Below are positions 1 to 64,000 of a stretch of 64,000 nucleotides of DNA, piece after piece (within the stretch, counting starts at the first letter, position 1; the number at the start of each line of letters is the position of its first letter). Where the stretch lies: sequence record MT446416.1. One strand, given 5' to 3'. The translations under genes were made by a program, and so were the position numbers. The notes under the pieces were generated by a model. That model searched no databases. It was not told where the DNA came from and was given only the letters and a program-made list of their open reading frames with translations. The stretch comes from Escherichia virus TH47.

Positions 1-277
1 CTCCATAATCAAGTTTAACCAACTTACCACACAGATACCCAAAGTTTTCAGGCTTCGCATCTGAATAGAAGAAGTCAGTACTTAACTCTGAATTCAATGC
101 TAAAGCACACAACTCCACCCAAAATAAACCCCTATGTTGTACTGGCTTACAACGTTTCTGTACAGTTACTAGTCCAGTACATGATGACCACAAAGTAGGA
201 CAGATACCAGTATCACTACGCTTGGAGTACTGCATCCATCAGTCGATTACGAGTACGTAGTTTCATATAAGTTATCC

Positions 278-832
278 TTATTTCAAAGAATCATAGTAAG
301 CAGTGTCAAAGATTGGAGTCATAATAACATAGTCAATACGGTCAATGTAAGTTGAACTCCACATTTCTGGTTTGTCATAAAATTGACGCTCGCGTTCATT
401 CATACGAGTCAGTACTTCTTCCAATTTACTACGTGAAGCCATCAATGTATTACGCGATCCATAAGTGAAGTACTCAGTCCATTGATATTCATATTCAGTA
501 CTGATAGATTGAATAGTACCATCTTTGAAATGAGCTAAGGCATATCCTTTCTCTACAAAGTTATCAGGTGGAAGAACACCATCTGGATTAGTTTTCAATG
601 CTTTGGTTAACTTTTCTTTAATTTCAGTTAACGTGCATACTGAACGAATGTTCTTCAGGTTTGATACTTGAAAATCACTGTACTTTCCAAAGAAAAATAC
701 ACGCCAATCTTTAGGTTCATTATCAGATACGGTAATATTCGGATGATGGGCGAGTAAACGAAGAAGGCCAGCTTTGTGACCGTTAATGTAGATCTCATGG
801 ATGTGGTTAGCAGTTTTCTTAAAAGTAATCAT
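278..832 (-). CDS. hypothetical protein (184 aa)
   Basis: Long minus-strand ORF; GAGGAA Shine-Dalgarno about 6 nt upstream of ATG at 832; no recognised motif. Confidence 0.55.
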   Translation of the reverse strand: MITFKKTANHIHEIYINGHKAGLLRLLAHHPNITVSDNEPKDWRVFFFGKYSDFQVSNLKNIRSVCTLTEIKEKLTKALKTNPDGVLPPDNFVEKGYALAHFKDGTIQSISTEYEYQWTEYFTYGSRNTLMASRSKLEEVLTRMNERERQFYDKPEMWSSTYIDRIDYVIMTPIFDTAYYDSLK

Positions 833-879
833 GACAATTCCTCGATTGTGGGGATGAGAAGTTCATCCCCTTGATAAAC

Positions 880-907
880 ATTATACAGTACTGAATGAGT
901 TTGTCAA
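880..907 (-). promoter_or_regulatory. sigma70-type promoter (TTGACA-N16-TATAAT) with TTCAGTACTG in spacer
   Basis: Minus-strand reading gttgacaaactcattcagtactgtataat; -35 at 902-907, -10 at 880-885; upstream of gene 278..832. Confidence 0.55.
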
Positions 908-908
908 C

Positions 909-1289
909 TCAAAATAAATTCATTTCATGTGCGTATTGTGGTTCAAGATGCGATAAGTTTTTGAAGCTTTCTTTCAACTCAGCATCATCTACATACACCG
1001 TGCCTGGTACATTCCCCATAGTGAAACCTACCCACACAGTCATGTCACCAGTCCCTAAGCGTGGCATTGATAGCGAACCATCAGGTGAAACATCAAACGC
1101 TACACTGAAGTCATCAGTAACAACGTCATAACCATTTTCGAGAATAATACATCCACTATCTTTAAGCTTCTGAATGTGGATAGCAGCCTCTACAGCACGT
1201 TTGAAGTTATAGTAAGACTCTTTATCCTCAAACATTGATTGTTTAATCAGACGCTTGTTTAGCTCGGTTACTTTGTGCATTTGACGCAT
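909..1289 (-). CDS. hypothetical protein (126 aa)
   Basis: ORF tiles with neighbours on minus strand; start abuts stop of upstream gene. Confidence 0.5.
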   Translation of the reverse strand: MRQMHKVTELNKRLIKQSMFEDKESYYNFKRAVEAAIHIQKLKDSGCIILENGYDVVTDDFSVAFDVSPDGSLSMPRLGTGDMTVWVGFTMGNVPGTVYVDDAELKESFKNLSHLEPQYAHEMNLF

Positions 1290-1546
1290 TACTTATCCAT
1301 CTCCAACAGTTGTAGAATTTCATAAGAGCCTGGTGGTGCTGGATTCCTGATCTCAGGGAATTGAGTACTTTTAGGATTACCACCAGCATTAAATTCATCA
1401 AGTAATGATTCGAGTTCATTCCTATCATGAACAACAAACACGCAATATCCAGTACCTTCTTCAAGAACAGTAGTTGAACCCGCACAATCCCATACTGTAT
1501 CAATACATAATAATTCTTTAGTGTTTTTGTTACGCAATGCAAACAT
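1289..1546 (-). CDS. hypothetical protein (85 aa)
   Basis: Protein-like composition; preferred over overlapping 1243..1701 which is Cys/Trp/His-rich and junk-like. Confidence 0.45.
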   Translation of the reverse strand: MFALRNKNTKELLCIDTVWDCAGSTTVLEEGTGYCVFVVHDRNELESLLDEFNAGGNPKSTQFPEIRNPAPPGSYEILQLLEMDK

Positions 1547-1555
1547 ATATGTCTC

Positions 1556-1924
1556 CTATCGATTCGGCATATTCTTTCGTAGTCGCAAGAGAAATTCAAC
1601 CACTGACCATGTTGAAATGAAGGTAATATAAGTTGCCAAGAATCCGGTAAGAATAAATGCAACCAGCGTACTACCATTTGGTCCATCTGCTTTAATACCA
1701 ATTATACCATCAACTACAGTGAAACATGTAGCCATTAGCGTGTAGCAGACGTACAACACAAAGAAGAACTCATTCTCCATTGAAGGGTAGAAACGGTTAA
1801 ACACTTTATAAAATTTAAAGTACAGTAGGATTATACCAACAAAGACATAAAATGTAAACAGGGTTGTTATAATATATGAGATTAGGTTCAAATTATACAT
1901 ATTAACGCTCCGGTAAATTATCAC
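1556..1924 (-). CDS. small multi-pass membrane protein, tandem paralog 1 of 3
   Basis: Hydrophobic segments; C-terminus ...RLRKNMPNR resembles the ends of the next two ORFs; true start may be the internal Met at about 1900. Confidence 0.5.
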   Translation of the reverse strand: MIIYRSVNMYNLNLISYIITTLFTFYVFVGIILLYFKFYKVFNRFYPSMENEFFFVLYVCYTLMATCFTVVDGIIGIKADGPNGSTLVAFILTGFLATYITFISTWSVVEFLLRLRKNMPNR

Positions 1925-2249
1925 GTAAGGTTTTAATTCGATTATACAATTTCACTGAAACATTACCAAATATACCATATCCAAGTACTAAAATGTATGC
2001 AATAAGCATAGTAATAATTACTATAGTGCCAAAACTATAATGTACACTACTGATACCCAATGTAGTTTCAACGATTATTTGGGAAAGAGAAAGAATCAAA
2101 AGTACAACTACAATAGGATGATTTGGATACATCCTATTAAATAGTGTTTTGTACTTGAAGAAGCAAAGCACTCCACCAAATAAGAAGTAAACAATGTAAA
2201 TGCAAGCAACAGCATAGGCAAACACGTTAGTGTAATAAATCATTATCAA
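1902..2249 (-). CDS. small multi-pass membrane protein, tandem paralog 2 of 3
   Basis: Same size and topology as neighbours; C-terminus ...KTLRDNLPER. Confidence 0.5.
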   Translation of the reverse strand: MIMIYYTNVFAYAVACIYIVYFLFGGVLCFFKYKTLFNRMYPNHPIVVVLLILSLSQIIVETTLGISSVHYSFGTIVIITMLIAYILVLGYGIFGNVSVKLYNRIKTLRDNLPER

Positions 2250-2252
2250 TCC

Positions 2253-2591
2253 TTATTTTTCAGGGATATTAGAACGCCATACATCAAGGCGATGGATCAG
2301 CTCAAAAAACAACCATACTGGAAAGAAAGATATCATAACACCAAGTGATAACCCGGTCAATACCGATACCAGATTTAATTCATCAGTACTATATCCACAT
2401 ATCAGTACTTCTAATATTCCCCACGTACACGCACAGAATACCAAGAATGAAATCGGTGCATCATAATAGATACGTTCATATAAAGTAGTGTATCGGAAGA
2501 ATGCAATAATGTAGCAAAACATGAAATATACCCACATCAATGACACTACATAGAATGACACTTTATTAATTAATTCAAAATTTTGTTCCAT
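2253..2591 (-). CDS. small multi-pass membrane protein, tandem paralog 3 of 3
   Basis: Same size and topology; C-terminus ...DVWRSNIPEK. Confidence 0.5.
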   Translation of the reverse strand: MEQNFELINKVSFYVVSLMWVYFMFCYIIAFFRYTTLYERIYYDAPISFLVFCACTWGILEVLICGYSTDELNLVSVLTGLSLGVMISFFPVWLFFELIHRLDVWRSNIPEK

Positions 2592-2592
2592 T

Positions 2593-2901
2593 TTATACCT
2601 TCAAATATTCAGAAAATAATGCATGAGCTTCTTCTATATTCTTGAGATAATACATATGATATAGATTTGGTTGACCATTTTTATAACTTAAATCGAAGTA
2701 CTTTAAACTATGCACCTTCATGACAAAAACAAATAATGACTTAAAACCAATCTCACCGTACTTAATAAACAGTTCATCTAAATGAATGTAACTCTTAGTT
2801 TCAGATAATTCCTTCACATCAGCTTCAATTTCTTGTAAGCGAAGTTTACCGATTAAGTTTTCAAATGAACGCATGATGTTGTTCCTTATGCTGGTACACA
2901 A
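2593..2901 (-). CDS. hypothetical protein (102 aa)
   Basis: ORF in minus-strand gene series. Confidence 0.45.
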   Translation of the reverse strand: MCTSIRNNIMRSFENLIGKLRLQEIEADVKELSETKSYIHLDELFIKYGEIGFKSLFVFVMKVHSLKYFDLSYKNGQPNLYHMYYLKNIEEAHALFSEYLKV

Positions 2902-3299
2902 TTTTTTATAATGAATACACGTTTCATGAATGAACTTTCATATACGTACTTCAGTTTACCATTTTCACGCATACGATGAAACACATCTTTACCACTAGTA
3001 CTCCAGGTTGAACCAGTCTCTGTATCAACATTGTTCATAACACCAGATGTTACGTTCACCCCGTACTTGAAGCTAAAGGTACTACCTTCTTCTACCAGAG
3101 GGATTGGTGTACTACGTTCATGTTCCAGTACAAGTTTACTGCCGATGATGTTGTACGAAGTTAGATTGCATTTTAAAACACCCATCTCTTGTGCAGTTGG
3201 GTAATTCTTCTCAAACAAATCAGATACTTCATTTGCATAACAAACTGAACTAATCATCAGAAGTAATGAACTGATAGAACGGAAAATAACTTTTAACAT
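2886..3299 (-). CDS. secreted protein with N-terminal signal peptide (137 aa)
   Basis: N-terminus MLKVIFRSISSLLLMISSVCYANE is signal-peptide-like. Confidence 0.5.
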   Translation of the reverse strand: MLKVIFRSISSLLLMISSVCYANEVSDLFEKNYPTAQEMGVLKCNLTSYNIIGSKLVLEHERSTPIPLVEEGSTFSFKYGVNVTSGVMNNVDTETGSTWSTSGKDVFHRMRENGKLKYVYESSFMKRVFIIKNCVPA

Positions 3300-3333
3300 G
3301 TTTGCCTCCAGTAGTTGATGAAATGATTATAGC

Positions 3334-3366
3334 AAAAAGGGCCGACCGAAGTCAACCCTTTTTTTA
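3334..3366 (-). terminator. rho-independent terminator, conserved GGGUUGAC-UUCG-GUCGGCCC hairpin plus U-run
   Basis: Plus strand aaaaagggccgaccgaagtcaacccttttttt; on the minus transcript a stem with UUCG tetraloop followed by a U tract; lies just past the stop of 3364..3747. Confidence 0.55.
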
Positions 3367-3747
3367 TATTTTACATATTATGTCTGGTTTTGGCTTTTCA
3401 TTCTTTGGCTTTTCAAATGGATTTGGCTTAGGGGACTTTTTATCTTTGTCATCTTTAGCTTTCTTTTTGTTTTCTTTTTTATCCGATTTGTCAGCTTTGT
3501 CTTTCTTATCCTTGGAATCTTTGTCAGCTTTAGATTGTGGTTCCTCACATACAGCAGCTTTTGGCTCCGGCATATCACATGAGTTATCCACAGGTTTAAT
3601 GAACTCTTTACAGTTGTAGAAGTATAAACTTTCATTGGTAGTAAGATTGTGGAATCTAAAGGTATTTTCACCATTAGTATATACTTTCTTAGTACTCTCA
3701 ATATCATTACACATTGCAACCGTGTCACCGGAATTCATGCTCGACAC
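3364..3747 (-). CDS. hypothetical protein with Lys/Asp-rich C-terminal tail (127 aa)
   Basis: ORF; preferred over the overlapping 3378..3728 frame which is poly-Lys junk. Confidence 0.4.
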   Translation of the reverse strand: MSSMNSGDTVAMCNDIESTKKVYTNGENTFRFHNLTTNESLYFYNCKEFIKPVDNSCDMPEPKAAVCEEPQSKADKDSKDKKDKADKSDKKENKKKAKDDKDKKSPKPNPFEKPKNEKPKPDIICKI

Positions 3748-3976
3748 CTAGTACATCAGATTTACGTTCAGATAGTATTCCAGACGTATATCGATCTTTG
3801 TTATCAAATGCATTGAACCCTATAGTTTTATTATTGTCATGTACTAATCCTCTAGTGTAAGACTTAGTATAGAACTCACCGTTTCTAAACTCCTGTCTAG
3901 CAATGGAGCACTGGTATTCAGTACTATAAGCTATATCAGTAAACAATACAAGTGAAAATAAAACATATTTAAACAT
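3725..3976 (-). CDS. small secreted protein (83 aa)
   Basis: Hydrophobic N-terminus MFKYVLFSLVLFTDIAYS. Confidence 0.45.
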   Translation of the reverse strand: MFKYVLFSLVLFTDIAYSTEYQCSIARQEFRNGEFYTKSYTRGLVHDNNKTIGFNAFDNKDRYTSGILSERKSDVLGVEHEFR

Positions 3977-4013
3977 TGCATTACCTCTTATAAAAACCCT
4001 CTACAATATTTAC

Positions 4014-4046
4014 AAAAAAAAAGGTTGACCGAAGTCAACCTTTTAA
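4014..4046. terminator. rho-independent terminator, conserved GGUUGAC-UUCG-GUCAACC hairpin (A/T runs on both sides)
   Basis: aaaaaaaaggttgaccgaagtcaacctttt immediately past the stop of 4051..5580. Confidence 0.6.
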
Positions 4047-4050
4047 ATGT

Positions 4051-5580
4051 TTATTTTTGATACTTGCTCATGATATCTTTTTCCCAAGAAGTTACGTTAC
4101 CATTGTCGTAATCCTTGAATGAGTTATCAAGTGTAGTTAGTGCATACTCATATGCTTCTGGTGATTCGATGTCAACATCATCTGCACCATTGACTAAATC
4201 AGACCAAGCCTTTTGAAGTTTACGAGCATTATTACCAACATTATTTTTAATCCAACTAATGTTTCTGTTGATACTTTTACTATCAGCCCCGGCTTTTTTA
4301 CCAATCTCTGATATCCACATCATTAGCTTTTGAAGTTCATGAATTGAGTTATCGTTCATTTCACGATCTTTAGAAAGTTCTGCTTCCATACCATCGGAAC
4401 CAGTACTGTCAGATGAACCAACGTCAATTCCATTTTTAGCTAATAGTTTACCAAGTTCAAAGAATGCAGCTTCAGCAGGGAAGTCATAACCTTTCTCTTT
4501 GTAGTTATTCCATGCACTATCAAACTCGTCAACAAAACGGTTAGCATAATCTGGATTTTTAACTAATGCTTTATATACTGCCATTGCATGTTCAAAACCT
4601 TCTTTATCTGACCCAAACTCTTCCATCTCAGGACGATGAATGTATCCATCCATATCAACGGTATCAGGTAGTTCTTCTTGCTCAGGCTCAACATCTTTCT
4701 GTTCAACTGCACCTTCTTCATCTTTACGTAGTAGATATCCATCAGGTGTCACTTTCTCACCATGTTCTGCTTCATACTTTTTCATGGTATTGAATGCAGC
4801 ATCCATAGCTGTTACGAAGCGACTTTTCTCACCTTGTACATAAGATTTAAGTGCACTATTAACAGCGTCAGATACGAGCTTAACCTTATCGTCTTTACCT
4901 TCTAAACGGTTTTCAAGTTTAGCCAGTACATTCTTGACTTGCTGGGCATTAGCACGGTCTGCTTTACCAATACTATCAAAAGTTTTAAGAATACCATCAA
5001 GACTTGCTTCACCCTGTTCAGGTTCTTTGGAATCTTCTTTGTGTGTACCTTCAAGTGCACGCATGATAGTACTGAATACTTCAGTAGGTTCAGTGCTCTT
5101 ATTACCTTTCATTGCATCAAGTACAGCTTGTGCTTTACCTTTGAGTTCTTCTTTAGGAACTGCCTGTAGTGCTTTGACAATACCCTGAATCAACTGTGGT
5201 TTGTTAGCAAATATCTTACCTAAGTTATCAGAAAGTTCTTTGACAGGGTTAGATGCTTTTGATTGTGCAGGTGCTTCTGGTTCTACTTCTGGACGTTCTT
5301 GTGCATTATCCATTGCAGCTAGTTGTTCTTTTTGATGAGCATTAAGTAATCCCAAAGCATTCATGTATTTTAATTTTTCATGTGGATTCATTTTGGAAGT
5401 ATCTGTTACTTCACCTGGCTTTGCATTTTCTACACCTTGTGCACCAGTGCTTTGGTTACGACTCATTTTTCTACCACTATGATAGTTTCCAGCAGGGCGG
5501 TACTCCGACTTGCGTTTTGAATGTTGAACAATTGCACCATTTCTGTGCTTCATATCACCATTATTATAATCACTAGGCAT
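4051..5580 (-). CDS. hypothetical protein (509 aa), largely hydrophilic and helical-looking
   Basis: Long ORF; strong SD aaggaggg about 6 nt upstream of ATG at 5580. Confidence 0.65.
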   Translation of the reverse strand: MPSDYNNGDMKHRNGAIVQHSKRKSEYRPAGNYHSGRKMSRNQSTGAQGVENAKPGEVTDTSKMNPHEKLKYMNALGLLNAHQKEQLAAMDNAQERPEVEPEAPAQSKASNPVKELSDNLGKIFANKPQLIQGIVKALQAVPKEELKGKAQAVLDAMKGNKSTEPTEVFSTIMRALEGTHKEDSKEPEQGEASLDGILKTFDSIGKADRANAQQVKNVLAKLENRLEGKDDKVKLVSDAVNSALKSYVQGEKSRFVTAMDAAFNTMKKYEAEHGEKVTPDGYLLRKDEEGAVEQKDVEPEQEELPDTVDMDGYIHRPEMEEFGSDKEGFEHAMAVYKALVKNPDYANRFVDEFDSAWNNYKEKGYDFPAEAAFFELGKLLAKNGIDVGSSDSTGSDGMEAELSKDREMNDNSIHELQKLMMWISEIGKKAGADSKSINRNISWIKNNVGNNARKLQKAWSDLVNGADDVDIESPEAYEYALTTLDNSFKDYDNGNVTSWEKDIMSKYQK

Positions 5581-5623
5581 CGTGTGCCCTCCTTTAACAT
5601 AAAATATATTATTATTTATTATA

Positions 5624-6808
5624 CTACTTAATACTGTTCACATCAAGTTCTTGTACATTATATGATTCAATTATTTTTATTAATTTTTCATATTCCGATT
5701 CATTGATTGTTTCAGTATACCCGTCCAAATAATTTATTTTATCAATAACTTTTCTTTTTATGCCACTCATATGTTTAATAAAATATTCAAGTTCTTTGAT
5801 TAAAATACCATCAGCACTGTAATATGTTTTATATTTTTCAGTTCTAAATAAGTTTTTATTATATTGTTCAAATCTGTATATATAGTTGTTTGTTATACCA
5901 AATTTATAATATAACCTACCATTACCTAGTACTCGATGTATATAAAAATACCCAGGTTTACTTGGGTCATATCCACCTCGACTACAACTTGGACAACCTC
6001 TTTTCTTTTGAACAATATTTTGATATCGAGTTGTCCATTCAGGATGTTCACATTCTGAACATTTTAATGTAATTAATGTATGTACATTTTTATATATAAA
6101 TGGTTTATAAGTATATCCGTTAGATGTGCAAATTTCATTAAGTCTTTTAATTGATTCATCTTGTGAAAGACAAAGTTTTCTAGCTGTGGATTGATTTCCA
6201 CATTTTGCACATCCATTACCTTGATATACAAATTTATCATAACTTAAACTAAATTCATCATGGTCGGGATTGCAACATTTTAATGTAATTTTAGTTCTAT
6301 TATTTTTATATTCAAAAGGTTTATAAGTATATCCAGTAGTATTACATATGTTATTTACATTTAATTCTGCTTGTTGTTGGGTTAATTTTAACTTTCCACC
6401 ACATTCAATACATCCATTTTTCTTATTAACTAAAGAATTATAATTAGTTTCATGTGGTTTATGGGAGGCAACTCCACAATGAATTATTATTTTTGTTCCT
6501 ATAGCACCTTTAAAATCAAAGGGTTCATAAGTATATCCTTTTAATTCACATATTTCATGAACTTTAGTTCTTGCTGTTTTTTCTTTTAAAGAATTTCTTC
6601 CTTTACATTCTGGACACCCAGTTCTTTTATAAATGAATTTACTAAATTTACATTTCCATTCTTCATGTTTAAAGTTATCACATTTAAGTTCTAATATTGT
6701 TTTAGTGTTAATATAAGTGAAAGGTTTATATGTATAATTTTGTTCTAAACATCTGTTCGCTACTATTTTTTCAGCTTCTTCTTGTGTTAATCGTATCCCA
6801 CTAGCCAT
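5624..6808 (-). CDS. repeat-containing protein with putative C-terminal GIY-YIG nuclease domain (394 aa)
   Basis: Four tandem modules of about 65 aa each with GYTY[KE]PF...LKC...GC.[EK]C; C-terminal GYFYIHRVLGNGRLYYKFGIT resembles the GIY-x10-YIG motif. Confidence 0.45.
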   Translation of the reverse strand: MASGIRLTQEEAEKIVANRCLEQNYTYKPFTYINTKTILELKCDNFKHEEWKCKFSKFIYKRTGCPECKGRNSLKEKTARTKVHEICELKGYTYEPFDFKGAIGTKIIIHCGVASHKPHETNYNSLVNKKNGCIECGGKLKLTQQQAELNVNNICNTTGYTYKPFEYKNNRTKITLKCCNPDHDEFSLSYDKFVYQGNGCAKCGNQSTARKLCLSQDESIKRLNEICTSNGYTYKPFIYKNVHTLITLKCSECEHPEWTTRYQNIVQKKRGCPSCSRGGYDPSKPGYFYIHRVLGNGRLYYKFGITNNYIYRFEQYNKNLFRTEKYKTYYSADGILIKELEYFIKHMSGIKRKVIDKINYLDGYTETINESEYEKLIKIIESYNVQELDVNSIK

Positions 6809-6853
6809 GAAATATAATCCTTGAATCTTTGTTATTTCATATATTTACTATAT

Positions 6854-6886
6854 AAAAAAAAGGCTGACCGAAGTCAACCCCTTTTA
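6854..6886 (-). terminator. rho-independent terminator, conserved hairpin
   Basis: aaaaaaaaggctgaccgaagtcaacccctttt past the stop of 6888..7094. Confidence 0.55.
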
Positions 6887-6887
6887 A

Positions 6888-7094
6888 TTATTTTTTAAAC
6901 TTATGTTTTTCGCCGTCAATAGAGTTCACGATGACATCATGAATCTTGCGAAGGTTATGAGTTTTCTTTAGTGCTTCATGTAGTGCACGGAATGCTGCGT
7001 GTACTGTTGCCTTGAAGTGCTCTTTAGGAGTCACTTTAAGTTTCTCAATGATATCACGTACATAAATTGGATGATCTTCAAATACACGATTCAA
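6888..7094 (-). CDS. hypothetical protein (68 aa)
   Basis: Small ORF in gene series. Confidence 0.4.
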   Translation of the reverse strand: MNRVFEDHPIYVRDIIEKLKVTPKEHFKATVHAAFRALHEALKKTHNLRKIHDVIVNSIDGEKHKFKK

Positions 7095-7109
7095 TTCATG
7101 GCCTAGTGA

Positions 7110-7271
7110 TTATAAACTGAAAGCTTTTTCGCGTGAAGGACGATCATGTGCAAGACTTTGGTCAGGCTTTAGTAGACCTAGTGAATCAAGATACTTATGC
7201 TTATGTGCATTATCAATTCCAGAAATATCCACATCATGCGATGGATCTTTCTTATTCCATTTATCAACCAT
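7110..7271 (-). CDS. small hypothetical protein (53 aa), not in the supplied track
   Basis: Hand translation MVDKWNKKDPSHDVDISGIDNAHKHKYLDSLGLLKPDQSLAHDRPSRRKSFSL; aaggag SD 6 nt upstream; fills an otherwise empty gap. Confidence 0.4.
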   Translation of the reverse strand: MVDKWNKKDPSHDVDISGIDNAHKHKYLDSLGLLKPDQSLAHDRPSREKAFSL

Positions 7272-7382
7272 TTCACACTCCTTAAAGAGATAAATTACTT
7301 TAATATTTATACTTCATGTGCTGTTTATTTCCACAGACACTTAAGATTATATCACATATGAAATGGTTGTTCCAAAGTCAAA

Positions 7383-7859
7383 TCAGTACTGTTTAAGTTC
7401 TGAACTGAAGATAAAGGAATCCATATCTTCTAGTGTTAACTTCAAGTCCGGTGTGTACTTTAATATCACACATTCAGGTTTCTTAATGGCAGCTTGATAG
7501 GCAGCAATTGCCAACTGTTGAAGCTGCTCTGGTGTGTAGTTCATGCGTTCTGCATTGAATACGATGTTGTTAATATCACCACCTGGCAGCTTCTCAAACT
7601 CACGCATAACAGCAGCCATCACATCATCAGATGTATTCTTATAAGCCCAATGAGGTAGTTGCATAACATCATAAATCTCGCCATTGTCGTTCATAAGAGA
7701 GATCCATTTTTTACCGTCCGATGAACTAAACAGACGACCTTTAATAGCAATGTTCTCTACCAAATTAACAAAGGCAAATATGTCTTGCTCATTTAGTTCA
7801 ATGCTATTAACGTTAATCCAACCCATACTACATCTCCAGTTATAAATCACGAACGACAT
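7383..7859 (-). CDS. hypothetical protein (158 aa)
   Basis: ORF in gene series. Confidence 0.5.
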   Translation of the reverse strand: MSFVIYNWRCSMGWINVNSIELNEQDIFAFVNLVENIAIKGRLFSSSDGKKWISLMNDNGEIYDVMQLPHWAYKNTSDDVMAAVMREFEKLPGGDINNIVFNAERMNYTPEQLQQLAIAAYQAAIKKPECVILKYTPDLKLTLEDMDSFIFSSELKQY

Positions 7860-8412
7860 TCATTAAACACAATTTGGGCTTTATCGCATTCAAAACCCAT
7901 ATGCATTCTTTGTAAGTTGCTATTATAGCATCTAAATGCTCAGTTACAATGCTTTCTTGAAAATATTCTTCTTCATTGAGTTTTGCTAAATTAGTCACAT
8001 CACATGTAGGTACTATAGGTCTGGATTGTACACCCATTCCATTATTGATATTGGTAAAATGTAAAAAATTGTACTTCACCACACCGTTATCTACACTTAT
8101 GATGCATGTCAAATGTTCCAACTCAGTTAGTTCGGTATTACAAGTGACATGAATGAATCCAGCATTATAGGCTCTATAATCATCTACTAATATCTCAAAA
8201 TCATTACGTTCAAATATAAGTGAAATGAGTTTGTCTTGTGGTTTAACCTTCTGAAATTTTACCGAATTTACGTATGATACTTTAATCTTAGATGAAATTA
8301 TCTTTTTACTAAGTGCAGTTAATTCTTCTTTAGCCTTAAAAGTTAAAGTTATAGGTCTAAATCTAGAACTTTTGTTCTTCTTTGATACTTTGAACTTACC
8401 TTTTCTATTCAT
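7840..8412 (-). CDS. FQxS-motif paralog family member (190 aa)
   Basis: C-terminal EEEYFQESIVTEHL matches the family motif. Confidence 0.5.
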   Translation of the reverse strand: MNRKGKFKVSKKNKSSRFRPITLTFKAKEELTALSKKIISSKIKVSYVNSVKFQKVKPQDKLISLIFERNDFEILVDDYRAYNAGFIHVTCNTELTELEHLTCIISVDNGVVKYNFLHFTNINNGMGVQSRPIVPTCDVTNLAKLNEEEYFQESIVTEHLDAIIATYKECIWVLNAIKPKLCLMNVVRDL

Positions 8413-8466
8413 TAATTAAACCCCACATAAAGTAAAAGGGATGGCATATTACCAACCCTATATCTT

Positions 8467-8718
8467 TTATTTTTTAATAGATTCATAAAGCAGAAACAAC
8501 CAAATAAACATTGATGAACAAACTACTACTGGGATTAATGTAAATTCAGTAAAGAATAAAAGTATTCCATAAGTTAGTATGCAACATAAGTTTACGTACA
8601 TAATTGCTTCTGCATTTTTATTTTTCATTTTATATGCAATGAATGTTGGTGACCACATTACCAAAAATGCAAACAACGCACATATGATGATTACAGTTTC
8701 CATATTACACCTCCGCAA
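8467..8718 (-). CDS. small membrane protein (83 aa)
   Basis: Two hydrophobic segments; likely start at METVII. Confidence 0.45.
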   Translation of the reverse strand: MRRCNMETVIIICALFAFLVMWSPTFIAYKMKNKNAEAIMYVNLCCILTYGILLFFTEFTLIPVVVCSSMFIWLFLLYESIKK

Positions 8719-8774
8719 AATAATGTTCTGTACTGCTATTATTTACAGAGAATATCTAAAAAAATTGATCTAGA

Positions 8775-8999
8775 TCAATTTTTAGTCACTTTACAATTTG
8801 AATCTTTTTTGTACTGAACAATCACATTGTTCTTAAGGAAGATGATGGTCCCATAGGAACCTTGGGCTGCAACTTCAACAATATGGTTCTTATATGTTTC
8901 AGTATACCCTTCCATCTCGTTGATACACACTACATGATACTTTGGTTTAGCACATACAACAGTACTCAAGAATAGCAGTACTAGTACTAGATATTTCAT
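8775..8999 (-). CDS. small secreted protein (74 aa)
   Basis: Signal-like N-terminus MKYLVLVLLFLSTVVCA. Confidence 0.5.
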   Translation of the reverse strand: MKYLVLVLLFLSTVVCAKPKYHVVCINEMEGYTETYKNHIVEVAAQGSYGTIIFLKNNVIVQYKKDSNCKVTKN

Positions 9000-9015
9000 T
9001 TTATTACCTTATAAA

Positions 9016-9047
9016 CAAGAACAGGAATCCTTTTACGGATTCCTATA
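9016..9047 (-). terminator. putative terminator hairpin
   Basis: aggaatcc-ttttac-ggattcct inverted repeat just past the stop of 9050..9343. Confidence 0.35.
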
Positions 9048-9049
9048 AT

Positions 9050-9343
9050 TTAGTCCTTTAATGTACCATTGTGTAAACGATTATACACATCATTGCGACG
9101 CAACGCAACAATATCTTCAGCGTACTTCATTGTAAACGCCCATGCTTTTGGATGCACATTAAGCTTCATACGAATGCGATTCTTCATCAATTCACCGCTT
9201 AGGCGAACAAACTCATGAACACCACGACTTCCGTACTCTGAAATCAAATCATTGATGTACATGTTGCGAAGGGTTTCGTCTGTACATTCTTTAACCATTT
9301 CTACGTCTGCCACGATGCTTGCATTTACTGAAGTACTGATCAT
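9050..9343 (-). CDS. hypothetical protein (97 aa)
   Basis: ORF in gene series. Confidence 0.5.
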   Translation of the reverse strand: MISTSVNASIVADVEMVKECTDETLRNMYINDLISEYGSRGVHEFVRLSGELMKNRIRMKLNVHPKAWAFTMKYAEDIVALRRNDVYNRLHNGTLKD

Positions 9344-9355
9344 TTTTAAGTTACC

Positions 9356-9622
9356 TTATTTGAATTGGACTGTAATTTTATCACCTTCAACTACGAACTT
9401 ACAGTCGTAGCGACGGGCCATATCCATATACATATGCTCAGAATACCACGGAACATCAATATCAGGATGCTCTGCGTATTGTAGCACTTCACGGTCACCA
9501 ACAGTAGTGATGACGAAAGGAATGTTCATCTCTCGCAAAAACAACTCAGCACCTGGTGAACGATTGACAAACTCAGTGTCGTTACGCAAAGTAAAACCAT
9601 TGTATTGTAATTTAAGCTTCAT
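9356..9622 (-). CDS. hypothetical protein (88 aa)
   Basis: ORF in gene series. Confidence 0.5.
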   Translation of the reverse strand: MKLKLQYNGFTLRNDTEFVNRSPGAELFLREMNIPFVITTVGDREVLQYAEHPDIDVPWYSEHMYMDMARRYDCKFVVEGDKITVQFK

Positions 9623-9636
9623 GATTATCCTCTAAG

Positions 9637-9993
9637 TTAATACCATTCTTTTAAACCATCAAGTTCGGCTATGTGAGTAATTATAACACAGATCACACTG
9701 AGGTCAAGCATTATTTGCTCATAATTTAATTTTATTCTATCATCATTGTATGCTCTAAAAACAACATCAAAGTCGAAGTAGTTATCGTTTTCATCATTCA
9801 TTGGAATGATTCTATATCTACGCCTACCATCATCATTGAATACAGTTAAACACTGTTTAAATTTCTTCATTATCTGTGTATTCAATGCATTGTAATATGC
9901 AACATCATATTGTGTACAACGTGGGTCATTGGGTAGATAAAACGATACAAATTTTTTTAATTCTATTTGAGTCTTATCCATATACAGCCTCAT
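9637..9993 (-). CDS. hypothetical protein (118 aa)
   Basis: ORF in gene series. Confidence 0.5.
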   Translation of the reverse strand: MRLYMDKTQIELKKFVSFYLPNDPRCTQYDVAYYNALNTQIMKKFKQCLTVFNDDGRRRYRIIPMNDENDNYFDFDVVFRAYNDDRIKLNYEQIMLDLSVICVIITHIAELDGLKEWY

Positions 9994-10414
9994 GTATTAC
10001 TCTTTTACTTTGGCGGTACTCATCCTTTGCTTCTTTCACTGACATGATACGAACCAGTTTAGCACTACCACAATAGTACTGAACCTGACTACGACCAATG
10101 TCAACATGATTATCAGGAACTTCATATACTGATACAGCAAACCCTGCACGATGTAATTTACCCAAGTCCATAGTAAAGAACTTAAACAAATCATTCAAAC
10201 TCTGACAGCCAAATGCCCAGCCACGTTTGATTGAATAGATTCCATCTTCAGTTGGTTCTGGTTGGAATTGCGAAGGCGTGGTCATGCACAAACGGTCAAA
10301 TCCATTTTTAGTACTGTATCGTGAAGAGTACCGTGCGAACGGACCTACTGTTTTTGCTGGATCTAAGTTAGGTTCAATATAACTGAATTTAAGTTCAAAA
10401 CGATATACGTACAT
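9974..10414 (-). CDS. hypothetical protein (146 aa)
   Basis: ORF in gene series. Confidence 0.5.
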   Translation of the reverse strand: MYVYRFELKFSYIEPNLDPAKTVGPFARYSSRYSTKNGFDRLCMTTPSQFQPEPTEDGIYSIKRGWAFGCQSLNDLFKFFTMDLGKLHRAGFAVSVYEVPDNHVDIGRSQVQYYCGSAKLVRIMSVKEAKDEYRQSKRVIHEAVYG

Positions 10415-10451
10415 AATTAAAATCCCCAGTATTTGATGAAATAATTATAAC

Positions 10452-10484
10452 AAAAAAGGCTGACCGAAGTCAACCTTTATTTTG
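10452..10484 (-). terminator. rho-independent terminator, conserved hairpin overlapping the stop codon of 10470..10691
   Basis: caaaaaaggctgaccgaagtcaacctttatttt; the TGA stop of the upstream gene lies in the stem. Confidence 0.5.
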
Positions 10485-10691
10485 AAGTTCTTGAACTAAT
10501 TGTCGTACTTCTTTGATGTTATGACACTGCTTTACAGTGAAGTAATCATACTTACGACCATAGGTTCTTGGGTCATCACCTTCCATATACTGCTGCACAT
10601 CAAAGATTTGTAAGTAGGGATGCTGCATAACACGAATGTTATCACATTGATAAATCAACATATGTTTAGTCCTCATATTTACACAAGCCAC
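10470..10691 (-). CDS. hypothetical protein (73 aa)
   Basis: ORF ending ...LQNKG; stop inside terminator stem. Confidence 0.45.
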   Translation of the reverse strand: MACVNMRTKHMLIYQCDNIRVMQHPYLQIFDVQQYMEGDDPRTYGRKYDYFTVKQCHNIKEVRQLVQELQNKG

Positions 10692-11016
10692 CGAATGTTG
10701 CCTGTTTTGCTGCCTTACGCATCATCACAAGTTTAACATACTGTTCGCCATTACTTTCTTCATATACATCAACTTGAAGAAATGCAAGCATATTGGGATC
10801 AGTATCATTCGAGTACTGCGTAAAACTAATGTCACCTACAGTATGTTCTTTAACAAAATTATACACTTCACCGTCGATATAAACGATAGTATGGTCATCG
10901 CTATCACCTTGGTAAATGTGTTTAATATCACCTTCAGTACAGACTAGTCCAGGTAATGGTTCTGCATAAGACATACCACACACAATCATACAAACAAAAA
11001 ACAAAATTACTTTCAT
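10666..11016 (-). CDS. secreted protein (116 aa)
   Basis: Signal-like N-terminus MKVILFFVCMIVCGMSYAEP. Confidence 0.5.
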   Translation of the reverse strand: MKVILFFVCMIVCGMSYAEPLPGLVCTEGDIKHIYQGDSDDHTIVYIDGEVYNFVKEHTVGDISFTQYSNDTDPNMLAFLQVDVYEESNGEQYVKLVMMRKAAKQATFGGLCKYED

Positions 11017-11396
11017 GATTTGTTTCCTTTGGATAAAATTGATTTCTTCACTTTGTACTGCTTGTAGTTATTATACCAAACATCGGTTACATAAATCAAG
11101 TACCAAAGTGATGGATATAATGCTAGACCAATAAAAACTGAAAAAATACTTGTATTAATAAAATCAATACAGTACAGTGTAAATGCAAAGATTAGAATAC
11201 CAATGGTAATCATACTAGCTGTATATGGTACACTATCAGATGCAAACCATGAATCAATCTTACTAATTAAAGTATACTTTCCAGTACTAACAGCATAAAC
11301 AATTGCTACTATACCAAATAATGCCATTGAAATAGTTATTACTGAGTTAATAAGAATCGGAGTAATTAATACATAAAGCATTACATCGTTTATCAT
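11013..11396 (-). CDS. multi-pass membrane protein (127 aa)
   Basis: Several hydrophobic segments. Confidence 0.5.
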   Translation of the reverse strand: MINDVMLYVLITPILINSVITISMALFGIVAIVYAVSTGKYTLISKIDSWFASDSVPYTASMITIGILIFAFTLYCIDFINTSIFSVFIGLALYPSLWYLIYVTDVWYNNYKQYKVKKSILSKGNKS

Positions 11397-11406
11397 TTGT
11401 TATACC

Positions 11407-11772
11407 TTAAAGTTCACAATGAATATTCAATTTATCAATATCCTGATCGCGTTTGTTCGACGAATCTTGATAAATGTCTATGTAAATATCCCCATCCTTT
11501 GTCTTGGGGTCCACTATCAATATTACATTTGCTATTATACCAGCATCTGATTTATATGTCGATACCTTTTTATTCCCAATCAAACTCTCGGCCCTGAAAC
11601 GGTAAACCTCATTATCTACGACAATATTGTTTCCATTTTGTGGGTCATTAGAAAGTACATGCCATGTTCCATCGTTTCCCATACAATCAAGGGAAGCAGG
11701 TACGGCTGTACTGAACCTTGAATAAAGCATGAATACTACAAACACCATTATCATTCTTATATATTTTTTCAT
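11407..11772 (-). CDS. secreted protein (121 aa)
   Basis: Signal-like N-terminus MKKYIRMIMVFVVFMLYSRFSTA. Confidence 0.5.
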   Translation of the reverse strand: MKKYIRMIMVFVVFMLYSRFSTAVPASLDCMGNDGTWHVLSNDPQNGNNIVVDNEVYRFRAESLIGNKKVSTYKSDAGIIANVILIVDPKTKDGDIYIDIYQDSSNKRDQDIDKLNIHCEL

Positions 11773-11850
11773 TATAACCTCTAACGAGTAATACTTCTAT
11801 ACAAATAATATGTACAGAAGTATTTAATACTATTAGAGAATTTTTGAACG

Positions 11851-12177
11851 TTACTTCTTGCTAGTTAGTTTTTCTTTCAGGATATCAATCCAAATGGAAA
11901 CTTTACCAGCAAACAATGCATTAGCAAACCATACAATTCCAACAATGTTCTCAACTAAATTCATAATTGAAACAAAAGGTCCAATTGGGAATACAAAACT
12001 TACTAACCATGACAGTACTGAAATAAGTACTACAACAAAGAAGATTCGTGCAATAGGTGAGTCTAGCATAAACAACTCACGAAACTCATCACGCTCGGTT
12101 TCGTCTTTAATGAAGAATTCGAAAACCATAACCAATAACAGAATTAGAGCAGGAATTGAAATTAGAACTGATAACAT
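11851..12177 (-). CDS. membrane protein (108 aa)
   Basis: Hydrophobic segments; preferred over the overlapping plus-strand ORF. Confidence 0.5.
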   Translation of the reverse strand: MLSVLISIPALILLLVMVFEFFIKDETERDEFRELFMLDSPIARIFFVVVLISVLSWLVSFVFPIGPFVSIMNLVENIVGIVWFANALFAGKVSIWIDILKEKLTSKK

Positions 12178-12235
12178 GTTTTATATCCTCAAGTTTAAGT
12201 GTTAAGTTTCAGACTACAAGAACCATTATACAGTA

Positions 12236-12478
12236 CTACGAACGTTTGTCAACATTTGTTTCTTCAATAAGCATAAGATAACTTAACACGAAGAGTAATA
12301 CAGATACAATGTCAATAACGGTGAAGCTTACTGGAATGATAATAGACACTAGAACGAGTGCCACGTTTAGCAAGAATACAGTAGTGATATCTACCAGCTT
12401 TCGTTTAGTGGCTACTGCTACTAGTGTAGGGTAGAACATAAACAATAATGCAACTACAAAACTCAATACTAGATACAT
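12236..12478 (-). CDS. small membrane protein (80 aa)
   Basis: Two hydrophobic segments. Confidence 0.45.
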   Translation of the reverse strand: MYLVLSFVVALLFMFYPTLVAVATKRKLVDITTVFLLNVALVLVSIIIPVSFTVIDIVSVLLFVLSYLMLIEETNVDKRS

Positions 12479-13131
12479 TTCTTTTTCACCTTAAGAAAAT
12501 TATAACATAAAACAACCTCAACATCTGGCTCATCATACAAGTACTCAAAGCGTTCTTTACTACGCTTAGTACCGATGTACTCACCATTCTTATGCCAACG
12601 CCACCCACCACTCTCTGGTTGGTCAGACTTCAGTACTGGATGATAGCACATGACAATTTCTTCTGGACCTTCAATAAGGTTCTTGTACTTCGTCAAAATC
12701 TGTTCAAGCGTATCTGCTACACCATAAGATGGGTGCATAAGATAAGACTCAGGACGTGGACGACCACTTGGCAGAATGTCATCAGTACTATTAAAGATAG
12801 CACGGAAGTCTTCTGACGTGTATAAACTTCCATCTTCATGGATCATTGGATATTCATCCACTACATCATAATCAGTGAAGTGCTCGATGGCATGTTCAGG
12901 TCTGTAACCTGCGAGAATACCTGTATGTTTCGTCTGTACAATAGTCATAACAGATGTACTATTGTTTACATTAGGATCATGAATCTCAGCCCAAAAAGGA
13001 TGATGAGGATCAAATGTAGCATTAACTAAAGTACAATCACCAATGTAGTCGAAATTAGTTTCTTTAAAGTTCAAAGAAACACCACGCAATGCCCAATCAG
13101 GAGAAGTGATGAAATTAAGATTTACTAACAT
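12469..13131 (-). CDS. hypothetical protein (220 aa)
   Basis: Long ORF with globular composition. Confidence 0.55.
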   Translation of the reverse strand: MLVNLNFITSPDWALRGVSLNFKETNFDYIGDCTLVNATFDPHHPFWAEIHDPNVNNSTSVMTIVQTKHTGILAGYRPEHAIEHFTDYDVVDEYPMIHEDGSLYTSEDFRAIFNSTDDILPSGRPRPESYLMHPSYGVADTLEQILTKYKNLIEGPEEIVMCYHPVLKSDQPESGGWRWHKNGEYIGTKRSKERFEYLYDEPDVEVVLCYNFLKVKKKCI

Positions 13132-13164
13132 AGTATCCTCAGTTGCAGTTGTTTTTTGATGTAG

Positions 13165-13377
13165 TTATTGTATCAGAGACGTGTCAATTTGTACAACATT
13201 TATTGTAACTATTTCGTACATATATTCAATTGCATTGAACTCTGCATACCACTCTACAATCTCACAAGCAGCATCAACTTGGTTTTTCGCATTAACACGT
13301 CTGGCATAGGTGCTGCTCATTTTGAATCTACCATATTCATAGACATTGTAGACACCATGACACCACCACATCTTAGT
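13165..13377 (-). CDS. hypothetical protein (about 70 aa; start trimmed to internal Met)
   Basis: The ORF 13165..13488 overlaps 13373..13591 by 116 nt; internal ATG at 13377 gives a typical 1-nt stop/start overlap. Confidence 0.35.
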   Translation of the reverse strand, partial: TKMWWCHGVYNVYEYGRFKMSSTYARRVNAKNQVDAACEIVEWYAEFNAIEYMYEIVTINVVQIDTSLIQ

Positions 13378-13591
13378 CATTAATGCTAGGCCATACAGTG
13401 AATTGTAAGTCTTGGTATTCAAATTTACCAATATCATTCTTCTTACGGAATGATTCTTCAACCTGAATTTCTGCGTCGTACTGACCATCGGCCTTTACTA
13501 CGTACTTAAAATTTTCTACATGTGAAAAACGATACCCTTCTCCGTCTTGCTTGGATACTTGTACTGACCCTTCAACTAGATATAAATTCAT
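13373..13591 (-). CDS. hypothetical protein (72 aa)
   Basis: ORF in gene series. Confidence 0.45.
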   Translation of the reverse strand: MNLYLVEGSVQVSKQDGEGYRFSHVENFKYVVKADGQYDAEIQVEESFRKKNDIGKFEYQDLQFTVWPSIND

Positions 13592-13594
13592 TTG

Positions 13595-13816
13595 TCATTC
13601 TCCATCATATTCTGTGAGTATTACACTATGTACTGTTTCAACATAGCGTTGTGTTTTTGGTGTGTTGTACTTAGTTACTTCATCAAACAATTTAAATAGA
13701 GCATGTGTGGGGCTTAATGCACGAACAAATACATCAATCTTCTGAACTTCTTTCTTATAACCACGTACATTATTAAACTCAGATACATGCTCATAAACAA
13801 TGTAGTAACGATTCAT
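13595..13816 (-). CDS. hypothetical protein (73 aa)
   Basis: ORF in gene series. Confidence 0.45.
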   Translation of the reverse strand: MNRYYIVYEHVSEFNNVRGYKKEVQKIDVFVRALSPTHALFKLFDEVTKYNTPKTQRYVETVHSVILTEYDGE

Positions 13817-14328
13817 ATATTAAGTAGTTCCATAAATTCATCGATCAAGGAAGTTCTAATGCACATAACAAATTCAAAATCAACATCGATAGTATCGAGT
13901 AGTTTGAACAACTTTGGTACATTTGGATCATTCAACTGGAAGTTATGAATCAAGCTCTGTTGAAACACACTTTCTTCAGTACTGTAATCAATAACAAAAT
14001 ATTCAGCTACACCTGGTGGTGAATAAACATCATATAATATCTGACGTTTATTGTGTGTTTCTGAACCAGGACAATATATAAGTTCTATTTCATACGAACC
14101 TGCCGAGGATCTATCATAAAACACAATTTCAGTACTGATTATTTCACTACCATCACTACGTTCATAAAAACATACATCGGCATATCGTTTACCATTGGGC
14201 TTCAAAATCTCATGAGTTGTTTTACCATAACATTTATCAGTTTCAATGTGAATTTTGTCTTGATATTCAGAACGTCTTACATCATTTCCACGATTAAACA
14301 ATAAGATTAACAACTCATTAATATCCAT
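13813..14328 (-). CDS. FQxS-motif paralog family member (171 aa)
   Basis: Contains STEESVFQQSLIHNF near the C-terminus. Confidence 0.5.
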   Translation of the reverse strand: MDINELLILLFNRGNDVRRSEYQDKIHIETDKCYGKTTHEILKPNGKRYADVCFYERSDGSEIISTEIVFYDRSSAGSYEIELIYCPGSETHNKRQILYDVYSPPGVAEYFVIDYSTEESVFQQSLIHNFQLNDPNVPKLFKLLDTIDVDFEFVMCIRTSLIDEFMELLNI

Positions 14329-14582
14329 TATTTCGCCTCAATGACTTTAAGGTTAACGAAATCACCTTTTACTTTCATGCATTTGAATTCAGTGCGAGTT
14401 TCATCCCCACTATCGCGAGGCCAATGAGTAGCAGAGTAGCACTGGTCTGGTGTTTTATATACACCTTCACCAATAGTACGAGTGATTTCACCATTGGTGA
14501 GAACTACTGCGAGATATAAAGTAAACATGATATTCGCCTTAGAATAATTTATTAATAATAGCACCCACCGCAAGAACTGCAA
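14328..14582 (-). CDS. hypothetical protein with hydrophobic N-terminus (84 aa)
   Basis: ORF in gene series. Confidence 0.45.
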   Translation of the reverse strand: MQFLRWVLLLINYSKANIMFTLYLAVVLTNGEITRTIGEGVYKTPDQCYSATHWPRDSGDETRTEFKCMKVKGDFVNLKVIEAK

Positions 14583-14678
14583 TAATTACAGATACCCACA
14601 TTACTGCATTCACTGTACCAGTTAGTTCTTTATCAAACTCCCTGCACTTCTTACGGTACTCTTCCCACTCTTTGTTAT

Positions 14679-14894
14679 TCACACTGCCGCTCCTAATAGG
14701 TCGGTAGCTTTCTTCAGTACTACGTCAATGGTTTCCAGTACTGCACCTTTGTGTTCAATTGATACAATATTATTATAAGTATCAAGGTCCAAGTACTCCA
14801 TATATTCAGTTTTGAATACACGAACATCAGTACTGGTGATTTTAAGATCGCAACCTTTATCCCAGATGACCTGCATCATTTCATTGGTAGTCAT
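14679..14894 (-). CDS. hypothetical protein (71 aa)
   Basis: ORF in gene series. Confidence 0.45.
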   Translation of the reverse strand: MTTNEMMQVIWDKGCDLKITSTDVRVFKTEYMEYLDLDTYNNIVSIEHKGAVLETIDVVLKKATDLLGAAV

Positions 14895-15169
14895 TATTCA
14901 ACCTTATCATAAACAAGTTTGTGTGTACTTATTACTTTGTTGAGGTGTCCTGGACAATCATATACATACAGACGCTCCTGACGTTTTTCCCAACTCCCAC
15001 AAATACGTCCTGCTTGTGTACATATTTCATATTCGTTAATAAAAGACTTACCTGTGAATGTACAATCCTGACGAACTAAGTCTTTTGCACTAAACCTGCC
15101 GTCATCATTACATGCTGTAAGAAACATTGTACAGAATACAAAGACAACAGTCAATAGTTTTTTAATCAT
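14894..15169 (-). CDS. putative lipoprotein (91 aa)
   Basis: Lipobox-like LTAC followed by N-D (Asp at +3). Confidence 0.5.
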   Translation of the reverse strand: MIKKLLTVVFVFCTMFLTACNDDGRFSAKDLVRQDCTFTGKSFINEYEICTQAGRICGSWEKRQERLYVYDCPGHLNKVISTHKLVYDKVE

Positions 15170-15534
15170 TGAACATCACCCCAACGGAAGCCATTCATAT
15201 AATTTAAATTCACCTCAACGAGTTCATGTGTTTTTGTACACCAAATTGACAGAGTTTTTGTAAAATCACCTGGTGAACTTTCATATTTCACACAATATCC
15301 TTCGATACGGAGAACCGAATGAGTCCATAATTCCCACTCAATCCAAATTTCATTTGGGTGATATACAATATCTTCGTTTAACTTGTGATATTCATCCAGT
15401 GGAAGCTGTGTAGTGATATCAATATATTTTACATTTCGACTGAGTTTTTCAAGCTGATATCGTGTATTAGCTAGATATTCTTCGTCATTCAGACGAGTTA
15501 ATAAACCTGCTGCACGGGTTGTATCAAGACTCAT
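15166..15534 (-). CDS. hypothetical protein (122 aa)
   Basis: ORF in gene series. Confidence 0.5.
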   Translation of the reverse strand: MSLDTTRAAGLLTRLNDEEYLANTRYQLEKLSRNVKYIDITTQLPLDEYHKLNEDIVYHPNEIWIEWELWTHSVLRIEGYCVKYESSPGDFTKTLSIWCTKTHELVEVNLNYMNGFRWGDVQ

Positions 15535-15536
15535 TG

Positions 15537-15782
15537 TTATTCTCCATGAACCACAGATGTATCCACGCGAACTGTACCACTCATATAAGACGTAGTAGTG
15601 TTTGCATTAGGGCAATAAACTGTATACAAGGTTACGCCAGAACCATCCTTTTGCATACGATAAATCTTACATCCTGCTTCTTGTAATTCAATAGGGAGAA
15701 TAAAATCACTTGTGCGTTCTTTGGTTGAAGCGTCACATGCAGTGAGTAAAAATGCAACGAGTACTGCTACGATATATTTCAT
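15537..15782 (-). CDS. putative lipoprotein (81 aa)
   Basis: Lipobox-like LTAC followed by Asp at +2. Confidence 0.5.
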   Translation of the reverse strand: MKYIVAVLVAFLLTACDASTKERTSDFILPIELQEAGCKIYRMQKDGSGVTLYTVYCPNANTTTSYMSGTVRVDTSVVHGE

Positions 15783-16090
15783 TAACGAACCTCCACTTCT
15801 TGAGAAAGAGCATGAGTCAGTGCATTTGAATTCGAACCATTCATTTCATGCTGACATACAAACATAATGGCATCTTGTACTGAACCTGCGATTTCATACT
15901 CACGACCTTCAGGATCAGTTACCAGGTGTTCAACGATGCAACCACCACTAAGTACAGAAGCACCAGTACTTACACTAATTCTGTAACCTAAAAAATCAAA
16001 CTGCATACATGCGTCAGTAGGTTTCATCCAATAACCGCTGTTTTGATTCAAATCGATGATTACAAAACCTTGAGTGTTAGTTTGAAACAT
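15782..16090 (-). CDS. hypothetical protein (102 aa)
   Basis: Strong SD ggagg upstream of ATG at 16090. Confidence 0.5.
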   Translation of the reverse strand: MFQTNTQGFVIIDLNQNSGYWMKPTDACMQFDFLGYRISVSTGASVLSGGCIVEHLVTDPEGREYEIAGSVQDAIMFVCQHEMNGSNSNALTHALSQEVEVR

Positions 16091-16183
16091 AGTTAATTCC
16101 TCATTTAATTTAAAAGGGCGGGAACGCAGTGACGAGTACGATTATGCTGTCTTTCCTTTCACTGCATTCCCTTTGATATAAAC

Positions 16184-16211
16184 ATTATACAGTACTGATA
16201 TCTTATGTCAA
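16184..16211 (-). promoter_or_regulatory. sigma70-type promoter (TTGACA-N16-TATAAT) with CAGTACTG in spacer
   Basis: Minus-strand reading ttgacataagatatcagtactgtataat; followed by a long imperfect hairpin (16120..16171) in the leader. Confidence 0.5.
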
Positions 16212-16214
16212 GTA

Positions 16215-16298
16215 TTAATCACCAAAAATCATCAGATACCCAAACCAACCCACACAGACGACTAAGCTAACAATACCAAAGACAATCTCTAAAGTCAT
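16215..16298 (-). CDS. hydrophobic micro-ORF (27 aa), not in the supplied track
   Basis: Hand translation MTLEIVFGIVSLVVCVGWFGYLMIFGD; aaggatg SD-like sequence 5 nt upstream. Confidence 0.3.
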   Translation of the reverse strand: MTLEIVFGIVSLVVCVGWFGYLMIFGD

Positions 16299-16307
16299 GT
16301 TGCATCC

Positions 16308-16508
16308 TTAATCAAGGATTTTATATTCAATATGACCAAAGTATCCAGCCTCAAGGATGCGATTACCATCAGCATCTTCCAAATCCCACCCACGGGATGT
16401 TTCGGCAATAATAGTCATGATGTGACCTTTAGTGAAGGTTCCACTCATAGTGGATACATCCTCAAGTAATTGAACCTTCTTACCAACATTTGTATTTGAT
16501 TTAAACAT
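16308..16508 (-). CDS. hypothetical protein (66 aa)
   Basis: ORF in gene series. Confidence 0.45.
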   Translation of the reverse strand: MFKSNTNVGKKVQLLEDVSTMSGTFTKGHIMTIIAETSRGWDLEDADGNRILEAGYFGHIEYKILD

Positions 16509-16517
16509 ACTTTACCC

Positions 16518-16700
16518 TTATTCGTTGATTACGTCAAGTACTTTGTCCAGTTTCTTACCAATACTATCCTTTGGTTTCTCACCATTCTGGAATACATTAG
16601 TACTGCAATACTCAGGACGGGTATTAGGGAACTTCTCGTTCATCCAGGAGTGACCATATACACCAAGAATGATACCTACGATAAGAATGATGATTTGCAT
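16518..16700 (-). CDS. small membrane protein (60 aa)
   Basis: Hydrophobic N-terminus. Confidence 0.4.
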   Translation of the reverse strand: MQIIILIVGIILGVYGHSWMNEKFPNTRPEYCSTNVFQNGEKPKDSIGKKLDKVLDVINE

Positions 16701-16714
16701 GATATATCCTCTAA

Positions 16715-17509
16715 TTAAATTACATACGGTTTATAGTAATGAATCTCGTTTGCGATTGCAGTGAAGACTTTATTATTAAATCTTTCACCATAATCACGAA
16801 GTGATTCACCTTCTTCGCTTTCAATGAAGTAATTATATACTGGTAGACGTGCGTTGTCAACACCTATAAATGATTTCATGTAAATTTGTACTAAACGATT
16901 CATTCCTTCATTTAAGCATTGCACCTCAAAGTGCTTGATACCTTTGTCTAAATGTTTGAATGCATTAATGATACCACGTTTAAAATCACGCTGCATAGTA
17001 CTGAATAAATTCTCAGGGAACACGGTAATAGGTGACATTGATTTAAGAATGTATGTATCTTTGGCATTCTTAATGTACTCAATAAAGCAGTAGTTAACGT
17101 CCGGCTCAATTGAACGATCCGCGTTATGATACCAGTGTTTAAACTCACTGTACTCAGCAAACTTATGCTGGCGTAATGCGTTACAATCCTCACACAGTGC
17201 AGTTATGTTCTCTTTATCATTACCGCCCTGGAGACAGTCCAGTACATTATGGTCTAACGTCATGCGTACAAGGCGTTTACCTTTAAGTACATAAGGTCTG
17301 AATTTATAACGGTCTTTAGTACTGTGCTTATGTAAAGTGAATACCACATTGGATTCACCACAACAATCACATTTAAAGCCATCACGTGACATTACATGAA
17401 TGAGTTTTCGAGTATTTGGGCCGAACTCAGATTTAGTAATGTTGCCGACAATTTCTGATGGGTCGTAGTATTTTGAATTCCGGCGAATCAATTCATCTAT
17501 AGTGCTCAT
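16715..17509 (-). CDS. HNH endonuclease (264 aa)
   Basis: Cys cluster CDCCGE and HNH-like block DHNVLDCLQGGNDKENITALCEDCN. Confidence 0.6.
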   Translation of the reverse strand: MSTIDELIRRNSKYYDPSEIVGNITKSEFGPNTRKLIHVMSRDGFKCDCCGESNVVFTLHKHSTKDRYKFRPYVLKGKRLVRMTLDHNVLDCLQGGNDKENITALCEDCNALRQHKFAEYSEFKHWYHNADRSIEPDVNYCFIEYIKNAKDTYILKSMSPITVFPENLFSTMQRDFKRGIINAFKHLDKGIKHFEVQCLNEGMNRLVQIYMKSFIGVDNARLPVYNYFIESEEGESLRDYGERFNNKVFTAIANEIHYYKPYVI

Positions 17510-17510
17510 T

Positions 17511-17741
17511 TTACATTAATCCTTCTATGCTACAACCAATAAGTACTTTTTTCACTTCAATAACTCGTACCAAATAGAATCCATTTGAAAAGTTAAAACT
17601 ATACATTTGTACTAAGGCATCTGCTTCAGATTTCGCACGGATACATGATAGATATAGTTCTCGTATATCGCCATCCAACGATGCTTGTTTCTCGTCATTG
17701 ATAACAATAGAACGAATCTCAAAACGAACACCATAACTCAT
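17511..17741 (-). CDS. hypothetical protein (76 aa)
   Basis: ORF in gene series. Confidence 0.4.
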   Translation of the reverse strand: MSYGVRFEIRSIVINDEKQASLDGDIRELYLSCIRAKSEADALVQMYSFNFSNGFYLVRVIEVKKVLIGCSIEGLM

Positions 17742-17947
17742 TCTGTTTGTCCAACAATTAGTTTTTCTTTAGTATTACTATTGTAACACCACATTAATTC
17801 TTCACCAACTGTTCTAAGTGAAACGCTGTTTACTTGTTCATACGTACTGTCACGTACTGCAATGCATTGATTCATTGAATTCATTGGGGTGATTTGTACA
17901 CCAGATTGTGGTGAAAGAGCAATAATTAAAAAGATTACTGAATTCAT
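17738..17947 (-). CDS. hypothetical protein (69 aa)
   Basis: gaggaa SD upstream; preceded by promoter 18012..18040. Confidence 0.45.
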   Translation of the reverse strand: MNSVIFLIIALSPQSGVQITPMNSMNQCIAVRDSTYEQVNSVSLRTVGEELMWCYNSNTKEKLIVGQTE

Positions 17948-18011
17948 TAGATATTCCTCAATGGTTAATCATCCATCTCTTCGAGATGTCTGTTCGCTTC
18001 TAATACTACGT

Positions 18012-18040
18012 ATTCTACGCGAATGAATCATAACTGTCAA
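18012..18040 (-). promoter_or_regulatory. sigma70-type promoter (TTGACA-N17-TAGAAT)
   Basis: Minus-strand reading ttgacagttatgattcattcgcgtagaat upstream of gene 17738..17947. Confidence 0.45.
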
Positions 18041-18552
18041 GGACTTTTAATATTGACGGGATTTGTTGAGGACTTTTTCATCCCCCGCAGGGGAATGATG
18101 GTAAGAAAAAAGAGACAATTAAGTCTCTTCTTGACGCTGATGGCATCGGATTTTATTGTATCGTGAATTTAGGACGGATCTATATTGTAATAAATCAATC
18201 GCAAACGGAAGCGGGTTGCTCTGTTTCTCCCTATCACGGTCATATGCAACGGTCACTGGTCTTTTCATCCCAGCACTCACTTAAAACTCCATACAATCGA
18301 AGTTCAAGCTGTCTTATAATAAGACTCCCTTAGCAAATCTGGTAAGGTGCGATCCTTATATGTCTATCGAGGAACTCTCGGTATGCTTATCGGAGTTCTT
18401 TATACAGCCGCATTGCCGTGAGGGGTTCAAACTATGCCCACATCTAACGGGTTTCTTTTGCTGTTCGTTCTGTAGCACAACTCATCTGCCCTCTACATTT
18501 TCGAGTGGTTCAGGATTATTTTATTCTAAATGAGCTACAGGTTTTTTTTATT

Positions 18553-19197
18553 CTAAATTTTACTTAATGACAAAGTAATACGTCCATTAAGTAAATCATC
18601 GTTTAAAACATCAATTCTACGTTGTAAACCTTTTATTACACCATCTGACACACTATTATTATATTTTTTAATAATATCAGAAAGATGTTCTTTTTTGGCT
18701 AATTGCCATTTTGCATGAGCTTCTTCAGGTGTGGGAAATGCACCCAAATGATATTTTTTCTTATTTTTGTAAATTTGTGCATAATATGGATTTTTGTATT
18801 CAAAACTCATATTTTTTTTAGGTATATGATAACAAACACCAAGTGGTTGATTTTTATTATTTTTGTCAATGATACACATGTTTATTTCATTTGGTACAAA
18901 TGAACACGTTTCAGGAGAATACATTTTTTTATTACCGTCGATTAAATCTTTATCTAATTCATAACCATCTTTGTAATTTGATATATACCATTCTTTAAAT
19001 TTAGAGTATGTTTTCCATTCATCACATATAATAACTCCTATATATGTTTTATGAGTTTCTTGATACTTTTCAGAATAACATCGTTTTATCATATCTTTCC
19101 ATGTATAATAAACTTTACTATAAACACTTTTTTTTGTGGAATCACCTTTAACATCATTGATTCCAAAACCATATACCAATTTCATATTAAATTCCAA
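18553..19197 (-). CDS. free-standing homing-endonuclease-like protein (214 aa), degenerate HNH/AP2-like
   Basis: ELDKDLIDGNKKMYSPETCSFVP resembles an HNH core with the first His replaced; YHLGAFPTPEEAHAKWQLAK resembles an AP2-type DNA-binding segment. Confidence 0.4.
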   Translation of the reverse strand: MEFNMKLVYGFGINDVKGDSTKKSVYSKVYYTWKDMIKRCYSEKYQETHKTYIGVIICDEWKTYSKFKEWYISNYKDGYELDKDLIDGNKKMYSPETCSFVPNEINMCIIDKNNKNQPLGVCYHIPKKNMSFEYKNPYYAQIYKNKKKYHLGAFPTPEEAHAKWQLAKKEHLSDIIKKYNNSVSDGVIKGLQRRIDVLNDDLLNGRITLSLSKI

Positions 19198-19246
19198 TTA
19201 TGGTTATCATACTAACATTGTATCACACTTTCTAAATTTGTCCCAT

Positions 19247-19277
19247 AAAAAAAGGGCTGACAGAAGTCAACCCTTTA
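19247..19277 (-). terminator. rho-independent terminator, conserved hairpin variant
   Basis: aaaaaaagggctgacagaagtcaaccctttaat just past the sigma-factor gene stop. Confidence 0.55.
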
Positions 19278-19280
19278 ATC

Positions 19281-20246
19281 TTAAAAATCTTCGAACTCAT
19301 AACCTTTTGTCTTAACCATCTTACGCAGTCGTTCCATTGCTTCAGAGTACTTACGGTGCAATGAAGAACGAGCAGTCATGACCTTACCCTTCTCATCTTC
19401 AAAACCACTCTCAATGATTTCTCGTAGCGTTTCTGGTTCAGAATAAGAACCAATACCATGTACACGTTCAATCAATTCACGGTCTTTGGCAGATAGGTTA
19501 CTCATCATTTCTGCAATACTTTGTACCAGTGGGGTACTGACAGTTTCTACGCCTAAGTTGTAATCAGGTTCAACTGAAGTAACAATGTCAGATAATGTAC
19601 TTTCTGAATCATTACTCATTTTCATATTCAATGCTACATAAGTGTTATTGTAAGTTAGACAATTCTTAACGTGTTGAATCTCAATACCAGTCTCTTTTGA
19701 CACCATCTCAGGAGTTGGGTATTTACCATGTTTCCTTTGATACTCTTCAACACAACGTTTCACATAAATGTTATTAACACTCATATAACGTGGGAAATGC
19801 ACTAGATAATTAGCATCTGCACTTTCGTTATAGATTGTCATGTACACAGTTGTTGTTGCATATGTAATGAACTTAACATTTTTGGTAGTGTCGAACGTAT
19901 GAATTGCTCGCATTAAACCTTCAACACCATAAGAAATCTTATCTTCAAATGGGATAAAACATGTACATTTACGTGCAACACTTACTACCATTGGATAGTT
20001 GTAGCGAACCAAAAGGTCAATGTTCTTTTCAACGTCAATACCATCACGCACTGCTTGGATGAGCATTTCATTCGTTATACCTTTAGGGCGAGTTAAACTG
20101 ATACCTGTTTTTGGTTTCTCAAACTTGTGACCGTCATGTTCTTCTTCATCAACCGAATCTAGAGCCTCTAAGACGTTGACTTCTTCACTAGCAAAACACT
20201 CATCCAGTACTTCTTCAAAAATTGCATTTAAATCAAGCTTTTTCAC
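19281..20246 (-). CDS. sigma70-family RNA polymerase sigma factor (321 aa)
   Basis: Region 2-like LVRYNYPMVVSVARK...FITYATTTVYMTIYNE and region 4 HTH-like LSAKDRELIERVHGIGSYSEPETLREI...ERLRKM. Confidence 0.7.
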   Translation of the reverse strand: MKKLDLNAIFEEVLDECFASEEVNVLEALDSVDEEEHDGHKFEKPKTGISLTRPKGITNEMLIQAVRDGIDVEKNIDLLVRYNYPMVVSVARKCTCFIPFEDKISYGVEGLMRAIHTFDTTKNVKFITYATTTVYMTIYNESADANYLVHFPRYMSVNNIYVKRCVEEYQRKHGKYPTPEMVSKETGIEIQHVKNCLTYNNTYVALNMKMSNDSESTLSDIVTSVEPDYNLGVETVSTPLVQSIAEMMSNLSAKDRELIERVHGIGSYSEPETLREIIESGFEDEKGKVMTARSSLHRKYSEAMERLRKMVKTKGYEFEDF

Positions 20247-20268
20247 TTACTTCTCCTAATGAATGAAA

Positions 20269-20766
20269 TCAAAAACGGTATACATTAATATTATCATCGG
20301 TATAGATATCATGGTTATGAACATCCATGAAGGTATCAAATACCTTATCAAGAAGAGTATTATACTCTTCATGTAATGCTGCATCAAGCATGTATTCACC
20401 ACCACTACCCATAAAGAATGTATAATCATTATGGAGATAATCAATCTTCTTGGTAAACTTACCCTTATTAATGATTAAGTGAATGATGTAATCTTTTGAC
20501 ACAAGAACACAGTGACAACTCGCCTTGCGGTCTGGTATCACAGTCTCTTGTGAAATCAAGTATCTCAGTACTTTGTTAATTTCACTAACCTCACCGCAAG
20601 CACTAAACAGTCGGTCGTGTACATACAATGTTTTTTGTGAAACTACACCATAACTAAGTTTTGGCTTCAACGGGAATAGGTTCAAAAATGAACGCTGCTC
20701 AGTTGATGTCACTTTTGAATCAGTAAGTAATACTCCCAAGCGTTTATCAATATAAACAGTTGTCAT
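20269..20766 (-). CDS. hypothetical protein (165 aa)
   Basis: ORF; preferred over the overlapping 20256..20444 frame. Confidence 0.5.
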   Translation of the reverse strand: MTTVYIDKRLGVLLTDSKVTSTEQRSFLNLFPLKPKLSYGVVSQKTLYVHDRLFSACGEVSEINKVLRYLISQETVIPDRKASCHCVLVSKDYIIHLIINKGKFTKKIDYLHNDYTFFMGSGGEYMLDAALHEEYNTLLDKVFDTFMDVHNHDIYTDDNINVYRF

Positions 20767-20767
20767 A

Positions 20768-21187
20768 TTAAACCTTATCTAAAAATTTAGCATAGATATA
20801 AAATTCTTTATCGTTGAATACATTAATTCTAATATCGAAGCGTTGAAGTGTATTCATGTATAATGAACTTTTTAAATAAAAATACAATGCAACAAATTCA
20901 GATATATGCATATTCTTTTTATTATTACATAAATTCTTTAGCATTTTAATGCTATCAAAATCATCTTTATCATATCTGTACTGGAAAAAATTGTATCTAT
21001 TTGAACGGCACTCATAGATGAGAAGGGCCATTATATCAATACATGCTTGAGATTTACAGTACTTATTCAATACAGGGTAATCACCAGTACATAATGCTAC
21101 GAAGATTTTATGTGCAAGTGTTGCTTTGCCTTCAATCGTATAATAGCCAAAAAATTTAATGATTAAGTAATGTATAAATCTAAGCAT
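20768..21187 (-). CDS. hypothetical protein (139 aa)
   Basis: ORF in gene series. Confidence 0.5.
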   Translation of the reverse strand: MLRFIHYLIIKFFGYYTIEGKATLAHKIFVALCTGDYPVLNKYCKSQACIDIMALLIYECRSNRYNFFQYRYDKDDFDSIKMLKNLCNNKKNMHISEFVALYFYLKSSLYMNTLQRFDIRINVFNDKEFYIYAKFLDKV

Positions 21188-21192
21188 TGGAT

Positions 21193-21453
21193 TTAGAATT
21201 TCTCCGAAATTACAAGTGTATCATCATAGTCATCAGCAACGGAGTTCAGTACTTCCAAATTACTTTCACCAGAAATACTTTGTACTTCGTTCAAAAGATA
21301 GTTTAGATCAACAGTTGTTACTTTTTCTGAATCAAACACACAGAAAGTCAATTCAGCGTTTGGACAGATCTTCTTCAGATTATCAGCAACAACTTGTTTG
21401 AAGTTAAAAGATGGGGAAGCAACCAGGTTAACTGCAACGAGAATAGATTTCAT
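21193..21453 (-). CDS. hypothetical protein (86 aa)
   Basis: ORF in gene series. Confidence 0.45.
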   Translation of the reverse strand: MKSILVAVNLVASPSFNFKQVVADNLKKICPNAELTFCVFDSEKVTTVDLNYLLNEVQSISGESNLEVLNSVADDYDDTLVISEKF

Positions 21454-21527
21454 AATGTTTTCCTTTTTAGCTGATAATTAAATTAGGAGCACATTGTACT
21501 CCATGTTATTGGTTAAGTCAAATACTT

Positions 21528-21779
21528 TTAGATACCGAGTACTGAATTCAATTCTTTACGCTTGTTATATGAATCAGATTCAAACTTGCTTTTCTTATTG
21601 AAAAGGGATTCGATATCCTTATAGATAGCTTCGATGGATTTAGTTACAACCCATTCGGATTCCTGAAGCATAGCTTGAAGACGTGCGTACTCAACTTTGA
21701 TAGTACTGCGAAGTTCTTCACAAGCTTCTTCGTTCTTAATTAGTGCTTCACTAAGTTCTTTGACCTTATCGATGTTCAT
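21528..21779 (-). CDS. hypothetical coiled-coil-like protein (83 aa)
   Basis: ORF in gene series. Confidence 0.45.
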   Translation of the reverse strand: MNIDKVKELSEALIKNEEACEELRSTIKVEYARLQAMLQESEWVVTKSIEAIYKDIESLFNKKSKFESDSYNKRKELNSVLGI

Positions 21780-21838
21780 AAGTTCCTTACCATTTCCTAG
21801 TTTTGATGTAATAATTATATATCTCTCAATAACTCACG

Positions 21839-22270
21839 TCAACTGTTTTCCGTACCTTTCTCTGCCATTTTGGTGATGTGCCATTTGAGTACTGATTTGT
21901 GTACCATAAAAAATGTGAATGCAAAGACTGTAATGGCTGCTGAAGTAACACTATTAGATAAAGACCCAAGTTGGATGTTAGTACCTAAAATAACAATAAA
22001 TGGATACAACACAATAAATCTACTGTAAGGTTCGTCTCCAGTATCACGGATAAATACAAGCCTTTCATGATCAGTATCCATTGTGACAATTACAATTGGA
22101 AAGAACATAAGTGCAGACATAAGAGCAATACCAATTTGTGCTACATTGGAAATTGTAAACCACAAAGGATTTAAACCATATGAAATGTTATTTTCAGTAC
22201 AGTAATATCCGAATGTATTGAATGTACAAACTAAAAATACAAAAATGCAAATCTTATTGTATGCCCTCAT
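21839..22270 (-). CDS. multi-pass membrane protein (143 aa)
   Basis: Several hydrophobic segments. Confidence 0.5.
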   Translation of the reverse strand: MRAYNKICIFVFLVCTFNTFGYYCTENNISYGLNPLWFTISNVAQIGIALMSALMFFPIVIVTMDTDHERLVFIRDTGDEPYSRFIVLYPFIVILGTNIQLGSLSNSVTSAAITVFAFTFFMVHKSVLKWHITKMAEKGTENS

Positions 22271-22704
22271 TTGTTTAGCTCCGTTAATTTTCGTTTAACT
22301 TCAAGATCATAATACTCATCAGCATATGAGTTTTGAACAGTTCTTGTATATTCCAACATTACAAACATAGAACCACACACCCACAGATAAGTATAGTAAT
22401 CAAATACAAAAGCATAGATAATACATGGTATTAAAATAAATGTAAACACAAAACTATATCTCTTAGTACCGAATACTTTAACAAAAAGCAGACGGCGGTA
22501 ATCACGTGCAAATGTATGAATACATATAGAAAATATAATCAATGAATACCATGAAATGCCCTGGATTACACCTGAAACATTTACAAGTTTATGTCCGTCT
22601 GGAAACCCCAGTGCATTAAGCACTGGAGCCATAACCCAACCAATAATAGCAATAAGAAATAGATACTTTGCATTGCTAAGTGTGAACATTATTTCAGTCC
22701 CCAT
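22267..22704 (-). CDS. multi-pass membrane protein (145 aa)
   Basis: Several hydrophobic segments; 4-nt overlap with downstream gene. Confidence 0.5.
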   Translation of the reverse strand: MGTEIMFTLSNAKYLFLIAIIGWVMAPVLNALGFPDGHKLVNVSGVIQGISWYSLIIFSICIHTFARDYRRLLFVKVFGTKRYSFVFTFILIPCIIYAFVFDYYTYLWVCGSMFVMLEYTRTVQNSYADEYYDLEVKRKLTELNK

Positions 22705-23147
22705 GCCTTTTTAATAGCATCCACTGCGTTCTGGTCTACGACTTCCTGTTTAGTAGCACTGGCTTGTAGTTTATCAACTACATAGTTCTTAGCATCTTTT
22801 TCAATCATAAACTTACCATCAACTAAACACCCAAATACTTTAGAGTTACGTGCTGGGTATGTCCCGATTTCATCAAGAGTACGAACTTTCTTATCAACTA
22901 CAATTGCTTTGATGTAACCAGTTTCCAGTACTGTAGTAATGACAGTCATTTCGATTGCAATTGGTGACTCTTCCCAGAATGCAATCCACTTTGTGAAGCT
23001 GCGATCCGGTGAATCTTTTGTTGGCTTCAGTTTAATTGCACTGTTGAAAATGTACTGCTTGAATCCATCTTCAACCACTTCACTGATACTTAGGTAACCT
23101 TCACGTTCTTCTGCGTTGCGTTTGAATTGAGTAGCTAATACGTCCAT
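22689..23147 (-). CDS. hypothetical protein (152 aa)
   Basis: ORF in gene series. Confidence 0.5.
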   Translation of the reverse strand: MDVLATQFKRNAEEREGYLSISEVVEDGFKQYIFNSAIKLKPTKDSPDRSFTKWIAFWEESPIAIEMTVITTVLETGYIKAIVVDKKVRTLDEIGTYPARNSKVFGCLVDGKFMIEKDAKNYVVDKLQASATKQEVVDQNAVDAIKKAWGLK

Positions 23148-23200
23148 CGTTAAATCCTCTTGTCAGTTATTGCGGTACGAAGCTATTATACTACCATTTA

Positions 23201-23644
23201 CTATTTGGAGTCAACACATTTCAACAAGTATTTTTCTATGTATCTTATATGTGATGGTGGTAACAGTAAGTTTTCGTATCTAACCCTGTACACACTACAA
23301 TCTCCTAGATGAAAATGACTGGTAGGATACAAGTCAGTTCTAATACTAACACGTTTACGATTATCAGTAAAGTTAATTAATGATTTTGGATTGTTATTAG
23401 CATGAGTTCTTACAAAGTATTCAATTTCATTGAGTGCTTTTTCGTCGTATACATACTTGTCAAACACACCTAGTGTAAAGTACCTTGGATGGTACATATA
23501 TGAGAATAACAATGCAGGAATATACTTCTTTATCCCTTCGTGTTTTGCAATAGCTGAAGCATATGCAAAATGTGATGCATCAGAGAAGATGTTAAGAAAA
23601 ATGAAATATGACACTAATAAACCTAGAATCAGCAAAAGTGTCAT
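23201..23644 (-). CDS. membrane-anchored hypothetical protein (147 aa)
   Basis: N-terminal hydrophobic helix. Confidence 0.5.
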   Translation of the reverse strand: MTLLLILGLLVSYFIFLNIFSDASHFAYASAIAKHEGIKKYIPALLFSYMYHPRYFTLGVFDKYVYDEKALNEIEYFVRTHANNNPKSLINFTDNRKRVSIRTDLYPTSHFHLGDCSVYRVRYENLLLPPSHIRYIEKYLLKCVDSK

Positions 23645-24105
23645 TCAAAACCTCTGTATTTTTCATATACTTCAACACATTCCATGATCTTGTCATCATC
23701 AGTCATGTCATAACCCTGAAGAAATTCTTCTTTATCAACATTAGCAGCCATCATGTCATCATCCGAAATCCTTGAATCATAGAATGTGTACATATCTTTA
23801 TAGTACTGCTTGTTGTGCTGTTCATCCTTAACCTTAGCATACCCAGCACAAAACGATGGTGATTTAACTACATTCCATTTATGCTTTTTGATAGGCTTAT
23901 CATTAGCATGTTTTTCACGGTATTGCTGGCGGTAACGTTCACGCATCTCAGGCATGTATTCTTCCGCAGTACGTTTTGGTTGGGCTTTCCCTGTTCCAAT
24001 CGTCTTGATTGTTTGACGCTGGTCTTCCGCATGTACTGGTGCAACAAAGCAGGAAGTACTGAATACAACAGCAGTGATTACTAGAAAGTGTTTAAACATA
24101 ATCAA
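23641..24105 (-). CDS. secreted protein (154 aa)
   Basis: Signal peptide MFKHFLVITAVVFSTSCFVAPVHA followed by ED. Confidence 0.55.
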   Translation of the reverse strand: MIMFKHFLVITAVVFSTSCFVAPVHAEDQRQTIKTIGTGKAQPKRTAEEYMPEMRERYRQQYREKHANDKPIKKHKWNVVKSPSFCAGYAKVKDEQHNKQYYKDMYTFYDSRISDDDMMAANVDKEEFLQGYDMTDDDKIMECVEVYEKYRGFE

Positions 24106-24329
24106 ACCTCTTTTACAATAATGTCGATTTGCACAGGAATAGCAATCTCACTATTGCATGAATAAACATCTGCACAGTACTCAATATCTAGTACTTCATA
24201 GTATTTTTCAAAGCCACAGATTGTAAGATTCAACGTAGCACCAATAGCTGGCAATACGGGAAAGGATAAAAATGCAATTTTAGAATTAAATTCTTCATTA
24301 ATATCTTGATATACAGTGGCAGTAATCAT
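24102..24329 (-). CDS. hypothetical protein (75 aa)
   Basis: ORF in gene series. Confidence 0.45.
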   Translation of the reverse strand: MITATVYQDINEEFNSKIAFLSFPVLPAIGATLNLTICGFEKYYEVLDIEYCADVYSCNSEIAIPVQIDIIVKEV

Positions 24330-24910
24330 AATGGTAACTCCTGAAGTGGTTTAATAATACTCAGTACTGGGTGATTTTCAATCATCGGTCGCCCTGGTAC
24401 ACCTGTTAGCACAACTGGAATCGAACTAATGTCTTTTACATAGTTGAATCCCTCAAATGTGAATTCTTGCTTTTTCTCATTATACAATACCCACAGAATA
24501 ACGTCAGCTTTTTTCTGTATATTTTTTAACTGTCGAGTACTAACACATGGTCCAAAGTCTGTCCACGATTTGTACTTGATACCTTTCACTTCAATTCTTA
24601 AGTTGTTTACTTTGATATCACATTCACCATCACGACCATCACTTTGGAACGCTGGATCAATGTTAAGTGCAATACCTGAATAGTTTTCAATTTCATTAAA
24701 AAGTACAAATGATGCATGTTCACATACCATCCCTACAAAATGACTGTGAGCGTGATTAAATCCATACGGCGATTTACTTGCAGGTGCAAGAATCTTATAT
24801 CGTTCAGATTTCTCAATTGCTTTAGCCATAAAAGAATCAGCTTCATCTTTGTATAGCTTAACAGTCATTTTGCCATTTTTCAGTACTAAACGTTTTTCTA
24901 CAACACTCAT
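24326..24910 (-). CDS. hypothetical protein (194 aa)
   Basis: ORF in gene series. Confidence 0.55.
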   Translation of the reverse strand: MSVVEKRLVLKNGKMTVKLYKDEADSFMAKAIEKSERYKILAPASKSPYGFNHAHSHFVGMVCEHASFVLFNEIENYSGIALNIDPAFQSDGRDGECDIKVNNLRIEVKGIKYKSWTDFGPCVSTRQLKNIQKKADVILWVLYNEKKQEFTFEGFNYVKDISSIPVVLTGVPGRPMIENHPVLSIIKPLQELPL

Positions 24911-24974
24911 AAAATCCCCTTATTGATATTCCATTTAAGTATACGTCAAAAACACAACTCAGTCAAGGTGCTTT

Positions 24975-25004
24975 TTTACCTATCCAGAATAAATACGTTA
25001 TAAT
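24975..25004 (+). promoter_or_regulatory. putative plus-strand promoter (TTTACC-N18-TATAAT)
   Basis: tataat at 24999-25004 with a weak -35; ggaggg SD at 25017-25022 before ATG 25027. Confidence 0.35.
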
Positions 25005-25026
25005 AATTATACCAATGGAGGGATGA

Positions 25027-26184
25027 ATGTCAAGATCGATTGCTGCTGCTGGACGATATAAGTTCGGTGAATGTGGATATGTAGTCGATGGTGCAATTCT
25101 CAACGATGGGACTAAACTCAAAAATGTTCGAATCTATCGTCATAGAAGCCATAGATTATATGATTTACTTGATCCTGTAAGTAATGTAATTTATCGTAAA
25201 GTACAAATTACAACAAAGGATATACAAGGATATCAATTAAACTACAACAAAACTAATGATCAAATCCTAAGTGAAATAAGAAAGAACTCTTTTTTCGTAA
25301 GAGGATACTCAGATGCTAAACTTGAATCAGATCCTACTGGGTTTGTTTATAAGTTTCTTTTGCACAAAACAATTCTAGGTAGTTCACAAACACTATATAA
25401 TATGTACACCCCTGAATGCGGGATTATAGATAGAGATATAGACAACATCCTTATGTTCCCAACGTTCGTAGGTGATGATTTGGTAGGTGGTCGCCTATTC
25501 AACGCAGGTTCAGCCATTGATACAACTGGAATGCGTATTACCGTTATACTTCCTGACGGAACCGAGTACTTCACAACTGAAATAATTGATGATGTTTTTA
25601 GTATTCCAGTTGATCCAATTACTCAATCCGGTAAAGGAACCATCATACTCACTTCTGACATATATAATACCAAAACTATTGAATTTGATATACTAGAAAG
25701 CGGCGAAGATATTGACTTCGTTACTTCAGTACTTCTATCTCAGTTTGAGTACACGTCCGATGGTATGTACATGGCAACTGTACCAGCTACTGTGCATGAG
25801 CGTGGTGAGTATCTTGCTCTACAAGCATACAGTGGTGATTTATTCCAAATTGGAGTAGACCTCATTGTAGATCCTAGCGGTAATATTACTGTGTACCAAA
25901 CTGATGATGCTCCAATCTCATTGAGTATTATTGGTAAAACCTTACACACCACTCCATATCACAACACGTATACTGATAGTGATTGGGTAGTTGATGGTGA
26001 TTCTATGTACACACTGTCCATTCCTGCCAGTGAACATGGTAAAATCCTCCCACAAGTTCAAGTCTATGCTGAAGACAATCACGTTGTACTAAGTGAAGTT
26101 GAACTAGATGCCGATGATAATGTTGTATTAAAAGTTGTTGAACCATTTGGCTGTACTGTAGTCATTGTTGGTTATAACGCATAA
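25027..26184 (+). CDS. hypothetical protein (385 aa), the only long plus-strand gene; beta-rich, possibly structural or surface-binding
   Basis: Long ORF with strong SD ggaggg; followed by a bidirectional hairpin terminator; rich in T/V/D/G/Y. Confidence 0.6.
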   Translation: MSRSIAAAGRYKFGECGYVVDGAILNDGTKLKNVRIYRHRSHRLYDLLDPVSNVIYRKVQITTKDIQGYQLNYNKTNDQILSEIRKNSFFVRGYSDAKLESDPTGFVYKFLLHKTILGSSQTLYNMYTPECGIIDRDIDNILMFPTFVGDDLVGGRLFNAGSAIDTTGMRITVILPDGTEYFTTEIIDDVFSIPVDPITQSGKGTIILTSDIYNTKTIEFDILESGEDIDFVTSVLLSQFEYTSDGMYMATVPATVHERGEYLALQAYSGDLFQIGVDLIVDPSGNITVYQTDDAPISLSIIGKTLHTTPYHNTYTDSDWVVDGDSMYTLSIPASEHGKILPQVQVYAEDNHVVLSEVELDADDNVVLKVVEPFGCTVVIVGYNA

Positions 26185-26220
26185 CAAAAAAGCCACTACA
26201 ATGTAGTGGCTTTTCTTTTA
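26185..26220. terminator. bidirectional rho-independent terminator between convergent genes
   Basis: aaaaaagccactacaatgtagtggcttttctttt hairpin flanked by A-run and T-run. Confidence 0.6.
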
Positions 26221-26228
26221 TCTATATC

Positions 26229-27053
26229 TTATTTGAAGTTTTTACGTAGAACTTCTTCCAGTGTTTGTTCTGGATTAGCAATTGCAACAGTGTAAATCAA
26301 ATCTTTGAATGCCTGTACTGCTTGCTCAGTTGCTTCTTTACCGAAGTTAGCTGAAATACTGCTAAACATATTTTCAGCACGTTCAGAACTAATTAGTTCA
26401 TTAACAAAGGTATCAATCTCTTTTTTGAGTTGTCCAGTTGTCATGTCACCAATTAGCATTTCATCAACTTCTGGCTTTTCATCAGTACTAACACGTACAT
26501 TTGTAAAGCCAAATACATCATCCAGTGAACCAAAACTATGTTTAACTTTAGAAACAATAGATGGCTTGGTGCGTTCTACTGGTTCTACTGGTTCTTCTTG
26601 TTTCTCTTCAGAATCAGTACTTGATTCGTATGGCTTGGTGAACATATGAGTGAGAACGTCATCAATGTTTTTAATCATACCTTCAACACGTTCTTCAGTT
26701 TTCTTAGTAACTTCTTTGAATGCTTGCTCAAGTAGACGATCTTGAACTGTAGTACGTACATCACCAACAACACCACGTAATTTTTCATTACACTGGTCTA
26801 GAATTGATAATAGTTCACCACTTTTAATTTTGTCAACCAATAAATCAAGGTCAGATTTAACTTCAGGTTTCTTCTCAATACCATTTAGTAAGCTGTTAAG
26901 CTCTTGAGCACCCTCAATCGCTTCTTGATGACTGGTAAATTGAACAGGCACATCAACACCATCTAGAACGATATTGAGTACTTTACCATCTACATAAGCG
27001 TAAGAGTAATATTCTTTTTTGAAGGAAATGGTTTTGAAGAAAATGTTGCTCAT
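26229..27053 (-). CDS. hypothetical protein (274 aa)
   Basis: Long ORF, acidic and helical-looking. Confidence 0.55.
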   Translation of the reverse strand: MSNIFFKTISFKKEYYSYAYVDGKVLNIVLDGVDVPVQFTSHQEAIEGAQELNSLLNGIEKKPEVKSDLDLLVDKIKSGELLSILDQCNEKLRGVVGDVRTTVQDRLLEQAFKEVTKKTEERVEGMIKNIDDVLTHMFTKPYESSTDSEEKQEEPVEPVERTKPSIVSKVKHSFGSLDDVFGFTNVRVSTDEKPEVDEMLIGDMTTGQLKKEIDTFVNELISSERAENMFSSISANFGKEATEQAVQAFKDLIYTVAIANPEQTLEEVLRKNFK

Positions 27054-27064
27054 ATTGTTACTCC

Positions 27065-27406
27065 TTATTTCCCAGATGCTGGGTATGTTTTAAACATATA
27101 GTGACATTGTACTAAATCATTGAATTTCAATCCAAAATCTTTAGTACCCATCAGTGTGTGATAAAAATAATGTGAAATCTCATTGGTTTCTGCATCTTTA
27201 ATATAGATACCGAACTCGGTACAGCAGAACTGAACGACTTCATTATAACCTACTAATTTCGAAACAACAAGTACTTGATCATAAGAATTTGCATCAAAAC
27301 GAATGATATACATATCTTCAGTTTCAGGATGCACAATCATACCACCACGTGAAATGATTTTGACAAAATTCTCGCTCAAGTACTGAATTGTTGAACTCAT
27401 GTCCAT
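27065..27406 (-). CDS. hypothetical protein (113 aa)
   Basis: ORF in gene series. Confidence 0.5.
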   Translation of the reverse strand: MDMSSTIQYLSENFVKIISRGGMIVHPETEDMYIIRFDANSYDQVLVVSKLVGYNEVVQFCCTEFGIYIKDAETNEISHYFYHTLMGTKDFGLKFNDLVQCHYMFKTYPASGK

Positions 27407-27616
27407 CTACGACTCCTTGCGTATAACACGTCCTGTTAAGTGCTCATCTGCACAGAACTTCATTATAAATGCCTTAAGATAGAAGTTGTCTAAGATGCGG
27501 TATGCTTGCTTCTTCATAACAACTTCCTTCTTTTCTACATCTACAATTATATCATGTTCTTCATGAAGTTCCTGGATCATTTTGTAAGTTTGGAAATTTA
27601 GTACGCTCATAACCAC
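27407..27616 (-). CDS. hypothetical protein (69 aa)
   Basis: Small ORF; start uncertain. Confidence 0.35.
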   Translation of the reverse strand: MVMSVLNFQTYKMIQELHEEHDIIVDVEKKEVVMKKQAYRILDNFYLKAFIMKFCADEHLTGRVIRKES

Positions 27617-27926
27617 CTATATCCTCCATTTCCCATAAAATTCCAATCGCAACTGAAAGATCATGGTGAATTTGAAAATAGCCATGTGCAGCAGTGTAGA
27701 TATAACCATGCTTGGTTATTGCATAACCCCACTTCTTACTCTCCGAATGCATCGCACGCTTCAATGCATATGGTGATCGGGGTAGCTTCTCTGGCTCTGG
27801 CTCACGGTTTTCGTTGTAAATCTCTTGTTCGATTCTCAACGCTTTATGATATGAGTATACATGAATTAGACGACAAAGTACAATAGTAATGCAACAAATA
27901 ATTGTAAAATATATCAGATTAATCAT
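27561..27926 (-). CDS. membrane-anchored hypothetical protein (121 aa)
   Basis: N-terminal hydrophobic helix. Confidence 0.45.
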   Translation of the reverse strand: MINLIYFTIICCITIVLCRLIHVYSYHKALRIEQEIYNENREPEPEKLPRSPYALKRAMHSESKKWGYAITKHGYIYTAAHGYFQIHHDLSVAIGILWEMEDIGGYERTKFPNLQNDPGTS

Positions 27927-28342
27927 TTCAACCTCTGCATAGAAACGTACTCGTTGATTGCATCAACTAAATCATATCCAGACATCACCGTATCATTGAT
28001 GGTCACATTGTACTTTTTACGAACTTGTGTACCATCTGTTTTACTGTATAGTGATCCATCTGGTTGAATTGTTAAAGTATTGTTTAGAATAAAATCAAAC
28101 ATTTCTTCTTTTGATAGATTTACAGTACGTGTGTCAATATGATCAGTACTTACCAATTCACGAGTATGTTTGACACCGTACTCGGTGTGTTCACCTACAC
28201 TACGATGCAATACCTTTAACTGCTCGGCTGCTGTCTCTTCATCATAGACATGAATAGTTTCAGTACTGTATACAATATCTTGAATATTACCAGTACTTAC
28301 TTCTGTCCATGTATCTTTGAAATGTGTTTTGATTGTTTTCAT
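27923..28342 (-). CDS. hypothetical protein (139 aa)
   Basis: ORF in gene series. Confidence 0.5.
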   Translation of the reverse strand: MKTIKTHFKDTWTEVSTGNIQDIVYSTETIHVYDEETAAEQLKVLHRSVGEHTEYGVKHTRELVSTDHIDTRTVNLSKEEMFDFILNNTLTIQPDGSLYSKTDGTQVRKKYNVTINDTVMSGYDLVDAINEYVSMQRLK

Positions 28343-28353
28343 AGTAGTTCGTA

Positions 28354-28803
28354 TTAGTTATATGAAGTGAATAAATCAATATTTGCATCATCTACACTGA
28401 TTAATTTACCAGTTGAACTAACAAACACAATATTACCACCAGGGGTGAGTTGAACACGCTGGTTTACTGAATATTGATCACTAAGGTTATAATTAGCCCA
28501 TTCAACTACATAACGCTGTTCAACACCATTAGTATCATAAAGATAAACGTGTGTAACATCACGCATTTTTAAACGTTCTAGTAGTGTTGAGTTATCCATG
28601 AAATCAGATGGTGTGTCACTACGTAATGCGATACCGAACTCACCAATACCAGTACGAATAGTTAGACCGTTGGAAAAACGACTACAAAGAGTTTTCTCGT
28701 CAGCAATATGCATCCATAAAACATTCTTTACTTCAATCTCAATGAACTCACAATTTTCAAAAACTAAACCTACTTTAGAAACCTTACCATTAAATTGCAT
28801 CAT
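28354..28803 (-). CDS. hypothetical protein (149 aa)
   Basis: ORF in gene series. Confidence 0.5.
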   Translation of the reverse strand: MMQFNGKVSKVGLVFENCEFIEIEVKNVLWMHIADEKTLCSRFSNGLTIRTGIGEFGIALRSDTPSDFMDNSTLLERLKMRDVTHVYLYDTNGVEQRYVVEWANYNLSDQYSVNQRVQLTPGGNIVFVSSTGKLISVDDANIDLFTSYN

Positions 28804-29260
28804 AAACTCCTGTTTTTTTGTATTTTAAAATAAAATCTCTTGCTGCTTTCATAAGTTTAAATGGAATAGCTAATTCTTTAACAGTACTATCCATGAAATG
28901 TTCTTCTTCTGTATCATAGAATGTTGACATGTAATGGTCACAATCGTCAATTCTATCCCAGAAATCGGATGTACTTGGCTTGTTAGCGATGACAGTTATT
29001 TGTTTATCAGTTTTAGTATAGGAGGCATGTATCGTTAATCCAACATCACCCTTTTCAACACGAATTATAAACGAATTATTAGATGTATAACTCAGCCAAC
29101 AATCTTCACCGAAGTATACAGTACTGTGTTTCTTCTCAAATGTATTACTGTTTTCAAGTACATCAATGACAATATCAACCGCATTGTCACTTAAAATTTT
29201 GACCATATCATCTTCCTCGTAGGTTTCTGGCAATTTCAAAGATACCATTAATGTTGTCAA
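28790..29260 (-). CDS. FQxS-motif paralog family member (156 aa; Met variant of the motif)
   Basis: C-terminal TEEEHFMDSTVKEL. Confidence 0.5.
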   Translation of the reverse strand: MTTLMVSLKLPETYEEDDMVKILSDNAVDIVIDVLENSNTFEKKHSTVYFGEDCWLSYTSNNSFIIRVEKGDVGLTIHASYTKTDKQITVIANKPSTSDFWDRIDDCDHYMSTFYDTEEEHFMDSTVKELAIPFKLMKAARDFILKYKKTGVYDAI

Positions 29261-29612
29261 CTGTCAATCCACACATATCGTATACAGTAGATAGCTGAAA
29301 GAACATATCTTCATCTATAGTAACATGTTCAATCTGCATTTGCAAGAGCACTTCACCAAGAAAATGATCGTATGTTTGTATCTTAAAAGAATCATAATAT
29401 ATATCAATGAAGAATTTTGGCACACCATAGAACGAAACGACAAGTACAATGTTGTCAGAAGCTTCACATGGAACACTCAATGTATTTTTAAATGAACGGT
29501 ATTCAAATGTGTACGGGTCCACGTCACATGTATAGAATGAACTACACCCTTCAGAAAATATTACACCATTTTCAATTAGCATAGATAGTGCATGTGGTGG
29601 AATTTTCAACAT
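29208..29612 (-). CDS. FQxS-motif paralog family member (134 aa)
   Basis: C-terminal DEDMFFQLSTVYDM. Confidence 0.5.
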   Translation of the reverse strand: MLKIPPHALSMLIENGVIFSEGCSSFYTCDVDPYTFEYRSFKNTLSVPCEASDNIVLVVSFYGVPKFFIDIYYDSFKIQTYDHFLGEVLLQMQIEHVTIDEDMFFQLSTVYDMCGLTVDNINGIFEIARNLRGR

Positions 29613-29620
29613 TTCAATGT

Positions 29621-30097
29621 TTATCCTTTATTTTGTTGTACGTTATTATGTAGTACACCACAAATATAAAATAATTTACTTAGATTAGAATAACTTATGT
29701 TAGTTAGATCGTATACGAAATTTAGTTGCATATACATATCTTCAGTTAAATCATACAATGATTCGTCCACATCAATTACAATTTTCTTTGTAGTGTCAAT
29801 CTCTACTTTATTAGGCCATACATCAATAACATAATCATCACCATGTTTTTCAGATATGGAAATGAAAACATTATCGCTTTGTTCTAAAAACTCCATGTAT
29901 CCGTTAAGAAATGATCCAGTTATTATCTCATATTCACCAGAATGATACGTTGTTCTGGACTCAAATTCATTTAAAAATATCAAACGATATGTTTGGTTGA
30001 TATACTCATCAATTAAACTAATAACTTCTTTATTCATTACATTAATCCCCACAAGAAAAAAGGCCGATTCATAATGAATCAGCCTTAAGTATAACAC
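29621..30097 (-). CDS. FQxS-motif paralog family member (158 aa; true start probably internal Met near 30039)
   Basis: C-terminal TEDMYMQLNFVYDL; a terminator-like hairpin at 30062..30084 lies inside the annotated 5' end. Confidence 0.45.
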   Translation of the reverse strand: MLYLRLIHYESAFFLVGINVMNKEVISLIDEYINQTYRLIFLNEFESRTTYHSGEYEIITGSFLNGYMEFLEQSDNVFISISEKHGDDYVIDVWPNKVEIDTTKKIVIDVDESLYDLTEDMYMQLNFVYDLTNISYSNLSKLFYICGVLHNNVQQNKG

Positions 30098-30277
30098 AGT
30101 AGAAGTAAAAATGTCAACTTCTAAAATACAGTATCAAAGAGGAATAAAAAAGATACTGTTAGAGGGTAACGAATATAATGAACCATGAGGGTGATATCAT
30201 TATACTTTAAAAGAGTGATAGCTTCTAGACAAAAGGAGGAATTCAGTACCGACTAGAAGCTATCCGGTTAAACGATT

Positions 30278-30562
30278 TCAGTACTGAATGTTTAGTTTAG
30301 GATGAGTATGTCCATCTTCGATTTGCTTTAGAATCGAGTCGCGGATCTCCACTGCACCCTGATAACTGTATTTATCGTTCGGAACTACCCATGTATATTC
30401 ACCATCAGTGGTTTTAAAATCAATACATGGATTGTCTCTGTATTCAGATGCAATGATTGATATAACATGCAATGAATTCAATGAATGATTTGTATAAGGA
30501 TAATTGTTATTGTCTCGGAACGTGAATGTTTTTAGTTCATCAGGTGCAACAATAAATTCCAT
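30278..30562 (-). CDS. hypothetical protein (94 aa)
   Basis: ORF in gene series. Confidence 0.5.
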   Translation of the reverse strand: MEFIVAPDELKTFTFRDNNNYPYTNHSLNSLHVISIIASEYRDNPCIDFKTTDGEYTWVVPNDKYSYQGAVEIRDSILKQIEDGHTHPKLNIQY

Positions 30563-30753
30563 TATTCATCCTCGTACTTCTTGAATGGTGGAACATCTAC
30601 CTTGAAGTCTTTGCACATCTTAGTTGCACGAACTTCAGTATTGTTGTGGTAATTTTTATTAAATTCATAAGAAACATAATTACGAATACCAGGTGTATGA
30701 ATAATAGCAAGAACCAATGTACGACCAAATAAGCATAACAAATTCAAAAACAT
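30562..30753 (-). CDS. hypothetical protein (63 aa)
   Basis: Small ORF. Confidence 0.4.
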   Translation of the reverse strand: MFLNLLCLFGRTLVLAIIHTPGIRNYVSYEFNKNYHNNTEVRATKMCKDFKVDVPPFKKYEDE

Positions 30754-30766
30754 ATTAAGCTCCGAG

Positions 30767-31126
30767 TTATGGATTAATCAAACGACACATACCAACTATA
30801 ACATTTATCTCTTCTAATGTCAAGTCACCAATGTCATTTATCATTGAGTACTGGAATAATGACTCTTCTGTGTACTCAAAATCACGTACTGCTATAAAAA
30901 TTGGCTCCTTAGAAACATCTAATGTTATCTTAGCCATTGTACTATATAAATCAAATTGATACAAAATATTAGGAGAAGTATATGCTATGTATATATTATT
31001 ACATTCTGATGGATGTACCAGTGTGAATCCATCATAACATAATATTTTTATGTTAGGATCATCAAAATTACCAGTATAAAGATTCTTACGAACATCTTGC
31101 ATTATACAAGTTATTAAACTAGTCAT
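30767..31126 (-). CDS. FQxS-motif paralog family member (119 aa)
   Basis: C-terminal TEESLFQYSMINDIGDL. Confidence 0.5.
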   Translation of the reverse strand: MTSLITCIMQDVRKNLYTGNFDDPNIKILCYDGFTLVHPSECNNIYIAYTSPNILYQFDLYSTMAKITLDVSKEPIFIAVRDFEYTEESLFQYSMINDIGDLTLEEINVIVGMCRLINP

Positions 31127-31535
31127 TAAACGGATTTAGAACCTCTTCTGGAATTAATCTTTGAACTTTAAGTATAGCATTAATGTCCTCAAATGTCAAT
31201 CCATTTAGATCGTTTACGAGACAGTACTGAAAGAATTTTTCTTCAGTATCTATATCGTCAAAATTCAATTCAATTCTAGTGTCAATATAATCACTATTTA
31301 CATTAGCAATTCTGATTTTAACTCGTTCAAAATACACATCAAATGAATAAAAATGATCATTGATTTCATAACCAAGAAAAATATTAAAACATTTACTCAA
31401 ATCAGTGGTTTCGTTCAAATCGCCATCATAGCAAAAAACTCTAACTTCACCAATATCTTCTAATTGTACATCATGCAGTGACCATGCGTTGTTTTTTAAT
31501 ACGTAGTTCACCATTTTAACAATGTTGTATTTCAT
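31119..31535 (-). CDS. FQxS-motif paralog family member (138 aa)
   Basis: C-terminal TEEKFFQYCLVNDLNGL. Confidence 0.5.
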   Translation of the reverse strand: MKYNIVKMVNYVLKNNAWSLHDVQLEDIGEVRVFCYDGDLNETTDLSKCFNIFLGYEINDHFYSFDVYFERVKIRIANVNSDYIDTRIELNFDDIDTEEKFFQYCLVNDLNGLTFEDINAILKVQRLIPEEVLNPFND

Positions 31536-31552
31536 AGTGTACCTTAAAAAAT

Positions 31553-31960
31553 TTATTTACGATTCCTTGCGGAGTTCTTGTTCCTCGCTCTGAATGTTGG
31601 TGTCATCGAATGACAATTAGGGCAAAGGATTTTTAAATTCGGTAGGTCATTATTTGTAGCATCACCATCAATGTGCTCAACTTCTGTCAGTACTGCACCA
31701 TCAACTGGGTGACGTTTATCCCATCCACATTCTTCACATGCAGTTCCGCGTGTTTCATGTAGATATCTTCTCACAAATGGGCATAACTGTATGGTAATAC
31801 CTTTATATCCAGGATGTTCACCGTTAAGCCATTTATCAACTTTCTGTTGATATTGTAGCTCTTGTTGACATGCAACACTACAATATTTTGTTTGGCCCTT
31901 TCGAACCAATTCAATTTTACAACATGTACAATAACGTTTTTCTTTCATATAGTTCTCCAT
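31553..31960 (-). CDS. HNH homing endonuclease (135 aa)
   Basis: Zn-ribbon CTCC...CSVAC and HNH core VEHIDGDATNNDLPNLKILCPNCHSM. Confidence 0.7.
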   Translation of the reverse strand: MENYMKEKRYCTCCKIELVRKGQTKYCSVACQQELQYQQKVDKWLNGEHPGYKGITIQLCPFVRRYLHETRGTACEECGWDKRHPVDGAVLTEVEHIDGDATNNDLPNLKILCPNCHSMTPTFRARNKNSARNRK

Positions 31961-32076
31961 ATATTATGGAGTATTTATATGTAAGAAAAATATCATTTTT
32001 GAGGTCAATATCAGAATTGCACTGATTATTCAGACTTACAAGGTCCGTGTTATACTCTTTTAACTAATCGACCTGA

Positions 32077-32169
<93 letters not shown>

Positions 32170-32170
32170 T

Positions 32171-32209
<39 letters not shown>

Positions 32210-32214
32210 AGCAC

Positions 32215-32583
<369 letters not shown>

Positions 32584-32627
32584 AATTGCTTTATAAGCTA
32601 CTGAATCGGGAATCACAACCTCCCCAT

Positions 32628-33145
<518 letters not shown>

Positions 33146-33154
33146 ATTTGTTTC

Positions 33155-33340
33155 CTATGAAATGAATGTAGCGTTAATTCCCATTATAAATGCAAATATA
33201 CCAAACAATATCAGACCGATTGGTACAAAGATCATAGATCTATTTCCATGTTTCGATAAAAATCGTTCAAGTATAATTAAACGTATTGATATAGGAACCA
33301 TTATAATAATATACAATATTGAAAGAATTAAAAGTTGCAT
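33155..33340 (-). CDS. small membrane protein (61 aa)
   Basis: Two hydrophobic segments. Confidence 0.45.
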   Translation of the reverse strand: MQLLILSILYIIIMVPISIRLIILERFLSKHGNRSMIFVPIGLILFGIFAFIMGINATFIS

Positions 33341-33366
33341 TTTAATTTCCTATTATCATTTCGTTT

Positions 33367-33439
33367 TGCGACTCTGGAGGAACTCGAATCCCCAACCAAT
33401 TAATTAACAGTTAATCGCACCACCAATTGTGCTACAGAG
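33367..33439 (-). tRNA. tRNA-Asn (anticodon GTT)
   Basis: Manual cloverleaf: acceptor GACTCTG/CAGAGTC, D-stem GCAC/GTGC, anticodon stem ATTAA/TTAAT with loop CTGTTAA, T-arm GGGGA-TTCGAGT-TCCTC, discriminator G. Confidence 0.7.
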
Positions 33440-33449
33440 TCATAATTAT

Positions 33450-34154
33450 TTACAAGCCATGTCTTTTCAAAAATCTAGCAAACACATTTTTGGAAGCACC
33501 ATAGCTTTCATATATACTAACTTTTTTCTCACCATTAGTCAAACGTTTTTTTATATCTTCTATGTTATCTTCTAAACGTTTTACGTTTGCAAATTTCTTA
33601 GATGGTATGTTATTTTTGGTTCTATAATTCAGTACTGAACCTGAACTGATATTCATTATTTTAGCAATTTCAGTATCTAACAAACCTTGGTTAATATATT
33701 CTTTTACCTTTTCATAATCAACTGATGTTTCACCACCCTTTGTATTTGACGGAGGCTTGACCATTTTTTGTGAACACTCAACACTACAATATTTTGTATA
33801 TGATTTCACTTTAGTATGTCTACGGGAAAATTCCGTATTACAACAAGCACATACAAATGAATCATATCGTGCTTGTACTCCATTCTTATGTGTTTTATAA
33901 CGATGTTCATCAACATGAAGTATTTGTAAATTAGACAAATCATCATTTGTGAAATCATTATCAATGTGGTCTGCTTCTTCAGACTCAGTTAAATATCTAC
34001 CTTCTTGTACTGCTAATAGATATCTGGCATATTGAGTACTGCTTCTATCAGTTGGAGAATTATAAAGTATTACAGTTCTTCTACCTTCAGGGTTTATCTG
34101 TATATACCCATTCTTCCAATCATTACTATATGGATATTCTAATTTTATTTTCAT
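33450..34154 (-). CDS. HNH homing endonuclease with C-terminal HTH-like domain (234 aa)
   Basis: HNH core EEADHIDNDFTNDDLSNLQILHVDEHRYKTH; Cys cluster CACCNTEF...CSVEC. Confidence 0.7.
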   Translation of the reverse strand: MKIKLEYPYSNDWKNGYIQINPEGRRTVILYNSPTDRSSTQYARYLLAVQEGRYLTESEEADHIDNDFTNDDLSNLQILHVDEHRYKTHKNGVQARYDSFVCACCNTEFSRRHTKVKSYTKYCSVECSQKMVKPPSNTKGGETSVDYEKVKEYINQGLLDTEIAKIMNISSGSVLNYRTKNNIPSKKFANVKRLEDNIEDIKKRLTNGEKKVSIYESYGASKNVFARFLKRHGL

Positions 34155-34507
34155 TATTTTATTTCAAAGTTTGTGAGCCATCTGTGAGTCGAACACAGTA
34201 CCTAACGATTCGTATAATCTATAGTTTTCACTATAGTACGGACTATATCATCATCCCATAGGGATGCCGGACGCTAATGATGTATTACACAGTAAGATCG
34301 TACTGTACCATCTAGTCTCTGCACCTTCCCAATACGCTTATTGGGCTTGGCTCAGGATTGTCATCACCATTACGTGTTAAGATTTCCCTGAATTCATCCA
34401 GTTTTTCAATCACCATTACTGATGAAAGTCACCATTGTCGATGAGTCGTTTGCTCTAACCACCGTGAGCTAATGGCCCGATTTGGGTGTTCCTAGTGTTT
34501 CATTATT

Positions 34508-34721
<214 letters not shown>

Positions 34722-34733
34722 AAATTAATTATA

Positions 34734-35126
<393 letters not shown>

Positions 35127-35219
35127 ATCACCAACTTTAATTAAAAAAATGGATGGTTACGCTTTTAAACGCCGCTGTTAATTCAGCTTTATAACCACCC
35201 GTTTTAACTTGCCTTTCGG

Positions 35220-35414
35220 CTACCTTGACGTGGGGGCGTACAGGCTACTAAAAGCAACTTCTGTAAACATATTTCCACACCTTACCCTTTTAAATAAAAG
35301 TCCATCCGGTTTTCCAGTTTGGTGAAGGACTGTCACCTCTAGTTTAAACCTGCTAGTCAAGTAATAATTGCCTATCGTCCAATTATCAAACCCGTCTAGG
35401 TTAACATTCACCAC
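35220..35414 (-). CDS. uncertain small ORF (64 aa) within a GC-richer ORF-poor stretch
   Basis: ggaag SD-like sequence upstream; could instead be part of a non-coding RNA. Confidence 0.3.
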   Translation of the reverse strand: MVNVNLDGFDNWTIGNYYLTSRFKLEVTVLHQTGKPDGLLFKRVRCGNMFTEVAFSSLYAPTSR

Positions 35415-35489
35415 TTCCTAGAGTGCCAGAGATCTTGTTCTGGATTTCATCGACGTAACTTACACCATATACGTCTGATTGTGGAATTC

Positions 35490-35514
35490 ATTATATCAGT
35501 ACTGAACTATTTAG

Positions 35515-35518
<4 letters not shown>
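35490..35518 (-). promoter_or_regulatory. sigma70-type promoter (TTGACT-N17-TATAAT) with TCAGTACTG in spacer
   Basis: Minus-strand reading ttgactaaatagttcagtactgatataat; near-identical to the promoter at 35903..35930. Confidence 0.5.
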
Positions 35519-35893
<375 letters not shown>

Positions 35894-35898
35894 TATAC

Positions 35899-36101
<203 letters not shown>

Positions 36102-36105
<4 letters not shown>

Positions 36106-36266
36106 ATTCGTACCAGTAGTTCAATTAAGTACATTTCATATGCTGGATCGTTGATAAGTTTATCATACAGATGTGACTCTGAAATGAATTCCCAATGATA
36201 TTTTCGCCATTTACCAAAACCTGCATATCTAAAATTAATGTCATTCATCCATTCTTCATGTGTCAT
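36102..36266 (-). CDS. small protein, MTHEEW tandem paralog 2 (54 aa), not in track
   Basis: Begins MTHEEWMNDINFRY...; 165-nt unit identical in length to its neighbours; ATGA overlaps. Confidence 0.4.
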
Positions 36267-36427
36267 AATCGTACCATTATTTCAATAAAGAACCACGGAT
36301 ATACTTCATGGTTTATAAGTTTATCGTATTCTGCTGGGTCTGATATAATTTCCCAATGATATTTTCGCCAACTACCTATACCCGAATATCTAACATTAAT
36401 GTCATCCATCCATTCTTCATGTGTCAT
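36263..36427 (-). CDS. small protein, MTHEEW tandem paralog 1 (54 aa), not in track
   Basis: Hand translation MTHEEWMDDINVRYSGIGSWRKYHWEIISDPAEYDKLINHEVYPWFFIEIMVRL. Confidence 0.4.
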   Translation of the reverse strand: MTHEEWMDDINVRYSGIGSWRKYHWEIISDPAEYDKLINHEVYPWFFIEIMVRL

Positions 36428-36465
36428 GGTTTTTAACCTTTAATTAAAATTGTCAAAAATGTATT

Positions 36466-37004
<539 letters not shown>

Positions 37005-37024
37005 ATCCTTAATATTATATTTTA

Positions 37025-37096
37025 TAAAGGGCCGGAGAATCGAACTCCGATTGGATTCTTAGAAGGAATCTGTTTTATCCATTAAACTAGCCCCTC
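37025..37096 (-). tRNA. tRNA-Arg (anticodon TCT)
   Basis: Manual fold: D-stem GTTT/AAAC, anticodon stem GATTC/GAATC with loop CTTCTAA, T-arm CGGAG-TTCGATT-CTCCG; acceptor GAGGGGC/GCCCTTT needs two G-U pairs including 1:72. Confidence 0.5.
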
Positions 37097-37156
37097 AGTA
37101 CTAATAATTATATCACATCTTTGTGGTCTGTCCCAGAAATTGTGATATAAAAGTTG

Positions 37157-37375
37157 TTATTCTTGTGGTTTAGTTACACCAACACCAATAATGCTTTTAA
37201 TATCAATATGGATATTAGCAAGTTCATTACTGTCAAACGGGTTAGTTTCAGTTACAACAACAGTGGCATCATTAACTAAAACTACTGAACCTTTTACGCG
37301 GTATCCCTGAAGGAGTACTTGAACATTGTCACCAGCGTTTAATGAGTTAATAACTTCTAATAGGGTAGATTCCAT
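37157..37375 (-). CDS. hypothetical protein (72 aa)
   Basis: ORF in gene series. Confidence 0.45.
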   Translation of the reverse strand: MESTLLEVINSLNAGDNVQVLLQGYRVKGSVVLVNDATVVVTETNPFDSNELANIHIDIKSIIGVGVTKPQE

Positions 37376-37391
37376 TTTATATTCCTTACGG

Positions 37392-37583
37392 TTAACTATT
37401 TTTACGTTTTTCTGATTCTGGTACAGTTTTCATTTCACCAATACATAGTTCCATGATGAGTACACCTTTATCATTATAACGTACTACATCTTCAATGTCA
37501 AAATGTCTCGCACTATGAACAACTTCAATACATGCATCATCGGGATATGATTCCAATAATGCTACAAGTTCTGCTTTTGTCAT
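37392..37583 (-). CDS. hypothetical protein (63 aa)
   Basis: Small ORF. Confidence 0.45.
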   Translation of the reverse strand: MTKAELVALLESYPDDACIEVVHSARHFDIEDVVRYNDKGVLIMELCIGEMKTVPESEKRKNS

Positions 37584-37712
37584 TTGCCATCTCTCTGTTA
37601 TTTATCTTTAGTAATTATAGCATAAAAACACATCATGTCAAATGTTTTATCTTTATTTTAAGTGATACACAGTACTGAAAATATAATAAAGAAAAATTTC
37701 CAGTACTGAGTT

Positions 37713-38687
37713 TTATTTAACGTGTTTCCATGATACACCTCTAATAGCTCTACTTATTTGCATTCTATGAACGCCAAACTTTTTTGCTAATGCGTCATAA
37801 CCAAATTCTTTATGTTTTGGTACAAATACTTTTCTACAGTATCTAACTATATCTTCAGTTAATTTGGAATTTGGTTGTTCATCACCTTTAAGATGATAAT
37901 CAGGGTTATTTATTTCTTTATATTCTGTACTTTCTTTTGCAGTCGCCCACATAAGATTGTCTAAATCATTATGTTCTTTATTACCATCTTTATGTATTAC
38001 GTATGGTTTGTTTTCGGGATTTGGTATAAAAGCCATTGCCATTACACGACTTATTTTAAATCCTATATGTTTGAATTCATCACCAACTTTTATTTTTGTT
38101 GCATGATATGGATTTCCATTACTTAGAGTCTGCTTTAATATTTTTCCAGTGCGTTTGCTGAATAAATTTCCATTATCACTAATAGAAAAATCATCCTCAA
38201 ATCCAATTACATCTTTAAATATTTCAGTTTCATTTTCTGGTGGTTCAAATGGTATTCGGTTTTTATAGTAATATGTATTTTTACAAGAAGTTCCGCAAAA
38301 TCCTTTTGACCTACTATCAGAAATTATTATTCTATTAGTACAGTTGATACATTTTGTTTCATATGGTACAAAGGGTTTATAATTTTCGTATTTTATATTA
38401 CTTCTTTCTAACATATGAATTCTAGCATGTTCAGATGCTGACAATATTTCAAGATTTTCTGGGGAATTATTTAATATATTTTCATCTATATGATGTACAT
38501 GTTCATCGGATGATAACCATCTACCTGCTGCAACTGCTGCAACATGTCTGTGATAATATACTCTCCCAGTTTTATGACACATGGGGTGTTCTTTATCCAT
38601 AAAATAAAGATAACCCTTATTAGTGCCGTGTAATTTTAATTGGTTTATTATACATACCAAAGTTCTCCGTAAGTTGTTGTTTCGCAT
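37713..38687 (-). CDS. two-module HNH homing endonuclease (324 aa)
   Basis: N-terminal HNH VHHIDENILNNSPENLEILSASEHARIH; second module FKDVIGFEDDFSISDNGNLFS plus VIHKDGNKEHNDLDNLMWAT. Confidence 0.7.
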   Translation of the reverse strand: MRNNNLRRTLVCIINQLKLHGTNKGYLYFMDKEHPMCHKTGRVYYHRHVAAVAAGRWLSSDEHVHHIDENILNNSPENLEILSASEHARIHMLERSNIKYENYKPFVPYETKCINCTNRIIISDSRSKGFCGTSCKNTYYYKNRIPFEPPENETEIFKDVIGFEDDFSISDNGNLFSKRTGKILKQTLSNGNPYHATKIKVGDEFKHIGFKISRVMAMAFIPNPENKPYVIHKDGNKEHNDLDNLMWATAKESTEYKEINNPDYHLKGDEQPNSKLTEDIVRYCRKVFVPKHKEFGYDALAKKFGVHRMQISRAIRGVSWKHVK

Positions 38688-38829
38688 AGAGATATCGGGG
38701 AGTCGAACCCCGCCTTAGAAAATCGGAAGTCTCCAGGAAAACCACTATATACCTCAATATGTGCATTTCATCTTTCAATAACTGCATTATATCACAGTTT
38801 TTTGATTTGTCTCAGGTTTATTTATCTTG

Positions 38830-39006
38830 TTATTTTTTATCTCTAATAGCAAGCTCGTAGATGAACCAGTGGTTAGAATCTTCGTCCAAAACCAATGATT
38901 CGAACGTTTTTTTATCGTTCAAAACATCATAATGGCCTTGGCGTATACCAAAACCAAAAGGATTATGTTTGAATTTTAGTTCATCTAACCATTCTTTGTG
39001 TGTCAT
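38830..39006 (-). CDS. small protein, fourth MTH[EK]EW paralog (58 aa), not in track
   Basis: Hand translation MTHKEWLDELKFKHNPFGFGIRQGHYDVLNDKKTFESLVLDEDSNHWFIYELAIRDKK; ATGA overlap with 39003..39188. Confidence 0.4.
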   Translation of the reverse strand: MTHKEWLDELKFKHNPFGFGIRQGHYDVLNDKKTFESLVLDEDSNHWFIYELAIRDKK

Positions 39007-39188
39007 CTTATTTTATCCATAACTGCTATACTAAAATATTTACCAAAATCATCACAATTGATAATGTTGTTATAGTACTCAATTGGGTTACGCAATGATA
39101 TATACAATTCAAGCTTAAAATAGTATATATCTGCTGCATTTATATTATAGTGTAGATTAAACCACTCATCAAATGTCTTAGGCTGCAT
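39003..39188 (-). CDS. hypothetical protein (61 aa)
   Basis: Small ORF. Confidence 0.4.
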   Translation of the reverse strand: MQPKTFDEWFNLHYNINAADIYYFKLELYISLRNPIEYYNNIINCDDFGKYFSIAVMDKIR

Positions 39189-39582
39189 TATATTTATCTT
39201 TATAAAAATCCATGATTTTAGTCAACAGTACTGCAATCGTATAATCTAAATCAGGATAAAGTAAATTGTACTGAAATTCTTCCTCTACACTATAGTTTGT
39301 GGTGCAGTACTGATAGTCTTTATAACCAATGGAAAAATGGTTAGGATACAATGTACAACGAAATCGATATGCTTCATCTGTCATATAATCATTGTATTCA
39401 ACACAGAAGTATAGTGATTTGGCATTTAATTCAATAAGCTCGACAAAACCATCAGGTAATGAATGGTTATAAATGACTGAATCTTCATTAAACCATTCAT
39501 AGTATTTTTCCAAAAAATCACTAATAGATACATCCAGACTTTGTATAGGTGGAGTAATGATAATTTGAACTTCGTTATTCAT
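39178..39582 (-). CDS. FQxS-motif paralog family member (134 aa)
   Basis: C-terminal SVEEEFQYNLLYPDL. Confidence 0.5.
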   Translation of the reverse strand: MNNEVQIIITPPIQSLDVSISDFLEKYYEWFNEDSVIYNHSLPDGFVELIELNAKSLYFCVEYNDYMTDEAYRFRCTLYPNHFSIGYKDYQYCTTNYSVEEEFQYNLLYPDLDYTIAVLLTKIMDFYKDKYNAA

Positions 39583-40127
39583 TTCGACCCCTTACTATAT
39601 TTCACGTATGGGCTATCATACAGATCATAACTTTTTTGTGCACGTTCTTTTCTACGTTCATACATGATTCTATCATACTCCTTGGCTTTCGCATTTGCTT
39701 CATTATACAATTTTAAAATTAGCAAAAATGTATCAAGGTCAGGATAGTTTGCTGGATTGATAGTACTCAGCATAAATCGTTCTTCTTCAGTTCTAGCTAA
39801 GTCAAACTCGTACTTAATAGTTTTATACCCACTCCATTTATATGTATGTGTTACTTTATTAGTAAGTACATTGTATCCAACGAAGTCAGTACTACCATCA
39901 AGTACACGAGTAATCATAATAGATGTACCAATGACAATCTGCACAGAACTCATTTCTGTAGTTTTAAAGTAATATATATTACCACGTCGCAGATTAACTT
40001 CTCGTGTCCCAACATGAACATGCTTAAGAACTTCACTTAATGGTTCTGGTACACCACGAATAGGCATATTAATGCTCCTTTTTAATTCTATACATTTTAA
40101 CAGCACTGGTTTCCCAAAAGTCACCAT
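39579..40127 (-). CDS. FQxS-like paralog with C-terminal extension (182 aa; Met variant)
   Basis: TEEERFMLSTINPANY. Confidence 0.45.
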   Translation of the reverse strand: MVTFGKPVLLKCIELKRSINMPIRGVPEPLSEVLKHVHVGTREVNLRRGNIYYFKTTEMSSVQIVIGTSIMITRVLDGSTDFVGYNVLTNKVTHTYKWSGYKTIKYEFDLARTEEERFMLSTINPANYPDLDTFLLILKLYNEANAKAKEYDRIMYERRKERAQKSYDLYDSPYVKYSKGSK

Positions 40128-40305
40128 CTAAGTTGCTGAATTTATATATAGTTTCGAGATTTTCACCATCAAACGAAAACAATACAACATCTTCTTGTAC
40201 AGTACCGTTATGTAACATGATATCATAAACTTCATTTCTTACAAATAATTCTTTGGCCTTAGAAATATCAAAATTAATAAATTTCATATATCCTCCTATT
40301 ATCAT
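40069..40305 (-). CDS. hypothetical protein (78 aa)
   Basis: Small ORF. Confidence 0.4.
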   Translation of the reverse strand: MIIGGYMKFINFDISKAKELFVRNEVYDIMLHNGTVQEDVVLFSFDGENLETIYKFSNLDGDFWETSAVKMYRIKKEH

Positions 40306-40335
40306 TATTTGTATTATATCAGAGTTTCATTGCAC

Positions 40336-40728
40336 TTACCAGCATGTTTTCATAACTTCTGTGATGTAAATCATTTTATCTTTTAGTTCATAAGGGATGC
40401 AAATTTCACCTGGGCTTAACGTTGTGTTCTTTTGAAACTCATCCTCTTCGGAATCAGCCAGGTAAAATGGGTGCGTCACAAAGTTATCATCAACTGGACG
40501 ATTATGTGGTTTCATTAATGCATCATGATTGACAAAATAATAAGCATCAATATCAGGACGGAAATACAAACAATCAACCTTAATGCACGGGTGTAACCAT
40601 AAGGACAAAGAATATGTTATTTGGTTACCAATTTGTCTTGGACCAGATGCAATTGTATTGATGTTATTTTTATCTTGTACCATTTCATAAATGAAATCTA
40701 TCATTTCACGTAGTTCAGATTCAGTCAT
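40336..40728 (-). CDS. FQxS-motif paralog family member (130 aa)
   Basis: C-terminal SEEDEFQKNTTLSPG. Confidence 0.5.
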   Translation of the reverse strand: MTESELREMIDFIYEMVQDKNNINTIASGPRQIGNQITYSLSLWLHPCIKVDCLYFRPDIDAYYFVNHDALMKPHNRPVDDNFVTHPFYLADSEEDEFQKNTTLSPGEICIPYELKDKMIYITEVMKTCW

Positions 40729-40779
40729 TTTATTTCCTTAAAAAAAATACCCAGTACTAGACTGGGTATAAAGTAATGT

Positions 40780-40929
40780 TCAATCAGATTTCTTTTCGTA
40801 ATCTGCAAAAACAGTCAGGATTGTTGCACCCAGTGAATCAACTGCTGCTGCACGTTTTTCATCAAGGGATTTCGCTAGTTCTTGAATCTCTTGAAGTTTT
40901 ACTACTAAGTCAATTTTTTGATTACTCAT
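40780..40929 (-). CDS. small hypothetical protein (about 49 aa; start trimmed to internal Met)
   Basis: Internal start MSNQKIDLVV... is preceded by aggagaag SD; avoids 71-nt overlap with upstream gene. Confidence 0.4.
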   Translation of the reverse strand: MSNQKIDLVVKLQEIQELAKSLDEKRAAAVDSLGATILTVFADYEKKSD

Positions 40930-40951
40930 TACTTCTCCTATTGAATGTATT

Positions 40952-41257
40952 TTAGATGTTAATTTTGATACCAGATAGATCCAGTACTTTACGTATAGTA
41001 GGTTCTGGTTCAGGCTGAACAACCTCTTCAGGCTCTTGTACTGGAATCTTTGTGTTAATATTTAGACCATCTTGAAGAATTTCAGGGATAATTCCATGCT
41101 GCACATCATTGTACATAGACACAACAGTTTCTGCACAAGATAACATTTCACGAACTTTAAACTGATATCCTTGTGGTAAATCTTTGATGATTTCCATAAC
41201 ATCTAATAACTTCGTTTGTACATCAATAAGAATACTGTTTGATTTATCTGCGTCCAT
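40952..41257 (-). CDS. hypothetical protein (101 aa)
   Basis: ORF in gene series. Confidence 0.5.
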   Translation of the reverse strand: MDADKSNSILIDVQTKLLDVMEIIKDLPQGYQFKVREMLSCAETVVSMYNDVQHGIIPEILQDGLNINTKIPVQEPEEVVQPEPEPTIRKVLDLSGIKINI

Positions 41258-41763
41258 TAATCCAACTCCACTACGTTATTTTTTTTCTTTGTATTTACTA
41301 CAGTGGGTGAATCATTTTTTGTCACATCACCTCGTAATTTCTTTTCTAGTGCGATGATACGCTTTAATGTCTTAATTGACGGTCGTTTCTTTGTTAGCTC
41401 GGCTTTTGCTTCAGTATAATACTTTCGGATATATCCATATGCATAATACTTAGAACCAATAAAAATTTCAGCAACGGCTGGCTGGTAACTCATTTCGGCC
41501 CCATCAAGATCCACTGGTGATGCATAAAATACAATATTTGTATTACACGAAGAAATTTTAGCAACCAGTAAGTTAGCTTCAAGTTTATTCAAAATCAACG
41601 TAGTGGTTTCTTCTGCCTCGTCACTGTACTGCATTGCTGACATTAGAAGTTGAAATGACTTGAAGTAATTACTACCACTGATTACCGTATTGAAGATTAA
41701 GCCCAATGTAATCAGTACTAGTGTACCAAGACATATAAACAAAAACCAATATTCAACACTCAT
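41257..41763 (-). CDS. membrane-anchored hypothetical protein (168 aa)
   Basis: N-terminal hydrophobic helix. Confidence 0.5.
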   Translation of the reverse strand: MSVEYWFLFICLGTLVLITLGLIFNTVISGSNYFKSFQLLMSAMQYSDEAEETTTLILNKLEANLLVAKISSCNTNIVFYASPVDLDGAEMSYQPAVAEIFIGSKYYAYGYIRKYYTEAKAELTKKRPSIKTLKRIIALEKKLRGDVTKNDSPTVVNTKKKNNVVELD

Positions 41764-41790
41764 TAATATATCCTCAGTTTGTATTTTATT

Positions 41791-41823
41791 AAAAAAGCCC
41801 CATCAACATTGATGAGGCGGGAA
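41791..41823 (-). terminator. rho-independent terminator
   Basis: aaaaaagccccatcaacattgatgaggcggg; stem plus U-run on the minus transcript. Confidence 0.45.
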
Positions 41824-41828
41824 ATCAA

Positions 41829-42038
41829 TTACTTACGGTTTGCTTTACGCAGTTCAGAAAGTTCTTCTTGTAGACTTTTCTTCCATGCAATTAGATGAGC
41901 AAAACGGATTGGCCTTGCACCAGTACCGTGGAATACTGCGAGAGCTTCTTCAGCTTGATGAATCTGGAACTGAATGTAGTTCACAGTGCGGTCGAAGTCG
42001 GTGATATCTAGTACTTGTGCCTTAGTTTCTTTAGCCAT
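41829..42038 (-). CDS. hypothetical protein (69 aa)
   Basis: ORF in gene series. Confidence 0.5.
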   Translation of the reverse strand: MAKETKAQVLDITDFDRTVNYIQFQIHQAEEALAVFHGTGARPIRFAHLIAWKKSLQEELSELRKANRK

Positions 42039-42155
42039 TTTAATACCCTTTTATTTCTTTTTTATGAAAAACCCTCATCATTGAGGAATGGTTTGCATTT
42101 TTACATCTGCCGATAATATACATTATATCATGCTTTTCAGCGTTGTCCCAAAAAA

Positions 42156-42515
42156 TTAATTATTTTTTAGAACAAATTTCACAACTGGTAACTCTGTTTC
42201 GTTTGATTCGGATTCATTATATCCGTTCTTCGTGAGAACGTCAATAACTTTTTTAGAATCGATTGTAAATTTATCAAGTTCAGTATAACGATAATAATCA
42301 ATGGTCTGACTGAACTCATACTCACCTGGACGCTGACGGCAACATGTTTGTGTTTCTGACATAATTGCATTGATTAGATAATAAGATTCAGTACTATCAT
42401 TGTTTGGTACATAAATCTTACCATCAAAATGAATCACTTCATGCTTATTCATACAGTGAGTTAATCTCCGATTGAAGAATTGAAATAATTTCCTTTTGAA
42501 GACCTGTAATTTCAC
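42156..42515 (-). CDS. hypothetical protein (119 aa; start possibly internal Met near 42452)
   Basis: ORF; preferred over the overlapping 42179..42370 frame. Confidence 0.45.
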   Translation of the reverse strand: MKLQVFKRKLFQFFNRRLTHCMNKHEVIHFDGKIYVPNNDSTESYYLINAIMSETQTCCRQRPGEYEFSQTIDYYRYTELDKFTIDSKKVIDVLTKNGYNESESNETELPVVKFVLKNN

Positions 42516-42714
42516 TGTTCAGTGAGGATAAACGTTTGGTCAATGCCATAAACTGTTTAGCGTCTTCTTTGGAACGGTCGTTACGAACTTTATCGGAACT
42601 CCAGTTAGCATATGATTGCTCATCTTTTTTGTTAAGAATGTCCCAGTCCAAACGGACTAGTTTTCGTTCTTTCTTAAGTTCGCTTAGGCGAGATTTCATT
42701 TCTTCTTTAGTCAT
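42445..42714 (-). CDS. hypothetical coiled-coil-like protein (89 aa)
   Basis: ORF in gene series. Confidence 0.5.
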   Translation of the reverse strand: MTKEEMKSRLSELKKERKLVRLDWDILNKKDEQSYANWSSDKVRNDRSKEDAKQFMALTKRLSSLNSEITGLQKEIISILQSEINSLYE

Positions 42715-43004
42715 TACAAGGTTCCTTTCATAAAGTCAGGGATAACGATTACGATAGAAGGATTATACTCCACATATCCATTCTTTGTCAATAGACTTTT
42801 GATATCAGAAATAACATTATCATGTTGTTCCATATCTTTATCGCAGTGAATTTCCAATTCTTTTAGGAAAGGTTGTTTAACTGAAATTGATTGGGTCAGT
42901 GTTTGAATACGCTGCATCATATCAATTGGATCAGGACTGAACTCATTACCAACATAAAGAGTGCCAGATGCATCCTTTTCAAGTAAGACTTCTAAAATTT
43001 TCAT
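42714..43004 (-). CDS. hypothetical protein (96 aa)
   Basis: ORF in gene series. Confidence 0.5.
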   Translation of the reverse strand: MKILEVLLEKDASGTLYVGNEFSPDPIDMMQRIQTLTQSISVKQPFLKELEIHCDKDMEQHDNVISDIKSLLTKNGYVEYNPSIVIVIPDFMKGTL

Positions 43005-43831
43005 TTTGTACCCTTTAATGTACCAAAATTACGTAGTGTAAATCCAGGAACTGGAAAATATACATCACAGTCAATGTCAGGATTCATTGTCACTACCTCA
43101 TTACACATTATATCACGAATTCCACTTCCGTCTACGATTTTTTGCATTAAATCGTTCCATTCTTTTCGTTCAATAACATATGTGTTAATCAAACACAAGT
43201 CATGACCACGTTTCGAAATATAACCAAGTACTACATCATTGTGGACAACACGCATAGTAACTTTTCCAATTCGAATTCCTCGTACTGCATTAGTACTAGT
43301 ATCGTCGTAAATCAGTTCTATTCTAAGTGAACCATTAGATATAAGAGTTGTGGTATATTTTGAAACCATATTCTCAATTTCTTGAGTTAAATCGTCTCGG
43401 TTAAGGTACTCAAACACCGAATATGTCAACTCATTTGCATCCAAACATTGGACTGTTGGAAGCTGGGCAACCATATCCAAAGATACAGGTTCTATGTATA
43501 TTTTTTCAATATCAGATGTTTTGACGAATAGATACCCTTCTAGCGTCATTGAACTAACAATTTCTGCATAATAAGAGTACAGATAAAAAACATTCGTCTC
43601 ATTCGAATCAGTTTCTACCCAAACCTCTGCCTGTTTCATCTCATATTGTTGTAGAATTCGTTGTGTAAACCCAATGTAAAATCCAAGATTAACATCGGAT
43701 TGAGTTTCAAACGGTTTAAACATCAAATATGGATATTTGTCAAGATACTCATTGAACTTACGCTGGGTATCTCTATCACAATCAATGATGTACTTTCGGA
43801 ATTCAGAAATGATTACTTTTTCCAATGACAT
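43001..43831 (-). CDS. hypothetical protein (276 aa)
   Basis: Long ORF. Confidence 0.55.
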   Translation of the reverse strand: MSLEKVIISEFRKYIIDCDRDTQRKFNEYLDKYPYLMFKPFETQSDVNLGFYIGFTQRILQQYEMKQAEVWVETDSNETNVFYLYSYYAEIVSSMTLEGYLFVKTSDIEKIYIEPVSLDMVAQLPTVQCLDANELTYSVFEYLNRDDLTQEIENMVSKYTTTLISNGSLRIELIYDDTSTNAVRGIRIGKVTMRVVHNDVVLGYISKRGHDLCLINTYVIERKEWNDLMQKIVDGSGIRDIMCNEVVTMNPDIDCDVYFPVPGFTLRNFGTLKGTK

Positions 43832-43833
43832 AA

Positions 43834-44031
43834 TTATTCCTCACGATGCATAAAGTACATAAACATCGCCAACCATATACAGAATCCAACGCAACGAAGA
43901 AACATATCAACTGTTGGATCAGTGCCACCAGTAACTTGGTAAACGATTACTGGAATTAAAGCAATAGCAATAGACACTGTACATAAGATGAATGCAACAA
44001 ACACCTCAAACATAAACTTAATCGTTTCCAT
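43834..44031 (-). CDS. small membrane protein (65 aa)
   Basis: Two hydrophobic segments. Confidence 0.45.
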   Translation of the reverse strand: METIKFMFEVFVAFILCTVSIAIALIPVIVYQVTGGTDPTVDMFLRCVGFCIWLAMFMYFMHREE

Positions 44032-44605
44032 TATTATCCTTCAATGTGTAGTGTAGTACATCTAAAAAGTTATACATTGATTCATTACGCATAACCTTGA
44101 TTGTTAAATTACCACAACCCAACATACGTTTGAGGCGACGCTTCACCGCAGTTAAATCATGAGAACTATTTGTGTACAGACCATTAACCTGACCCGGAAC
44201 AGTAGGAACATGAAGAATGTAATCATAATTCATTAGTAAGCGTTGATTATATTTCTTTAATGCTTGCTTGTATTCTGAAATATTTTCAAAGAATGTACAA
44301 TAACGGTCGTAACGATTCATTTTATTCAAAATTGAAATACGAAAAGCGTTACCACTATTCCAATCATCTTCAGTTGGGTTTGGGTTGATATGTGCCATGT
44401 TAGCTGTACTGTACCCACCACTTGTGAAAACTTCAGAATATCCATTCTCAAAAACATACAATGTTGCTTTGTGGCCTCGGAATTCTTTACGGTACTTTGA
44501 CAGTACTTGAATGTGATTACGCTTGGACTTGTACATCTCGTAACCTTCATAATCGCCACTGAATTCACAAATTTTATCAACACCAGCCATTTCGTATATC
44601 CTCAT
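44018..44605 (-). CDS. hypothetical protein (195 aa)
   Basis: ORF; preferred over the overlapping 44326..44583 frame. Confidence 0.55.
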   Translation of the reverse strand: MRIYEMAGVDKICEFSGDYEGYEMYKSKRNHIQVLSKYRKEFRGHKATLYVFENGYSEVFTSGGYSTANMAHINPNPTEDDWNSGNAFRISILNKMNRYDRYCTFFENISEYKQALKKYNQRLLMNYDYILHVPTVPGQVNGLYTNSSHDLTAVKRRLKRMLGCGNLTIKVMRNESMYNFLDVLHYTLKDNNGND

Positions 44606-44647
44606 TTGATTAATATAGGAGTATTATACATACTCCATTTTCATGTG

Positions 44648-44791
44648 TCAAGCTTTATAATACGGAAGACTTTTCACTAAAGATTCGGACGTATTATTTT
44701 TAACCCATGTACTACCGTTGTCATTGGATACATATCCAGTACCATTAACAAACTTACGCATAATACCAGTAAAAATGTTCGTATACACCAT
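44648..44791 (-). CDS. small hypothetical protein (47 aa), not in track
   Basis: Hand translation MVYTNIFTGIMRKFVNGTGYVSNDNGSTWVKNNTSESLVKSLPYYKA. Confidence 0.35.
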   Translation of the reverse strand: MVYTNIFTGIMRKFVNGTGYVSNDNGSTWVKNNTSESLVKSLPYYKA

Positions 44792-44961
44792 TATTCAGTA
44801 TCCTTCGGTTTAGAATGTAAACCATACTTTTCATCATAACGGTCATAAGTAGTACCATTCGTACTAGCTTTGATGCTTTCGGTACGATTGATTTGTTCAA
44901 TCTTCACACCACGATAACCAATCTCTTCTTTAAATTGTTCCCATGATTCACGTAGACTCAT
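44791..44961 (-). CDS. small hypothetical protein (56 aa), not in track
   Basis: Hand translation MSLRESWEQFKEEIGYRGVKIEQINRTESIKASTNGTTYDRYDEKYGLHSKPKDTE; aaagggga SD upstream. Confidence 0.4.
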   Translation of the reverse strand: MSLRESWEQFKEEIGYRGVKIEQINRTESIKASTNGTTYDRYDEKYGLHSKPKDTE

Positions 44962-44976
44962 TTTAGTCCCCTTTTG

Positions 44977-45120
44977 TTATTTCATACACTCACGTAGAAC
45001 AATCTTTTCAACTGAACCACCGAGTACTAGATAGTGAAAATTAGAATCTTTGTTTGCCATATTCAAAAGATCTGCTTTCTGTTGAAGCGTAAAGCGTGAA
45101 GTACTGTTACGTACTGGCAT
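44977..45120 (-). CDS. small hypothetical protein (47 aa), not in track
   Basis: Hand translation MPVRNSTSRFTLQQKADLLNMANKDSNFHYLVLGGSVEKIVLRECMK; aaggag SD upstream. Confidence 0.4.
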   Translation of the reverse strand: MPVRNSTSRFTLQQKADLLNMANKDSNFHYLVLGGSVEKIVLRECMK

Positions 45121-45122
45121 AG

Positions 45123-45566
45123 TTACTCCTTAAAGTAGATATCACGAATTTGCTTAATCATCTCTAACTCTTGAAGTCCTATCATACCGAAGTTTTCTTG
45201 CACTGTCAACTGTTGGAAGTACATTTCCTCTAAATTATTATAAGGAATATCCACTAATGATAAAGGAACACTTTCACCACGGTATAGCAGATCTTCAACG
45301 AAAAGTTTTAAAATCATGATAGAAAATGAATCTTTTTGGATATGAAATTTGTAAAATGTTTGGTTAGTGCTGAGCATTGTATTTGATGGATTGAACCCCA
45401 TTTCAACAAATACTGTATCTTTATCATTATGTTTGAAATATGTACATCTTGAATTCGCAAGAACTTTAGATTTTGGGAAATAAAAATCACCCATCATCTT
45501 CTGTCGTTTCCAGTCCTCATATACAACTGGATGCTTTACCTTCTTCAATTGGTGCAGTACTGTCAT
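45123..45566 (-). CDS. FQxS-motif paralog family member (147 aa)
   Basis: C-terminal NLEEMYFQQLTVQEN. Confidence 0.5.
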   Translation of the reverse strand: MTVLHQLKKVKHPVVYEDWKRQKMMGDFYFPKSKVLANSRCTYFKHNDKDTVFVEMGFNPSNTMLSTNQTFYKFHIQKDSFSIMILKLFVEDLLYRGESVPLSLVDIPYNNLEEMYFQQLTVQENFGMIGLQELEMIKQIRDIYFKE

Positions 45567-45946
45567 AGTTTTTTCCAGTCCAATGAATCGAAATCGATTT
45601 GTTCAGGATTATCAACAGCGACAACTCGTGCATTATGAAGAGTTTCAAAGTAGCCGTTCCACGGTGTTCGTAATGGAACAGTCACATCGCCAACTTTAAC
45701 CAAGAATGAATATTCTGGTGATATTGGGTCAAACCACTCTTTTTGTTTAGCATTTTCTATGATAGTTTCGTGTTCATTTGTATAGCAATTAGATTGCTTC
45801 ATATAAAACACCCAATGCTCTTTTAAGCACTGTAAAGCAGCCACTGCTTCCTCTTTAGAAGACCATTGAATATCAATTGTATTAAGAACGTCATAATAAT
45901 TTTCAGTATCACCTGTAGTGTAATGTACTTCAATGCAGTATTTCAT
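45563..45946 (-). CDS. hypothetical protein (127 aa)
   Basis: ORF in gene series. Confidence 0.5.
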   Translation of the reverse strand: MKYCIEVHYTTGDTENYYDVLNTIDIQWSSKEEAVAALQCLKEHWVFYMKQSNCYTNEHETIIENAKQKEWFDPISPEYSFLVKVGDVTVPLRTPWNGYFETLHNARVVAVDNPEQIDFDSLDWKKL

Positions 45947-46401
45947 TATTCATCACCTTTTAGTAATTTACAAATTTCAATCATATGATAATAACATGTA
46001 TTCCAAAATTGCCCATTAGTACTACCAACATCATGCACAGTACTTTGTTGGAAAACATATTCATCATTGAACAACTTTTTAATATCATCAATGTAAAATT
46101 CTGGTTTTGAATCATTATTGTATTCAATACTCGTTTCACCATCTGGATCAAGTGAAATTGATGATATATCGTGAATGCCTATCGGATTTGTTGGATAAAT
46201 TCTCAACGTAAGAGGATAGAAGTCTGGATCGGTTTCATATGTATATTCGATTATGTAATTACCATCTCCAGTAATTGATTGATATTTAAATGTAGTTTCA
46301 ATTGAATTTGAGATGTTAAATCCCAGTCTCTTTATCTCATGTAGATGTAATAATATTTTATGTAAAGTTCCTAAAACATGAATCAAATTATCAATTTTCA
46401 T
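45946..46401 (-). CDS. FQxS-motif paralog family member (151 aa)
   Basis: C-terminal NDEYVFQQSTVHDV. Confidence 0.5.
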   Translation of the reverse strand: MKIDNLIHVLGTLHKILLHLHEIKRLGFNISNSIETTFKYQSITGDGNYIIEYTYETDPDFYPLTLRIYPTNPIGIHDISSISLDPDGETSIEYNNDSKPEFYIDDIKKLFNDEYVFQQSTVHDVGSTNGQFWNTCYYHMIEICKLLKGDE

Positions 46402-46940
46402 TTACGGTCCTTTGAAAAGTTCAGTTTAAAAGTTTTACCAAATTCCATTGTAGCTTTACCCAGATTGTTAATATTTTCTTTCAACATTTCTTGCATCTTC
46501 CTAATACTTTCATTCCAGGCTTCTTCTTCTTTGCGGAGGATTGGTCGCAATCGTTCCTGAATATCGTTAAAACGTGTATTGAGTTCAACCAATGATTCAT
46601 ATGTGAAATCTTTCATATCGATGATAGTACTACGTTGAAAGAATTCTTCTTCGGATAAATTACTCAAAATGATTTTATCACTACCAATAGATAATGTCAA
46701 TTCATCATCTTGATTTTTTTTAATTACAATACGTACAGGTGATTTTATAGTAATGTGAACATCATGATTATTAAAAGTTTCAGTTTTGTTTGACGTTCTG
46801 AATTGTAGTCTTCCGGTTAGTGCGTGTACTGGCATTGGTTTCTTTTTACCAGTAATAACATCTTCCCACGAATCAAGGATATTATTAATAATTTTAACAT
46901 AAGGAACTGTCATATATGCACCTATGAAAAATCCACGCAT
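46398..46940 (-). CDS. FQxS-motif paralog with C-terminal extension (180 aa)
   Basis: SEEEFFQRSTIIDM. Confidence 0.5.
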   Translation of the reverse strand: MRGFFIGAYMTVPYVKIINNILDSWEDVITGKKKPMPVHALTGRLQFRTSNKTETFNNHDVHITIKSPVRIVIKKNQDDELTLSIGSDKIILSNLSEEEFFQRSTIIDMKDFTYESLVELNTRFNDIQERLRPILRKEEEAWNESIRKMQEMLKENINNLGKATMEFGKTFKLNFSKDRK

Positions 46941-46955
46941 AGCGTGGATCTGTAA

Positions 46956-47486
46956 TTAATCGAGTATAGTAACTTCAATCAAACGAATTTCGATGAATTC
47001 GTTTTCAGTTTCCCATGATGAACCTAATTTCTTATTAAGTTCAGTTTTAACATCACTTTTAAATTTTCCCATAGTATTAGGAATAATTTGTTTGGTTAGT
47101 TTGTCATAACCACAATAAAACATAGGTTTCTCCCTTCGAGATATTAGAACAACAAAATCCTTTGGATATGCAGGTATATTATGCATCACTTCATGAATGC
47201 ACTCAGTACTTGAATCTTGTACTTTGTACATTACATTAAGTTTACCTTTGAAAGTGCTAATCATATCAACAATAATACCTTTACCAGATTTAAGTAAAGT
47301 TCCATTCTTTGTATGAGAACAATAGAATACCTCATCACCAATATTAGGATAGTACAAATTAAATTCTAATTCTTCCTTTGATGACTGACGTTGAAATTTC
47401 ATTACACGTTCAGTATAGGTGGGGTAGTTCTTCATGTTCAAAAGAATATCTCTCGTAGTAAGTGTGATATAACTGGCATAGTCCAT
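46956..47486 (-). CDS. hypothetical protein (176 aa as listed; start probably internal Met near 47435)
   Basis: Annotated start overlaps the methyltransferase gene by 49 nt. Confidence 0.5.
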   Translation of the reverse strand: MDYASYITLTTRDILLNMKNYPTYTERVMKFQRQSSKEELEFNLYYPNIGDEVFYCSHTKNGTLLKSGKGIIVDMISTFKGKLNVMYKVQDSSTECIHEVMHNIPAYPKDFVVLISRREKPMFYCGYDKLTKQIIPNTMGKFKSDVKTELNKKLGSSWETENEFIEIRLIEVTILD

Positions 47487-49327
47487 CCATTCCCAAGCAT
47501 TTTATATGCTTGTGTCTTACTAGACACTTTAAAGAAATCTTCAGGAACGCCCTGTAATTTACAACATTCTACTACACTTAAGTGTCTATAGTCAATATTT
47601 CTTTTACCATTCTCTAATAGATATTGACGATTAATCATTGGGTCACGAAACACCAATTGTCGTCTTGATTTATTAAAGTACTGGTTGCAATCACCACCCT
47701 TAAAATAGTTAGCATCTATACAGTACGAAGCGGTCCTGTCAGTGTACCAACCATCTTCAATGATATCTTGAAGTTTAGGGGCATTTGATAATGCAGGTGG
47801 TATAAAAAGCTTATCAGTACTGCACCAGTAGTATCTCTGCCTGAAGTGAGGCGTATAATGCTGGGAATTTATCAGTACTGGTGTCATCTCAAGAACACTA
47901 TTAATATATTGCTTGAAATCTTCTTTCATTTTAACATTCTCGAACAGTACTTTCAAGTCTGGATTGAGACTTTTTATGTGCTCATAAATGTCAACCATTG
48001 TATGAAACAACATTCCACGCGGATCATTTATTCCACCCTGTTTACCTGCAACAGACCAAGATTGACAATTGTGCACAACTATGTTATTTGCGGTATATGT
48101 ATTGTCAACGGCAACTTCAAAATTATATACGGTTTTCCATTCACCTGTCGAAATACTTGTTTTTATACCTTTAACCCATGAATAATTTTCGTCATAAAAA
48201 GCTTCCTCTTTTTTGGGTTTGTCTTTTTTATATGATAAAACATAATACGGTTTTTGGTTTACAATTCGTCCCTCAATAACTTTAGTTTTTTCTGGTTCGG
48301 TAAGGCTTATGTTGGAATGTCTTCCGTAAACGTTCATTATTAATTGTTGGACACCTAATACACAGTCTATTGATGTTGTAGTGAATTTATAACAATTACT
48401 ATCAATATGACCATCTGCATCAAAATATCCATCAAGGAATGCTTTTTGGTTCTGTACACATTCATTGAATAAATCGGGATGAACTTTCTTATTAGATGCA
48501 CCTTTACCCATTTGTTCACAGAATTCAACGAGTTCTTTTGAACATATATAAAATTTATATGATGTTCTTTCTTTGACATAATTATATTTCATGTTCATAC
48601 CTTCAAAACACGAAATCAATTCATCAAATTCATCATGTGCACAACAGATGAAAACTCTATACTGGTAACTATTCTTTCTATTATTACGCTTTACTTTATA
48701 AGTCCATCCGTCACCCATAAAGCGTCCCATAAAATACCAGAATTTTTCATCTTTTGATGATTTACTAGATTCAATTGATTTAACATTACAAAGAAAATGT
48801 TCAGATGTTAATTCGTGTGCCTCAACCCATTCAGGTTCAGTGAAGGATCGTTCAGATTGTCTAATTCTGTTATTCCAGCTAGACGACATTTTTCTAGCAT
48901 AAAATGGATGATTATCAGTGCATTCAATTGGGATATGACCTTGACCAGTTATAATACGGGTTGGTGCTTTTTTAACACCTGTACTCAATACTGGATGATA
49001 TTGTCCAGTATGTGTTAGTACCATGTCACCAACTTGAATGTCTTTAATGTCTTTATGACCTTTATCGGTCATTATCATTGTTCCTTCCGTGAAGCACGGG
49101 AACCCTCCCATGAGAAGGTCAATTTTATCCCACTCAATATCCCATTCTCTCCATTTAGTTACATCACCCAATTGGGTGATATCAGGAAAGTTAGCTTGAG
49201 ATTCAGCTATTGCGTACTTGTCAATTTCGGATGAATAATATTTTTCAACAGGGATACCAGCATCTTTTAATGCCATGTATCCCACACTCATCCCATTAAA
49301 AAGAGATAGTACTCGGATAGGTTTCAT
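47438..49327 (-). CDS. C5-cytosine DNA methyltransferase precursor containing an intein (629 aa)
   Basis: MTase motifs LSLFNGMSVG (I), GGFP-[intein]-CQSWSVAGK (PCQ, IV), LFENV (VI), RQRYY, MLGNGW (X); the extein sequence is contiguous only after removing residues 78-420. Confidence 0.75.
   Translation of the reverse strand: MKPIRVLSLFNGMSVGYMALKDAGIPVEKYYSSEIDKYAIAESQANFPDITQLGDVTKWREWDIEWDKIDLLMGGFPCFTEGTMIMTDKGHKDIKDIQVGDMVLTHTGQYHPVLSTGVKKAPTRIITGQGHIPIECTDNHPFYARKMSSSWNNRIRQSERSFTEPEWVEAHELTSEHFLCNVKSIESSKSSKDEKFWYFMGRFMGDGWTYKVKRNNRKNSYQYRVFICCAHDEFDELISCFEGMNMKYNYVKERTSYKFYICSKELVEFCEQMGKGASNKKVHPDLFNECVQNQKAFLDGYFDADGHIDSNCYKFTTTSIDCVLGVQQLIMNVYGRHSNISLTEPEKTKVIEGRIVNQKPYYVLSYKKDKPKKEEAFYDENYSWVKGIKTSISTGEWKTVYNFEVAVDNTYTANNIVVHNCQSWSVAGKQGGINDPRGMLFHTMVDIYEHIKSLNPDLKVLFENVKMKEDFKQYINSVLEMTPVLINSQHYTPHFRQRYYWCSTDKLFIPPALSNAPKLQDIIEDGWYTDRTASYCIDANYFKGGDCNQYFNKSRRQLVFRDPMINRQYLLENGKRNIDYRHLSVVECCKLQGVPEDFFKVSSKTQAYKMLGNGWTMPVISHLLREIFF
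48068..49096 (-). mobile_element. LAGLIDADG homing-endonuclease intein (about 343 aa) inserted at the catalytic Cys of the methyltransferase
   Basis: Insert begins CFTEGTMIM, ends NIVVHN followed by Cys; LAGLIDADG-like blocks FMGRFMGDGW and FLDGYFDADGHI. Confidence 0.7.
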
Positions 49328-49379
49328 ATAAAATCCTTTTTATATTGTTAAGGTACTATAATATATTATAGCATCTTAT

Positions 49380-49670
49380 TTAGAAATCTCCCAAACTTTT
49401 TTCATCACACCATCGTGATGTGCAGATGATTGCAGATGCCAAAATTGAAGCACTTGCTCGGCCTCCACCGAGTAAGTACTGGCTAATGACACCAATCATA
49501 TTGAAGACTTTATCATACTCAGCAAGGAGTTCGAAATCCTTCTTCCAACATTGATATTCTTCTTCAGTAACATTAAACTCATCACCAAGTTCATTTAAAA
49601 TCTTTTTTAGTACTGCACGATGTTCACTCATCGGATTCCCCATATCGTTCGTCGTAAAAATCATCATCAC
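49380..49670 (-). CDS. hypothetical protein (96 aa)
   Basis: ORF in gene series. Confidence 0.5.
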   Translation of the reverse strand: MMMIFTTNDMGNPMSEHRAVLKKILNELGDEFNVTEEEYQCWKKDFELLAEYDKVFNMIGVISQYLLGGGRASASILASAIICTSRWCDEKSLGDF

Positions 49671-49709
49671 GGTCCAACGGTTCTTTTGGTTTTTCTGTCA
49701 TATATTTCC

Positions 49710-49970
49710 TCACATGGTAAATGTATTATCACCATCCATATCTTCATCTGTAGCTTCAGCTAAGGTCTTAATCGTCAATAATTCACGCTTCACGTACAAC
49801 ATGAAGACCTTTTCATAATTACCAAACATCATCTCAGGTGACATGTAATTCTCCGTTACAATGACGATTGGGCGGCCCTGTGACAGCATACGAAACATAG
49901 TACGGTATTTGTCAAAGGTGCGAAATTCATCCATGTTCATCATGTGGCGTTTACGAACTACTTTAGTCAT
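49710..49970 (-). CDS. hypothetical protein (86 aa)
   Basis: ORF in gene series. Confidence 0.45.
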   Translation of the reverse strand: MTKVVRKRHMMNMDEFRTFDKYRTMFRMLSQGRPIVIVTENYMSPEMMFGNYEKVFMLYVKRELLTIKTLAEATDEDMDGDNTFTM

Positions 49971-49984
49971 TTTGATACCTTTAG

Positions 49985-50440
49985 TTAATTGAACTCGATT
50001 TCTGGATAATGATTATAGAACATCTCACGTACTGCGTCAAGCTGTTCTTTAAATTTCTCAATGTCATCAAGAGTTAGTACAGTATCACTAACAGTACTCA
50101 ACTGAAAAAGTGTCTCTTCAGTACTGTTTTCTGATAAATCAAATGTACATGATGAATCATCTGATATAATATTATCACATATTTCAAATGTGTCAATATG
50201 AACATCATTGAGTAGATCACCACTATAATCATTATATATGAACACAAAAATGTATGATGGTTTTTTTATCTCAGTTTCTGACTCATAGGCTACCAAATCA
50301 TATGTAACGTAACATTTAAAGTCAGGTGAATCGTATTCCATAGATACAATTCCTATATCACGATATTGATTCGTTTCACTGATTAAATCCGGTATAGGTG
50401 TAATACCAAGTAAATGAAAAAACTGTCCTGGATTTAGCAT
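49985..50440 (-). CDS. FQxS-motif paralog family member (151 aa)
   Basis: C-terminal STEETLFQLSTVSDT. Confidence 0.5.
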   Translation of the reverse strand: MLNPGQFFHLLGITPIPDLISETNQYRDIGIVSMEYDSPDFKCYVTYDLVAYESETEIKKPSYIFVFIYNDYSGDLLNDVHIDTFEICDNIISDDSSCTFDLSENSTEETLFQLSTVSDTVLTLDDIEKFKEQLDAVREMFYNHYPEIEFN

Positions 50441-50889
50441 TTGATTACCTTCGGGTTTTGCTCTGTGATATCAAACATAGATAGAACGAAATCATTTAGC
50501 TTTTCAACACAATTGATTATAGTGCTTAAATCAGAATAACTAACTGTTAAATTTTTAACAAGAGATTCCTGAAAGTATCCTTCTTCAGTTGAGCAATAAC
50601 TCACATTTGAGATAGTCTCATAATGTATATCTTTGCTTGTTTTACATGTTATAATTTCTATTATATCCGATGTTGTGTTATATAATAATATAAATGTTGT
50701 TGTTCGTGAATTCTTATTGTAAAATGCGAGTTCTGTGCTGTCATATGTTTTCTCAATAAGAACATTGTACTCTTCCGAAAATGATGTGGAAATTCTAATT
50801 ATCTCTTCTGGATCAGGAACATAAGAGCCATCAAATTTACAAGACAATGCAATTTCAAAATGATTTTTTATTTCATCAATTTTCATCAT
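50434..50889 (-). CDS. FQxS-motif paralog family member (151 aa)
   Basis: C-terminal STEEGYFQESLVKNL. Confidence 0.5.
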   Translation of the reverse strand: MMKIDEIKNHFEIALSCKFDGSYVPDPEEIIRISTSFSEEYNVLIEKTYDSTELAFYNKNSRTTTFILLYNTTSDIIEIITCKTSKDIHYETISNVSYCSTEEGYFQESLVKNLTVSYSDLSTIINCVEKLNDFVLSMFDITEQNPKVIKC

Positions 50890-51281
50890 AGCTCACCATT
50901 TAATTTGCTATTTACATATTCTAATGCTTTTTTAGCAATGCCAATTTCGGTAACTCCTATTACATTTTTCTCGATTAACGACAATTGAAATAGTTCATCT
51001 TCATCAATATCAATACTATGGGTTCTTGACCAATAATAATTGAAGTCATATGCATATCGTATTGTATTTTCTTTAATATCAAGTACCAATATGACCATAC
51101 CATCGTGTAGGTATGTCAGTGTTTTTCCGTATATATTAAAAATTAACCTATCTGGTGTACCCAATGGAAGATGAATTATATTTTGTGTAGTTCCAACAAT
51201 AACAAAATCATTATCTATATTTTTATTCAAGTCACCTAGAATGTCATATATAGTAGTCATGTTAATCTTGACCCTCAGCAT
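50886..51281 (-). CDS. FQxS-motif paralog family member (131 aa)
   Basis: C-terminal DEDELFQLSLIEKN. Confidence 0.5.
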   Translation of the reverse strand: MLRVKINMTTIYDILGDLNKNIDNDFVIVGTTQNIIHLPLGTPDRLIFNIYGKTLTYLHDGMVILVLDIKENTIRYAYDFNYYWSRTHSIDIDEDELFQLSLIEKNVIGVTEIGIAKKALEYVNSKLNGEL

Positions 51282-51666
51282 TTCTGATGATTCGCATTAC
51301 TTCTCTGGATAGGTCGAATACTTTTTTATAGTACTCAAATGTAACTGAACCAAAATCATTAACAGTACTATCCATGAAGAACGATTCTTCGGTGCAATAC
51401 ACACCTGTAATTGAAACATGCTCTTGATGGAATTTAGCATCTTTCCAGTAACGGAATTCGAAAATAAATTGCCCGTCATGACCAACCCTACAACACTCGG
51501 CACGGTCACTGTCTACACAGCTAATCACAATATCCCTCTCGGAGTCATACCAGATATTTCCAATATTTGTTTCAATAACTGCATAATCAATTTTTGTAGA
51601 ATTGGGAATTAAACCTTTTTTTACCAGTACTAGACTGGTATTATCAATATCCAGAAAACTTACCAT
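51262..51666 (-). CDS. FQxS-motif paralog family member (134 aa; Met variant)
   Basis: C-terminal TEESFFMDSTVNDF. Confidence 0.5.
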   Translation of the reverse strand: MVSFLDIDNTSLVLVKKGLIPNSTKIDYAVIETNIGNIWYDSERDIVISCVDSDRAECCRVGHDGQFIFEFRYWKDAKFHQEHVSITGVYCTEESFFMDSTVNDFGSVTFEYYKKVFDLSREVMRIIRNAEGQD

Positions 51667-51667
51667 A

Positions 51668-52078
51668 TCAACTCCCCACTATTACTGTGTTTTTAATTTC
51701 TAACAATTCACTATACATCTTCTTCAATTGTACAATATCTTCATATAAAATACCACCCATATCATCAATCAAAGAACGTTGAAATAGTGATTCATCTGAC
51801 TGTATTGTGTCCAAATCAGAAATTTTCAAAACTGTATCTGGGTTTAGTGTGTTTACAATAAGTTTGTTTGTGTATGGTACGTATGTGATCTTGATATTCA
51901 TTTCTGAATCAAGGGCATACAACCTCAAAACTGACAAATCACCACAAAGTTGGATTTTTGGTTCATCAAACTCATCAGACCACCACATAGTACTAGTCAT
52001 ATAATTGACGTGTTGGTTCAAATGTGATATATCCAAATCGAAATAATATTTTAGTTCATTGTGTAAATCTAAACTCAT
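51668..52078 (-). CDS. FQxS-motif paralog family member (136 aa)
   Basis: C-terminal SDESLFQRSLIDDM. Confidence 0.5.
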   Translation of the reverse strand: MSLDLHNELKYYFDLDISHLNQHVNYMTSTMWWSDEFDEPKIQLCGDLSVLRLYALDSEMNIKITYVPYTNKLIVNTLNPDTVLKISDLDTIQSDESLFQRSLIDDMGGILYEDIVQLKKMYSELLEIKNTVIVGS

Positions 52079-52133
52079 AAATTTATCCTCTATGCATCAT
52101 TATCTTACATTGTAGGATAAACCCACGATAATG

Positions 52134-52529
52134 TCAAGATGTGAATTGCTTATACCAGTGATACAATTCTTTTAATTCTTCAGTACTGAATAGAACATCT
52201 TCAATCGTTGTTTGTTGGAAGTGGTAATCTTCGTTTAAGTACATTGAAATATTTTTATATACTTTTCGATTACATTTTCCAAGAAACGATGTTCTTTTGG
52301 ATGTGTATTCAATAAATGTTAACTTATCTAATTCTATATCCAATGACAATTTAGTACAGTATTCAGTATCATCTACGTACATAAGTTTATTTGAATAACA
52401 ATCAACTGTGATATATTCTTTATGTGAGAATTGATATATACCATTAAATTTTTTACCATTTGTACTTCTGAATTTTTCAAGGTAATAAGATAGTGGTTTA
52501 GATATTGTACTACCAATAGTATTATTCAT
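52134..52529 (-). CDS. FQxS-motif paralog family member (131 aa)
   Basis: C-terminal NEDYHFQQTTIEDV. Confidence 0.5.
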   Translation of the reverse strand: MNNTIGSTISKPLSYYLEKFRSTNGKKFNGIYQFSHKEYITVDCYSNKLMYVDDTEYCTKLSLDIELDKLTFIEYTSKRTSFLGKCNRKVYKNISMYLNEDYHFQQTTIEDVLFSTEELKELYHWYKQFTS

Positions 52530-52691
52530 AGAACCTCAAAATTTAGACAAGAAAAATGCCCCGAAGATCGGGGCAGTACGAAAAAGATTTTGTACAAAAA
52601 AGGGGAATAATACAATCAAATAAAATGATAACGTATCATTATTATGTAAGGGAGGAAAGTAACATGATAATGTTAACCATTGCTGGTATAA

Positions 52692-53243
52692 TTATTTATC
52701 ATTTAATTCTTTTAATTGAGCTTGTATATCACCAGAAAGTTTGCGGATTTTCTTGAAACAGTACACGCTATCATCAAGTTCAAGTTCTAGACCGTGAGTG
52801 ATTGCATAAAGCATTTCAGCAAGCACTAGATCCTGACGCATCCAGTTACCATTCTTATAGGTTGTCATTACACAATACGGACAGTGGCTGTTTCCGGTTT
52901 GTTTACCCAGGAATACAGATTGGATTGTATCATGCTTGAAACCTACAAAAGATTGGTTGATCTTATTGATTTCAGCTACAACGTCCATTTGTGCACCAGT
53001 GTTAATTGCAAACACTTCATCACCGTTCTCGGTTTTGTTGATGTTTAGTTCAATATCACTACCAAGTTTACGAACAGCCAATGTATAAAGTAGGATTTCA
53101 TACATATCATAATTAGTTGTTTCGCCATTTGGTGCAGTTACATCGAGACTAACACCATGCATTTTTACTTCAGTACTGAATCCATCTTTATCTGCTAGAA
53201 AATCAGTGATTTGTTCAGTTAGGATTTTAATTTGGTCAATCAT
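52692..53243 (-). CDS. hypothetical protein (183 aa)
   Basis: ORF in gene series; contains HCPYC. Confidence 0.55.
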   Translation of the reverse strand: MIDQIKILTEQITDFLADKDGFSTEVKMHGVSLDVTAPNGETTNYDMYEILLYTLAVRKLGSDIELNINKTENGDEVFAINTGAQMDVVAEINKINQSFVGFKHDTIQSVFLGKQTGNSHCPYCVMTTYKNGNWMRQDLVLAEMLYAITHGLELELDDSVYCFKKIRKLSGDIQAQLKELNDK

Positions 53244-53261
53244 TATTCATATCCTTATGTT

Positions 53262-53291
53262 GGAAAAGCCCCCATTACGGAGGCTTTTTAA
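53262..53291 (-). terminator. rho-independent terminator
   Basis: aaaagcccccattacggaggcttttta hairpin past the stop of 53297..53725. Confidence 0.45.
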
Positions 53292-53296
53292 TCTAA

Positions 53297-53725
53297 TTAT
53301 AGGGAAGCTTCGTATTCAGCTACAATGTCAACCATCTCATTGACAAAGTTGATGTGGTCATGAGTTACTGTGCGGAAATCATAAACCAGTGATTGTTGGA
53401 AGAATACGTCTTCAGCCAGATTACCTTCAAAGTTCAGGTCGATGTTTTCTTCATCGTTGGTCGGAGCAACTTTGATATTTAGTTGATTTTCATCAACAAC
53501 CAATTTCACAACACAACCCAATGCAATCGCCAGTACATAAGCAGGTTTCTTCGCCGCTTCAGAACGGAATGGAGCACGTAGAGCACAAATGGTGCTGCTA
53601 ATCTCATCATTCTGTTCTTTATATTTAACGTTAATCATCAGTTCTTCAATTTTGACGCTCTCGATTACACGACCAGTTTCAGCAGCGAAGAAAGAGTGGT
53701 TACGGATAGTTTGTTCGATATTCAT
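53297..53725 (-). CDS. FQxS-motif paralog family member (142 aa)
   Basis: C-terminal AEDVFFQQSLVYDF. Confidence 0.5.
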   Translation of the reverse strand: MNIEQTIRNHSFFAAETGRVIESVKIEELMINVKYKEQNDEISSTICALRAPFRSEAAKKPAYVLAIALGCVVKLVVDENQLNIKVAPTNDEENIDLNFEGNLAEDVFFQQSLVYDFRTVTHDHINFVNEMVDIVAEYEASL

Positions 53726-53728
53726 GTG

Positions 53729-53923
53729 TTATTCCTTATATAGATTGCTAAAGTTACGAAGATTACGGTTTGCTTTAAACTGTTTTAAATCACCAAATCT
53801 ATCATCAACGATAAAAGTGGCAGCCTGTTTTGATTGGCATATTGTACAAATCAACATACCCTGTATTGTATACTCGGTTGAACAATTTGTACAGTACTTT
53901 TTTTCATAAAGTTCAGTACTCAT
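53729..53923 (-). CDS. small zinc-ribbon protein (64 aa)
   Basis: CTNC...CTIC cysteine pairs. Confidence 0.45.
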   Translation of the reverse strand: MSTELYEKKYCTNCSTEYTIQGMLICTICQSKQAATFIVDDRFGDLKQFKANRNLRNFSNLYKE

Positions 53924-54255
53924 AAAACCTTCACATCACTACGTTTATCTCTTTCTTCTTTCTTTACCTCATCGGAGCGGGTATCTTCTAATTGTAACAC
54001 AACTTCTTTCAGAATGTCAACATCAATCATTGCTTCTTTGTATTGAAAGTCGTTTACGCCGAAAATATACTTCAATGCAACCCATACACGTTTGTACCAT
54101 TTTAAGAAAGGATTCAAACGCATACTCACCAGACATTGACCAAGTTTATCATCTCCATGTTCTTGTGTCAAGTCAAATTGTGAAATGTGAACACAATGTT
54201 CCGTATTATCGCCACAACTACAACGTACTATAAATTCTTTGCTGTCTTTGCTCAT
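53920..54255 (-). CDS. hypothetical Cys/His-containing protein (111 aa)
   Basis: RCSCGDNTEHCVH near the N-terminus. Confidence 0.5.
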   Translation of the reverse strand: MSKDSKEFIVRCSCGDNTEHCVHISQFDLTQEHGDDKLGQCLVSMRLNPFLKWYKRVWVALKYIFGVNDFQYKEAMIDVDILKEVVLQLEDTRSDEVKKEERDKRSDVKVL

Positions 54256-54674
54256 ACTGGATAAGCCTTCATAAATTGTTTTAGAACTCCAAACTTAGAA
54301 GCACTGTAATCATACTGATAACTTAGCTCACGTTTATCATTCATTCGATAAACCATATGATTGTTTGGATAACCAATTCTAACAGGTTTGATAGGATTTG
54401 CAAGCAAAATTGCCCATTCTTTTACAGGAAAAACGTTTTCAGATAACATCTTCACATCTTTACTGTAATACTTCATTGCTTGGGTACAGTGCTTGTAATC
54501 TTCTGCACTCAGTTCTTCACACACAACACTGTGCGTTTCAGTACTGGATACCCATGTCTCTTCTTCATAATATAAGTCAATTACATCTTCTACGGTATAG
54601 CTATCAGGTAGATCATAATATACCCAATTACTAAAACCAGAGCTTACACCAACTCGAATTCGATAGTACTTCAT
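54252..54674 (-). CDS. hypothetical protein (140 aa)
   Basis: ORF in gene series. Confidence 0.5.
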   Translation of the reverse strand: MKYYRIRVGVSSGFSNWVYYDLPDSYTVEDVIDLYYEEETWVSSTETHSVVCEELSAEDYKHCTQAMKYYSKDVKMLSENVFPVKEWAILLANPIKPVRIGYPNNHMVYRMNDKRELSYQYDYSASKFGVLKQFMKAYPV

Positions 54675-54838
54675 ATTTTTTTATCATCCGATTTTACGTA
54701 ATAGTAACATACAATGCAGTGAATTACAAGAAGAATAATTTCTAATACATTCAGTGCCACGACATGCCCTTGTGGGACCGTAAGTGCCAATAACAACATT
54801 ATAGTAGGTATTACGAATATTGTCCATGTTTTTTTCAT
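54671..54838 (-). CDS. small membrane protein (55 aa), not in track
   Basis: Hand translation MKKTWTIFVIPTIMLLLALTVPQGHVVALNVLEIILLVIHCIVCYYYVKSDDKKI; aaggaaa SD upstream; ATGA-type overlap with the next gene. Confidence 0.4.
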   Translation of the reverse strand: MKKTWTIFVIPTIMLLLALTVPQGHVVALNVLEIILLVIHCIVCYYYVKSDDKKI

Positions 54839-55071
54839 TTTATTTCCTTAATGTAGGCAAATGGTAAAAATACAACCTCTACACCAGGGAATGTTGTTGC
54901 AAGTGCATCAACTATAGACTTGTTTTTGTTACATTGCCAAACTTTTGTAACTTTGTGCTGAAATACTTTACCATCTTTTACTAGCCAATACATTTGCATC
55001 TTAACAGTACAGTTATCAGATGGTATTAGTAAATCCTCTATATCATATGAATTAAAGATTCTCTCGTTCAT
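54835..55071 (-). CDS. hypothetical protein (78 aa)
   Basis: Small ORF. Confidence 0.45.
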   Translation of the reverse strand: MNERIFNSYDIEDLLIPSDNCTVKMQMYWLVKDGKVFQHKVTKVWQCNKNKSIVDALATTFPGVEVVFLPFAYIKEIK

Positions 55072-55330
55072 ACAATCTCCTAGTGAAAAAAGCCAGATTC
55101 TTTCTTATATACTCGGCGACACAATCAGTAGTCTGTGTATTTGTGAATGCAACAACTTCATTCGATACACCATTCCCATTACACAATGGACAAATCCCCA
55201 TATACTTAGGTGTTGGAACTGTATCTAGTTTATATTTCCCTGAAGATATCATGTATTGTTGTGGTAATACATCCAAAGAAATAATATAATCATCATCGAA
55301 TTGCTTACAACATACCCAACATTTACTCAT
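55052..55330 (-). CDS. zinc-ribbon protein (92 aa)
   Basis: CWVCC...CPLC cysteine pairs. Confidence 0.45.
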   Translation of the reverse strand: MSKCWVCCKQFDDDYIISLDVLPQQYMISSGKYKLDTVPTPKYMGICPLCNGNGVSNEVVAFTNTQTTDCVAEYIRKNLAFFTRRLYERENL

Positions 55331-55814
55331 TGTGGTTCTCCTTCAAAACAATTCTTATATCTTCGAATGTTTGAACAAACCAGTCATGCTCATCAGATAC
55401 ATCAACCACCTTCCCACCATAAACATAGTAATGATAGAAGGGTAACTTACTTTTCCTCAATCGTTCAGCAAGTTCTGGGTTTTGAAATATCTTAGCACAT
55501 ATTGCATCCTGGATACAAGAAATGCATTCGGGTGTCATTTCAATACGGTCGTGCATATACTTGTTCGCCGCTGCTTTTGCAGCAGCACCCGACACTTTTC
55601 TAAGATCATCATGTTTCTGGCCTGTTAAAAACCAAAAATAAAAAGTTTCTACCGATGGGAACCAACCGTATGGTTCTAAGGTAAAACTATGTGACGAAAA
55701 GTTAGATAGATCCCTACCTAACTTAGTTTTAGCTTTACTATAGATATTAATGTGTCTGTATCCGTCATCAGTAGGGTCAATATAGTTAAATGACTCTTCA
55801 GGAAATTCAAACAT
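55323..55814 (-). CDS. NADAR (YbiA/DUF1768)-like protein, tentative (163 aa)
   Basis: LSNFSSHSFTLEPYGWFPSVETFYFWFLTGQK and AKIFQNPELAERLRKS resemble the NADAR core as recalled from memory; no alignment run. Confidence 0.35.
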   Translation of the reverse strand: MFEFPEESFNYIDPTDDGYRHINIYSKAKTKLGRDLSNFSSHSFTLEPYGWFPSVETFYFWFLTGQKHDDLRKVSGAAAKAAANKYMHDRIEMTPECISCIQDAICAKIFQNPELAERLRKSKLPFYHYYVYGGKVVDVSDEHDWFVQTFEDIRIVLKENHNE

Positions 55815-55816
55815 AA

Positions 55817-56170
55817 TTACTCTTCTTCACCAGATGGTGTACCACGCAGTTTATCAAAATCAACCCAAATACCATGCTGGTTTTTGAAGCGACATTTCTC
55901 ATAGTACCAGCTATAGTCGGTTTCAACACCCTGAGAAATTGAACGAACACTACAGTCATACATATTGTATAAATGTGTACGTACAATGAATGTTCCTATA
56001 AGAAGAACAAACACAACAATCCCAGTACAGATCTTTGGATGATCCATAATTAGGTCCAACACAGAACTGGTTTCAGTACTATCAATTTTACTACGACCGA
56101 TAGCAACAACTTTCAGTACTGCTAATGATACCAGTAATGAAATAACAAGAACACTCAAATAAATTAGCAT
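55817..56170 (-). CDS. membrane protein (117 aa)
   Basis: Two hydrophobic helices. Confidence 0.5.
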   Translation of the reverse strand: MLIYLSVLVISLLVSLAVLKVVAIGRSKIDSTETSSVLDLIMDHPKICTGIVVFVLLIGTFIVRTHLYNMYDCSVRSISQGVETDYSWYYEKCRFKNQHGIWVDFDKLRGTPSGEEE

Positions 56171-56172
56171 AT

Positions 56173-56757
56173 TTAGACTCCTACCCCAAAACGTAAAAGG
56201 ATGTTATTAACAAACACAAAATCAAATGGAGACTTTGGTTCAGATACCGAGTACTGAAAAGTTTCAGTGGCAAAATTTTCCCTATTATGCCATGTTGATG
56301 AATCGATTAGTAATTGTTTATCACCAATTGACGTTGAATGTAATGGGACGTGTGCTGATGAATTTATAGAATACGCATTTAGTTTTCCTTGTTCATCAAA
56401 TGTAACACAAAGGTAATATCTCTTCTTAACATCAGGATAACGCTCTTTAATATACGAATATATTGATTCATTCAAATCATCATCATCCCTTGTCTTAGCA
56501 CCGAGAACTTGAGCAAAAGACAAACTACGTTTCGGTTGGATCGTTCCTGGTCTTTTTAGAATGAATTCTTTTGTTAAGTAAAAGTTATTGTGTTTTACCT
56601 CAATATTAACAGTTTTAAAGTTTGTGATTTTATCATATACGTTCCTAAAAACTGTTATATCCCATGAACTAATTTCTTGCATCGTTACCGTAACTAGTTC
56701 TTCTAGTTCTTGGATAAATGGCAAATCGTCTTGATCAAATCTAATCACAGTTTTCAT
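56173..56757 (-). CDS. hypothetical protein (194 aa)
   Basis: ORF in gene series. Confidence 0.5.
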   Translation of the reverse strand: MKTVIRFDQDDLPFIQELEELVTVTMQEISSWDITVFRNVYDKITNFKTVNIEVKHNNFYLTKEFILKRPGTIQPKRSLSFAQVLGAKTRDDDDLNESIYSYIKERYPDVKKRYYLCVTFDEQGKLNAYSINSSAHVPLHSTSIGDKQLLIDSSTWHNRENFATETFQYSVSEPKSPFDFVFVNNILLRFGVGV

Positions 56758-57328
56758 ATACCTTTTTTAAATTCATAATTTCAAGAAGACTATATTCTTT
56801 TTCACTAATCAAATCTTCAGTGAGTGCTTCTGGTTCGGTGTTACAATACAACTTCCCATTAATGATAACATAACCATTGCTAAGATACAACGCACTCATT
56901 ATCTGTTGTCCTTCTTTTGCATTGACTGCTATACCAGCATTTGTTACAACAAGCCCATTGTTTGCAAATGCTGATGTTAGTTCTGACCATTCAACTGATA
57001 TTAAATCACGATAGTCTTTTGATACTTTTATATTAACAATACAAGCAACTCTTGTAATAGATGGAGTACTAATCGTATACATCTGTGGGTGTTGGTAGTT
57101 TGAGTTATATGTTTGTGGTGTATTAACAGCAGTTCCTGAATTCGGAGTTGTTGGCATAATTACTTGATCCATATTTGGAACAGCCGTTCTTAGTGATGCA
57201 ATACGCCCAGTTTCATCCAATTTCAAAACTAAACGATGAGTTTTATCCTCAGAGTGATACGGGAATAGACCACCGGAATTCATATTTTGAAGCATTTTAA
57301 TTAATTCATAAGTATTTTTTAAAAACAT
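56741..57328 (-). CDS. hypothetical protein (195 aa)
   Basis: ORF in gene series. Confidence 0.5.
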   Translation of the reverse strand: MFLKNTYELIKMLQNMNSGGLFPYHSEDKTHRLVLKLDETGRIASLRTAVPNMDQVIMPTTPNSGTAVNTPQTYNSNYQHPQMYTISTPSITRVACIVNIKVSKDYRDLISVEWSELTSAFANNGLVVTNAGIAVNAKEGQQIMSALYLSNGYVIINGKLYCNTEPEALTEDLISEKEYSLLEIMNLKKVYENCD

Positions 57329-57375
57329 AATAAATCCTATAGAAAATGAGAGTACAATGTACTCCCAGATTTAGA

Positions 57376-57930
57376 TTATAGTTTAATTACTTCTTGGATA
57401 CCAGTATCCATTGCTTTCTTAGTGCGTGTATCAGAAACTACTGTACATAAATGTTCAATATTTTCACTTGGGAATGTGTTAGTATCAAGAATTTTGGAGT
57501 TCCAGAAACCTTTACGGAACTTAGCATAATCAGTACACTGGTCAATTTTCATTTTCTGAAGATTGTTGAACTGTGTACGTCCTGACTCGATAGTTACCAT
57601 AAGTTCTTGATAAATCTTAGGATCGAGATTAGGAACCTGTTGTTGAATCTGTGACATCACAAACTTCTGGTCAACACCTTCACGACCTTTAAAGTATGTT
57701 TCGATGGTTTCTTTCAATGCATCCTTATACTTATCAGAAACTTGTACTTTTTCTTGAATGACAAGAGTGTATTTACTTAGTTGGCTTTCTGATGCATCAT
57801 AGTACTTTTTAATATTACCTTCAAATTCAACAGCACGGTCATGTGCATCTACATACATACTAACTGAACCAATTGCCATAAGACCGAATACAACAACAAC
57901 ACCAATCAATGCAATAATTTTACCATTCAT
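57376..57930 (-). CDS. LemA-family-like membrane-anchored protein, tentative (184 aa)
   Basis: N-terminal TM helix; C-terminal QELMVTIESGRTQFNNLQKMKIDQCTDYAKFRKGFWN resembles the LemA C-terminal consensus as recalled. Confidence 0.4.
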   Translation of the reverse strand: MNGKIIALIGVVVVFGLMAIGSVSMYVDAHDRAVEFEGNIKKYYDASESQLSKYTLVIQEKVQVSDKYKDALKETIETYFKGREGVDQKFVMSQIQQQVPNLDPKIYQELMVTIESGRTQFNNLQKMKIDQCTDYAKFRKGFWNSKILDTNTFPSENIEHLCTVVSDTRTKKAMDTGIQEVIKL

Positions 57931-59021
57931 AACTTGTTATCCCTCATATAAAGGCCAATGAAAATAGATACAATCAGTAACAAAATAGAAGCACCGATGA
58001 GAACATCTTTACGTGGTTCCATTTTTACAGACAAGTACTCGAACTCTTTGTTAGAGAGTCTTTCAAACTTTGTGTCAATATTATGCACTTCTTTGGTCAG
58101 TAAGTCAAGAGTTAATTTTTCATTTAATGCATCCATTCGCATCTTAGCATGTAGTTCTTCATTCTTCATACCTTGTGCAAATGATGTGCTATCAAATTTA
58201 ACGATCTTCCCATCAGCATCAATACCAAAGAACATGATAACATCATTCTTCTTACCACCACGCCACGATGCGAGTGTTGCTTCCACAAAATCTACGTTTT
58301 TATAATCATAAACCAAAACTTGGATGTTTACTTGTTTACGTGCACCCATAGTTTTTAGTTCTTCACGCAGATACTCATCATAACCATCTACATTATAATT
58401 AGTAGTGTTGATTACATGGTGTGTTTTATAATAGTCTACCACACTTGGGTATTCTGGTAAAGTACTAAGATATTTCTCATCATACATTTCATGTAATTCA
58501 CCAGGACTAAACAATGAGTTTTTATCAGCGAACAGATAGTTAATATAAGAACTTTCTGCGGCGGCATAATCCCCAATGTTAACCTGTTGCCAGCGGGGAG
58601 GGGTCATTGTACCCTGGCGGTTTACTCGCTCAATCTCAAACTTCCCTACAGTACTTTTTACATACCAGTCAACTTCGTATGAATAATCAAATACCTTATA
58701 GGACTCACATTCACGATGGGATTTCCCCTTACTATCATAACGAGTTCTGCATTTCTCGTGCCACGTGTAATGCTTACATGAGCTTGATTGTGTACAAAAC
58801 TCCTTGTGATTATATTTGGATGTTACCTGCCCATTTAGAATCTCTACATCGTACAATTGGCTGTAGTTGATTGCATATGAGATACCAAGCACAAGAGCAG
58901 CACCAACTATACAACAACCAATATGAATCAACAGTTCTTTAGTACTGATATGCTTATCATACATGTATTTCATAACAAATACAACGATAAGTGAAGGAAT
59001 CAACAGAATAATAAAATTCAT
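57927..59021 (-). CDS. membrane protein with N- and C-terminal TM helices (364 aa)
   Basis: Hydrophobic termini with a Cys-rich segment; 4-nt overlap with the LemA-like gene. Confidence 0.55.
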   Translation of the reverse strand: MNFIILLIPSLIVVFVMKYMYDKHISTKELLIHIGCCIVGAALVLGISYAINYSQLYDVEILNGQVTSKYNHKEFCTQSSSCKHYTWHEKCRTRYDSKGKSHRECESYKVFDYSYEVDWYVKSTVGKFEIERVNRQGTMTPPRWQQVNIGDYAAAESSYINYLFADKNSLFSPGELHEMYDEKYLSTLPEYPSVVDYYKTHHVINTTNYNVDGYDEYLREELKTMGARKQVNIQVLVYDYKNVDFVEATLASWRGGKKNDVIMFFGIDADGKIVKFDSTSFAQGMKNEELHAKMRMDALNEKLTLDLLTKEVHNIDTKFERLSNKEFEYLSVKMEPRKDVLIGASILLLIVSIFIGLYMRDNKL

Positions 59022-59024
59022 GTA

Positions 59025-59714
59025 TTAGTCCAGTTTAAGTTTATTGAGACAATAGGAGATTTGGATAGCTTCACGTGCTGCATCATACAGAGGGTGATGT
59101 AATTCCAAACCATTAATACCACATTTTTCTACATACTTCACGAATTTAGCTAACTGCACTGACACAATCTCATCCATTTCGGTGCGAGCTTCTTCATTCA
59201 ATAAACGCTTCAGGGTTCGTGCGTTTTCAGGAGCATCATATTTCCACAAATCACCAACATTCAATAGTTTTAAGTGATTAGCTTGTAAAATACTACAGTC
59301 GAAGTTGCAGCCATTTCCCCAAATTGAATGTTCAACCTCTTTACCATAACAATCAAAACGGATATCTTTCCAGAAATCGACAATAGCATTAGAAGTAAAG
59401 ATTTGTTTGGATTTACCATTAGGACCGTACAATTCTGGTGCAACAAGTGCCATAGTACTGGCAACTTCAGCATATGCATTAGGATATTCCTTCTGACATG
59501 TATTCATCCAGAAATCCATTGCACCTGCATCTGATTTCAGCCCAGCGTTGACTTGTGCTTGGTATGGTAACTTAACATATACAAATTGTCTGATATCATG
59601 TTCAGGTTTACTTGGAACAACTACTGCTGCATAATTTGGAATAATAATATCATAACCAGAGTTTTCAGGAGTACCGAGAGCTTCGATATCAACACTAACA
59701 TGACGGCGTTTCAT
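59025..59714 (-). CDS. DEDDh-type (DnaQ-like) 3'-5' exonuclease (229 aa)
   Basis: Exo I VSVDIEALGT, Exo II GNGCNFDCSIL, Exo III HHPLYDAAREA. Confidence 0.6.
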   Translation of the reverse strand: MKRRHVSVDIEALGTPENSGYDIIIPNYAAVVVPSKPEHDIRQFVYVKLPYQAQVNAGLKSDAGAMDFWMNTCQKEYPNAYAEVASTMALVAPELYGPNGKSKQIFTSNAIVDFWKDIRFDCYGKEVEHSIWGNGCNFDCSILQANHLKLLNVGDLWKYDAPENARTLKRLLNEEARTEMDEIVSVQLAKFVKYVEKCGINGLELHHPLYDAAREAIQISYCLNKLKLD

Positions 59715-59795
59715 ATTTCGTTCCTTATCTGTATATTAAAAAAGAGTGCGTTTCAATAAGAACATTATATTGAAAACGCACTCTTGTGTCAACTA

Positions 59796-61013
59796 TTACT
59801 TGTTAGCTTTTTCAGCAATTTCACGAAGAGTATCTTCGAGTTCATGAGAGAGTTTTGCGATTTCAATCTTAGCACGCTCACGCTCTTCTTTACCTTTCTT
59901 CTCTTCAATCAGTACTGCTTCGATACTATCGATCATTGTTTTATGTACATTACGCAATGTTTTAATATCCACGATACCACGATTATTTGCTTTAGCAGCA
60001 TCCAACATGTTAGTTGCTACCATTTTAGAGTTTACTTCGAGTAAACGGTTAGTTTCATTGTCAATCAGATTACCCAACTCATTGTCTTTACGTTGACGTT
60101 CGGAAATCAACTGTTCAGCCAATTGTGATTTCCATGCTGGAATAACAACTGATTTCAAATCCTCAAACTTAGAAACAGTGTTGAGGTTTACTTTCTTCAT
60201 ACTCATCAGGCGAGGACCACTCAGTTCACACATCATGATAAGACGACGAATCTTATCTTCCTGCTTAGAAAGAGCTTCACAAATCATCTTTTGCTCCTGG
60301 ATTGCAAAAGAATCAACGTCAGGGTTCGCTTGCATTGCTACCAATTCAGCATCTTGTGCTTTGGTAACTTCTTCCAACTCAACTAACGTATCACGCAGTT
60401 CAAAGAGATAGTTTTTGTTTTCGTTGTAAGCAGTGTCTAGCCATGCACATTCCCCATGCTGGCGGTTAATACCAACCTGAAGAGTGTTCATGATTTCATC
60501 AATTTGTTCTTTACTGTTTTTGTACTGATCGCCAACTTTCTGTTTAGCATTAACAAAGAGTTTTTTGACCCAGCCTACGATTGATTTATCATCCTGTAGA
60601 CTATCAATATCAACTGCACGTGTCAATGTCAAGATAGTAGTAATAGACTTACCGAATTCGGTATTATCATCAGTGACGTTAACTTTTGACATGATTTCAT
60701 CAGCCAAACGTCCTACACCTGCCCCAGCAGTGGTTCCGATGGTATTAATATTCTGCACAGTTAAAGCCATACTGTTACCTTTGGTATCTTTCAGTACTGG
60801 AAGTGACTTGGACTGTTGTTCGAAGATATCAGTTGCGTCAATTGTGTGTGCTGCTGTTTTGGTAGTACGTTTGGCAGTTTTGGTTGCTTTGGCTTGTTTA
60901 ACTGTTGCTTTTTTCGGATTGATTTCTTTCTCGGACATTGTGTATTCCTCAGTTAATTTAAGATAGTGTTGCTCAGTGATAAACATTCTACAGGCAACAC
61001 TCAGTACTGTCAA
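59796..61013 (-). CDS. TelA-like (toxic anion resistance family) protein, tentative (405 aa; start may be MSEKEI at about 60938)
   Basis: About 380-aa helical protein with Lys-rich N-terminus; family assignment from overall resemblance only. Confidence 0.35.
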   Translation of the reverse strand: MTVLSVACRMFITEQHYLKLTEEYTMSEKEINPKKATVKQAKATKTAKRTTKTAAHTIDATDIFEQQSKSLPVLKDTKGNSMALTVQNINTIGTTAGAGVGRLADEIMSKVNVTDDNTEFGKSITTILTLTRAVDIDSLQDDKSIVGWVKKLFVNAKQKVGDQYKNSKEQIDEIMNTLQVGINRQHGECAWLDTAYNENKNYLFELRDTLVELEEVTKAQDAELVAMQANPDVDSFAIQEQKMICEALSKQEDKIRRLIMMCELSGPRLMSMKKVNLNTVSKFEDLKSVVIPAWKSQLAEQLISERQRKDNELGNLIDNETNRLLEVNSKMVATNMLDAAKANNRGIVDIKTLRNVHKTMIDSIEAVLIEEKKGKEERERAKIEIAKLSHELEDTLREIAEKANK

Positions 61014-61020
61014 CTACTTT

Positions 61021-62148
61021 TTACTCTTTATTTCCATACGCCAGGTTACGAATGATATTGGCAGTATCTTCATCAACTGCTTTACCAGTTTGAGCTTGCA
61101 AACGGCCTATGATCAATGGGATAGTGATAGTTTGAATATCAATCATTCGGCTCATATCAATCTGATACTGCTTACTAACACCAACAATACTAGTTTCAGT
61201 CATTGCTGTTGAAATCCCCATTTTCATAATACGTTCAAGCGTCAGTTCATATTCAAATGGATCTTCCAAACGACGAATTGCATATTCACACCCAATCTTA
61301 CCATACTCAAGTTCATTTTTGATTTCACGAACTTCATCACGAATTTCAGTGAATAAAGTCGTAATACCACTAAACTTATTCGTATCGTACTTCACTGCTT
61401 CATTCAATGCTTTCATTACTTTTGGTAAATCAGTTGGCTGTACTTTGATATCAGCTTTCCCAAACAACTTCTGTGTAAATGTAGGCTTCAAAGGGAATAA
61501 CTTTTCCAGTGCTGTTGTAAGGTTACCCATTAATAAACGGATATAATCACTATGCTGCTGTAATGCTGCGTTTAAATCCAACTGACGCTCGGAGATCTTC
61601 TGAATCTTCACACCAACTTCTTGTGCACATACTGGTAGGTTTACATACCAATCCAGAACCTTCACCGGATCTTTTTTAATTGTATCTGGAAAATCCATCC
61701 AACGTTCAATGTCAGCAACCATATCACATTCAGGGTCGATAGGTTTCTTCTTAAGAACAATCGGAGCCGGAACTTCTGGTGAAGTAGCTACTGCTGCCAT
61801 GTTTGGACGAAGTTTACCTTCCTTCCAGTCTCGGTACTCCTTCTCTAACGGAGGAATTGGGAGATCTGGAACGATTCTCACATTTGAGAAATGAATTTTA
61901 TCTTTCATTAAATCCATTACCTTCAAACGGCGATTATCAAAATAGATCTCGTCAAGTGAAAGTGAACGTGTGTCGAAATGTGGATTTCCCAGTGAATCGT
62001 ATGTTCTGTCCACAACAATGGTATACATATATTTTCGATTCGATGAACGGTCATACTGTTTTAACAGTGAGTTAAGAACGTAGTTGAAGTTAAATTCTTT
62101 GATTTCGACTTCTTTACCGTTGTCAATGAAAAAATATTTTCCTTTCAT
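61021..62148 (-). CDS. hypothetical protein (375 aa)
   Basis: Long ORF adjacent to the TelA-like gene. Confidence 0.55.
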   Translation of the reverse strand: MKGKYFFIDNGKEVEIKEFNFNYVLNSLLKQYDRSSNRKYMYTIVVDRTYDSLGNPHFDTRSLSLDEIYFDNRRLKVMDLMKDKIHFSNVRIVPDLPIPPLEKEYRDWKEGKLRPNMAAVATSPEVPAPIVLKKKPIDPECDMVADIERWMDFPDTIKKDPVKVLDWYVNLPVCAQEVGVKIQKISERQLDLNAALQQHSDYIRLLMGNLTTALEKLFPLKPTFTQKLFGKADIKVQPTDLPKVMKALNEAVKYDTNKFSGITTLFTEIRDEVREIKNELEYGKIGCEYAIRRLEDPFEYELTLERIMKMGISTAMTETSIVGVSKQYQIDMSRMIDIQTITIPLIIGRLQAQTGKAVDEDTANIIRNLAYGNKE

Positions 62149-62231
62149 TACTGACCTCTTAATTAATTAAAATTGATACGATACGTACATTCTACATACA
62201 CACGATGTATTTGTCAAACCATTTTTTAAAA

Positions 62232-62264
62232 GAAAAAAGGACGCACCTTAGTGCATCCTTTTGT
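62232..62264. terminator. rho-independent terminator
   Basis: aaaaaaggacgcaccttagtgcatccttttg hairpin between 62248..63066 and 61021..62148. Confidence 0.45.
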
Positions 62265-63066
62265 TACTCTTGTCCTTGTACCACACAAATGTTTTTACTG
62301 GTGGGTACTTTTCATTCTTCGGTGGCTCCGGCATATCATACACAGTTGCATTTCTGAATTTCAAAATGTATGAATCCATTAAACGAATTATACAATAGTT
62401 CATGCACTTTTGTGCACGTTCTTTCCAAAAATGTTTATATGGTTCTGGACACCCAAGATAATCCAATTTGTACATACCCATAGCAGCTTGCATAAAGCGT
62501 TGGGCAGAGAACTTACGCTTGTCTACCTTACTAGCTCGATGCTGGTCACATGTCCAACTAGAGATACCAGGGAGATGACAGAATAAATCAAAACTCACCA
62601 TACTATCAAAGTACTTGTTATGACCGTTCAACTCTCCATAAAATACCGCTTCGGAAACAGTTTCATATAGTGAGTAATTTGTATGTATATGTTCATTGTC
62701 AAATATAGCTTTTAGATCTTTGTAAGTTTCTGGTACTGGTGGCTCTGGTAAAACTTCACCGAACGTCTCTAAGCACCAAATCTTCCACAAGCCTTTCGTA
62801 AATTTTACTTCAAGTTCTTTATCGCTGTCAATATAAAAAGTTTTCTCATTGATAAAAACTTTTCGTGCCATGTATGCTTTGAATACCGCATCAGGGTCGA
62901 TATCTTCACGTTTGATATCGTCCCATCCTTTACCGATTCGAGAAATTTCGAATCGTCTCATATACATCCTACATGCCAAATCTTTAGTTGTACTACGATG
63001 ATACTTGTCGTCTTGATGAAGTTTGGTAGTCTCATGGAGAGATTTAAGCATGTTTAAAATTCTCAT
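62248..63066 (-). CDS. hypothetical protein (272 aa)
   Basis: Long ORF. Confidence 0.55.
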   Translation of the reverse strand: MRILNMLKSLHETTKLHQDDKYHRSTTKDLACRMYMRRFEISRIGKGWDDIKREDIDPDAVFKAYMARKVFINEKTFYIDSDKELEVKFTKGLWKIWCLETFGEVLPEPPVPETYKDLKAIFDNEHIHTNYSLYETVSEAVFYGELNGHNKYFDSMVSFDLFCHLPGISSWTCDQHRASKVDKRKFSAQRFMQAAMGMYKLDYLGCPEPYKHFWKERAQKCMNYCIIRLMDSYILKFRNATVYDMPEPPKNEKYPPVKTFVWYKDKSNKRMH

Positions 63067-63743
63067 CGTAACACCAAATACTTCCCATCTTTACCTACTA
63101 CATACTGATTACCGCTACGTAGGACGCTATAACTTTCACCTAGTACCGAACTTAAGCGAGATGTATCTACCTGCGTATCGTTCGATAGAAGCTGTTTTAC
63201 GTATGCTTCTGACACAAATCCACTACCAGTACTGTAATGTAGTTTACCATATGCAGTGTTTAGTGCAAGCATGTGACCTTCTTTAACAACAGATACACCA
63301 GCAAAGTCTAAAAATTCACTGATGGATTTAGGAATACCCAAATCGATACGTTGTTGAATTTCATCAAAATCAACATCAATCGGATCATTCACACCATAAA
63401 GCTGAATCTTCCAGCCAGGATTTGGGCAAATGTTTTCAATAGTTTTGATAAGACGAAGTAGGTTTTCTGGAAATTCCGCATCACGTTCCATTTCAACGAA
63501 TACCTGATAACGACCATCCAGGTTAGGTGTTTCAGCAGCTTCAGTATCAACTGCATCAATTGGAGACTTCTCAATAAAAGATGACAGGTCATATGCAGCA
63601 TCAAAGTTGTTTAGTACTTGAAACATAACAACGATATTACTATCTTCAATCTTAGGAGTATATTCATCTACACTAATAATAGGATGAATCAAATCCTTTA
63701 GTACTTGTGGACGTAAACCTTGTTCATTTAGTTTCTTTTTCAT
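63063..63743 (-). CDS. hypothetical protein (226 aa)
   Basis: Long ORF; 4-nt overlap with the downstream gene. Confidence 0.55.
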   Translation of the reverse strand: MKKKLNEQGLRPQVLKDLIHPIISVDEYTPKIEDSNIVVMFQVLNNFDAAYDLSSFIEKSPIDAVDTEAAETPNLDGRYQVFVEMERDAEFPENLLRLIKTIENICPNPGWKIQLYGVNDPIDVDFDEIQQRIDLGIPKSISEFLDFAGVSVVKEGHMLALNTAYGKLHYSTGSGFVSEAYVKQLLSNDTQVDTSRLSSVLGESYSVLRSGNQYVVGKDGKYLVLR

Positions 63744-63994
63744 TGCATACCACCTTGTTGTACATCATCAGATACTTCTACATCTAAATCAACATCTTCA
63801 CCAGTAATTGGATCATCTGATGGTTCTTGTGCATTCATAGGATTACTATTGAATTCTGAAGCCATTAGTTTGTATTCATCAAAACTTTCAGGGTTAATTA
63901 AGTTTCTGGGAATTTGTACACGAACCAATAGAACTGGAATTCGTTCATTTTTTGGAATGCGAACAGAACCAGATTGCGTAGCCACACTCTTCAT
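63740..63994 (-). CDS. hypothetical acidic protein (84 aa as listed; start at the window edge is uncertain)
   Basis: ORF at the window end. Confidence 0.4.
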   Translation of the reverse strand: MKSVATQSGSVRIPKNERIPVLLVRVQIPRNLINPESFDEYKLMASEFNSNPMNAQEPSDDPITGEDVDLDVEVSDDVQQGGMQ

Positions 63995-64000
63995 ATCAGC

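Follow-up and report, generated by a model that had tools for sequence, protein, structure and literature searches.

The window analysed here, a 64,000-nucleotide stretch of Escherichia virus TH47 (MT446416.1), encodes on its minus strand a sigma factor (19281..20246, 321 amino acids) with domains sigma-2, sigma-3 and sigma-4 and without regions 1.1 and 1.2; its most likely role, to judge from sequence comparisons, is to redirect the polymerase of the host to phage-specific 'middle' promoters. Its gene starts with GTG at 20246, 6 nt behind a ribosome-binding site on the same strand (AGGAG, 20253..20257; read off the sequence). The earlier note on this DNA gave no strand for the gene. TH47 is a jumbo myovirus of the RaK2-like group, and nearly all genes of the window lie on the minus strand.

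Assignment of the product to the sigma-70 family, made in the earlier note from the letters, is virtually certain and is borne out by profile similarity: the Pfam models of region 2 (Sigma70_r2, PF04542, residues 79-141, 37.3 bits against a curated cut-off of 24) and region 3 (Sigma70_r3, PF04539, residues 162-224, 44.8 bits against 25.3) both score above their cut-offs, PHROG 351 'RNA polymerase sigma factor' matches with E 1.8e-47, and all 68 phmmer matches in the PDB are sigma factors, the best being mycobacterial SigB (2.6e-17) and RpoS (2.6e-15), aligned over residues 79-319. Foldseek aligns the full-length model with sigma-S and sigma-A over ~265 columns (5ipl_F, E 8e-11), and its matches to the full and C-terminal models are exclusively sigma factors or sigma-4 domains. 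Chance similarity to sigma factors was dropped as an explanation. An HMM alignment of the phage sigma family with E. coli sigma-70 (sequence identical to PDB 4jk1_X) pairs region 2 of the phage protein with sigma-70 residues 380-445, Y430 being conserved, and places both of the peptides that had been quoted as RpoD-like: LLVRYNYPMVVSVARK (residues 78-93) falls on region 2.1, and FITYATTTVYMTIYNE (residues 126-141) on region 2.3/2.4, FSTYATWWIRQAITRS.

Among the NCBIfam models, RpoD, SigB and RpoS are nearest, with scores three- to four-fold under every cut-off: 96 bits against 354 for TIGR02393 (RpoD_Cterm) and 81.8 against 378.7 for TIGR02394 (RpoS) in groups 1/2, and 67.5 bits against 234 for TIGR02980 and 61.3 against 189.6 for TIGR02479 in group 3 (FliA/WhiG, SigB/F/G). 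Because all NCBIfam scores are below cut-off, the phage sigma is a member of no curated bacterial sigma subgroup. A recently captured host rpoD or rpoS was rejected, identity to any cellular sigma being only ~25-27%, as was a gp55-type late sigma, the protein having no match to phrog_234 or phrog_12791.

The AlphaFold model computed with the family alignment consists of a disordered N-terminus and three confident domains, which correspond to sigma-2 (residues ~51-143), sigma-3 (residues ~156-199) and sigma-4 with an insertion in its helix-turn-helix (HTH; residues 240-315), the region 3.2 linker occupying residues 200-238. The N-terminal extension (residues 1-50) is acidic (15 D/E versus 5 K/R, pI 4.3) and opens with a family-specific motif, MKKLDLNxIxEEVLDECF. 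The reported lack of region 1.1 holds, Pfam giving no match to PF03979 or PF00140 (regions 1.1 and 1.2) in the phage sigma and hhalign only a 10-column match to sigma-70 residues 1-155. The acidic N-terminus was for that reason dropped as a homologue of region 1.1, to which it might be likened in role by analogy only.

Of regions 2-4, which had been aligned by eye, the first two stand by Pfam, whereas region 4 is recovered as a predicted fold and not by profile: PF04545 and PF08281 have no match at E up to 1 in the phage sigma, a Pfam match to region 4 is absent from all 17 family clusters, and hhalign aligns region 4.1 and the first HTH helix only (E 0.011). When the last 93 residues were modelled alone (pLDDT 80, pTM 0.68), the top 50 PDB matches were all sigma factors or isolated sigma-4 domains (6omf_F, TM 0.76, 2.3 A; 6ido_B, rmsd 1.6 A over 68 columns); the small size of the domain keeps the Foldseek E-values weak (0.04-0.3). 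These matches argue that region 4 is present, in the model, as a four-helix sigma-4 fold. The turn of the region 4.2 HTH contains a 10-residue insertion (G281-x2-D284-x2-G287-K), which, of all segments of the protein, is the best conserved between the five genera compared, with 4 of its 10 positions invariant.

Relative to sigma-70, the phage sigma keeps Y430, F419, F427, D403 and P453, and replaces W433/W434 with T/T, R436 with Y, Q437 with M, T440 with Y, R441 with N, H455 with Y and E458 with V. The sigma-70 roles at issue are the capture and flipping of -11A (Y430), the wedge at -12, the reading of -12 and the reading of the TG motif. In the recognition helix, mapped by hand across the HTH insertion, R584 would be retained as R293, and E585, R588 and Q589 would be replaced by S294, H297 and R298. 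The absence of the melting residues W433/W434, together with the replacement of the core-binding residue Q406 by S105 (a hand reading of the alignment), would suit a competitor or decoy that occupies the host core enzyme, shuts off host transcription and directs no initiation; such a role is very improbable, however, for a protein that retains all three domains that read DNA, as well as the region 3.2 linker, in a clade diverged to ~33% identity and keeps Y430, F419 and F427, and the exceptional conservation of the HTH insertion is unexpected for a mere competitor.

RaK2-like jumbo phages have an RpoD-like sigma among their core genes, and the gene at 19281..20246 is evidently its orthologue. 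Positions 18000-21000 of the window are ~97% identical to Ecwhy_1, WPEC3, WPEC5, Turkey3, fEgEco12 and vB_Ec-M-J and ~78% identical to PBECO4, 121Q and phAPEC6, each phage match spanning only ~69% of the query; the neighbourhood of the sigma gene is collinear with that of Turkey3, and the layout around the sigma gene of PBECO4 is the same. The orthologous proteins are 99.1% (WPEC3), 98% (Turkey3, fEgEco12), 59% (PBECO4/121Q, Asteriusvirus), 40% (RaK2 and K64-1, Alcyoneusvirus), 37% (GAP32, CBB and Salmonella phage Munch), 33-35% (BF and Yen9-04, Eneladusvirus) and 32-34% (Xanthomonas phages XbC2 and XaC1) identical to that of TH47. By tBLASTn, the gene is found in 94 phage records (Asteriusvirus, Alcyoneusvirus, Mimasvirus, Eneladusvirus and Xanthomonas phages), 71 of which cover at least 80% of the protein, at up to 99.1% identity. 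In a protein search, the family comprised 17 clusters (35-98% identity), whose contigs are all jumbo-sized (up to 366 kb), and a gap separated it from cellular sigmas, at 27%.

That the gene encodes a sigma factor is already known: it is annotated as such in at least 30 related phage genomes and in most of the 94 records, for example as CBB_513 (AMM44076), RaK2 ORF244 (AFA44517), PBECO4 AGC35036, an 'RpoD subfamily' protein of phAPEC6, Gp519 of fEgEco12 and 'sigma factor FliA' of WPEC3, and it is discussed in the literature. RpoD-like and minimal sigmas have been described by Iyer et al. as a hallmark of 'group 2' jumbo phages without an RNA polymerase of their own (PMC7824862), and the phAPEC6 and fEgEco12 papers mention the sigma in passing. 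No experimental characterisation of the RaK2-like sigma family (expression, binding or transcription) was found in the literature searched.

By its sequence layout, the sigma gene is the last of a five-gene operon closed by a strong terminator. The four tightly packed genes that would be co-transcribed upstream of it (20269..21779, minus strand) are orf83 (21528-21779), orf86 (21193-21453), orf139 (20768-21187) and an HslV-like peptidase gene (20269-20766; phrog_1040, E 4e-6). The operon is headed by a host-type promoter on the minus strand (TTGACG-17-TATAAT, 21814..21842, 11/12 match) and contains a second (TTGACT-17-TACAAT, 21493..21521, minus strand, 10/12 match), and stronger host-type promoters lie farther upstream, at 23214 and 25033. 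The intrinsic terminator (19251..19276, minus strand), an 11-bp stem followed by a T-run, starts 5 nt past the sigma stop codon. Between 25033 and the sigma gene there are host-type promoters only, and no sites of the GrGACA class described below. Because of these exclusively host-type upstream promoters and its own terminator, the sigma gene looks like an early gene read by E-sigma70. Early timing agrees with the CBB genome paper, in which the sigma is a likely host-takeover gene of the early region (PMC5259590).

The earlier note had recognised only host-type promoters in the window; these are present, but so is a distinct class, GrGACA-N16-TGnTAyAAT, in four copies. The class was defined in the 97% identical genome of Turkey3 (PQ471515.1, 361 kb), in which genes were called and 248 upstream regions examined. 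These regions contain TTGACA/CTTGCA-N16-17-TATAAT promoters, T4-like late motifs (TATAAATAAT) ahead of the capsid, portal and baseplate genes, and a third class, tGrGACAaa-N10-gTGaTAyAAT, of which there are 19 strict copies, every one on the coding strand and none on the opposite strand. The CBB paper had predicted these same three classes (PMC5259590). In Turkey3, the GrGACA class is statistically distinct from host-type promoters: the spacer is 16 bp in 18 of 19 copies versus 24 of 59 promoters of the TTGACA type (p 3e-5), an extended -10 (TGn) is present in 17/19 versus 13/59 (p 2e-7), and 17/19 versus 24/59 are located at 60-277 kb (p 2e-4). The window has four matches to GRGACA-N13-TGNTAYAAT (42149, 38813, 37134 and 19244), all on the coding (minus) strand, versus 0.00 expected from 100 shuffles.

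The genes behind these sites would make up a 'middle' set. The window site at 37134 directly precedes tRNA-Arg, and a TGGACA variant at 34756 precedes tRNA-Ser. In Turkey3, GrGACA sites are located ahead of the DNA polymerase region, of the genes of the sliding clamp, SSB, primase, an exonuclease and GyrB, and of the T4 gp55-like late sigma gene XMR01236 (phrog_12791, E 1e-152), which matches phrog_12791 only from residue 36; the promoter lies upstream of an ATG with a good ribosome-binding site. The site nearest to the sigma gene, a candidate phage-sigma ('middle'-class) promoter (GGGACA-N16-(TGA)TACAAT, 19217..19244, minus strand), begins 37 nt past the sigma stop codon, between the sigma terminator and an HNH endonuclease gene. 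Turkey3, PBECO4 and RaK2 have conserved a promoter in the same place, each with the -35 element of its own lineage.

A general substitute for sigma-70 that acts on all TATAAT-type phage promoters, for example after inactivation of the host sigma-70, and has no class specificity would account for the best profile matches being group 1/2 sigmas (RpoD_Cterm, SigB, RpoS) and for TATAAT being common to all non-late phage promoters. We consider this improbable, as the two promoter classes differ statistically in spacer, TG motif and genome location, and the specificity residues of sigma-70 regions 2.4, 3.0 and 4.2 are replaced in the phage sigma.

The -35 element of the second class changes from lineage to lineage at orthologous sites: it is GrGACA in the TH47 window and Turkey3, GGGACA or TGGACA in PBECO4, TTGAACAAAA in RaK2 (including the site directly after the RaK2 sigma gene) and TGAAACg in CBB and Serratia phage BF, the last being the 'divergent RpoD-like promoter' of the CBB paper (PMC5259590). 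In the window, TGAAACG, the motif of CBB, shows no enrichment (11 matches versus 9.0 expected); the TH47 lineage uses GrGACA instead. All the compared phage lineages infect Enterobacterales, among which region 4.2 of sigma-70 is taken as the same; a -35 box that changes by lineage against a constant host region 4.2 therefore indicates a phage-encoded reader. Between these lineages the phage sigma likewise varies in its predicted region 4.2 recognition helix (TARSSLHRKY, KSRSSIHRKY, TVRGTLHYKF, TSKATLSRRY). On this comparative evidence, the chance that the phage sigma itself reads the GrGACA-N16-TGnTAyAAT class appears even or slightly better. A phage-encoded activator co-evolving with its site explains the lineage-specific -35-like box equally well, and the helix differences, seen in 3-4 lineages at ~35-60% identity, would be expected from overall divergence alone.

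The -10 element weighs against assigning the class to the phage sigma. The GrGACA promoters keep a canonical TGnTATAAT, which the host sigma-70 should read well, and the residues with which sigma-70 reads this -10 and its extension (W433/W434, Q437, T440, H455, E458) are replaced in the phage sigma. The CBB orthologue keeps R436, Q437 and H455 with an unchanged -10 element, and all compared lineages use TGnTATAAT regardless of the state of these three residues. Covariation of residues with the -10 and extended -10 elements was dropped as support, since CBB and BF keep R436, Q437 and H455 and the E. coli phages do not.

The same observations favour an appropriation of the T4 kind, by which the host sigma-70 would read TGnTATAAT, a phage activator, with or without an anti-sigma, would replace region 4 in binding the GrGACA box, and the phage sigma would serve another set of promoters. 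T4 middle promoters, too, have a -10 element of the sigma-70 type and, instead of the -35, a separate box, and in CBB a gene for an HTH_37 regulator lies two genes upstream of the sigma gene. Such an arrangement is nevertheless unlikely, though a more serious contender than the general substitute: tBLASTn with T4 AsiA and MotA (query sequences verified against the PDB) detected no homologue of either in Turkey3 or the window, nothing falling below E = 1; a k-mer analysis of the 248 Turkey3 upstream regions gave no third non-late motif class; and the box coincides exactly with the -35 position, has the GACA core in common with the sigma-70 -35 and is followed by a fixed spacer of 16 bp.

On the 3' side of the sigma gene, the adjoining endonuclease gene and ORF-free stretch named in the earlier note were both found, at 18553-19197 and ~17948-18552. 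The latter contains a conserved structured RNA of ~0.5 kb, as deduced from sequence conservation and covariation: a non-coding element of ~500 nt (18030..18545, minus strand) with its own terminator (18128-18106), beyond which a host-type promoter on the minus strand (TTGACA-17-TAGAAT, 18012..18040) would restart transcription of the next protein genes. Turkey3 has four paralogous copies of the RNA, 72-94% identical, and all four are preceded by a GrGACA promoter. Homologues are present in PBECO4 (again directly after the sigma gene), CBB (two copies), BF and RaK2 (partial), each behind its lineage's own version of the promoter. In an RNAalifold consensus from only five RNA copies, 36 of 101 pairs have compensatory double changes. 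Rfam has nothing meaningful in window positions 17900-19300, at gathering thresholds or at E <= 1, and the PA5oct region containing ncRNA001 and ncRNA002 does not match the RNA profile by nhmmer.

The free-standing endonuclease gene (18553..19197, minus strand, 214 aa) belongs to the HNH family by PHROG 953 ('HNH endonuclease', E 3.5e-74), with no significant Pfam match. It starts directly after the -10 element of the promoter at 19217..19244, and its insertion between this promoter and the non-coding RNA is peculiar to TH47 relative to its closest relatives: homology to Turkey3 runs through the terminator and the promoter to the -10, breaks, and resumes inside the ORF-free stretch. The gene has a GC content of 25.6% versus 34.3% for the window and contains no AGTACT sites, which occur elsewhere in the window once per ~400 nt; megablast of the cassette DNA against 50,697 phage records found no match; and its best protein relatives, at 53% identity, are at other loci in other jumbo phages. 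On account of the alignment break, low GC, lack of AGTACT, lack of DNA matches and location of its relatives, the gene is read as a mobile cassette, apparently inserted into the leader of the transcript that follows.

Reading of the GrGACA class by the phage sigma, the preferred explanation, would place this protein in the middle of a three-step cascade. RaK2-like jumbo phages carry no RNA polymerase of their own, so the entire phage programme has to depend on factors by which the host enzyme is redirected. Host E-sigma70 would transcribe the sigma gene early, from TTGACx-N17-TAyAAT promoters; the sigma protein, by homology, would bind the host core RNA polymerase and displace sigma-70; and the new holoenzyme would recognise tGrGACAaa-N10-gTGaTAyAAT, a class that combines an extended -10 and a fixed spacer of 16 bp with a -35-like element whose first two bases depart from TTGACA. 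These promoters would then drive 'middle' genes of replication and nucleotide metabolism, tRNA, the structured RNAs and the gp55-like late sigma, completing the succession from sigma-70 through the phage RpoD-like sigma to the phage gp55-like sigma, with TATAAATA sites expected last. Taken in full, the proposal is that the sigma and GrGACA-N16-TGnTAyAAT form an orthogonal pair, with a -35 element (GrGACA, TTGAACA or TGAAACg) co-evolving with a sigma-4 reader that carries the HTH insertion, and that the pair constitutes the middle tier of a three-sigma cascade on the host core and controls a previously undescribed family of structured ~500-nt RNAs with four copies per genome; this combined proposal is tentative, its probability falling a little short of even.

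What the present analysis adds to the known identity of the gene is a candidate regulon and cascade, and a candidate non-host promoter class within the window. RaK2-like jumbo phages are candidates for therapy. If the proposal is true, they would provide a sigma and its promoters as a compact, orthogonal pair functional in E. coli, and the timing of the replication genes, the late sigma gene and the structured RNA family would be explained.

The closest known systems are the RpoD-like sigmas of the other RaK2-like phages, which resemble the TH47 protein in full-length alignment, position in an early-type block of small genes, N-terminal motif and HTH insertion; these relatives differ from TH47 in having no HNH cassette between the promoter and the non-coding RNA. 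The bacterial sigmas RpoD and RpoS and the mycobacterial SigA/SigB share the order and fold of sigma-2, sigma-3, region 3.2 and sigma-4, but group 1/2 sigmas are only ~25% identical to the phage protein, which lacks regions 1.1 and 1.2 and has a 10-residue HTH insertion and an acidic 50-residue N-terminus with a family motif.

The regulatory cascades of SPO1 and T4 follow the same logic as the one proposed here. In the Bacillus phage SPO1, the early phage product gp28 replaces the primary sigma on the host core for transcription of middle genes, and gp33/34 then direct that of late genes; gp28 is shorter than the TH47 sigma, and SPO1 middle promoters are unlike host promoters, whereas the candidate promoters described here differ from those of the host mainly in the first two -35 bases and the requirement for TGn. 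T4 transcribes its middle genes with MotA, AsiA and the host sigma-70, and its late genes with gp55; homologues of MotA and AsiA, in contrast, were not found by tBLASTn in Turkey3 or the window. The gp55-type late sigma, also a phage sigma that acts on the host core, is present in this group of phages too (XMR01236 of Turkey3), but it is a different gene of a different family, whereas the protein encoded at 19281..20246 has full regions 2-4.

The ORF-free stretch of the window (18030-18545, minus strand) is a conserved structured RNA of approximately 500 nt, in which RNAalifold identified compensatory changes in 36 of 101 pairs across five copies, and which has a terminator at 18128-18106 (minus strand). 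The genome of Turkey3, a closely related Escherichia phage, contains four paralogous copies (at 61.9, 111.8, 196.2 and 309.5 kb), every one of them preceded by a promoter of the GrGACA class, the candidate middle promoters of the phage sigma factor. Homologues are also found in the more distant jumbo phages PBECO4, CBB (two copies), BF and RaK2. A search of window 17900-19300 against Rfam gave no match, the RNA is unmentioned in the literature searched, and it is probably more novel than the sigma-70-family sigma factor gene.

An HNH-family endonuclease gene (18553-19197, minus strand; 25.6% GC) is an insertion present in TH47 only, when compared with its relatives, and begins exactly past the -10 element of the promoter located 3' of the sigma gene. 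The inserted gene has no DNA match in 50,697 phage records by megablast, which detects identities of approximately 85% or more, and its closest protein relatives (53% identity) come from other jumbo phages, where they are encoded at different loci. The terminator of the sigma gene (19251-19276, minus strand) is a copy of the hairpin of a fused terminator-promoter module, GGGTTGACTTCGGTCAGCCCTTTTT-TGyTATAAT, with a GGGACA promoter in place of the -10 part. The complete module, in which the terminator stem contains the -35 element TTGACT and the T-run constitutes the spacer, recurs in the window (10444-10473 and 3326-3355, minus strand) and is also found in PBECO4 and CBB.

The window contains 156 copies of the palindrome AGTACT, where 17.7 ± 3.8 are expected, and Turkey3 contains 981 versus approximately 124, a rough estimate made by hand from base composition. 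The palindrome is distributed throughout the window in both coding and intergenic DNA (e.g., 20206 and 19346), often within early promoters as CAGTACTGTATAAT; there are zero copies from 17548 to 19345, and both the inserted HNH cassette and the structured RNA are devoid of it.

A second HNH endonuclease gene (16715-17509, minus strand; phrog_35175, E = 2.7e-149), with weak matches to Pfam HNH families, is located 1 kb past the structured RNA, and its counterpart is retained in Turkey3, labelled only as a hypothetical protein. The sigma gene shares its operon with its immediate 5' neighbour (20269-20766, minus strand). This neighbour is distantly homologous to the HslV peptidase family (phrog_1040, E = 4e-6) and is labelled as an ATP-dependent protease subunit in Turkey3 and in fEgEco12, another close relative.

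The Turkey3 gene labelled 'RNA polymerase' (191432-192370, corresponding to L005 41432-42370) is a gp55-like late sigma gene (phrog_12791, E = 1e-152). A GGGACA-N16-TATAAT promoter is found within its annotated 5' end, so the true start is probably some 35 codons downstream of the annotated one. Phage tRNAs and replication genes appear to form one common regulon, since candidate middle-class promoters are found directly 5' of tRNA-Arg (promoter 37107-37134, tRNA 37024-37097) and tRNA-Ser (promoter 34729-34756, tRNA 34632-34721), both promoters being on the minus strand. Within the tRNA gene cluster, 100 nt 3' of tRNA-Ser, is a group I intron (34219-34532, minus strand) that matches the Rfam family RF00028 over its full length (100.5 bits).

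Follow-up and report, generated by a model that had tools for sequence, protein, structure and literature searches.

The gene at 25027..26184, on the plus strand of the stretch of Escherichia virus TH47 analysed here (the window, 64,000 nucleotides of MT446416.1), belongs to a jumbo coliphage of the RaK2/121Q type, and its product is quite probably a structural protein that is expressed late and displayed on the surface of the virion. This joint explanation has three steps: timing, assembly and function. By orthology with proteins identified by mass spectrometry, the product is a virion structural protein, and it is very likely exposed on a surface. Judged from sequence comparison, the gene is old, conserved, ancestral and vertically inherited, and not a mobile cassette.

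The strand setting of the gene is exceptional. The preliminary description had called it the only convincing plus-strand gene in 64 kb, and this is confirmed: the remaining plus-strand ORFs of 80 aa or more are each nested within a longer minus-strand ORF, with the sole exception of 33162..33407 (+), which overlaps tRNA-Asn. In fEgEco12 (98.8% identical), 124 of the 125 annotated CDS along about 50 kb of the window share one strand, and the sole opposite-strand CDS (1/125) is g507, the orthologue of 25027..26184. The orthologues and their full-length identities are fEgEco12 g507 (99%), 121Q gp155 (75.6%), phAPEC6 gp077 (75.3%), GAP32_475 (40.6%) and CBB_496 (39.8%). At the nucleotide level, the region shares 78% identity with 121Q and PBECO4, and 98–99% with BF17, fEgEco12 and phages like them. 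The gene lies among the following features.

24326..24910, minus strand: divergent upstream gene, 194 aa, PHROG 16175 (function unknown), opening the next leftward, putatively early, unit
24938..24966, minus strand: second sigma-70-like promoter of the leftward unit, TTGACT-17-TATACT, 10/12
24988..24996, plus strand: T4-late-like promoter motif AATAAATAC, with an ATAAATA core that begins 38 nt before the ATG
25006..25033, minus strand: perfect leftward sigma-70 promoter with an extended -10 (TTGACA-16-TGgTATAAT), 12/12
25017..25022, plus strand: Shine–Dalgarno sequence GGAGGG, 4 nt 5' of the ATG
25027..26184, plus strand: CDS with an ATG start, 385 aa, 42.8 kDa, acidic (pI 4.5), virion structural protein by orthology
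26188..26214, both strands: bidirectional intrinsic terminator hairpin from folding, 12-bp stem, 5' A-run and 3' T-run
26229..27053, minus strand: convergent gene, 274 aa, virion protein, closing the upstream leftward unit

The Shine–Dalgarno sequence expected for the gene is present, and its GGAG core is retained by most orthologues (GGGAG or GGAGG in CBB, GAP32 and Yen9-04), while A4 and 7t3 carry merely G-rich variants, GAGGGG and AGGGGG. The described richness in Thr, Val, Asp, Gly and Tyr is also borne out by the composition of the protein (D 9.4, I 9.1, V 8.8, T 8.6, G 7.5 and Y 6.0%). Regarding the neighbours, the divergent gene keeps its position in all genera compared; its product shares 92% identity with 121Q gp156 and 64% with GAP32_476 (E 1e-95), and its fEgEco12 counterpart is annotated as a 'putative endonuclease'. 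The convergent gene has the orthologues 121Q gp154, phAPEC6 gp078c, GAP32_473 (23% identity, E 4e-14) and CBB_494, and its product matches PHROG 14991 (E 3e-75). Mass spectrometry detected gp078c in phAPEC6 virions (4 peptides, 21.4% coverage; PMC7247149) and CBB_494 in CBB virions (1 peptide; PMC5259590). This virion-protein gene sits on the 'early' minus strand, so strand is no clean divider between structural and non-structural genes.

The two strands differ sharply in their promoters. The minus strand of the window has 37 sigma-70 sites scoring at least 11/12 and the plus strand has none, against 2.9 expected per strand, and from these near-consensus promoters we infer that the surrounding minus strand is an early region. 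The perfect promoter at 25006..25033 (−) overlaps the 5' UTR and the start codon of the plus-strand gene. For the second promoter, at 24938..24966 (−), the alignment shows a minus-strand TTGAC(A/T) box in the corresponding intergenic sequence of CBB, GAP32 and Yen9-04 as well. On the plus strand, the candidate promoter that had been proposed stands only in part. A sigma-70-like match (10/12) does exist at 24975..25004, but we do not take it for the likely promoter: in DNA so rich in AT, such matches are no commoner than chance predicts (14 against 14.8), and other genera do not retain its -35 box. The AATAAATAC motif, by contrast, is invariant across the aligned upstream regions of five orthologues from three genera. 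The form (A/G)TAAATA lies 31–42 nt 5' of the ATG in 9/9 orthologues, and the remaining intergenic sequence has diverged. The 9-mer itself shows no enrichment, with one copy in the window against 2.2 expected, and its significance lies in its conserved position only. In CBB and GAP32, ATAAATA has been published as a putative late promoter ahead of structural genes, and relatives encode a gp55-like sigma factor; the CBB_390–546 region, which includes CBB_496, has been proposed to be early (PMC5259590).

A hairpin terminator common to the gene and its convergent neighbour had been described, and this is plausible: the hairpin at 26188..26214 folds stably on the plus strand (−16.2 kcal/mol, z = −8.3) and on the minus strand (−20 kcal/mol, z = −5.9), with U-tracts on both. 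An equivalent hairpin (−16 to −19 kcal/mol) directly follows the stop codon in 9/9 orthologues with differing stem sequences. A literature search found no transcriptomes for phages of the RaK2/121Q-type clade, and we infer the late timing from motif conservation and virion association. We propose that the minus strand of the window is an early region run by many host sigma-70 promoters, and that the plus-strand gene is placed exactly between the terminator of one early unit (26188–26214) and the promoter of the next, which runs from 25033 to 25006. The gene would be silent early and transcribed late via AATAAATAC, read by host RNA polymerase that a phage gp55-like late sigma factor has redirected, and the hairpin would halt both convergent transcripts. 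Its layout suggests a late gene that is insulated from the early unit on each side.

The association with the virion comes from orthologues in two genera, represented by phAPEC6 and CBB. In purified phAPEC6 virions, gp077 was identified as a protein of 42.88 kDa by 10 unique peptides covering 37.8% of its length (PMC7247149), and in CBB virions CBB_496 was identified by mass spectrometry from 4 peptides at 17.5% coverage (PMC5259590); for CsCl-purified virions, such data are also compatible with a co-purifying or internal protein. The TH47 protein matches PHROG 10468 ('virion structural protein; Ig domain'; E 1.7e-156) along residues 1–384, against positions 1–384 of a 384-position profile, and the only PHROG families matched are 10468 and 33171, both 'virion structural protein'. 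The PHROG category 'head and packaging' is annotation only.

The structure predicted by AlphaFold2 agrees with the earlier expectation of a beta-structured protein. The model is all-beta (mean pLDDT 83.5) and consists of an N-terminal domain (N-domain) followed by three beta-sandwich, Ig-like domains.

25027..25431, plus strand: N-terminal domain, aa 1–135, SH3/Tudor-like beta-barrel core, proposed virion anchor
25432..25704, plus strand: Ig-like domain 1, aa ~136–226
25705..25944, plus strand: Ig-like domain 2, aa ~227–306, from AlphaFold2
25945..26181, plus strand: Ig-like domain 3, aa ~307–385, from AlphaFold2, distal and least conserved (36.7% mean pairwise identity)

Conservation falls along the chain, from 57% in the N-domain to 43, 40 and 37% in Ig-like domains 1, 2 and 3. 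The weak similarity between Ig-like domains 2 and 3 (25% identity, E 4e-4) suggests that they arose by internal duplication. All three resemble bacterial adhesin repeats. The protein has no match in Pfam even at an E cut-off of 1, and none to Big_1, Big_2 or Invasin_D3 above the gathering score, and one orthologue carries a precomputed PF13620 assignment. In the predicted model, the likeness to bacterial Ig-like families is structural only. A sequence search of the PDB with the protein gave nothing better than E 0.1, and a search with the N-domain profile gave nothing meaningful.

The N-domain, whose length is given as about 120–135 aa, is shared much more widely than the gene itself. A profile search (HMMER) gave 194 matches, in which N-domain positions 1–121 always align to residues 1–120 of proteins of 124 to 1859 aa, and the remainder of these relatives consists of Big_2, Big_1, Invasin_D3 or HYDIN-type Ig arrays. 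Its consensus reads M-G-K-P-I-A-G ... K-Q-R-S ... F-D-L-I-D, Pfam has no family for it, no related structure has been solved, and a locus search with a narrowed N-domain alignment returned jumbo-sized contigs only. Two paralogues consist of the N-domain only, 121Q gp471 and phAPEC6 gp347 (125 aa, 32% identity, E 9e-16), and the latter was detected in virions by 8 peptides with 75.2% coverage. Because this N-domain-only paralogue is itself a well-covered virion protein, the N-domain is probably the virion anchor. Mass spectrometry also identified CBB_112, in which the N-domain is joined to a single Big_2 domain (PMC5259590). Further paralogues are a GAP32 'Ig domain-containing protein', RaK2 gp496 (N-domain and Big_2) and metagenomic proteins of 300–1859 aa. 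The paralogues are encoded by single opposite-strand genes or small islands, with an ATAAATA-like motif upstream in most and a weak one in RaK2; tblastn found none elsewhere within the window. In the mechanism we propose, the protein would be built into virions, as its orthologues are in the mass spectrometry data, and held there by the conserved N-domain of ~125 aa. The three tandem Ig-like domains would then project outward as a short flexible fibre, and they may adhere weakly to glycans of the host or the environment, or decorate the virion, in the way of T4 Hoc or T5 pb10.

Three other explanations were weighed against this one. The preliminary description had read the layout as typical of a separately acquired cassette, possibly a superinfection-exclusion gene, and an opposite-strand autonomous unit with a promoter motif, a ribosome-binding site and a terminator does resemble a moron-like cassette for exclusion or for another accessory surface protein. 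The composition of the gene is nevertheless typical: relative to 85 minus-strand genes, local GC (z = +0.95), GC3 (z = −0.35) and synonymous-codon log-likelihood (z = −1.16) all fall inside the spread, and the GC profile across the locus is flat. The distribution, too, is anything but patchy, since the gene occurs in 61 records that cover the whole RaK2-like group except Alcyoneusvirus, and always at the identical locus. Its inverted orientation and both flanking genes are kept in 121Q, fEgEco12, phAPEC6, A4, 7t3, CBB, GAP32, fHe-Yen9-04 and XaC1, and among the named orthologues nothing material differs in locus, orientation or flanking genes. Gene, orientation, flanks, late motif and hairpin are conserved together across Asteriusvirus, Mimasvirus, Eneladusvirus and related Salmonella and Xanthomonas jumbo phages, so that place and orientation are constant in at least four genera or lineages. 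The divergence from 121Q (75.6% identity) is within the 42–94% range of 22 neighbouring genes, and of 23 local genes just 3–5, this one included, can still be recognised in GAP32 and fHe-Yen9-04, which places the gene among the best conserved locally; a dN/dS of 0.07–0.13 indicates purifying selection. As for exclusion, the protein is a virion protein with no transmembrane segment, no signal-like N-terminus (maximum Kyte–Doolittle 1.46) and no match in PADLOC or NCBIfam. An acquired cassette is refuted by distribution and composition, on the grounds that the preliminary description had itself named for a refutation, and we give an origin of this kind, with or without an exclusion function, almost no credence. 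The gene's own promoter and terminator point to late timing within an early region, not to mobility.

The other two alternatives accept a virion-associated protein and differ over its place. The protein could be internal, packaged, assembly-associated or a contaminant that co-purifies with virions, as jumbo virion proteomes hold many non-structural proteins and those of phAPEC6 include topoisomerase, SSB and thymidylate synthase. Such a reading is highly improbable, as the orthologues were detected independently and with good coverage in two phages of different genera, tandem Ig-like arrays of phage proteins are characteristically external, divergence is fastest in the distal domains, and paralogues that join the same N-domain to between 1 and more than 10 Ig repeats fit poorly with an internal role. 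The adhesin-repeat-like Ig domains and the presence of orthologues in virions bear out the earlier suggestion of a surface-related protein. More weight belongs to a tail location, which changes the place of the protein and nothing else in the explanation: the N-domain would dock on sheath or collar rings, and the product would be either a component of the 'hairs' (tail, collar or whisker) or an accessory fibre on the sheath that adheres to the host. Hair-like fibres with no assigned gene are borne at three sheath rings and the collar of phAPEC6, 121Q and CBB, the paralogue RaK2 gp496 has been suggested to act in phage–host interaction, and the annotators of fHe-Yen9-04 labelled the orthologue a 'possible surface protein responsible for cell interaction'. 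On the other hand, the 'major tail protein' labels of paralogues derive only from Ig-like (Big_2) matches, the presence of an orthologue in both GAP32 and CBB means that the protein alone cannot explain the CBB-specific whiskers (PMC5259590), and a three-domain Ig array, at ~12 nm, is short compared with the long hairs in electron micrographs. We judge the tail location unlikely, though far from negligible.

A late structural protein on the virion surface remains the preferred reading. In phAPEC6 and 121Q, a hexamer-centre fibre, a capsid-surface network protein and tail hairs have no assigned gene, and the protein could well be one of these decorations, either the hexamer-centre capsid fibre or the tail or collar 'hairs'. 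A more specific proposal, which we put forward tentatively and consider doubtful as a whole, is that the N-domain is an undescribed docking module specific to RaK2/121Q-type phages that shows interchangeable arrays of 0 to more than 10 Ig-like domains at one class of site. The 121Q/phAPEC6 capsid (T=28) has 270 hexamers, and the product would then be the flexible fibre at the centre of each of them. Paralogues would either share these sites with it or compete for them.

These results bear on several questions. A solitary gene on the opposite strand that brings its own promoter and terminator can pass for a mobile cassette, and here it appears to be an ancestral late structural gene, a point to bear in mind when genomes of T4-like and jumbo phages are scanned. 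The gene family is linked to decoration or fibre densities of the 121Q/phAPEC6 virion that await a gene. The candidate anchor domain might serve phage display on jumbo capsids, as Hoc does on T4 and pb10 on T5, and Ig-like surface proteins bear on adherence to mucus and host, which is relevant to therapy phages against APEC and O157 E. coli.

Among known systems, T4 offers a close structural parallel. Hoc, the product of a late gene, is a non-essential surface decoration of ~40 kDa that consists of three Ig-like domains in tandem and one non-Ig attachment domain at the C-terminus. The protein described here is similar in its size, its three tandem Ig-like domains (in the AlphaFold2 model) and its one non-Ig domain, and a Hoc-like density with no assigned gene is present at the hexamer centres of 121Q and phAPEC6. 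The order of the domains is different, as the non-Ig domain is N-terminal (aa 1–135) and the protein ends inside Ig-like domain 3. No homology to Hoc was found in Pfam (E 1), PHROG (10468 and 33171 only) or the PDB (E 0.1), and none was found between the N-terminal domain and the capsid-binding domain of T5 pb10. Two further comparisons were set aside: the phiKp24 capsid belongs to a different lineage, has T=27 and carries no decoration proteins, and the 'Hoc-like' protein of PMBT63 is a true T4-type Hoc, unrelated to this gene family. Within the clade, the paralogues share a homologous N-domain, and gp347 and CBB_112 are likewise virion proteins, whereas their C-terminal arrays vary in number and type (none, Big_2, Invasin_D3 or HYDIN-like) and the pair Cys16 and Cys131 is invariant solely in the orthologue subfamily of this gene.

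Finally, we compared the promoter motif with that of T4 late units. The clade consensus differs in being (A/G)TAAATA, and homologues of gp33 and gp45 were not found in CBB. Nevertheless, AATAAATAC agrees with TATAAATA, the promoter of the gp55–RNA polymerase, at 7/8 positions. As in T4, the motif lies ~30–40 nt before the ATG and ahead of structural genes, in a group with relatives that have a gp55-like sigma factor, and a TATAAATA-like promoter is thus found at a conserved upstream position, as expected of a T4-type late gene.

The open reading frame at 25027..26184 on the plus strand (ATG start, 385 aa) is the sole convincing plus-strand gene of the window. Every further plus-strand ORF that reaches 80 aa is nested in a longer minus-strand ORF, bar one of 81 aa, which overlaps tRNA-Asn. 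This tRNA gene is one of four phage tRNA genes of the putative early region:

32001-32073, minus strand, tRNA Thr-TGT
33368-33441, minus strand, tRNA Asn-GTT
34632-34721, minus strand, tRNA Ser-GCT
37024-37097, minus strand, tRNA Arg-TCT

In fEgEco12, the closest annotated relative, 124 of the 125 CDS across ~50 kb of the window lie on the same strand, and g507, the orthologue of the lone gene, alone is opposite. The Shine–Dalgarno sequence GGAGGG is located 4 nt 5′ of the ATG. The hairpin at 26188..26214 folds stably on the plus (−16.2 kcal/mol, z = −8.3) and minus (−20 kcal/mol, z = −5.9) strands and is flanked by U-tracts on both. The isolation of the gene, its own ribosome-binding site and its bidirectional terminator hairpin, all proposed in the preliminary description, are confirmed. 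The encoded protein is acidic (42.8 kDa, pI 4.5) and rich in D, I, V, T, G and Y, and no hydrophobic segment was found in it.

In a known phage group the lone gene had been annotated before as encoding a virion protein, and mass spectrometry supports the assignment. The protein matches PHROG 10468 ('virion structural protein') end to end (E 1.7e-156). Virion association is taken from two independent published ESI-MS/MS proteomes, both of orthologues: phAPEC6 gp077 (42.88 kDa) was detected with 10 unique peptides and 37.8% coverage (PMC7247149), and CBB_496 with 4 peptides and 17.5% coverage (PMC5259590). The earlier expectation of a beta-rich, possibly surface-related protein is supported. The product of the convergent neighbour, 26229..27053 (minus strand), was also found in virions, as phAPEC6 gp078c (4 peptides, 21.4% coverage; PMC7247149) and as its counterpart CBB_494 (1 peptide; PMC5259590). 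This neighbour diverges very fast (65% identity to 121Q, 23% to GAP32), and a family search with it gave spurious weak matches only (CheZ, ZorA).

The window region shows 98–99% nucleotide identity to the jumbo coliphages BF17, fEgEco12, EC.P1, WPEC3/5 and Ecwhy_1, and 78% to 121Q, PBECO4 and phAPEC6 of the genus Asteriusvirus. Full-length orthologues occur in 61 phage records (tblastn), every one a RaK2-like jumbo phage, with hosts in Escherichia, Salmonella, Cronobacter, Pectobacterium, Serratia, Erwinia, Yersinia, Klebsiella aerogenes and Xanthomonas. They include fEgEco12 g507 ('structural protein'), 121Q gp155 ('virion structural protein; Ig-domain'), GAP32_475 (Cronobacter), CBB_496 (Pectobacterium) and fHe-Yen9-04 g482c (Yersinia). 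A 99% identical protein, P0001, is deposited as 'Escherichia coli' on a 358-kb contig, which indicates a jumbo-phage genome assembled inside a bacterial isolate record (contamination or carrier state). In every genus examined the gene order is constant: a gene of 194 aa read leftward (64% identity to GAP32_476), the rightward lone gene and a leftward virion-protein gene (here homologous to GAP32_473, E 4e-14). Mimasvirus and Eneladusvirus keep this arrangement plus one inserted methyltransferase gene.

The isolated layout had been read as that of a separately acquired cassette, possibly for superinfection exclusion. However, the composition of the gene is typical of the 85 minus-strand ORFs (GC z = +0.95, GC3 z = −0.35, synonymous-codon likelihood z = −1.16), and the GC profile is flat. 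Its divergence is also typical, with 75.6% identity to the 121Q orthologue against 42–94% for 22 neighbours, and dN/dS versus 121Q is 0.07–0.13. Of the 23 genes in this neighbourhood, just 3–5, the lone gene among them, can still be recognised in GAP32 and fHe-Yen9-04. Typical composition and divergence, together with the conserved locus, therefore argue against acquisition, and by the refuting test that the preliminary description had set for itself we reject this reading. The exclusion role is likewise rejected; PADLOC and NCBIfam searches gave no matches.

The expression signals point to a different explanation of the layout. Sigma-70 matches of at least 11/12 number 37 on the minus strand and 0 on the plus strand, where Markov-1 simulations predict ~2.9 per strand; 11 of the 37 are perfect (12/12). 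Minus-strand positions include 907, 12252, 16211, 16860, 25033, 32389, 37501, 37641, 42791, 44651 and 59792. The entire window resembles an early region with a high density of promoters for host RNAP. The strand bias agrees with a published proposal on CBB, in which CBB_390-546, a stretch that includes CBB_496, is taken as an early region rich in RpoD-like promoters (PMC5259590). The lone gene has no sigma-70 match of this quality; instead, a late-type motif, AATAAATAC, is present upstream, and its ATAAATA core begins 38 nt before the ATG. The motif is invariant in an alignment of five upstream sequences from three genera (the window, 121Q, CBB, GAP32 and fHe-Yen9-04), whereas the remaining intergenic sequence has diverged. 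(A/G)TAAATA lies 31–42 nt upstream in 9/9 orthologues examined, and each of the nine is closed by a strong hairpin between A-runs and T-runs, although the stems share no sequence similarity. ATAAATA also precedes structural genes of CBB and GAP32, where it was likened to the T4 late promoter TATAAATA, and both phages encode a gp55-like sigma factor (PMC5259590). The relevant minus-strand elements in the window are as follows:

25033->25006, minus strand, leftward: perfect extended −10 sigma-70 promoter (TTGACA-16-TGgTATAAT) within the 5′ end of the lone gene
5613-5619, 7304-7310 and 31972-31978, minus strand: late-type motifs (ATAAATA or TATAAATA), 20–45 nt before minus-strand start codons

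The same late-type motif is found 5′ of 4051..5580 (minus strand), the approximate counterpart of fEgEco12 g555 (virion structural protein), which suggests that the 'early' strand, too, harbours a few putative late genes. The −35 box of the leftward promoter is the reverse complement of the start region ATGTCAA, so the early leftward and late rightward promoters physically overlap, and occlusion or competition is possible. As judged from sequence, the lone gene would lie between two early units, past the terminator of the first and short of the promoter of the second, a position that would shield it from early read-through and antisense collision. We found no transcriptome for the RaK2-like clade in the literature. 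One incremental finding here is a conserved putative 'late promoter, gene, bidirectional terminator' unit between early operons.

The N-terminal domain (N-domain), which precedes three Ig-like domains (Ig1–Ig3), is shared with other proteins. When 1.84 billion representative proteins were searched with a profile, 194 matched, and in most of these profile positions 1–121 align to residues 1–120 of 124–1859-aa proteins. In cultured phages the domain is confined to the RaK2-like group, and in IMG/VR to jumbo-sized contigs or fragments thereof. Ten larger N-domain proteins were scanned, and their remainder comprises Big_2, Big_1, Invasin_D3, HYDIN-type or Fn3-type Ig-like arrays; one of the ten, P0050, gave no Pfam match. 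The N-domain is best conserved (mean pairwise identity 57%, then 43% for Ig1, 40% for Ig2 and 37% for Ig3), as expected of a proximal anchor with an exposed distal tip. phAPEC6 gp347 is an N-domain-only paralogue (125 aa, 32% identity, E 9e-16) that was detected in virions; its 8 peptides cover 75.2% of the sequence, more than for any other protein of that proteome (PMC7247149). CBB_112, with the N-domain and one Big_2 domain, was detected in CBB virions (PMC5259590). Both detections indicate that the N-domain is sufficient for virion incorporation. This shared module probably anchors the lone gene's protein and would provide the docking surface; the family-wide putative anchor module, which has no Pfam family or solved structure, is a further incremental finding. 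Cys16 (25072-25074) and Cys131 (25417-25419) are invariant in 14/14 orthologues, not in the wider N-domain family, and sit in low-confidence AlphaFold2 segments flanking the domain; they could form a disulfide or intersubunit link.

Paralogues are also found on opposite strands. 121Q gp471, CBB_112 and RaK2 gp496 each stand alone on the opposite strand amid metabolic genes, and uncultivated relatives carry islands of 2–4 tandem N-domain genes, most of them individually preceded by a hairpin plus a (G/A)TAAATA-like motif. Two such islands, encoding ~306–640-aa paralogues, lie on IMG/VR jumbo contigs of 355–370 kb:

L014, 5279-11818, opposite strand, N-domain island
L013, 7020-9923, opposite strand, N-domain island

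121Q gp472 (43 aa, MGEPIAGQDQFPF...) lies immediately 5′ of gp471, which has the N-domain alone (both within 3870-4375 of the 121Q locus), and is what remains of another, now truncated N-domain gene. It is evidence that members of the family have been duplicated in tandem and have decayed. The RaK2 (locus 4001-4639) and CBB_112 (locus 4001-4657) proteins, each with the N-domain and one Ig-like domain, are labelled 'major tail protein' in RefSeq, a seemingly artefactual name that stems from Big_2 Ig-like matches to tail-protein families.

Cryo-EM of phAPEC6 and 121Q revealed three densities without an assigned gene: a flexible fibre at every hexamer centre, an elongated network protein and hair-like fibres of the collar/sheath. 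We tentatively consider the lone gene's protein a possible hexamer-centre fibre; a tail or collar site, where the hair-like fibres are seen, is a somewhat more doubtful placement. T4 Hoc consists of three Ig-like domains and a capsid-binding domain, and T5 pb10 of an N-terminal capsid-binding domain and an Ig-like domain. The 43-kDa protein, an anchor plus three Ig-like domains, is alike in architecture to both, although homologous to neither, and its anchor is N-terminal, not C-terminal as in Hoc. By analogy only, it may be a Hoc/pb10-like decoration or fibre protein.

Follow-up and report, generated by a model that had tools for sequence, protein, structure and literature searches.

Inteins of known structure include TliVMA (7qsu/7qss), PI-SceI (Sce VMA1; 1vde, 1ef0, 1lws), PI-PfuI (1dq3) and PI-PkoII (2cw7), in each of which a Hint splicing domain is split by a double-motif LAGLIDADG endonuclease and the splicing chemistry uses Cys1, TxxH, His-Asn and a +1 Cys. 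Their hosts are V-ATPase, RNR or DNA polymerase. Phage DNA methylases are also invaded: mycobacteriophage DNMT-1/2 (Kelley et al. 2016, PMC5050341; PMC9957025) carry LAGLIDADG inteins that are patchily distributed and horizontally transferred. A survey of actinobacteriophages counts C-5 methylase (IPR001525) among 19 intein-invaded protein types (bioRxiv 10.1101/2025.01.02.630785), and its main text gives no insertion site and covers no enterobacterial jumbo phages. Within the broad group of giant enterobacterial phages, the Rak2-like jumbo phages (Rak2, K64-1; PMC5259590) have Hint and LAGLIDADG inteins in a different host gene, the large terminase; that paper reports no methyltransferase intein. 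Our literature searches turned up no description of an intein inserted at motif IV, or the catalytic cysteine, of a C5-cytosine methyltransferase (MTase).

The intein described here lies in Escherichia virus TH47 (MT446416.1), a 121Q/PBECO4-like jumbo coliphage (Asteriusvirus) that belongs to the same broad group as Rak2, within a 64,000-nt stretch of DNA (the window). Its host is a protein of the class listed for actinophages, and it adds to that kind. It differs from the structure-solved inteins in its C5-MTase host, its compact size (343 aa) and an obligatory proline at -1, and from the DNMT-1/2 inteins, with which it shares 27-28% identity, in that their hosts are N6/N4 methylases (PF01555) rather than C5-MTases. 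The DocMcStuffins junction likewise reads HV/C...KN/CP, unlike GGFP/C...HN/CQ here (slashes mark junctions). A related intein in gp50 of the actinophage Propionibacterium phage B22, at ~29% identity, occupies the same site (GGSP/C...HN/CQDLS).

A preliminary description of this DNA, made from the letters alone, had proposed a 629-aa ORF at 47438-49327 in which an intein interrupts a C5-MTase. The coordinates and length stood; the strand, which it had left out, is minus, as it is for every feature below. The ORF (47438..49327; 629 aa plus stop, predicted mass 73.3 kDa) is preceded by a Shine-Dalgarno-like AAGGA 6 nt 5' of the ATG, read directly from the upstream sequence (49334..49338). Scanning for promoters around the gene returned 23 promoter-like sites where 20.3 +/- 4.8 were expected, not above chance, and we therefore make no claim about its regulation. 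Every string quoted in the preliminary description was found at the residues it gave, an agreement far beyond chance. The N-extein (aa 1-77; 49097..49327) extends from MTase motif I (LSLFNGMSVG, nt 49280-49309) to the GGFP of motif IV, ending LLMGGFP. The insert (aa 78-420; 48068..49096) starts CFTEGTMIM and ends VVHN, and the C-extein (aa 421-629, 209 aa; 47441..48067) opens with CQSWSVAGK and carries ENV (residues 463-465, nt 47933-47941), RQRYY (496-500, nt 47828-47842) and GNGW (612-615, nt 47483-47494). As had been proposed, the architecture is that of a canonical intein at the active-site nucleophile: the +1 residue, Cys421 (nt 48065-48067), is the catalytic cysteine of the motif IV PCQ. 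The masses expected of the spliced MTase and the free intein (about 33 and 40 kDa) also agree with the computed 33.4 and 39.9 kDa.

The exteins together encode a small protein of the PF00145/Dcm superfamily with predicted C5-cytosine DNA methyltransferase activity. Pfam DNA_methylase (PF00145; cut-off 22) scored the precursor at 113.5 bits (E = 1.8e-32) and the spliced 286-aa form higher, at 134.5 bits (E = 7.5e-39), with extein-only residues 4-134 aligning unbroken across the junction to profile positions 1-125. TIGR00675 behaved similarly, the spliced form reaching 120.7 against a cut-off of 100.65 and the precursor, at 100.0, falling slightly under it. Motifs I (FxGxG-like), IV (PCQ), VI (ENV), VIII (QxRxR) and X (GNxx) were all found, and LFNGMSVG, GGFP/CQ, FENV, RQRYY and GNGW are invariant in six Asteriusvirus alleles; the GGFP/CQ of motif IV becomes contiguous only once the intein is spliced out. 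Compared with known structures, the spliced protein aligned along its whole length with the catalytic domains of DNMT3 and, in its N-terminal half, with M.HhaI and M.HaeIII. That likeness stops short of any diagnostic target-recognition region, and the corresponding region here (~aa 501-580) matched no characterized specificity. A short CpG-like target is hinted at by the likeness to DNMT3.

Nature also supplies the uninterrupted gene. The 286-aa alleles of 121Q, WPEC5, G17 and Turkey3 correspond position by position to the exteins and lack exactly the insert; 121Q gp91 reads GGFP-CQAWSVAGK unbroken, and the motif IV DNA of gp91 in 121Q or WPEC5 runs ...ATGGGAGGATTCCCA/TGTCAAGCCTGGTCTGTTGC... 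across the insertion point. The contiguity of the exteins across the junction, on which the preliminary description had staked its reading, was thus borne out by profile, structures and natural alleles alike. The predicted junction peptide of the ligated exteins is ...LLMGGFPCQSWSVAGK, which spans GGFPCQSW. Because the insert sits on the catalytic nucleophile, MTase activity would depend strictly on splicing, and it is a reasonable inference that the enzyme is inactive unless spliced.

Residues 78-420 have the features of a canonical class-1 intein with a double-motif LAGLIDADG endonuclease, for which splicing and DNA cleavage are predicted. On Hint similarity, singled out in advance by the preliminary description as a deciding point, Pfam Hint_2 matched residues 77-158 above its gathering cut-off (39.4 bits against 28.4, E = 1e-9). 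The N-terminal splicing region (48782..49096, boundary approximate), delimited by this match, by residues invariant in relatives and by the secondary structure of the model, holds Cys78 (C1; nt 49094-49096) and block B T137-D-N-H140 (nt 48908-48919). The C-terminal splicing region (48068..48202) contains block F VYNFEVAVDNTYTANN and block G IVVHN (nt 48068-48130) and ends in His419-Asn420, directly before the +1 C421. Across 12 divergent relatives C1, T60 and H63 (intein numbering) are invariant, and C1, TxxH, HN and the +1 Cys taken together are invariant or nearly so. Between the splicing regions lies the endonuclease domain (48212..48769, boundaries approximate; Pfam LAGLIDADG_3, 30.7 bits against 22.5, E = 3.8e-7), with the two blocks reported earlier, FMGRFMGDGW (residues 199-208, nt 48704-48733; acidic residue D206) and FLDGYFDADGH (297-307, nt 48407-48439; D305). 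Modeled with AlphaFold (pLDDT 90.7), the insert matched TliVMA, PI-SceI, PI-PfuI and PI-PkoII in Foldseek at E-values between 2.6e-17 and 2.7e-10, with a best TM of 0.72 and an identity of only 10-18%, and its central domain matched I-DmoI (target-normalized TM 0.64-0.69). The complete 629-aa precursor, modeled in AF2 from a 12-sequence alignment, came out poorer (pLDDT 72.5, pTM 0.57), with pLDDT under 50 in the target-recognition region and at each of the two junctions; searched with Foldseek this model returned intein matches only and was uninformative on the MTase half or on precursor activity.

Three other types of element were considered: a group I intron, a free-standing endonuclease gene, and an inserted domain that does not splice, such as the ShiLan element (PMC9957025). 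Each was rejected on the ground that the insert keeps the reading frame and possesses both a Hint domain and splice-junction residues. Six-frame translation of the 64-kb window revealed no second intein or LAGLIDADG copy.

The most notable feature of the locus is its obligatory Pro(-1). In other inteins, natural and engineered, a proline at this position is reported to abolish splicing (PMC6486613; PMC13014065), so efficient splicing here is not to be assumed. Splicing might fail or be poor, leaving either an inactivated MTase gene tolerated as a pseudogene or a 73-kDa fusion with some other role. Besides the reported behavior of the inteins tested so far, such an outcome would fit an MTase that is probably dispensable in the laboratory and the reading frame of Mannheimia phage 587AP2, which stops shortly past the C-junction. 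We nevertheless regard it as very improbable. All splicing residues are conserved in relatives of only ~30-40% identity, and the exteins of intein-carrying alleles retain every MTase motif at a dN/dS of 0.02-0.19, a low value that derives partly from divergence older than intein invasion. Furthermore, hundreds of divergent clusters keep an intact intein and intact MTase motifs together with Pro(-1), which is unexpected if the insertion were lethal to the gene.

These clusters belong to a metagenomic family of 740 cluster representatives at E <= 1e-30. Among the 148 closest, 135 have a C5-MTase host protein; a single-sequence phmmer search with the spliced MTase recognized the exteins in only 92, so a Pfam scan was needed, and it added 43. 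The N-junction is P/C in 149 of the 157 proteins where it could be read (among all 160 retrieved), and the C-junction, legible in 156 relatives, is HN/C in 148 of them. The case for splicing despite Pro(-1) rests on the intact MTase motifs across this very large family. We raise as a tentative idea, which we hold to be possible but doubtful, that motif IV inteins form a large natural family evolved for efficient splicing with an obligatory Pro(-1) and the host catalytic cysteine as +1 nucleophile. Were that true, they would offer a splicing scaffold that tolerates proline, and in phage they might gate post-translationally when cytosine methylation starts. The inteins now available are known to be limited by Pro(-1), so protein engineers would have an interest in hundreds of divergent inteins fixed on a Pro(-1)/Cys(+1) junction, provided that these splice well.

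The insert is polymorphic among close relatives. It was present in 4 of 36 related phage records, and ~32 hold a contiguous 286-aa intein-less allele. Intein-carrying phages comprise the source phage, JNE01, A4, ph0011 and UE-S1, and their intein-less sisters include 121Q, WPEC5 and G17; all grow on E. coli. The flanks of the window are 97-100% identical to intein-less WPEC5/Turkey3, but within ~220 nt on each side of the insertion that identity drops to 70-88%, and here the intein-carrying alleles match instead. Of the 118 differences from this nearest backbone, 75 are packed into 445 nt spanning the junction (binomial P = 6e-29), and 69 of the 75 are common to intein-carrying alleles. On the upstream side the recombinant patch covers the stretch between about -219 nt and the junction (49097..49315), over which the window diverges from the WPEC5/Turkey3 backbone; downstream, an intein-linked extein haplotype (47885..48067) has the form of a co-conversion tract. 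Intein-carrying and intein-less alleles are separated by 18 fixed differences, 17 of them at -21 to +182 and 16 at +36 to +182 from the junction. Recent mobility of the intein between related phages is strongly supported by these comparisons of alleles.

A recombinant patch could in principle arise by ordinary homologous recombination of co-infecting phages, with no endonuclease-initiated homing. On such an account the intein splices, its endonuclease is dead and it is inherited vertically, the patch being one more exchange between co-infecting jumbo phages. Asteriusvirus genomes are indeed mosaic elsewhere, as in a second patch at -608 to -502 nt, in the upstream gene, that also departs from the WPEC5 backbone. 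Moreover, decay does happen in the lineage, the related allele P0004 having a decayed endonuclease beside intact splicing blocks, which suggests that loss of the endonuclease is tolerated, and cleavage by the TH47 enzyme is a prediction. We nonetheless consider a dead endonuclease unlikely. Both LAGLIDADG acidic residues (D206 in FMGRFMGDG, D305 in LDGYFDADG) are kept and are nearly invariant among relatives, and a dN/dS of 0.08-0.10 across the domain indicates that it is under purifying selection. The patch itself is centered on the insertion site, with all but one of the fixed differences flanking the junction. In addition, JNE01 shares 95% identity with the window in the intein but only 31-75% in the flanking backbone outside the patch, where intein-less WPEC5 shares 97-100%.

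We therefore favor, at a probability of roughly 0.9, a reading in which the gene encodes a 73-kDa precursor with a class-1 LAGLIDADG intein between Pro77 and the catalytic cysteine, an intein that would both splice and home into intein-less alleles. After translation, the Hint domain would carry out a four-step reaction: an N-S acyl shift at Pro77-Cys78, trans-thioesterification onto Cys421, cyclization of Asn420 and a final S-N shift. This would release the endonuclease as a free 40-kDa protein and leave an MTase of 33 kDa whose PCQ catalytic loop is intact. One cysteine would thus serve twice, first as the +1 splicing nucleophile and later as the nucleophile attacking C6 of cytosine. When intein-carrying and intein-less phages infect together, the free endonuclease would cut intein-less alleles within their motif IV DNA, and repair from an intein-carrying allele would copy the intein along with ~200 nt of flanking extein.

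A further reading makes the intein more than a selfish passenger: splicing would be conditional, for example under redox or metal control via Cys1 and Cys+1, and would serve as a switch timing the MTase during infection. An intein on the catalytic nucleophile, which makes activity strictly splicing-dependent, would suit such a switch, and conditional splicing is documented for other inteins, such as the zinc inhibition of a DnaB intein cited in PMC8616854. Still, ~32 sister phages cope with the intein-less allele; the patchy distribution, the co-conversion signature and the endonuclease decay fit a selfish homing cycle; and the sequence offers no specific pointer to a sensor. A timing switch is, in our estimation, decidedly unlikely, and we retain the homing intein as the preferred account.

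The preliminary description, made from a single sequence, could not see that sister phages differ in having the intein, that a co-conversion tract flanks it or that a very large family occupies the same site; these findings make the case firmer yet less exceptional than it was rated there. The understanding of inteins is unchanged, and the locus is a clean, well-supported example of a known phenomenon. Its use is practical: natural intein-carrying and intein-less phages on E. coli offer a usable system in jumbo phages for measuring how an intein homes and passes through the homing cycle. These phages already display a co-conversion footprint, two endonuclease lineages and one decayed allele. 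In public records the gene and its relatives are named only 'DNA cytosine methyltransferase' or 'hypothetical protein', with the intein unannotated, and in some RefSeq records similarity to the intein appears to have propagated wrong names.

The 629-aa ORF at 47438-49327 lies on the minus strand, and all sequence strings quoted for it in the preliminary description, which proposed a LAGLIDADG intein at the catalytic cysteine (motif IV, GGFP/CQ, the slash marking the junction) of a C5-cytosine DNA methyltransferase (C5-MTase), were found at the residues given there. The N-extein (aa 1-77) ends in LLMGGFP, the 343-aa insert (aa 78-420; window 49096-48068) begins with CFTEGTMIM and ends with VVHN, and the C-extein (aa 421-629) begins with CQSWSVAGK, all on the minus strand. 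Upstream sequence reads as a ribosome-binding site, AAGGA, 6 nt 5’ of the ATG on that strand; a scan for promoters and terminators around the gene found none above chance. With a GC content of 32.6%, the intein (48068-49096, minus) is slightly more AT-rich than the exteins (39.4% and 36.3%) and the whole window (34.3%). Downstream, a 176-aa ORF (46956-47486, minus) shares 49 nt with the 3’ end of the MTase gene, an overlap also annotated in phages G17 and ph0011, with a shorter version in WPEC5. Four tRNA genes (Thr-TGT, Asn-GTT, Ser-GCT and Arg-TCT) lie within about 5 kb at 32001-37097 (minus).

The source phage is a 121Q/PBECO4-like jumbo coliphage of the genus Asteriusvirus. About 32 of 36 related phage records have an intein-less MTase gene (858 nt, 286 aa; e.g. 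121Q gp91), and four (JNE01, A4, ph0011 and UE-S1) carry an intein at the same place. The 121Q allele reads contiguously as GGFP-CQAWSVAGK, and the gap in the protein alignment is exactly residues 78-420. No other single result confirms the intein interpretation as strongly as this natural presence/absence polymorphism.

Domain searches bore out both the observation of an intein in a C5-MTase and its interpretation. The precursor matched Pfam Hint_2 (E = 1e-9) and LAGLIDADG_3 (E = 3.8e-7), each above the curated cut-off. The catalytic elements of a class-1 intein are all present: Cys1, the block B T-D-N-H (aa 137-140), blocks F and G through His419-Asn420, and the +1 Cys421; two LAGLIDADG motifs retain acidic D206 and D305. 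When 11 metagenomic relatives with only about 30-40% identity were aligned to it, intein residues C1, T60, H63 and N343 were invariant, and the -1 Pro, +1 Cys and both LAGLIDADG Asp residues nearly so. An AlphaFold model of the insert was confident (mean pLDDT 90.7, pTM 0.89), and its top PDB matches were endonuclease-carrying inteins: TliVMA (E = 2.6e-17, TM 0.72), PI-SceI, PI-PfuI and PI-PkoII. The central domain alone matched I-DmoI; by sequence, the nearest solved structures were the gp41-1 intein and PI-PkoII.

Removing residues 78-420 improved the Pfam C-5 DNA_methylase match from E = 1.8e-32 (already above the curated cut-off) to 7.5e-39, with residues 4-134, which span the junction, aligning unbroken to profile positions 1-125. 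Similarly, the spliced 286-aa form passed the NCBIfam dcm cut-off of 100.65 bits at 120.7 bits, whereas the precursor fell just below it at 100.0. The spliced form aligned over residues 2-282, end to end, with mammalian DNMT3C, 3B and 3A catalytic domains (E about 3e-24), which have the same length; the matches to M.HhaI or M.HaeIII were weaker (E about 4e-18) and confined to the N-terminal half. By sequence, the spliced product is a phage enzyme of DNMT3-like type whose target-recognition region is short.

From what is established for inteins and LAGLIDADG enzymes, four-step splicing is predicted to turn the precursor into a 33.4-kDa MTase and a 39.9-kDa endonuclease (predicted masses). The unspliced precursor would be inactive as an MTase because 343 residues separate the P and C of the PC dipeptide. 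The free endonuclease would be expected to cleave intein-less motif IV DNA, and repair would then copy the intein into that allele during co-infection.

The DNA around the insertion was compared by aligning the extein-only sequence and 1-kb flanks from nine phages (five intein-carrying and four intein-less alleles). Identity of the window to intein-less WPEC5 and Turkey3 is 97-100% in the flanks but drops to 70-88% between about -220 and +190 nt relative to the insertion point. Within this patch the window is instead 88-100% identical to intein-carrying ph0011, UE-S1 and JNE01 on the C-extein side (+29 to +209), and 77-100% identical to ph0011 and UE-S1 on the N-extein side. The window’s differences from WPEC5/Turkey3 are concentrated there, 75 of 118 falling inside 445 nt around the insertion (binomial P = 6e-29), and at 69 of these 75 at least one intein-carrying allele has the window’s base. 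Eighteen sites have no base in common between intein-carrying and intein-less alleles; 17 lie between -21 and +182, and 16 at +36 to +182. At the protein level the intein-linked haplotype reads INDPRGMLFHTMVDIY versus LNDIRGQLFLVMVEIF. The inteins of the window and JNE01 are 95% identical; outside the patch, identity between the two backbones is only 31-75% downstream of the gene and 60-93% upstream. Such a pattern is expected from gene conversion started by the endonuclease, with flanking markers co-converted; ordinary recombination is, formally, an alternative source of the patch. A second small mosaic patch lies in the gene upstream of the MTase (about 49600-49705, minus), at -608 to -502 nt when the extein-only alignment is counted from the junction; there the window is closer to 121Q, G17 and ph0011 (93-100%) than to WPEC5/Turkey3 (88-92%), its usual backbone. 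The same conversion event may have reached this far, or the patch may stem from a separate exchange.

Purifying selection is seen, with dN/dS of 0.08 (window versus JNE01) and 0.10 (versus A4) in the endonuclease domain, 0.07-0.14 in the splicing regions and 0.02-0.19 in the exteins. The endonuclease of ph0011 and UE-S1 (loci L004:1501-3378 and L005:1501-3378) is only about 43% identical to the window’s, compared with 73-74% for the splicing regions; therefore, two endonuclease lineages occupy one splicing scaffold and one insertion site, which suggests that this domain was replaced or diverged much faster. In a metagenomic protein with a closely related MTase (P0004; L014:4053-5708, Logan SRR22973663), the intein is 264 aa: about 76 residues, including LAGLIDADG-1, are deleted, and motif 2 has become FLCGLFSSKCI, without its aspartates; all splicing blocks (A, B, F and G) remain intact. 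To judge from these losses, its endonuclease is decayed. The homing cycle is thus represented from invasion through spread to endonuclease decay.

An exhaustive phmmer search of 1.84 billion cluster representatives with the intein returned 5807 matches at E <= 1e-3, of which 740 reached E <= 1e-30. Among 160 retrieved proteins, 149 of 157 readable N-junctions were P/C, as were 11 of 11 full-length matches from a word-index search; C-junctions were mostly HN/CQ (102) or HN/CT (24), restoring motif IV. Among the closest 148 representatives, 135 had a C5-MTase as host (phmmer identified 92 and Pfam a further 43); DnaE (7), ThyA (1) and a radical-SAM protein (1) were the nearest hosts of other kinds. 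Isolated phages with an intein at this site include Propionibacterium phage B22 (gp50), Lactobacillus phage Nyseid and Mannheimia phage 587AP2. Four metagenomic C5-MTases (P0017, P0025, P0039 and P0124) appear to carry a second, related intein at another conserved motif, with junctions such as ENV/C...HN/CGAFSS (motif VI); P0025 has both types.

The one unusual feature is the Pro at -1, which the insertion site imposes. Proline there is reported to abolish splicing in other inteins (PMC6486613). Splicing of the CL intein was not detectable with Pro(-1) (PMC13014065). In hundreds of divergent clusters an intact intein persists inside an MTase gene that is itself intact, an argument that the motif IV family probably does splice with this residue.

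C5-methylase inteins were already known, and the window’s is a new, well-documented example. The C-5 methylase (IPR001525) is among the invaded proteins in a 2025 actinophage survey preprint (bioRxiv 10.1101/2025.01.02.630785), the searchable text of which gives no insertion site in it. The mycobacteriophage methylase inteins listed by Kelley et al. 2016 (PMC5050341) are in N6/N4 enzymes only, differing in both insertion site and methylase class, and for Rak2-like jumbo phages the large terminase is the only protein in which inteins were noted (PMC5259590). We found no description in the literature of an intein at C5-MTase motif IV, and the family specific to this site is far larger than published work would suggest. 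The finding is sound rather than exceptional, and its main interest lies in a tractable natural homing system and in a family of Pro(-1) inteins.

No intein annotation was found in the public records checked for the window’s protein, its cluster-mates and JNE01: an identical protein is in NCBI on a 352-kb contig, the names of its cluster-mates are limited to ‘DNA cytosine methyltransferase’ or ‘hypothetical protein’, and the JNE01 copy is a ‘hypothetical protein’. In Mannheimia phage vB_MhS_587AP2 (L010:964-2800), the annotation divides the intein-bearing C5-MTase into two CDSs, ‘hypothetical protein’ and ‘cytosine-specific DNA methyltransferase’; the frame ends about 20 codons past the HN/CQS junction, with an HNH homing-endonuclease gene directly next, and may reflect a broken gene or a sequencing frameshift. 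For mycobacteriophages Squirty, Dante, Minnie, Pacc40 and others (records H87-H108), the intein-containing gene is a ‘DNA methylase’ in GenBank, and RefSeq or other copies are named ‘anaerobic ribonucleoside reductase large subunit’ or ‘DNA helicase’, a conflict that likely arose by name transfer through intein similarity to Lactococcus 949-like phage NrdD inteins. A phage-like contig of 97.5 kb encoding the intein-containing MTase P0001 encodes, in addition, a large terminase of 1214 aa that contains an Intein_splicing domain (L009:11987-13554).

Follow-up and report, generated by a model that had tools for sequence, protein, structure and literature searches.

The gene at positions 55323-55814 of the DNA analyzed here, a 64-kb stretch of a jumbo coliphage genome that will be called the window, almost certainly encodes a protein of the NADAR superfamily, i.e., one with the YbiA fold. 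This protein belongs to a divergent His-type clade that is sister to the gp30.3 family of phage T4, and it is neither a strict member of that family nor a DarG1 antitoxin. Regarding its role, and arguing by analogy with NADARs that have been characterized, there is about an even chance that this stand-alone NADAR of the phage-borne gp30.3/AdfN sister clade would remove guanine-linked ADP-ribose (G-ADPr) of the DarT1 type from phage DNA, and in doing so counter the DarTG1 system of the host.

Source Phage and Organization of the Gene

The phage from which the window derives is a jumbo coliphage of the 121Q/PBECO4-like (Asteriusvirus) type. Its DNA is 97-98% identical to that of Escherichia phages Ecwhy_1, Turkey3, fEgEco12, and others, and 82-84% identical to that of the 121Q-like phages (Asteriusvirus), and these related phages are all jumbo phages of about 350-385 kb. 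The NADAR open reading frame (ORF), as read from the sequence of the minus strand, runs from an ATG to a stop codon and encodes 163 amino acids. The original prediction had singled out this ORF together with two peptides, LSNFSSHSFTLEPYGWFPSVETFYFWFLTGQK and AKIFQNPELAERLRKS, and all three are present exactly as claimed, with the peptides at residues 36-67 and 107-122, respectively, of the 163-residue translation.

Orthologs are found in 33 related jumbo phages, and comparison with that of phage ph0011, which shares 83.5% nucleotide identity, gives a dN/dS of 0.028 (dS 1.64, dN 0.046). Judged from these substitutions, the NADAR-like ORF is a real gene under strong purifying selection and not a chance ORF. 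It is part of a long array of small co-directional genes, with 118 of the 121 window ORFs of at least 60 amino acids located on the minus strand, and this array would be early or accessory in nature. The TAA stop codon of the upstream gene (55817-55819) lies 2 nt before the ATG of the NADAR gene, a purine-rich tract, GAAGAAGAG, is placed 5 nt 5′ of the same ATG, within the 3′ end of the upstream gene, and the ATG of the downstream gene overlaps the 3′ end of the NADAR gene. Taken together, the spacing of stop and start codons, the Shine-Dalgarno-like tract, and the downstream overlap suggest that the NADAR gene is embedded in a translationally coupled array.

Assignment to the NADAR Superfamily

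The original prediction described the protein as a possible NADAR of the YbiA-like kind, and proposed a Pfam PF08719 search, a structure prediction, and an active-site comparison as the means to verify it. The first of these gave no match when the single sequence was used: nothing was returned by NCBIfam or by Pfam-A, which includes both PF08719 (NADAR) and PF08010 (Phage_30_3), even at E ≤ 10, and a phmmer search of the PDB sequences with the single query produced only a chance match to a carboxylesterase. The homolog P0012 reaches only 14.5 bits against PF08719, for which the gathering cutoff is 35.1, and the PF08719 miss reflects the coverage of the model and is not evidence against homology. 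The protein matches two PHROGs, phrog_652 (8e-46) and phrog_11222 (3e-31), both of “unknown function”, and nearly all of its GenBank orthologs are labeled “hypothetical protein”. The exception is a close ortholog from phage Turkey3, XMR01337.1, named “NADAR domain-containing protein”, which is a depositor’s label with no test behind it. At least one ortholog is already labeled as a NADAR, and counter-defense by orphan NADARs of phages is already known as a kind.

The assignment was borne out by profile methods. When a family profile built from 25 aligned homologs was run against the PDB sequences, the best two matches were both NADARs, namely that of Phytophthora (8BAU, 1.4e-4) and Escherichia coli YbiA (2B3W, 4.5e-4), with the INxYS strand, the SNF motif, the Glu, and the A-K-x-x-G-R segment brought into register. 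When 1.84 billion representatives of clusters at 50% identity were searched with the profile, 2100 relatives were found, of which 677 have E ≤ 1e-30. For the comparison of families by hhalign, a domain alignment of 150 clade members was set against one of 108 sequences from the T4 gp30.3 family, and the two aligned essentially end to end at 98.0% (E 2.1e-13, 132 columns); the alignment of the clade with YbiA scored 94.5% (E 7.4e-8, 138 columns). The relationship is found in both directions: each of the 150 members of the clade is matched by the gp30.3 HMM (best 1.5e-12), and 107 gp30.3 sequences are matched by the HMM of the clade (best 1.3e-12). Among the ORFs of the window, the one at 55323-55814 is top-scoring with our own gp30.3 HMM (E 0.0076). 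With the Pfam model of the gp30.3 family, PF08010, matches are detected in 10 of the 150 clade members, all of them sub-threshold, the best at 5e-7 and below the 36-bit cutoff. BLASTP gives no alignment between the protein and T4 gp30.3, and for this reason profiles are needed to detect the relationship.

The predicted structure leads to the same family. The AlphaFold2 model, computed from a 25-sequence alignment, is confident (pLDDT 92.2, pTM 0.85) and consists of a helical core with short β-strands at both ends, a layout that agrees with what has been published on the NADAR/YbiA fold (PMC9503650, PMC11125620). In the PDB, Foldseek reports three top matches at probability 1.00 (TM up to 0.63), and the next one, at 0.04, is noise. 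YbiA is the best structural match. Among viral models (BFVD), members of the clade come first and are followed by dozens of annotated NADARs from giant viruses and phages, with TM values of 0.6-0.69.

Active-Site and Conserved Residues

In characterized NADARs, the distal ribose is bound by a catalytic Glu (PnNADAR E43, E. coli C7 DarG1 E88, T4 AdfN E36), and the pyrophosphate and adenine by a Lys located seven residues after it (PnNADAR K50, DarG1 K95, AdfN K43) (PMC11543638, PMC11825919). The latter residue is essential in DarG1, while the K43A variant of AdfN affords only partial rescue (PMC11543638, PMC11825919). Another Lys, that at the position of DarG1 K115, is dispensable for catalysis and required for DarT1 rescue (PMC11543638). 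[quoted passage not shown] The corresponding positions of the jumbo-phage protein are collected in Table 1.

Table 1. Coordinates of the NADAR gene and of its features in the window. Column counts refer to 150 clade representatives and the gp30.3 comparison to n = 108; 8BAU chain numbering equals the numbering of the paper +2.
Feature	Position	Strand	Remarks
CDS, stand-alone NADAR-superfamily domain, His-type, gp30.3/AdfN-like clade	55323..55814	-	
Purine-rich Shine-Dalgarno-like tract GAAGAAGAG	55820..55828	-	Sequence read directly; putative function
N-terminal motif DGYRHINIYSK, residues 17-27, first β-strand; aligned with “INFYST” of YbiA	55734..55766	-	Clade-specific D-G-x-x-H-I-N-I-Y-S-K
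“LSNF” motif, L36-S37-N38-F39	55698..55709	-	Common to YbiA, PnNADAR, and T4 AdfN (FSNF/LSNF)
E56, codon GAA, equivalent of the catalytic Glu	55647..55649	-	150/150; aligned to PnNADAR E43, DarG1 E88, AdfN E36
L63, codon TTA, position of the phosphate/adenine-binding Lys	55626..55628	-	From alignments to the gp30.3 family and YbiA
K80, codon AAA, G-x-x-A-K motif	55575..55577	-	149/150; HMM alignment to PnNADAR K75 / DarG1 K115
H128, codon CAT, H-Y-Y motif, start of C-terminal β-hairpin	55431..55433	-	148/150; aligned with AdfN H123

The active-site comparison had a divided outcome: the catalytic Glu (E56) and the last-strand His (H128) are kept, and the Lys at Glu+7, one of three residues whose importance has been established by mutagenesis, is absent, its place being taken by L63. 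The invariance of E56 and the near invariance of H128 in a gene under purifying selection form the pattern that would be expected of an active site. H128 opens the strand 129-132 and falls, in the alignment, within one residue of the Glu in the “LVEH” segment of YbiA; its counterpart in AdfN, H123, is found in 108 of the 108 gp30.3 sequences. Accordingly, only part of the label “NADAR (YbiA-like)” holds: the protein is a NADAR, and by H128 it is a His-type “phage NADAR” and not one of the Glu type to which YbiA belongs.

The loss of the Glu+7 Lys extends to the clade as a whole, where the column at position 63 reads S38/G35/L29/K14/A12 of 150, to be compared with Lys in 104 of the 108 members of the gp30.3 family. 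With this residue replaced, the binding of ADP-ribose may be altered. A covariation scan for a substitute of the lost Lys gave no clear compensating position; a single weak hint concerns K135, which is basic in 47% of the members that bear Lys63 versus 81% of the others, a figure that derives from n = 15 without correction for multiple testing. Further, R79, W89, D130, and W133, with which PnNADAR contacts ADPr, are without a clear conserved counterpart in the clade, and at position 84 the jumbo-phage protein has Asn where the clade usually has Arg or Lys.

Other positions are strongly conserved within the clade. In the N-terminal motif, G18 and N23 are invariant (150/150 each), and D17 (145/150), H21 (145/150), S26 (144/150), and Y25 (143/150) nearly so; in the LSNF motif, N38 and F39 are found in 146 and 140 of the 150 representatives, respectively. 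K27 of the N-terminal motif, R34, an aromatic helix with the sequence E-G-Y-W-Y-W-L, R72, and W145 complete the list of near-invariant features.

Distribution of the Clade and Gene Neighborhoods

The clade is found in jumbo phages, including jumbo coliphages, in Ackermannviridae (Kuttervirus/Vi1-like), and in phages of Vibrio, Erwinia, Ralstonia, and Klebsiella. According to sensitive surveys, about 48% of medium and jumbo phages carry NADARs (PMC9503650), and our literature search found no paper that links NADAR to Asteriusvirus or Ackermannviridae. Some of the 150 representatives are fused to other Pfam domains, namely DUF4326 (27), YAcAr SLOG (24), Macro (6), DUF488-N3a (6), canonical NADAR (5), and Metallophos (1). 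These partners belong to the network of NAD+/ADP-ribose domains that the Aravind laboratory has reported from giant viruses and large phages (PMC9503650, PMC7824862).

Regarding the window itself, the immediate neighbors of the NADAR gene encode small proteins with no family matches in Pfam. The upstream neighbor (55817-56170) is a protein of 117 amino acids in which inspection by eye suggests a pair of hydrophobic stretches that may span the membrane, along with a tail of ~50 residues at the C terminus. Its annotation in phage ph0011 as a WWE (ADP-ribose-binding) domain was not retained, as no Pfam WWE match is obtained at E ≤ 1, and the same applies to its candidacy as a functional partner, as it is not kept adjacent to the NADAR gene in phages CBB or PhaxI. 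No ART, Macro, Nudix, or NAD-salvage gene occurs among the 74 window ORFs of at least 100 amino acids; likewise, no DarT-related or other NAD/ADPr gene was found in the 64-kb window, no riboflavin genes are nearby, and a profile search of the window ORFs detected no second copy of the clade family.

In the Rak2-like phage CBB the homolog is syntenic, and in Ackermannviridae it lies between the rIIB and topoisomerase genes. Seven metagenomic neighborhoods of distant clade members consist of phage genes arrayed together, either early or for replication, with links that are sporadic: an adjacent ADPrib_exo_Tox ART, a nearby NMNAT-like gene, a nearby DUF4326, and a fused DUF488-N3a, each found once. 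No conserved gene partner was found in CBB, PhaxI, or these seven distant neighborhoods, and lacking a fixed partner the jumbo-phage NADAR protein is an orphan, like AdfN.

Proposed Function and Alternatives

Every NADAR tested so far, from all four families, hydrolyzes G-ADPr, on both DNA and RNA (PMC11125620, PMC12945103), and for T4 gp30.3 this hydrolysis has been demonstrated on DNA (PMC11125620, PMC11825919, PMC12945103). Three unrelated phage NADARs, the AdfN proteins of T4, Bas32, and Bas60, neutralize DarTG1 (PMC11825919), a system present in E. coli (PMC11543638). These experiments on other phage proteins lend support to the role put forward in the original prediction, the reversal of guanine ADP-ribosylation of the DarT type. 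By analogy with the tested NADARs and these three AdfN proteins, the removal of DarT1-type G-ADPr is the most likely activity of the jumbo-phage protein. As in those phages, the protein would be made during infection and would act as an N-glycohydrolase resembling an orphan antitoxin. Where a DarT1-type ADP-ribosyltransferase of the host has modified phage DNA, the protein would cut the link that joins ADP-ribose to guanine N2, and this removal of G-ADPr would restore replication in E. coli carrying DarTG1. In the proposed mechanism, E56 and H128 would hold and activate the distal ribose. With the usual phosphate-binding Lys missing, the ADP moiety must be bound differently, perhaps by the clade-specific basic and aromatic residues K27, R34, R72, K80, and those of the EGYWYW helix. 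Neither T4 AdfN nor YbiA protects uninfected cells from the toxicity of DarT1 (PMC11125620, PMC11825919), and thus G-ADPr activity in vitro is no guarantee of protection in vivo. The missing Lys and the nonconserved ADPr contacts lower our confidence that DarT1-type G-ADPr DNA would be the physiological substrate to roughly one half, or slightly less.

The same pocket could instead serve an active glycohydrolase whose substrate is not DNA but a soluble ADP-ribose derivative that is degraded early in infection, either an immune signal or toxin that TIR/Thoeris-like, SIR2, or ART systems make from NAD+, or a byproduct of RNA repair; we hold this main alternative to be possible, if on balance doubtful. 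The surveys from the Aravind laboratory make the case that soluble ADPr derivatives are what most phage NADARs act on (PMC9503650), and the repeated fusions within the clade, to SLOG (YAcAr/YpsA), Macro, DUF4326/DUF488 phosphatase-like, and Metallophos domains, form an architecture that has been read as a multistep pathway for ADPr derivatives of low molecular weight (PMC9503650, PMC7824862). The loss of the Lys along with the acquisition of a new conserved N-terminal motif and of the EGYWYW helix would fit a remodeled ligand pocket, and a DNA-related partner gene is absent from the window and from the sampled neighborhoods. However, no NADAR has yet been demonstrated to act on such signals, and all those tested, including the closest characterized relative, T4 AdfN, cleave nucleic-acid G-ADPr (PMC11125620, PMC12945103); moreover, K80, kept in 149 of 150 members, aligns with the DarG1 Lys implicated in the rescue related to DNA and DarT1. 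Stated for the clade as a whole, it is unlikely, yet worth considering, that the ~2100 cluster representatives form a separate, very large NADAR clade, missed by both Pfam models, with a remodeled pocket and a substrate that differs from the guanine-ADPr DNA made by DarT1, for instance a soluble immune signal derived from NAD+ or some other ADP-ribosyl adduct. If true, a new enzymatic counter-defense activity would be common to jumbo phages and Ackermannviridae.

NADARs also remove G-ADPr from RNA, and some of them C-ADPr (PMC12945103, PMC11833690), which brings other macromolecules into view: ADP-ribosylated RNA (G-ADPr RNA or the CmdT-type modification of mRNA), another base, or the adducts of the phage’s own Alt/Mod-like ARTs, adducts that the protein would tune or limit, without countering DarT1. 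One distant clade member adjoins a phage ADPrib_exo_Tox ART, T4 30.3 is only a few genes from alt, and co-expression of NADARs with phage ARTs has been noted (PMC9503650). We nevertheless consider these targets improbable, as the His-type NADAR of T4 removes G-ADPr and not C-ADPr (PMC12945103), and no ART was found in the window, with ART adjacency limited to one of the seven sampled neighborhoods. That catalysis has been lost altogether, leaving a nonenzymatic binder of ADP-ribose or nucleic acids (a sponge or decoy) or an unrelated structural role, appears very improbable: the Lys essential in DarG1 is indeed absent and several of the residues that contact ADPr lack conservation, but strong purifying selection has preserved E56 (150/150) and H128 (148/150), and AdfN K43A retains partial function (PMC11825919). 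Finally, YbiA is the best structural match, and enzymes of its family have N-glycosidase activity on intermediates of the riboflavin pathway (cited in PMC11125620 and PMC9503650), but such a housekeeping role is hardly credible for a phage-borne clade that has no riboflavin genes nearby, carries the His-type signature and not the Glu-type one of YbiA, and is nearer to gp30.3 than to YbiA (98% vs 94.5%).

Significance

The phage NADARs with a tested counter-defense role are limited to examples from T4-like phages, T5-like phages, and Vequintavirinae (PMC11825919), and one paper remarks that phage NADARs outside the T4-like phages are barely described. The clade discussed here is a His-type sister of gp30.3 that is much larger, invisible to the standard domain models, and recorded nearly throughout as “hypothetical”. 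Its recognition provides a likely function for PHROGs 652 and 11222, and membership of the clade would predict resistance to DarTG1 for several groups of phages that are therapeutic candidates. Moreover, the clade-wide loss of the Lys that is essential in DarG1 offers a natural experiment on ADP-ribose binding and substrate choice in NADARs.

Comparison with Known Systems

With respect to the Glu-type NADARs of PF08719, represented by YbiA (2B3W) and the Phytophthora enzyme (8BAU), the jumbo-phage protein has His in place of the last-strand Glu and Leu in place of the Lys at Glu+7, it is devoid of the D..WG motif that follows the last strand, and it does not reach the PF08719 threshold. DarG1, the BC4488-type NADAR antitoxin associated with DarT1 (E. 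coli C7; G. lovleyi, PDB 8BAT), has D171 at the last-strand position occupied by His in the jumbo-phage protein and keeps the essential K95. Its N-terminal extension forms an electropositive channel, whereas the jumbo-phage protein, with 163 amino acids, is core-only. DarG1 is encoded beside its toxin, DarT1, whereas the jumbo-phage protein, an orphan, has no toxin partner, as neither the window nor its annotated neighbors include an ART.

AdfN-Bas32 of T5-like phages and AdfN-Bas60 of Vequintavirinae are closer in terms of biology, both being orphan NADARs encoded by phages and having the same proposed biological role. They neutralize DarT1 and rescue several phages on DarTG1 hosts (PMC11825919); they came to light through searches for conserved domains (DELTA-BLAST) and group with non-His NADARs of archaea or bacteria (PMC11825919). 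In contrast, the Pfam models do not detect the clade of the jumbo-phage protein, which is a sister of gp30.3.

T4 gp30.3, or AdfN (anti-DarT factor NADAR; PF08010, Phage_30_3), differs from the jumbo-phage protein in that the two have no detectable pairwise similarity and PF08010 gives no match to the latter, and in that K43, present in 104 of 108 gp30.3 sequences, is replaced by L63, with Lys in only 14 of 150 members of the clade. The clade also has its own D-G-x-x-H-I-N-I-Y-S-K motif and EGYWYW helix, it occurs in jumbo phages, Ackermannviridae, and Vibrio, Erwinia, and Ralstonia phages and not in T4-like ones, and its activity is predicted. On the other hand, both proteins are stand-alone, with about 150-160 amino acids and the core NADAR domain only, and both are phage-encoded within arrays of small, presumably early or accessory genes. 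They share the LSNF motif, the invariant Glu (E56 vs E36), and the last-strand His (H128 vs H123), and their families align at 98% in the profile-profile comparison over the full length.

Genomic organization of the window

The genes of the window (Escherichia virus TH47, MT446416.1) display an extreme strand bias, with 118 of the 121 ORFs that encode 60 aa or more lying on the minus strand, and they are mostly small, have stops and starts that overlap or abut, and lack a family assignment. The recognizable functions are few, namely the TelA, LemA-annotated, Rv2179c-like, CapR-homology plus treble-clef, and sigma-70 entries of the table.

Features of the window
Feature	Position	Strand	Remarks
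TelA	59796-60986		
Rv2179c-like 3'-5' exonuclease	59025-59714		
LemA-annotated gene	57376-57930		
CapR-homology + treble-clef protein	5624-6808		
Sigma-70 regions 2/3	within the window		both in a single ORF
117-aa protein gene	55817-56170	-	immediate upstream neighbor of the NADAR gene
C5 cytosine DNA methyltransferase, 629 aa	47438-49327	-	PF00145, 1.8e-32, match in three separate stretches
Hint_2	residues 77-158 of the methyltransferase ORF		domain match
LAGLIDADG_3	residues 294-357 of the methyltransferase ORF		domain match
tRNA island	32001-38687		Thr-TGT, Asn-GTT, Ser-GCT, Arg-TCT
HNH_3+NUMOD4 homing endonuclease	37713-38687		interspersed with the tRNA island

Regarding mobile elements, the coding sequence of the methyltransferase is interrupted by an intein that carries a homing endonuclease, and an Intein_splicing domain is matched as well. 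In Turkey3, a related jumbo phage that is 98% identical, the ortholog has just 286 aa, and thus the intein is carried by the window phage and is missing in this close relative. Moreover, the region of Turkey3 equivalent to the tRNA island contains more tRNAs (three Ser, Met, Asn, and two Thr), so that near-identical phages differ in their tRNA content.

Genes around the NADAR homolog

The gene order of positions 55323-60986 is kept in a Logan contig (L014) that carries a metagenomic relative of the NADAR protein, P0011, and runs in both from TelA through a ∼350-aa gene, a 184-aa gene, and a small gene to the NADAR homolog. Since this order is kept despite a NADAR homolog that is just 50% identical, the comparison points to a long-lived syntenic block that surrounds the NADAR gene in the Rak2/121Q-like jumbo phages.

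The gene directly upstream stops 2 nt ahead of the NADAR start, and its product has two hydrophobic segments, judged by eye and possibly transmembrane. Its counterpart in the related phage ph0011 is labeled "WWE domain-containing protein", the WWE domain being an ADP-ribose-binding module. Against Pfam, the product has no WWE match at E ≤ 1, its sole match being a sub-threshold one to DUF6097, and the WWE annotation looks unsupported. Phages CBB and PhaxI encode a NADAR homolog that lacks a homolog of this gene as its adjacent gene.

Relatives in metagenomes and in T4

In P0122, a metagenomic protein of 1415 aa, residues 10-143 match the canonical NADAR domain of Pfam (1.1e-20), whereas residues 547-698 form another NADAR domain, which belongs to the His-type query clade; DUF4326 is present as well. 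The co-occurrence of both NADAR types in a single polypeptide suggests that the substrates of the two clades are non-redundant.

Finally, on a 116.9 kb ENA metagenome contig (L008, positions 6001-7678), the distant clade member P0020 is convergent with an adjoining gene for a 392-aa ADP-ribosyltransferase (ADPrib_exo_Tox/ART family). This pairing resembles the arrangement in T4, where gene 30.3 sits a few genes from alt.
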